A stretch of 4,476 bases of DNA, from IMG/VR virus record IMGVR_UViG_2703718848_000014. The stretch is one strand, 5' to 3'. The DNA is from a virus (taxonomy: Duplodnaviria > Heunggongvirae > Uroviricota > Caudoviricetes). The translations under genes and the position numbers were made by a program. The stretch's first letter is position 1. The number at the start of each line of letters is the position of its first letter. The notes below the pieces were generated by a model, which made no database searches, had not been told where the DNA came from, and saw nothing but the letters and a program-made list of their open reading frames with translations. Positions 1 to 4,476 of this stretch are shown here, piece by piece.

Positions 1-18
1 CTCCTATTATCGGCACCA
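1..18 (+). tRNA. thrW: 3'-terminal 18 nt of a tRNA gene (tRNA-Thr, thrW-like), truncated by the window start; probable prophage attachment-site core
   Basis: CTCCTATTATCGGCACCA reads as end of T-loop (CT), T-stem 3' strand (CCTAT), acceptor 3' strand (TATCGGC), discriminator A and encoded CCA. It matches my recollection of the 3' end of enterobacterial tRNA-Thr(CGU) thrW, the known P22 integration target. Only 18 nt are visible, so a cloverleaf cannot be confirmed. The converging integrase stop codon is 15 nt away. Confidence 0.55.
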
Positions 19-32
19 TTTAAATCAATAAG

Positions 33-1196
33 TTACACATCATTAGTACCTTCCTTATTTTTTGACTGGGACAAATTTGGGACCGATGGGTTCAGGATCG
101 AGTCTATTTGCCGTGCGTGTTCGGTAAGGTGATTAGGTGCAAGGTGAGCATATCGACGAACCATTTCGATAGACTCCCAGCCTCCCATTTCCTGTAACAC
201 TGACAACGGGACTCCGGCTTGAACCAGCCAACTTGCCCAGGTGTGTCTCAAGTCGTGAAATCTGAAATCATCAATACCAGCCCGTCTCAGCGCCGCTTTC
301 CAGGCTGTGTTTGCGTCATACCGCATCTTCCTTACTGTTGGCGCTTTCGTTCCGTCTGGTTTGGTACAGCTTTCCTTGTACACAAATACCCAACGGTGAT
401 GATTCCCGATTTGTTTTTTCAAAACGCGACATGCAGTATCATTCAGCGCAACGCCGATTGCGCGGTTTGATTTACTCTCTTCCGGGTTTATCCATGCCAC
501 CCGGCGCTGCATATCTATTTGTTGCCATTCAAGGTTGATGATGTTCGAGCGTCTTAAGCCTGTTGCCAGTGCAAATTCAACAACAGACTTTAATGGCTCC
601 GGACATTCATCAATCAGCCTTTGTGCTTCATGGGGCTCCAGCCAGCGGATCCGTTTATTCTTTGGTTGAGGCACTTTAATAATTGGTGCCTTATCCAGCA
701 TTTTCCATTCACGCTCTGCGGCTCTTAGTAGGGCCTTTATAAATGAAAGATGCGTAGCCTTCGTTGCAACGGACGCTGGTTTTGGCGTGTATTCTGGAAC
801 AGGTTTCCCTTTTTTTCTGCATGCTTCTGCCCTGAGTTTCCAGTTTTCCTCATGACGCCGGTTCGTCATTTTCTGCATTGCTGAATAAATTTTTGATTCA
901 GTAATGTCTCTTAGTTGCATTCCTGCGAAATGTTGAAGCCAGAATCCGATCCGGCTTTTGTCATCGTCCAGTGATTTTTTATGTGCTTTCTCTTCAAGCC
1001 ACCTGACACATGCTTCCTCGAACGTTATATCAGGTATTTCACCAAGTTTACTGACCCGCCATGCTTCAGCCTTTAGCTTGTCATGGAGTTCTGTCGCCTG
1101 CCTTTTGTCCTTTGTTCCAAGAGACTGTTTAAATCTTTTACCGTTCGGCAATGTGAAACTGGCGTACCATATTTCACCTCTGCGGAAGAGTGACAT
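33..1196 (-). CDS. int: phage tyrosine integrase (site-specific recombinase), P22/DLP12-like, 387 aa
   Basis: ORF begins [41 protein letters not shown], which I recognise as the P22-family Int N-terminus. C-terminal catalytic signature is present: HDLRHT (H-x-x-R box) and RRYAHL (catalytic Tyr). SD-like GAGGAAAG lies 5 nt upstream of the ATG at 1196. Position next to a tRNA 3' end fits an attL-side integrase. Confidence 0.95.
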
Positions 1197-1423
1197 TTTC
1201 TTTCCTCTGTTATGCCATCACCCGCGCTCACCTGGACAGTATGCAGCGGAGACTGAAGAGCCGCAATGCAGGCTTGTCGTGTTGTGAGGTAAGGAGATTT
1301 ATTCTTAGTGGGATCTTTGCGTGTTGCCTGAAGACGCCCTGTGCGTATCCAGTTAATAGCAGTCGGTCTGGATATCTTGAGAAAATGACAGGCCTCATCG
1401 AGTGTGAGGCTGTATGGCTCCAT
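1073..1423 (-). CDS. xis: excisionase / recombination directionality factor (helix-turn-helix), 116 aa
   Basis: Start taken at the internal ATG (1421-1423) of the 144-aa ORF, giving [31 protein letters not shown], a typical N-terminal HTH of phage excisionases. Strong SD AAGAGGTGA precedes this ATG at good spacing. The ATG overlaps the stop of the upstream ORF (TAATG). The 3' end overlaps the int start by 124 nt in another frame, as in lambdoid xis-int pairs. Confidence 0.8.
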
Positions 1424-1680
1424 TATTTCACCTCTTGCTGTGACATTGTTGAAAAACGGATACCAGCTCGTTGCTGCCAGACGATCCAACCGAGAGTCAT
1501 ATCCCATGCCATGTATTCATTATCGCCGTTTTTTGCTCTCCGACGATCGACTGTTTTACCGAAACGCTTTTCCATAAATAATTCATAGGCTGCGCGTTCA
1601 TCTGGCTCAACTTCCAGAGATGCCAGTGCAATAAAACTCAATGCTCTGCACTTTATTCCGTGCGCGCTCAAGCAGTGCAT
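1423..1680 (-). CDS. small hypothetical phage protein (ea-region), about 85 aa; N-terminus uncertain, possibly frameshifted
   Basis: Open frame whose stop overlaps the xis start (TAATG), so at least its C-terminal two-thirds (...PDERAAYELFMEKRFGKTVDRRRAKNGDNEYMAWDMTLGWIVWQQRAGIRF...) is very likely translated. The ATG at 1680 has no SD. A well-placed SD plus an ATGA stop/start overlap with the upstream gene occurs instead at 1702 in a different frame (see findings). Confidence 0.5.
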   Translation of the reverse strand: MHCLSAHGIKCRALSFIALASLEVEPDERAAYELFMEKRFGKTVDRRRAKNGDNEYMAWDMTLGWIVWQQRAGIRFSTMSQQEVK

Positions 1681-1698
1681 GGTAGTTAATTTCGGTTG

Positions 1699-2577
1699 TC
1701 ATACCCCTACCTCTTCGAATTCCAATTTCAATTGATCACCCCAGATTTCACATGACTCTGAACACGAACCGGTATCGAATCGCCTGGCCTGTACCATCGC
1801 CTGATACAAATTTCTGTAGTCGCTGTTGGCAGACATTCTGGCAATTCCGTCAAGCGTCAGGTGACCACGGTACATAATGTCTTTACCTGTTCTGCGATGA
1901 CCATCCCTGACGTGTTTGCCTGTAACCAGCTCATTAAAAACTCGCATCAGACCTGGTTCGTCTTTACATGCAAGCCCCAGCTTTTGCGTTGACTTTTTGA
2001 TGCAGAAAACACAGTTCCCGAGATGCTCCGGGATTTGCAAATCAAAAGGTTGTTTTCGCCACCACCGGATAACATCCGACTTATCAAAATCTGACAGCTC
2101 GGCAAGATACCGGACGCCCGATTTCGGTTTCAGCCTACGGGGTTCGTCTGCACGAATACCCAGCCATGTGATGTAATTACCTCGCCCGAAATGGTTATCG
2201 CAGTATTTCGTGAAAGGGATGAGTTTTAGCCTGTCAGTACAGAACGCGCCGCCGATGTATGGCGTGCCGTACTTTTTAACCATGTCCATAAACGGTTTAA
2301 GCACCGGCATTCGTGTCTGAATATCCTTTGGCTCCCATTCTGTATAACCATTTGGCTGCCCAAGCTCAGGATTTATATCGACCTGTAACACAGTTAGTGG
2401 TATGTCCCAGAACTTTACAACCTCCCGGATAAAGCGGTATGTCAGCGGATGTTCGCAACCGGTATCCATAAAGATATAGCAGACGTTATTGCCAGCCTTT
2501 CTTTGTTCTTCCATCAGGTGAACAAGATATGCGGATGTTCTCCCGCCAGAAAAACTAACTACATGAGTTATGCACAT
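1699..2577 (-). CDS. PAPS-reductase-like / PP-loop ATP pyrophosphatase family protein (phage-type, Cys-rich C-terminus), about 292 aa
   Basis: N-terminus MCITHVVSFSGGRTSAYL carries the PP-loop motif (SGGxxS) just after the first beta-strand, as in the PAPS reductase/DndC/QueC superfamily. The C-terminal part has paired cysteines (NCVFC, CSESC) compatible with a metal or Fe-S site. Start chosen at ATG 2575-2577, which overlaps the HD gene stop by 10 nt. The longer ORF-track start at 2694 lies deep inside the HD gene without an SD. Confidence 0.8.
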   Translation of the reverse strand: MCITHVVSFSGGRTSAYLVHLMEEQRKAGNNVCYIFMDTGCEHPLTYRFIREVVKFWDIPLTVLQVDINPELGQPNGYTEWEPKDIQTRMPVLKPFMDMVKKYGTPYIGGAFCTDRLKLIPFTKYCDNHFGRGNYITWLGIRADEPRRLKPKSGVRYLAELSDFDKSDVIRWWRKQPFDLQIPEHLGNCVFCIKKSTQKLGLACKDEPGLMRVFNELVTGKHVRDGHRRTGKDIMYRGHLTLDGIARMSANSDYRNLYQAMVQARRFDTGSCSESCEIWGDQLKLEFEEVGV

Positions 2578-3104
2578 TTGCGTAATTCCGATAACTCGTT
2601 GAAGCGTTCCATAAACATCCCGTAGGCATGGCCCGGTGCCAGTGGAATAACTTTGAACATCTCTGTTGCCGGGATACCTTCCAGTACAGGCCATAAAGAG
2701 CCATCATCAAGCCCGAGATCACGGCGTTCGGTTGCCAGCATAATGAGATCGGCATATTTCACGGGCGTGCTCATAACCGGGGGTAACCCGTATTTCTCAC
2801 GGATTACGGCGTCTATTTTTTCTTCCATCCGTTTATAGCCAGGAAGAAGGCGTTTCAGTTGCGCGGGGATGTCCTGACAATACGCTTCTGTTGCATCATG
2901 CATTAACGCTTCAAAGGCGAACTCTGGCGCCACAAGTTGACTGCACAGAACGGAATGCTGCGCCACGCTGTAAAAATCCGGCAAGTGTCCCGCGAAGCGG
3001 CAGATATTTGAAAGCGCACCGGCGATATCCTCGATATAAATATCGTCAATGGTGGAGTTGATATAATTGAACTTCTTACCGGTAAGAGTCTGGATAAAAC
3101 TCAT
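2568..3104 (-). CDS. HD-domain phosphohydrolase, YfbR-like (5'-deoxynucleotidase family), 178 aa
   Basis: Motifs SVAQHS (first His) and LMHDATEAYCQDIP (HD dyad) match the spacing and pattern recalled for E. coli YfbR (…SEHS…YHDASEVLTGDLP…). Strong SD AAGGAG lies 8 nt upstream of the ATG at 3102-3104. It is the first gene of the tightly coupled leftward block. Confidence 0.8.
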   Translation of the reverse strand: MSFIQTLTGKKFNYINSTIDDIYIEDIAGALSNICRFAGHLPDFYSVAQHSVLCSQLVAPEFAFEALMHDATEAYCQDIPAQLKRLLPGYKRMEEKIDAVIREKYGLPPVMSTPVKYADLIMLATERRDLGLDDGSLWPVLEGIPATEMFKVIPLAPGHAYGMFMERFNELSELRKCA

Positions 3105-3261
3105 CGTTAGTTCTCCTTAATTGGTGCGCTGCACCGCACGATTTTTGGTTGCACGAATCCCTCGCCATAAGGCGATTAAAAGTTTTGGTTTCGTTTCAGT
3201 AAATGCCCCATCCAGAGGCACTTAGTGCAACGGGCGGCTGCCATCGCCAGTTATTTTCCCC

Positions 3262-3346
3262 ACTCAATTGAAAGCGCGTTCCGGAGGTTTTGGACTTAAC
3301 GAACTGGCACTTAATGACAAGGGACAGAACGCGCTTTCAGTTGAGT
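3262..3346. repeat. inverted repeat: 20-bp arms (3262-3281 and 3327-3346) separated by 45 bp
   Basis: Left arm ACTCAATTGAAAGCGCGTTC; right arm GAACGCGCTTTCAGTTGAGT. 19 of 20 positions are Watson-Crick complementary. The single exception is a T/G pair that would be a G-U wobble in a plus-strand RNA but an A-C mismatch in a minus-strand RNA. Confidence 0.6.
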
Positions 3347-3492
3347 AAAAAGGTGGCTATTCATCAGAACATTGTCGCCTTCATTAGGTTTATCTGTTGA
3401 AGATCTGTAAGCCGCTTATAAATAAGTAGATATAAGATATTAGGAAAAGAAGAAGGACGTTATAGTTTTATTTGTGATGTGCAAAGTATATT

Positions 3493-3516
3493 TGAATAAA
3501 ACCCGCCCAGCGGGTT
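3493..3516 (-). terminator. rho-independent terminator for the AT-rich gene
   Basis: On the minus strand, 10 nt after the TAA stop of the 198-aa ORF: stem AACCCGC, loop TGG, stem GCGGGTT, immediately followed by TTATTCA (T-rich tail). Confidence 0.6.
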
Positions 3517-3526
3517 CTAAAGTGTT

Positions 3527-4123
3527 TTAATGATTGTCGTGATAATTAATTGGCTCATCATTTTTTTTGTCTGGCATAGTTATGGACCACTTTATATTCT
3601 TTAGGCTGTTATGTTTTTTATTGACCTTAAGCTCTCTCTTTGCTTCAGAGATAATATCGTCTAGTAATACTTTTAATTTATCAAGTCTTGACTTGTGGGC
3701 ATCTATCAACTCTATACTATCAAACTCCCATTGTATAAATAGATTTTCTTCATTTTCAATGAATGAACGGATTTTATCCCCACACTCTTCTGTTAAGAAT
3801 AATGAAGATAGCTCACCTATTCTACTGAGTTTTTCAAGCTCATTAGAGAAAGATTTGCTAAGGATTTCATTTTCTTCTTTTGATTTGTAACTAAAGTAGG
3901 TTGGGAATTGTGAGGTGTGATGTAACTCCTGTTTATACCAATAGTCAGCTGTGTTTTTTAGAAGATAAACACAGTCAACTAATTGCGTATACAAATCTAT
4001 TCTTTTGTCCCACCATTTTTCTTTATAATAACGGCCGAGTGCATATCGCGCAGTTAAGTAAGCTGCGATTGAGCCTGTAACAAGTCCGATAATTACCTTT
4101 GATATAAGGTCATGCCAATCCAT
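3527..4123 (-). CDS. hypothetical membrane-anchored protein, 198 aa, in AT-rich cassette (moron-like); function unknown, candidate exclusion/defence protein
   Basis: Long ORF in a region of markedly lower GC than the flanking phage genes (judged by eye at roughly one-third GC versus about half). N-terminus MDWHDLISKVIIGLVTGSIAAYLTARYAL followed by GRYYKEKWWDKR is a single predicted TM helix with a positive flank. The remainder is K/E/Y/W-rich and I recognise no family. Weak SD AGGGAAAA is 5 nt upstream of the ATG; its own terminator follows. Confidence 0.75.
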   Translation of the reverse strand: MDWHDLISKVIIGLVTGSIAAYLTARYALGRYYKEKWWDKRIDLYTQLVDCVYLLKNTADYWYKQELHHTSQFPTYFSYKSKEENEILSKSFSNELEKLSRIGELSSLFLTEECGDKIRSFIENEENLFIQWEFDSIELIDAHKSRLDKLKVLLDDIISEAKRELKVNKKHNSLKNIKWSITMPDKKNDEPINYHDNH

Positions 4124-4476
4124 TTTTATTTTCCCTACATTATGTTATATAATTGTTCATATCATACAATTGTTGAGTATAGATGTCTCGTTATTCATCA
4201 ACATTTACTCCTGTTAAATTAGGGGGAGGATGTATTAAAAATATTCATCTGGGTCGTCTAAATATTTTTGATAAACTAATAGCAATAACACTATCAGTAT
4301 TGCCTGCCCTCACGTCGTTCTTGCTCTCGCGCGATTTTTAACTAAACACTAGCAGGATTTATCATGGTGCTACGCTACATTTACTTGTAGGGAGCTAAAC
4401 AGATCATTGACGCTGAAAATATTCAAATTGTTAAAGAGCGAAGCGTCCTATGGGCGTTTTGTTGCTAACGAATCAT

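Follow-up and report, generated by a model that had tools for sequence, protein, structure and literature searches.

A 114-codon YfdT-like prophage gene upstream of xis, very probably broken by the replacement of 67 bases with TT

Every gene in the window (the whole stretch of 4,476 nucleotides analysed here, from the viral record IMGVR_UViG_2703718848_000014) lies on the minus strand. In the order of reading, a 198-aa ORF is separated by a 422-base non-coding gap from an HD-hydrolase (YfdR-like) gene, which is followed by a PAPS-reductase-family gene, an interval with two small frames, xis and int (Table 1). The PAPS-reductase-family ORF ends with ...EEVGV-TGA, its TGA being at 1701-1699. Two of the ORFs called mechanically probably extend too far at their 5′ ends, namely xis, which is 144 aa long when begun at ATG 1507, and the PAPS reductase, which is 331 aa long when begun at ATG 2694; the long form of xis is annotated in several public records. 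The true starts are likely ATG 1423 for xis and ATG 2577 for the PAPS reductase, since both overlap the preceding stop codons and ATG 1423 also has a Shine-Dalgarno (SD) sequence.

Table 1. Positions of the genes and of the parts of the broken gene in the window
Feature	Position	Strand	Remarks
int	1196-33	minus	
xis (excisionase)	1073..1423, ATG 1423-1421	minus	own SD GAGGTG; directly downstream of the broken gene
3′ remnant of the broken gene, ORF bases 136-345 of the intact gene (I46-K114 and TAA)	1423..1632	minus	100% identical to L041 and others
85-codon ORF, 16 out-of-frame codons (MHCLSAHGIKCRALSF) plus the 3′ remnant	1423..1680	minus	ATG without SD
Out-of-frame tail YCTGISGS, counted from codon 24, to TGA 1609-1607	1607..1632	minus	
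Deletion joint, TT in place of 67 bases (CGCCTTAAC...CTGGCACGG, ORF bases 69-135)	1633..1634	minus	from alignments
5′ remnant of the broken gene, ORF bases 1-68 of the intact gene (codons 1-23, MTTEINYHALLERARNKVQSIEF)	1635..1702	minus	100% identical to L041/L044/L048/L049
SD sequence AAGAGGTAGGGG of the ancestral 114-codon gene	1704..1715	minus	read directly; anti-SD duplex -8.7 kcal/mol
PAPS-reductase-family gene, 292 aa	1699..2577	minus	Pfam PF01507; upstream of the broken gene
HD-hydrolase (YfdR-like) gene	3104-2568	minus	
198-aa ORF	3527-4123	minus	

Several features of the neighbouring sequence are recorded here in their own right. The PAPS-reductase-family protein matches the PADLOC model for SspD moderately (E=1e-14) and those for BrxP and DndC weakly; no partner defence genes were found near it, and the matches probably reflect mere shared PP-loop/PAPS-reductase ancestry. 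Along its whole length the AT-rich 198-aa ORF has a match in phrog_17948 (E=3e-94), and it matches no family in Pfam, NCBIfam or PADLOC. The same position in related prophages lies between a LexA-like repressor and the early-left genes, and this ORF may be a moron gene. A small G+C hairpin at 3497-3519 (AAAACCCGC / GCGGGTT), directly past its stop codon, looks like its terminator. A long and near-perfect hairpin is also found in the 422-base gap (3255-3351), with arms at 3262-3281 and 3327-3346 that are 20 bases long and can be extended to about 27 pairs. Its folding energy as minus-strand RNA is -35.6 kcal/mol (z = -4.6 against shuffled sequences); it has no match in Rfam, and terminator, processing site and operator are its candidate roles. 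Scans of the whole window with Rfam and for tRNAs gave no matches.

The two small frames between the PAPS-reductase-family gene and xis differ sharply in their start signals, which were scored by the predicted pairing with the 16S anti-SD. One of them opens at ATG 1702-1700, which overlaps the PAPS-reductase TGA as ATGA, with AAGAGGTAGGGG ahead of it; it reads MTTEINYHALLERARNKVQSIEFYCTGISGS and ends after 31 codons with TGA at 1609-1607. The other is in a different frame and comprises 85 codons from ATG 1680-1678 to TAA 1425-1423, the TAA overlapping the ATG of xis as TAATG (1425-1421). This 85-codon ORF shares its frame with the PAPS gene and begins 7 codons past the PAPS stop. The predicted pairing energy is -8.7 kcal/mol for ATG 1702 and +0.1 kcal/mol for ATG 1680, compared with -7.1 kcal/mol for xis and -9.2 kcal/mol for the HD-hydrolase gene. 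The original prediction, made from the letters of this DNA, had pointed to the strong SD and the ATG overlapping the PAPS stop, to the 31-codon frame ending at 1607-1609, and to the 85-aa ORF devoid of an SD; all of these are indeed present on the minus strand. Among homologous loci, the SD and the ATGA start are kept in 34 of the 34 examined, the SD always having the form (G/A)AAGAGGTAGGGGTATGA. Since the same SD and ATGA start recur in all 34 loci, a chance origin of this arrangement is ruled out.

It is evident from near-identical relatives that the interval corresponds to a single gene. Four public E. coli assemblies (L041, L044, L048 and L049) match the window with 100.000% identity across the 2842 and 1632 bases that flank the joint, and the sole difference is that they have 67 bases where the window has TT at 1634-1633. 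Their gene at this position is one continuous ORF of 114 codons that has the SD and the ATGA start of the window and joins xis by the same TAATG, and the intact protein reads MTTEINYHALLERARNKVQSIEFALTQSAFAEIRAELENDLELARIALASLEVEPDERAAYELFMEKRFGKTVDRRRAKNGDNEYMAWDMTLGWIVWQQRAGIRFSTMSQQEVK. Complete E. coli genomes likewise annotate a single 345-base gene at the locus (e.g., WP_000206059.1). When complete E. coli genomes were searched with a 381-base query, the matches were full-length with 98-99.7% identity, always in two pieces spanning 446 bases. The exact PAPS-reductase protein of the window was found in 180 blocks of the protein collection, and in 10 of the 10 contigs listed for it the next gene is an uninterrupted 114-codon ORF. 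The gene order in those contigs is LexA-like repressor, 198-aa ORF, HD hydrolase, PAPS reductase, 114-aa gene, xis, int and thrW/proA.

Intact-type sequence was also found at 33 IMG/VR loci, and the ORF is readable in 32, one being cut by the end of the locus. The ORF has 114-115 codons in 29 of the 32 readable loci and 112 codons in another one, with the same SD/ATGA start. The remaining two loci carry other, independent frameshifts: one extra G after codon 19 in L030, and in L029 a change in a T-run near the 3′ end (after IHF), from which the frame runs on into xis. These separate frameshifts suggest that the 114-codon gene occasionally decays, or is mis-sequenced, independently. In intact alleles, the ATG equivalent to 1680 opens only an out-of-frame ORF of 17 codons, and ATG 1680 itself is fortuitous and no conserved start.

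The alignments account for both frames in the window. The 31-codon frame consists of codons 1-23 of the intact gene and 8 out-of-frame codons, and codons 46-114 of the same gene make up the last 69 of the 85-codon frame. The net loss is 65 bases, and the downstream codons are therefore out of frame. It had been proposed that both frames are halves of one frameshifted gene with the lesion between 1610 and 1700, and alignment with homologous prophages bears this out by giving one continuous ORF at the locus. The T-run near 1632-1640 had been named as the suspect site, and the T-run at 1633-1636 is exactly the joint of the deletion. The nature and the size of the lesion were misjudged: a single-base indel and a fused protein of about 93 aa had been expected, whereas the alignments give 67 bases replaced by TT and the intact protein has 114 aa.

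The event is best described as a replacement of 67 bases with TT. The ancestral ends were most likely TTC...CGG, given that the TTT and CGT alleles each have 0 matches in IMG/VR and the TTC allele has 33; on these counts, a clean 65-base deletion from an ancestor ending in TTT or CGT was rejected. A two-step alternative (loss of 52 and 13 bases, with TTA kept) fits the letters equally, but two events are needed. Direct repeats are absent from the deletion endpoints and the region is not repetitive. Nor is there a stable hairpin at the lesion, where the region folds no better than shuffled sequences (z = +2.1). A slipped-strand or hairpin origin of the deletion was rejected for lack of endpoint direct repeats and of unusual folding.

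The broken allele was not met with again in the collections searched. A 91-base query across the joint matched 179 of the 5,426 complete E. coli genomes, with the best matches in two pieces spanning 156 bases (65 more than the query), and no contiguous match was found in any of the 5,426. The extra 65 bases are present in all 179 complete genomes with the module, in 30 of the 32 readable IMG/VR copies, and in each of the 10 contigs with the exact PAPS reductase. Neither the GTDB species genomes nor IMG/VR nor the JGI metagenomes contain the exact 33-base joint. An exact look-up among about 15 billion proteins gave no match for the 85- and 31-aa products, for the 82- and 72-aa versions from alternative starts or for the conceptual in-frame fusion, and the intact 114-aa protein of the same collection is on 553 contigs. 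A 50-aa form from the internal ATG 1575 is on 9 contigs, and all matches listed are 17-64 bases from a contig end; this form was rejected as the same allele and attributed to truncated gene calls at contig ends.

By sequence comparison, the broken gene belongs to the uncharacterised YfdT/SfV-orf28 family. Phrog_660 (function unknown) is the sole family match of the 114-aa protein; the intact relative reaches E=5e-23 and the 85-aa frame of the window E=3.8e-17. The 114-aa protein has no family in Pfam, NCBIfam or PADLOC, neither it nor the 85-aa ORF has a Pfam match at E≤0.1, and no sequence relative of the 114-aa protein is found in the PDB. Members of the family lie directly upstream of xis with the stop/start overlap TAATG, which is the same in SfV, K-12-type and thrW prophages, and the gene in the window has this position; an uninterrupted ORF from the SD-linked start to the TAATG stop is what it lacks. 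Homologues share a common core module beneath varied N-termini. The whole conserved core (I46-R100 in alignment A4) is retained in the frame of the 85-codon ORF (frame B), the invariant residues of the alignment being D56, E57, E62, F64, M65, K67, F69, V73, D74, R76, N80, G81, Y85, M86, W88, D89, W97 and R100. In the AlphaFold model of the 114-aa protein (mean pLDDT 65), residues 7-53 form a confident helical hairpin and the core is poorly modelled; a Foldseek search of the PDB with this model gave nothing below E=1. According to the model, the deletion would take away the turn together with the end of helix 1 and the greater part of helix 2.

Taken together, it is very probable that one 114-codon prophage gene has been broken by the replacement of 67 bases with TT, and that the two small frames are its halves. 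None of the sequence comparisons speaks against this reading. As expected of a frameshifted pseudogene, an intact orthologue exists in near-identical genomes and the frame is broken by a defined lesion. The interval would then be a disrupted gene of the early left operon in a thrW-integrated E. coli prophage of the SfV/P22-integrase type. Because 67 bases are replaced with TT, ribosomes starting at 1702 should read 23 native and 8 wrong codons before the stop at 1609-1607. The conserved C-terminal two-thirds are now in the frame of the PAPS gene, and the 85-codon ORF appears only because the out-of-frame ATG 1680 happens to stand ahead of this part. The full-length protein would no longer be made, and traces of the C-terminal module at most would arise via reinitiation or slippage. 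Since termination at 1609-1607 falls 184 bases short of xis, translational coupling into xis would presumably be lost as well. This loss is the sole possible downstream effect, and xis retains its own ribosome-binding site, the SD GAGGTG.

Other explanations have to be weighed against the broken gene. It is unlikely, though it deserves the most serious consideration among them, that the source strain has an intact gene and that the 65-base gap with its TT comes from assembly or consensus calling. Such an artefact would be consistent with the 100% identity of the remaining window to four public assemblies, with the occurrence of the joint nowhere else in the searched collections, and with deletion ends that offer neither repeats nor a hairpin as a cause. 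It is at odds with the non-repetitive nature of the lesion region. Sequencing errors typically take the form of homopolymer indels of 1-2 bases, which a 67-to-2 replacement does not resemble. The independent lesions of the gene in L029 and L030 further argue against an artefact and make real decay plausible. The allele would be read as an ordinary private pseudogene, or possibly as an assembly error. It is decidedly unlikely that the 85-codon ORF is translated and functional, which would take reinitiation at ATG 1680, 19 bases past the PAPS stop, and would yield a YfdT-like core with a new N-terminus of 16 residues. This possibility is favored by the retention of every invariant residue of the family core, by the mosaic and variable N-termini in the family, and by the closeness of ATG 1680 to an in-frame termination site. 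However, ATG 1680 has no SD (+0.1 kcal/mol), a strong SD-linked ATG on the same stop codon should take the reinitiating ribosomes, and ribosomes on the 31-codon frame would cross ATG 1680. Moreover, the arrangement is unique to the sequence of the window, and the predicted N-terminal helical hairpin (7-27 and 31-53, pLDDT about 85) is destroyed. A trace product from reinitiation is nevertheless conceivable, as frame B keeps the entire family core.

The four-U run that the deletion has created exactly at the joint raises the possibility of a compensatory or programmed +1 slip on GAG-UUU-UAU (1639-1631), in which tRNA-Phe would move from UUU to the overlapping UUU and the native frame would be restored. 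The product would be MTTEINYHALLERARNKVQSIEF-IALASLEV..., that is, the native protein minus residues 24-45, an exact in-frame deletion of 22 residues. UUU-pyrimidine sites were reportedly found by Schwartz and Curran in 1997 to be somewhat prone to shifting in E. coli. Compensatory frameshifting past indels, at a low level, is also a recognised phenomenon (PMC5009743). The layout with two frames is not conserved, however, and all the relatives are single-frame; the next codon is UAU, which is not a stop and not a rare codon; nothing like an SD stimulator is present 3-6 bases upstream, and the preceding bases are GCAUUGAG; and the fusion protein is absent from about 15 billion proteins. The site has a UUU-U run but lacks the two-frame conservation, the slow A-site codon and the SD-like stimulator of a prfB-like programmed +1 shift, and we consider such a slip highly improbable. 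Least probable of all is that a genuine small peptide is made from the 31-codon frame. The frame does have a strong SD and a coupled start, but in every relative these are the signals of the 114-codon gene, its last 8 codons are out-of-frame sequence made by the deletion, and its exact sequence is absent from the protein collection. Both a programmed shift and a genuine 31-codon peptide with reinitiation at 1680 had been put forward as alternatives in the original prediction. Neither finds comparative support, since the two-frame arrangement occurs in no relative; the ATG equivalent to 1680 leads there into 17 codons only.

It is very unlikely, all routes considered, that the allele is not null and still delivers the YfdT-like core through a low-level +1 slip of tRNA-Phe on UUU-U (1636-1633) or through reinitiation at 1680. 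If the slip were the route, this would be a case of compensatory frameshifting that rescues a fresh indel in a prophage gene. Under the far more probable reading of one gene broken by the lesion, the biological weight is small: an accessory prophage gene of unknown function has been inactivated in one genome. For annotation, 1423-1702 is better recorded as a single frameshifted pseudogene of a 114-aa YfdT-like gene, encoding neither an 85-aa nor a 31-aa protein.

The intact gene is itself mosaic. A search of phage genomes matched 1632-1400 with orf28/YfdT and xis of SfV-type phages at about 93% identity, and 1779-1667 with Stx phages, from the end of their PAPS reductase into the start of the gene that follows. 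The mosaic joint within the intact gene lies at 1667-1632 of the window, as seen with the relatives L001, L002 and L007. The first approximately 20 codons travel with the PAPS-reductase gene (Stx phages), and the last 69 travel with xis (SfV and K-12 YfdT). In sister prophages (e.g., in strain CX21), an EaE-like gene and a 101-aa YfdT replace the PAPS gene and the 114-aa gene.

The closest known counterpart is the gene for the WP_000206059.1-type protein of 114 aa, annotated as a hypothetical or DNA-binding protein in E. coli thrW prophages (e.g., A7A13_RS01325 in strain 357900). It occupies the same locus with the same SD/ATGA start and the same TAATG with xis, and its DNA is identical to the window outside the deleted 67 bases; the copy in the window, in contrast, is without ORF bases 69-135 and frameshifted, and no intact product is possible from it. 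YfdT of the E. coli K-12 prophage CPS-53/KpLE1 and orf28 of Shigella phage SfV are also encoded directly upstream of xis, and their C-terminal 69 residues (IALASLEVEPDER...QQEVK) show about 93% identity at the DNA level. Their N-terminal 45 residues, on the other hand, are unrelated to the 114-aa protein, with the mosaic joint falling within the gene, and their upstream neighbor is an EaE/YfdS-like gene rather than the PAPS-reductase-family gene found here. YfdT has no defined motif (PMC4776307). The only experimental information on the family is that, in K-12, yfdQ-yfdR in multicopy inhibits the initiation of replication when combined with either yfdS or yfdT (PMC4776307).

Two further groups share parts of the 114-aa protein. 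Ead/Ea22-like proteins encoded after the PAPS reductase (NinC) in Stx phages, such as XYY30709.1 of phi367, share the upstream gene of the 114-aa protein and begin, as it does, with the residues MTTEINY. In the exo-xis region, Ea22 proteins are modular, with an N-terminus that varies, a helical region and a C-terminal module that can be exchanged (PMC10834534), and the modular build of the 114-aa protein resembles theirs. The C-terminal module is different, however, and the 114-aa protein stays short of the gathering score of Pfam PF13935, which the phi367 protein matches with 47 bits. The DUF551-domain proteins of lambdoid prophages (about 190-200 aa) have the same core as the 114-aa protein, ...IALASL..DERAAYELFMEKRFG..VDRRRAKNGD.EYMAWDM..GW..W, but continue into a C-terminal DUF551 that is absent from it.

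Follow-up and report, generated by a model that had tools for sequence, protein, structure and literature searches.

The window analysed here, a stretch of 4,476 nucleotides of viral DNA, carries an HD-domain gene and a PP-loop gene that overlap by a few codons, both on the minus strand like all other genes of the window. The HD gene is an orthologue of yfdR, and the PP-loop gene is an orthologue of phage lambda ninC. They appear to be independent accessory genes in a short operon running toward xis-int. The surrounding element, located at thrW and carrying a LexA-type repressor, is a lambdoid prophage of the e14/SfV-like kind; a P22-like context, as proposed in the first-pass annotation, was rejected, the P22 resemblance being limited to the integrase region (~80% nucleotide identity). 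Scanning the window for Rfam families and tRNA genes found nothing. The features discussed below are the following:

1423..1680, minus strand: chimeric yfdT remnant, 85 aa (PHROG 660)
1690..2579, minus strand: ninC cassette homologous to ninC of Stx/PA2-type phages, with bounds that nearly coincide with the gene ends
1699..2577, minus strand: ninC orthologue, 292 aa, a PP-loop ATP-pyrophosphatase-fold protein with six invariant cysteines
2568..2577, minus strand: 10-nt overlap junction ATGTGCATAA, with the ninC start codon within the last codons of yfdR
2568..3104, minus strand: yfdR orthologue, 178 aa, an HD-domain protein of the CPS-53/SfV prophage family
3105..3209, minus strand: upstream leader of yfdR, conserved along with yfdR across lineages

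Identities of the two genes

For the HD gene, which ends with ...LRKCA and the stop codon TAA at 2570-2568, the product is YfdR: 154 of its 178 residues (87%, gapless and over the full length) are identical to those of E. coli K-12 YfdR (b2361) from the cryptic prophage CPS-53, PHROG 318 is matched with E=1.7e-101, and close copies are labelled 'yfdR: 5'-deoxynucleotidase' in RefSeq. The HD_3-type Pfam match predicted by the first-pass annotation was not obtained. As none of the Pfam and NCBIfam HD models, neither HD nor HD_3, scored above its cut-off, the HD assignment is based on YfdR orthology together with a match to Atu1052 (PDB 2GZ4), which is clear both by sequence (E=2.3e-13) and by fold (TM 0.73). 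Among 22 homologues, the metal-binding residues of the H...HD...D pattern are invariant at H50, H69 and D119 and at least 90% conserved at D70 and E73, and the HD residues of the window protein align with their counterparts in 2GZ4. The HD-type call is thus borne out. Its placement with YfbR is less apparent, since the YfbR-like model PF12917 reached 17.7 bits against a cut-off of 25.9 over residues 60-104 only, and Foldseek comparisons with the YfbR structures 2par and 2pau gave E values of ~0.9-2.7 and a TM of 0.42. PADLOC returned no match for YfdR, ORF198 or the yfdT remnant.

The K-12 protein has been characterized as a weak, low-affinity nucleotide phosphohydrolase (nucleotidase) that binds domain I of DnaA (PMC4776307). 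Together with its orthologues SfIV gp32, SfV orf30 and the ST64B Sb35-type 'HD family hydrolase', it is alike in the HD residues, and its gene occupies the equal operon place toward xis-int, overlapping the following gene through an embedded ATG; however, this following gene is yfdS in K-12 and ninC in the window. With regard to the synteny yfdQ-yfdR-yfdS-yfdT-xis-int, the window has retained xis, int and a truncated yfdT, has ninC in place of yfdS, and lacks yfdQ. Homology to SfIV, K-12 and E. coli 357900 ends at 3209, and a low-GC insert lies upstream where the K-12 locus has yfdQ and yfdP.

For the PP-loop gene, the homology-supported start codon is the ATG at 2577-2575 (MCITHVVSFSGGRTS...) and the stop lies at 1699, in agreement with the 879-nt gene annotated in RefSeq. 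A longer mechanical reading frame from 2694 (331 aa) was rejected because it is without homology support, all homologues including lambda NinC beginning at MxxxVVSFSGG. The protein is the orthologue of lambda NinC (lambdap64, 290 aa), with 79% identity over 285 aa and matches to the NinC family profiles PHROG 424/33262 at E ~2e-90. The PP-loop SxSGGRxSA, the DTG motif and six cysteines are invariant in 27-30 homologues and are all present in the window protein, lambda NinC included in this likeness, which confirms the earlier description of a Cys-rich PP-loop protein. The cysteine set probably forms an Fe-S or persulfide site. Fold matches, obtained with a structure prediction whose alignment was built without lambda NinC, are enriched in Fe-S sulfur-transfer PP-loop enzymes. 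Lambda ninC is non-essential according to essentiality tables, and our search for literature on phage NinC found just such tables and genome notes.

The two ninC genes differ in their surroundings. In lambda, ninC is located in the nin region, within the rightward operon between ninB and ninD, and has an ATGA overlap with ninB, whereas in the window it is int-proximal, overlaps yfdR by ten nucleotides, and has had its first three codons (MCI) remodelled by the junction. The window gene therefore lies outside the nin region (replication genes to Q), in an int-proximal place like that in Stx/PA2 phages; as the position varies across the NinC family, a nin-region location is not truly defining.

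The top fold matches are APS and PAPS reductases, and Pfam PAPS_reduct (PF01507), the match anticipated by the first-pass annotation, was obtained as the sole Pfam domain (E=1.5e-8; 35.3 bits against a cut-off of 22.5). These results would fit a genuine PAPS/APS reductase serving as an auxiliary metabolic gene to enhance sulfur assimilation. However, the Pfam match is confined to residues 5-71, while both the arrangement of the cysteines and the C-terminal half are specific to the family in the alignment. The NCBIfam CysH equivalog PRK02090 scored 20.5 bits against a cut-off of 154. The C-terminal catalytic motif of CysH is ECG(L/I)H, and this motif is absent from the NinC sequence. With the equivalog score far below cut-off, the Pfam match partial and the motif missing, we rejected NinC as a true PAPS reductase and regard such a role as extremely unlikely.

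A junction shared by alternative cassettes

The coordinates and the overlap reported in the first-pass annotation proved exact on direct reading of the sequence, the reverse complement of 2568-2577 being ATGTGCATAA. The junction is not peculiar to this prophage. Among the IMG/VR yfdR loci examined, the embedded ATG opens a downstream reading frame in 142 of 142, and the cassettes that follow it comprise NinC (beginning with MCITHVVS), YfdS-family proteins (MRMNVFEM) and one hybrid, that is, two alleles plus the hybrid. In K-12 and SfIV the equivalent junction ATGCGCATGA joins yfdR to yfdS. More generally, the yfdR-yfdS junctions of CPS-53, SfIV, SfV and SfII likewise consist of a 10-nt overlap at the same yfdR position with the same ATG, and differ from the window in the junction allele (ATGCGCATGA versus ATGTGCATAA) and in the cassette downstream, whose product is not NinC but a DUF551 protein (116-229 aa). 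Because the junction recurs in all 142 loci, the 10-nt overlap is part of the yfdR 3' end and not a chance feature.

This embedded ATG likely serves as a fixed docking point for alternative cassettes, mostly yfdS and in a minority ninC, and yfdR would adjoin ninC because its 3' end carries that start codon. Ribosomes finishing yfdR probably re-initiate at the embedded ATG, so that expression of whichever cassette is present would be coupled to that of yfdR. For yfdR and ninC such translational coupling, already suggested in the first-pass annotation, appears plausible from the sequence, with a weak Shine-Dalgarno match only (GGAA) preceding the ninC ATG. The step from coupling to joint function was not supported, as the overlap is a feature of yfdR that yfdS uses equally, and it may be taken as no sign of a shared reaction.

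The mosaic structure of the region agrees with cassette exchange at gene boundaries. The ninC cassette aligns by blastn with phage PA2 over window positions 1690-2579 (89.3% identity), and its flanks derive from other lineages: positions 1-1632 correspond to SfIV (98.6%) and positions 2570-3209 to the yfdR region of SfIV and K-12 (82-83%), which places the breakpoints at gene edges. At the left edge, homology with SfIV and K-12 breaks at position 1632, inside the yfdT remnant; the C-terminal 69 aa of the remnant are YfdT (91% identity to its residues 33-101), and the 16 aa before them, at the N-terminus, were exchanged at this edge of the ninC insertion. In E. coli CX21, the sibling prophage has the same locus with yfdS where the window has ninC.

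As ninC stands exactly at the usual place of yfdS and is followed by the C-terminal remnant of yfdT, NinC might be thought to join YfdR as an alternative partner that helps to modulate the replication initiator of the host. The locus would then be a variant of the yfdQRST set, which in multicopy inhibits DnaA-dependent initiation. We consider this very unlikely: NinC, a PP-loop enzyme, and YfdS, a DUF551 protein, are unrelated; yfdQ, which is needed for the phenotype, is absent from the window, the homology stopping at 3209 and a low-GC insert taking its place; and NinC is widespread in phages that have none of the yfdQRST genes.

Linkage between yfdR and ninC

The first-pass annotation proposed that the two genes form a module of two enzymes working together on nucleotides or nucleic acid. 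In such a module, for instance, NinC would adenylate or thiolate a substrate and YfdR would remove the nucleotide by-product or deplete competing dNMPs. The overlap, which implies coupled expression, favours such a module, and so does the linkage observed among close relatives. Of the 80 IMG/VR loci nearest to the window NinC, 63 have yfdR directly upstream of ninC, and the pairing is kept with three different contexts downstream. Among 5426 complete E. coli genomes, yfdR occurs in 2965 and this ninC type in 428, the two being adjacent in 282; thus ~66% of the genomes with this ninC type have an adjoining yfdR and a third do not. Both proportions indicate that, within this lineage, the linkage is stronger than random placement would give; selection for the pair, and not a recombination hotspot alone, could lie behind it.

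Only ~9.5% of the yfdR-carrying E. coli genomes have ninC beside yfdR, leaving ~90% without an adjacent ninC, so that the co-occurrence in related phages on which the first-pass annotation had staked its module fails in both directions (282 pairs against 2965 genomes with yfdR and 428 with ninC). The adjacent pair was absent from all 50,697 phage records, although a NinC homologue was detected in 588 records. NinC is found without YfdR in lambda, P22-like, Stx, Chi-like and Vibrio phages, the preceding gene being ninB in lambda and an unrelated 147-aa gene in PA2. A scan of contigs from diverse genomes, from which the top 11 loci (79% identity; Pseudomonas, Oceanobacillus, Shewanella and others) were excluded as likely lambda DNA contamination, located a YfdR-family gene within 5 kb of ninC at one of 80 loci, and there it was non-adjacent. 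At 40 such diverse loci no HD gene adjoined ninC (0/40), and the flanking genes fell into 49 clusters of diverse small phage genes.

The alleles tell against a module as well. NinC copies that are 99-100% identical to that of the window adjoin YfdR alleles that are merely 87-88% identical, while on other contigs the YfdR alleles nearest to that of the window (98%) adjoin yfdS; by sequence comparison, then, the yfdR and ninC alleles are discordant. In addition, the identical overlap joins yfdR to yfdS, and the fusions of NinC-family proteins are with DNA methyltransferases and never with an HD domain. The two genes show no mutual dependence, and a dedicated YfdR-NinC module seems unlikely to us.

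NinC as a candidate in DNA modification and anti-restriction

If any anti-restriction role exists at this locus, it is plausible for NinC only of the two genes. The anti-defence or modification idea of the first-pass annotation accordingly is fair for the PAPS-like gene and did not survive as a module shared with the HD gene. A DNA N6-adenine methyltransferase domain is present in six of the seven NinC-family representatives longer than 450 aa, and the fused domains belong to two Pfam families and are found at either end of the protein. A functional parallel is p0018 of Vibrio phage 44E38.1, annotated as 'Dam methyltransferase with PAPS reductase domain' and, like ninC, an early or accessory gene of its phage. 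The first 280 aa of p0018 are homologous to NinC, including the CxxC and CSESCE motifs, and its PAPS domain shares 55% identity over 283 aa with the window protein and 59% with lambda NinC, whereas its C-terminal Dam domain is absent from the 292-aa window NinC.

Together, p0018 and p0019 enable a phage to infect a host that carries Dnd (Piel et al.; preprint 10.1101/2021.05.05.442762). The transfer in that experiment comprised two genes and displaced methylase genes (preprint 10.1101/2021.05.05.442762), and for this reason the PAPS domain is not proven to be the sole cause of the escape from Dnd; the anti-Dnd phenotype belongs to p0018 plus p0019 in a Vibrio podovirus rather than to a stand-alone NinC. 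Considering the methyltransferase fusions and the 55% identity to p0018, NinC alone may be viewed as a reasonable candidate for DNA modification or anti-restriction.

With respect to known phosphorothioation and related systems, the best PADLOC match of NinC was SspD (E=1.3e-14), followed by BrxP (2.8e-4) and DndC (~5e-3), and the NCBIfam DndC model did not match NinC. The likeness to SspD, DndC and BrxP consists in a Cys-rich PP-loop ATP-pyrophosphatase core; however, the match is confined to the N-terminal half of NinC, residues 5-152 aligning with positions 2-125 of the 277 in the SspD model. Known phosphorothioation requires a partner NTPase (PMC12914056). Neither a partner NTPase (DndD, SspC, BrxC) nor a DNA-recognition subunit, which is likewise regarded as necessary for phosphorothioation, was found in the window or flanking the NinC homologues. 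Given the partial match and the lack of these partners, NinC is not a member of the DndC, SspD or BrxP systems. The term 'PAPS reductase' was not found in the Aravind-group reappraisal of Dnd.

In the reading that we favour, NinC would adenylate nucleic acid, phage DNA being the most likely substrate, and would thereby drive a sulfur-type modification; alternatively, it might plug into host Dnd/Ssp machinery. By either route the phage would escape modification-dependent restriction. In its full form this proposal takes stand-alone NinC, including that of lambda, to be an enzyme of DNA sulfur or backbone modification, working without a dedicated partner or by hijacking host DndD/E or SspB/C, that protects phage DNA from phosphorothioate- or other modification-dependent restriction, its expression being wired to yfdR by the overlap in this lineage. 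So specific an account is speculative and, in our judgement, rather doubtful; a still weaker addition to the DNA-modification reading is that YfdR might assist by trimming nucleotide pools.

A PP-loop protein could instead act on RNA, as a modifier resembling tRNA thiolases or lysidine synthases, by which host tRNAs would be adjusted or shielded, for instance from anticodon nucleases. We find this improbable, because alignment to the tRNA enzymes is limited to the generic N-terminal core of ~150-165 residues, the repeated fusions are with DNA adenine methyltransferases, the best match among defence-system HMMs is SspD, a DNA phosphorothioation enzyme, and escape from DNA restriction by Dnd has been linked to the Vibrio homologue.

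Taken together, yfdR and ninC are likely two known, independent prophage genes set side by side by phage mosaicism, with ninC as a cassette at the embedded ATG of yfdR and NinC as a DNA-directed anti-restriction candidate. The first-pass annotation knew of no characterized function for the pairing in P22-like phages and did not count it as a known system, yet the genes are YfdR and lambda NinC, and hundreds of E. coli genomes already carry annotations of this arrangement. As a pair they are an ordinary product of lambdoid mosaicism. The yfdR 3' end provides a clean example of a fixed junction, in which an embedded start codon receives swappable cassettes (yfdS or ninC) with coupling kept, and it illustrates gene-boundary recombination that keeps new cargo expressed. 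For lambda NinC, the 55-59% identity to the p0018 PAPS domain, the repeated independent methyltransferase fusions and the SspD-like PP-loop core lead to a concrete hypothesis, namely that it may modify DNA or counteract modification-dependent restriction, and this hypothesis would be cheap to test in the best-studied phage.

Gene content and family assignments

Every ORF of the window that is supported by Pfam, NCBIfam or PHROG matches, or by homology to a known gene, lies on the minus strand:

33-1196, minus: tyrosine integrase
about 1190-1507, minus: HTH excisionase
1423-1680, minus: 85-aa ORF (chimeric yfdT)
1699-2577, minus: PAPS-reductase-like gene (ninC)
2568-3104, minus: HD-type gene (yfdR)
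3105-3526: 420-nt non-coding stretch
3527-4123, minus: low-GC 198-aa ORF

The coordinates and the 10-nt overlap reported for the HD-type and PAPS-like genes by the first-pass annotation are correct: in the reverse complement, the HD gene ends in ...AAA TGT GCA TAA, ninC begins at the embedded ATG (MCITHVVSFSGG...), and positions 2568-2577 read ATGTGCATAA. The 879-nt PAPS-like gene has the identical extent in the RefSeq annotation of E. coli. A 331-aa mechanical ORF starting from 2694 was rejected as this gene, as all homologues begin at MxxxVVSFSGG.

The HD protein is 87% identical, gap-free, to YfdR of the E. coli K-12 cryptic prophage CPS-53, its close copies are labelled 'yfdR: 5'-deoxynucleotidase' in RefSeq, and it matches PHROG 318 (E=1.7e-101). 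None of the Pfam HD models reaches its cut-off; the HD_3 match that had been expected was not obtained, and the YfbR-like model, at 17.7 bits, falls short of its threshold of 25.9. The AF2 model (pLDDT 89.5) clearly matches the uncharacterised protein Atu1052 (2GZ4, TM 0.73) and only weakly YfbR, HDDC2 and OxsA, and residues H50, H69-D70, E73 and D119 are conserved. Taken together, the identity to YfdR, the PHROG and fold matches, the conserved HD residues and the failed Pfam HD models place the protein in the YfdR/Atu1052 branch of the HD superfamily, so that the original assignment to this superfamily holds and its 'YfbR-type' label is a loose fit. The affinity of YfdR for nucleotides is far below that of YfbR, DnaA Phe46 mediates its binding to DnaA, and multicopy yfdR and yfdQ with either yfdS or yfdT inhibit replication initiation (PMC4776307).

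Over 285 aa, the PAPS-like protein shares 79% identity with the NinC protein of phage lambda. Lambda NinC is non-essential according to the literature, and our literature search found no function for it; annotations of Stx phages likewise name this gene NinC. In PA2, an Stx-type phage (L002, 4011-4891), the homology-supported start is an ATG near 4889 (MSTHHVVSFSGG), and the RefSeq 'phosphoadenosine phosphosulfate reductase' gene (4011-4826) starts ~60 nt downstream, so that the annotated protein lacks the PP-loop N-terminus.

The yfdR junction and the distribution of its neighbours

Both K-12 and Shigella phage SfIV have yfdR joined to yfdS by a 10-nt overlap at the same position (ATGCGCATGA). 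Among IMG/VR loci whose yfdR is complete, the embedded ATG starts a downstream ORF in 142 of 142: about 77 read ATGTGCATAA and lead into NinC (MCITHVVS), about 64 read ATGCGCATGA and lead into YfdS-family proteins of 116-229 aa (MRMNVFEM), and one carries the hybrid ATGCGCATAA (MRITHVVS), these counts being approximate because some contigs were included twice. Judged by these junction sequences, the overlap goes with yfdR and not with the pair. Since the Shine-Dalgarno match before the ninC ATG is weak (GGAA), termination-reinitiation coupling at the yfdR 3' end is plausible, and it would serve whichever downstream cassette is present.

By blastn, the mosaic breakpoints fall at gene edges, with window 1-1632 at 98.6% identity to SfIV, 1690-2579 at 89% to ninC of PA2, and 2570-3209 at 82-83% to yfdR of SfIV and K-12. 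On its left side, the ninC insertion eliminated yfdS together with yfdT codons 1-32, and the breakpoint there created the chimeric yfdT (1423-1680), in which residues 1-16 are foreign and 17-85 are 91% identical to YfdT 33-101. In E. coli CX21 and about 15 further strains, the same prophage segment has yfdS in place of ninC. A 294-aa protein (P0021) combines PF04448 (DUF551, the YfdS-type domain) with PF01507 and shows 86% identity with the window NinC across 88% of its length; it appears to be a natural yfdS-ninC recombinant in the same slot.

Among 5426 complete E. coli genomes, yfdR is present in 2965, the window's ninC type in 428, and the two are adjacent in 282, i.e. ninC lies beside yfdR in about 9.5% of yfdR-bearing genomes and yfdR beside ninC in about 66% of those with this ninC type. 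In the same genomes, 72 of the 459 matching places of this ninC type are plasmid-borne; the plasmids among the examples listed (H201-H205, e.g. NZ_CP159120.1 and NZ_CP020522.1) are about 93-100 kb, one with an Ea22-like neighbour, and are probably phage-plasmids carrying ninC without yfdR. A NinC homologue was found in 588 of 50,697 phage records (Vibrio 341, Stx 62, Salmonella 62, the latter including P22-like nin regions and virulent Chi-like phages, and also lambda), and none of the 50,697 holds an adjacent yfdR-ninC pair.

For the 80 closest IMG/VR NinC loci, the upstream gene is yfdR in 63, the unrelated PA2 gp25 in 10 and neither in 6; downstream of the 80 closest YfdR loci are yfdS (53), ninC (15) and, for the rest, mostly YfdS-family length variants. 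In a one-genome-per-species set of 80 NinC loci, 11 of them apparent lambda contamination, a YfdR-family gene lies within 5 kb of ninC in a single locus, 1.5 kb away and non-adjacent. The genes flanking ninC in 40 of these loci form 49 clusters, with an SSB gene upstream in 8 and a Cys-rich ORF of 148 aa downstream in 10. The lambda gene preceding ninC is ninB; in PA2 and in the Chi and Vibrio phages examined, the neighbours of ninC are unrelated. Loci L165-L175, from Pseudomonas, Oceanobacillus, Neobacillus, Shewanella, Kitasatospora, Bradyrhizobium and others, share with lambda the 79% NinC match (residues 2-287), several of their contigs are of low coverage and about 48 kb, and they appear to be phage lambda DNA that contaminates public assemblies.

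The yfdR and ninC alleles are also discordant: NinC copies matching the window's at 99-100% identity adjoin YfdR alleles that reach only 87-88%, and the closest YfdR alleles from other contigs (98%) adjoin yfdS. These counts and the discordance indicate that each gene occurs free of the other and has been recombined independently. Failure of the two genes to co-occur had been named beforehand as evidence against a joint two-enzyme module, and with 282 pairs against 2965 yfdR and 428 ninC, and no adjacent pair among the phage records, co-occurrence does not hold up; an overlap common to yfdS, separate occurrence and discordant alleles leave the module without support. The enrichment of yfdR upstream of the window's ninC lineage is real, and is most simply explained by the docking junction.

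Prophage context and the region upstream of yfdR

The prophage is located at thrW, beside proA, with an e14-type immunity region (ymfK/ymfT/ymfL) and SfIV/SfV-like int-xis genes. Its likeness to P22 is limited to the integrase region (about 80% nucleotide identity), and the description 'P22-like' was therefore inaccurate.

The 198-aa ORF (3527-4123, minus) has a GC content of 0.31-0.35 and a hydrophobic N-terminal segment, and matches PHROG 17948, to which no function is assigned there; Pfam, NCBIfam and PADLOC gave no match. Its immediate upstream neighbour in sibling prophages, in the same orientation, is the LexA-type repressor gene ymfK; this placement is equivalent to that of rexAB in lambda, which makes the ORF a candidate exclusion or defence moron expressed in lysogens. 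Right after its stop comes a strong terminator-like hairpin (3499-3520; -13.6 kcal/mol, z=-4.1), with a U-run behind it. Further towards yfdR, a non-coding 20-nt inverted repeat (3262-3346; ACTCAATTGAAAGCGCGTTC / GAACGCGCTTTCAGTTGAGT, 45 nt between the arms) folds at -35.6 kcal/mol (z=-5.4) and matches no Rfam family. The segment that holds it (3210-4420) is missing from the SfIV, K-12 and E. coli 357900 loci compared.

Possible role of NinC

The NinC family is compact, with 369 representatives at E<=1e-30 in a profile search of 1.84 billion, and its alignment shows an invariant PP-loop (S8-x-S-G-G-R-x-S-A16), an invariant D38-T-G40 and six invariant cysteines (C113, C126, C189, C192, C272, C276). 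Identification as CysH was rejected, the NCBIfam equivalog reaching 20.5 bits where 154 are required and the Pfam match covering residues 5-71 only. Among defence-system models SspD is the best match (E=1.3e-14, N-terminal half), followed by BrxP and DndC. Of seven family representatives longer than 450 aa, none has an HD domain and six carry a DNA N6-adenine methyltransferase domain (PF05869 C-terminal in three and N-terminal in two, PF02086 in one). Fusions to such methyltransferases (P0241-P0243, P0248, P0249, P0273, P0074, P0088) draw on two families, PF05869 and PF02086, and occur at either terminus, which implies several independent fusion events.

One such fusion, p0018 of Vibrio phage 44E38.1, shares 55% identity with the window protein and 59% with lambda NinC, each over about 283 aa. 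According to a preprint by Piel et al. (10.1101/2021.05.05.442762), transfer of p0018 and p0019 enabled a sensitive phage to infect a Dnd-carrying host, and its authors conclude that an anti-Dnd system is at work, one 'related at least in part' to the PAPS domain; a later paper cites this work in the same sense. Based on the PP-loop and cysteines, the SspD match, the methyltransferase fusions and this precedent, we infer as the best working model that NinC is a DNA-directed modification or anti-restriction enzyme; the anti-defence or modification role first suggested for the pair is thus retained for NinC alone and not for a joint module. Phosphorothioation as known requires a partner NTPase (PMC12914056) and none is found near ninC, so that NinC would either recruit host Dnd/Ssp proteins or perform different chemistry.

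Both genes of the pair are already named and annotated, and their arrangement is a common mosaic variant. The main value of the locus is a testable lead on the function of lambda NinC, together with a tidy cassette-docking junction.

Follow-up and report, generated by a model that had tools for sequence, protein, structure and literature searches.

A stretch of phage DNA in which every long open reading frame lies on the minus strand carries, just upstream of one of its genes, a near-perfect inverted repeat with a 45-nt loop; what might such a repeat do there? The window, by which we mean the whole 4,476-nt stretch of DNA analysed, had previously received a first-pass annotation that described the repeat, correctly placed all annotated genes on the strand opposite to the plus strand, and named four candidate roles: an antisense or structured RNA read from the plus strand, an RNase III-type processing site, a protein-binding palindrome, and the relic of a small mobile element. 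Of these, the evidence presented below favours the processing site, read from the minus strand.

A repeat search of the window recovered arms at 3262-3281 and 3327-3346, 20 nt each, 95% complementary and 45 nt apart, exactly as first described, and reading of the sequence identifies T3268.G3340 as the sole non-Watson-Crick pair between them. None of 200 dinucleotide-preserving shuffles of the window contained a 20-bp inverted repeat with at most one mismatch and a loop of up to 100 nt, and the analytic chance expectation for such a repeat is 2.4e-5; the repeat is a real helix, far above chance. Folding of both strands, which had been proposed as a check, yields a hairpin on each, at -38.9 kcal/mol (z -4.2) on the plus strand and -35.6 kcal/mol (z -4.6) on the minus strand. 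The first-pass annotation had stressed that the lone mismatch is a G-U wobble in a plus-strand transcript. This is true of the arms themselves, but on the minus strand the helix gains two further pairs inside the nominal loop, a U.G at 3282/3326 and then a G-C at 3283/3325, and so extends to 22 bp, with the first of these becoming a C.A mismatch on the plus strand. Since the 3282/3326 wobble fits the minus strand and T3268.G3340 the plus strand, the single sequence gives one wobble per strand. Beyond the repeat lie AAAAAGG on the plus strand and GGGGAAAAUAAC on the minus strand, and both the sequence and a promoter/terminator scan lack a U-tract after it on either strand. With this and its 45-nt loop, the repeat does not have the form of an intrinsic terminator, in agreement with the earlier description. 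An Rfam scan of the whole window returned no family match up to E = 1. The features discussed below are collected in Table 1.

Table 1. Features of the window around the inverted repeat, in order of position; hairpin features are described as they would appear in minus-strand RNA.
Feature	Position	Strand	Remarks
Tyrosine integrase	33-1196	-	
Small excisionase-like region		-	Between the integrase and the PAPS-reductase-like gene in the window's gene list
PAPS-reductase-like protein	1699-2580	-	
HD-family hydrolase, first early-left gene	2568-3104	-	ATG at 3104
Conserved leader, repeat to HD-hydrolase start codon	3105-3255	-	Three or four small hairpins
Whole conserved module, repeat plus 6-7 nt per side	3256-3353	-	~98 bp; bounded by homology edges
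3' arm of hairpin	3262-3281	-	GAACGCGCUUUCAAUUGAGU
45-nt loop	3282-3326	-	Outermost two positions pair on the minus strand; conserved like the arms among close relatives
Loop motif	3294-3304	-	GUUCGUUAAGU; family consensus GUCGUUAAAU; from alignment A1 and the model alignment to Qin
5' arm of hairpin, as transcribed	3327-3346	-	RNA ACUCAACUGAAAGCGCGUUC; from repeat search, fold and alignment A1 (columns 3-22)
AAAAAGG (minus strand CCUUUUU)	3347-3353	-	Tail of the DicF-like terminator hairpin of relatives; the hairpin itself is missing from the window
Terminator-like hairpin ending the 198-aa moron gene	3490-3520	-	GAACCCGCUGGGCGGGUUUUAUUC; upstream of the repeat along the transcript
198-aa protein, inserted accessory gene ('moron')	3527-4123	-	Family match absent

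Several readings of the loop itself were tried and set aside. A small open reading frame starting at the loop ATG is contradicted by the absence of this ATG in locus L004 and by length changes in the downstream hairpin that are not multiples of three. Putative sigma-54 and sigma-70 promoters in the loop have poor hexamers by eye, are not conserved in L004 and were unreported by the scan. Integron attC-like core sites (RYYYAAC/GTTRRRY) nearly fit the window type, but the other types do not fit and no integron integrase lies nearby, so we regard the likeness as coincidence. A tRNA-like reading of the loop gave nothing convincing.

The surroundings of the repeat indicate which strand is likely to be transcribed. 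DNA of the window is also found in 16 complete Escherichia coli genomes, and in strain ECONIH4 (locus L001) it makes up the left arm of a lambdoid prophage that encodes ymfT/ymfL-type regulators, a P27-type terminase and a repressor (WP_000848748.1) identical to YmfK (CohE) of the K-12 prophage e14. The window represents the left arm of a lambdoid prophage of the e14/ST64B/P27 kind. The best promoter match in the ECONIH4 region, TTGACA-16-CATAAT (11/12), lies on the minus strand directly after the terminator of the repressor gene, which in window coordinates is ~70-100 nt past the right end, and is taken here to be PL, the predicted early leftward promoter. Because this position is beyond the right end and the match is on the minus strand, early leftward transcription would enter the window from the right and reach the repeat. 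Along the PL transcript the order is moron, hairpin 3490-3520, repeat, 150-nt leader and HD hydrolase gene; the hairpin at 3490-3520 was read from the sequence and forms in the minus-strand fold, and is absent from the consensus-scan list.

This region has several further features of its own. The leader hairpins at 3122-3136, 3161-3175 and 3233-3248 are each followed by a T-rich run on the plus strand and resemble terminators for transcription running against the genes. The N-terminus of the 198-aa moron protein is hydrophobic, and neither Pfam nor PADLOC gave a match for the protein; its gene occupies the place of ymfJ plus the DicF-like region in e14, a position equivalent to that of lambda rexAB. 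The PAPS-reductase-like protein matches the PADLOC family SspD (1.3e-14), with weaker matches to DndC and BrxP, and its gene has a 13-nt frame overlap with that of the HD-family hydrolase; the two may represent a DNA-modification or anti-defence pair in the early-left operon. An ISSpu7-family IS element splits the PAPS-reductase-like gene in ECONIH4 (L001 9420-11030), and the window is without this insertion, which indicates that it derives from a different carrier of this prophage.

A search at blastn sensitivity found the repeat in 22 of 5,426 complete E. coli genomes, with one copy in each. A pattern scan added 52 viral contigs and genomes of Citrobacter portucalensis and Silvania confinis; five further hits in the genome collection, from distant phyla, were unrelated palindromes and were discarded. 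In the phage GenBank collection neither megablast nor blastn sensitivity detected a relative of the repeat, and the sole match was a 37-nt piece of the leader (3140-3176) in an intergenic gap of Citrobacter phage phiNP. Comparison with relatives reveals sharp edges around the repeat. The right-hand limit of homology always falls at ~3349-3355, mostly at 3353. The left-hand limit varies: 14 loci stop at 3256 (or 3251), most of the rest stop at 3140 or 3101, and seven window-type loci and L056 extend further. Judging from these edges, the repeat with its flanks is an independent unit within a mosaic region. The module is common to phages with different repressors and lies in the repressor-controlled early operon of the lambdoid prophage, with the immunity/moron region on one side and the first early gene on the other.

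What adjoins the module differs between the window and its relatives. In relatives other than the window type, a second, covarying hairpin, GGCGGTACCAG...CTGGTACCGCC, together with the motif AAGACTMCACACAGC, stands directly to the right of the repeat, that is, just upstream along PL transcription. This hairpin is terminator-like, as it ends in CCCUUUUU on the minus strand, and its mismatches, read by eye without a formal count, are mostly A.C on the plus strand, i.e., G.U on the minus strand. The copy in K-12 e14 matches DicF (RF00039) at 28.5 bits (gathering threshold 48, E 2.8e-4 in a local search) and STnc100 (RF02076) at 29.2 bits (gathering threshold 47), full-length in both cases, whereas that of the type A relative L003 reaches just 14.6 bits against DicF. 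Because these Rfam scores are sub-threshold, we call the hairpin 'DicF-like' and no more. The window has neither a DicF-like small RNA nor a tRNA beside the repeat, and just the 7-nt tail CCUUUUU is left. The repeat stands alone in this phage because the moron replaced the DicF-like RNA and left its tail.

Using the motif AAGACTMCACACAGC as an anchor, at least 157 loci were collected, and among the matches listed the slot beside the DicF-like hairpin holds different occupants: type A, the window's kind, in 75 of 157 loci; type C, which shares the type A stem but not its loop; type B, which has a 20-bp stem of its own and a three-way junction (assigned to 39 loci by a motif rule); a tRNA gene in one locus; and Qin-like sequence in others. 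Of the 5,426 complete E. coli genomes, 2,810 carry the type B sister element, which in K-12 e14 falls within the annotated open reading frame ymfH, just upstream of xisE. Covariance-model matches, from which second copies were counted since a loose inverted-repeat search around the anchor proved too permissive, place family hairpins on both sides of the DicF-like RNA in many loci. This arrangement fits a role in cutting small RNAs from a polycistronic early transcript.

Other observations concern the sister elements themselves. The 20-bp stem of type B carries fixed C.C and G.G mismatches (L175 3470-3781; also L131, L082 and L064, the last being phiNP). In K-12, ymfH spans both the type B element and the DicF-like hairpin and may be a spurious open reading frame over structured RNA. 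The type B loci L131, L082 and phiNP contain GGGTTATGAGCCC on the strand corresponding to the window's plus strand, and the PL-sense strand of many type B copies reads GGGCUCAUAACCC, where K-12 e14 has GGGUUAAUAACCC. We take GGGCUCAUAACCC to be identical to the anticodon stem-loop of the E. coli initiator tRNA (three G-C pairs and a CAU loop), a likeness that could be coincidence or a tRNA mimic. A tRNA-Arg lies on the PL-sense strand in or beside the slot in L002 (6193-6266, minus strand) and in L106, where it abuts the DicF-like hairpin; the order along the L002 transcript is type C hairpin, tRNA-Arg, DicF-like hairpin and type A hairpin. In L004 (6100-6890) and phiNP (~5060-5840), an unannotated stretch of ~750-800 bp, partly conserved between the two phages, separates the DicF-like hairpin from the repressor gene and may hold further non-coding RNA modules.

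Conservation of the stem was examined in an alignment (A1) of 38 distinct type A and type C sequences in minus-strand orientation, with a 21-pair helix. Standard pairs fill 90.1% of the helix cells, a share that falls to 26-46% if the 3' partner is shifted by 1-3 columns. The arms are conserved in related phages, and the covariation across homologues that had been suggested as a further check is present: both sides have changed at 6 of the 21 pairs (for example, A-U/U-A at columns 4/89 and G-C/A-U at columns 18/75), and the covariation score is 0.137 versus 0.072 in shuffles. On the basis of the share of standard pairs, the two-sided changes and the covariation score, the pairing of the stem is under selection. 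An invariant GCGC/GCGC core occupies the middle of the helix, and type A copies show almost no variation in the loop motif GUCGUUAAAU.

The pairs alone give a mixed signal as to strand. Within the 20-pair main helix, standard pairs make up 91.2% on the minus strand versus 94.9% on the plus strand, where the share is slightly higher because A.C mismatches recur at three stem positions on the minus strand. Across the 38 members, three stem positions (8/85, 11/82 and 12/81) carry pairs that work on the plus strand only and four (4/89, 7/86, 19/74 and 22/71) carry pairs that work on the minus strand only; as the sequences are related, these strand-specific wobbles represent a handful of events on each side. 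The earlier assignment of the RNA to the plus strand from the lone G.U pair does not survive this comparison. Evidence for the minus strand comes instead from the way the loop motif is oriented, from the direction of PL and from the strand on which the DicF-like and tRNA neighbours lie. A covariance model (R1) built from the same 38 sequences in minus-strand orientation scores the window's copy in ECONIH4 at 90.0 bits on the minus strand versus 48.1 bits on the plus strand, a match that holds by construction as this copy is a seed member. Independent support is given by two loci outside the seed, L004 at 77.4 bits and Qin at 23.7 bits.

The Qin match connects the repeat to a known RNA processing event. 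At the true dicF locus of Qin, between ydfC and dicB (L176), R1 matches positions 1590-1677, ~125 nt upstream of dicF, with an E-value of 3.5e-5 for the locus, and does so on the dicBF sense strand, where it obtains the 23.7 bits, versus 11.6 bits on the other strand. The Qin hairpin has in common with the family the stem core GAAAGCGC...GCGCUU and the loop motif, which reads UCGUUAAAU in Qin and fixes the orientation of the family, and it has an A.C mismatch at a stem position where 11 family members also carry A.C. Because the match is on the sense strand, the window's minus strand corresponds to the dicBF sense strand. The match to the model is modest and the hairpin's own fold is unexceptional (z -1.6); a consensus scan did not find the dicB promoter in Qin.

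According to Faubladier et al. 1990, confirmed by Ragunathan et al. (bioRxiv 10.1101/2023.04.14.536235), RNase III makes the 5' end of a 190-nt DicF precursor and RNase E makes the 53-nt form of DicF. Counting 190 nt back from the DicF 3' end (L176 1853-1858) leads to 1664-1669, within the 3' arm of the hairpin (1660-1676) and beside the GCGC core. From this product length we infer that RNase III cuts Qin RNA inside the 3' arm. Directly after the DicF terminator, Qin also has a 28-bp long-range stem (z -4.4), and the 3' end of the 72-nt form of DicF, which RNase III is reported to make (PMC5069750), lies in its 5' arm. In Qin, reported RNase III sites thus coincide with the hairpin related to the repeat in sequence and also with the stem equivalent to it in position. 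The valley of RNase III accommodates ~22 bp, and G-C pairs at the centre of sites are preferred in vivo (PMC6212723); the ~22-bp helix of the repeat agrees with the former, and its central G-C pairs would agree with the latter if they lie between the two predicted cuts. At 20 bp with one mismatch, or 22 bp on the minus strand, the repeat has the roughly two helical turns of an RNase III substrate.

Taken together, these results suggest, with a probability of roughly 0.55, that the repeat forms a hairpin in the early-left transcript at which RNase III processes the RNA, and that it is read from the minus strand of an e14-like lambdoid prophage. On induction, RNA polymerase would start at PL and run leftward through the moron and then the repeat, where the nascent minus-strand RNA would form the 20-22-bp helix. 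RNase III would then make a staggered double cut near the GCGC core, with predicted positions of ~3272-3278 in the 3' arm and ~3330-3336 in the 5' arm, transferred from the 190-nt precursor of Qin. Such a cut would part the upstream RNA from the early-left mRNA (HD hydrolase, PAPS-reductase-like protein, xis and int) and give the latter a new 5' end ~170 nt upstream of its first start codon. The upstream RNA released would be a DicF-like small RNA or a tRNA in relatives and the moron message here, and cleavage may change expression. Some features do not sit comfortably with RNase III cleavage: the terminator-like hairpin at 3490-3520 precedes the repeat on the way from PL and may reduce the transcription that reaches it, a simple cut site would not account for the conserved loop motif, the window lacks a DicF-like RNA that could be released, standard pairs are slightly more frequent on the plus strand, and the Qin match is modest.

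The hairpin could also act in the minus-strand early-left RNA without RNase III, as a protective or insulating structure, as a signal for pausing or antitermination, or as a precursor from which a loop-borne small RNA is made. Position, orientation and covariation speak for such a structure as much as for a processing site, and the near-invariance of the loop motif, which cleavage alone does not require, together with the elaborate loops of sister elements in the same slot, is a further point in its favour. However, the Qin structures that match the repeat by homology and by position are both reported RNase III sites, there is no resemblance to HK022 putL in sequence or shape, and no Rfam family matches; we consider an RNase III-independent role possible but unlikely.

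More doubtful is a function of the repeat as DNA, whether as a protein-binding palindrome, a cruciform or a conserved 'linker' for recombination between lambdoid modules. The exact breaks in homology at both edges of the module would be expected of a linker, locus L020 resembles a recombinant within the loop, and wobbles with no strand bias are what a constraint on double-stranded DNA would give. The compensatory changes, however, preserve pairing and not sequence, and the helix is kept in sister elements with quite different sequences. The arms, 65 bp apart centre to centre, are atypical of a binding site. The module is moreover kept among phages with different repressors and is unrelated to the operator-like palindromes of e14 (TACAT-N-ATGTA), and hence is not an immunity operator. 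The protein-binding palindrome of the first-pass annotation is therefore improbable as an immunity-specific operator, while some other role at the DNA level keeps a small share of our confidence.

A more speculative possibility, which we judge improbable, retains RNase III and gives it a different product: types A, B and C would be interchangeable cassettes whose loops RNase III excises as ~60-nt RNAs with functions of their own. Features that can be cited for this are the near-invariant GUCGUUAAAU of type A, the 13-nt copy of the initiator-tRNA anticodon stem-loop in many type B elements and the tRNA genes found in the same slot in some phages. If true, the repeat in the window would be more than a cut site and would encode a small RNA with a regulatory or decoy role.

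An antisense or structured RNA read from the plus strand is very unlikely. The T3268.G3340 pair forms on that strand only, the family's share of standard pairs is higher there and the fold is slightly more stable. Against this, PL transcribes the minus strand, the scan found neither a promoter-like site left of the repeat nor a terminator following it, the wobbles at four stem positions fit the minus strand only, the loop motif that defines the orientation matches the dicBF sense strand, the Qin hairpin fits the family model in minus-strand orientation only, and the DicF-like and tRNA neighbours in relatives are on the minus strand. Finally, a MITE-like relic of a small mobile element, which an inverted repeat with sharp homology boundaries might bring to mind, can be rejected, as searches for the arms elsewhere in the host genome found one place per genome in 22 of 22 E. 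coli genomes, always in the same prophage slot and with neither dispersed copies nor a target-site duplication seen, and the arms covary as a helix.

The mechanism most likely served by the repeat, RNase III processing, is thus a classical one, in which a relative of the repeat coincides with a cut reported in 1990, and current understanding is not overturned. What is gained is a concrete and testable function for a conspicuous repeat, tied to the maturation of DicF, among the oldest mapped RNase III events in E. coli. The Qin site would belong to a family of hairpins, widespread and uncurated, that is found beside small-RNA and tRNA genes in early operons of prophages of the e14/ST64B/P27/Qin type. 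We found no published description of this family, and the element is absent from Rfam; the family is suitable for modelling and for addition to RNA databases. The results also suggest that host RNase III shapes the expression of excision and recombination genes in such prophages.

Among known systems, HK022 put is similar to the repeat in being a protein-independent structured RNA located just downstream of a lambdoid early promoter. It consists, however, of two short stem-loops, in contrast to a 20-bp helix with a 45-nt loop, and lies before the nearest terminator, whereas the repeat lies after it; by eye, the HK022 PL region has no similarity to the repeat. Regarding small RNAs, the hairpin that abuts the repeat in relatives resembles the terminator stem of DicF (UUGGCGGUAYCAGUUUU...CCGCCCUUUUU), but the seed regions of DicF and STnc100 differ from it and neither RNA is in the window. 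The repeat is a neighbour of DicF/STnc100-like RNAs and not a member of their families.

The lambda N-leader hairpin, sib and the R sites of the T7 early region are long helices in polycistronic early RNA. Host RNase III cuts them and so separates or regulates messages, with shown effects on expression. In its place in the leader of the first early-left gene the repeat resembles the lambda N leader, although the lambda and T7 sites have no sequence similarity to it and have characteristic internal loops. The closest counterpart is the hairpin upstream of dicF in Qin. RNase III cleavage is shown for Qin alone, where product length places it in the hairpin, and the window's copy is a predicted site. 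The Qin hairpin is bulged and mismatched (~17 bp), in contrast to the near-perfect 20-22-bp helix of the window, and lies ~125 nt upstream of DicF, whereas type A copies in relatives lie directly downstream of the DicF-like hairpin and the window's copy is without a small RNA. Both hairpins nevertheless occur in a repressor-controlled early operon of a lambdoid prophage, and in the same orientation to transcription.
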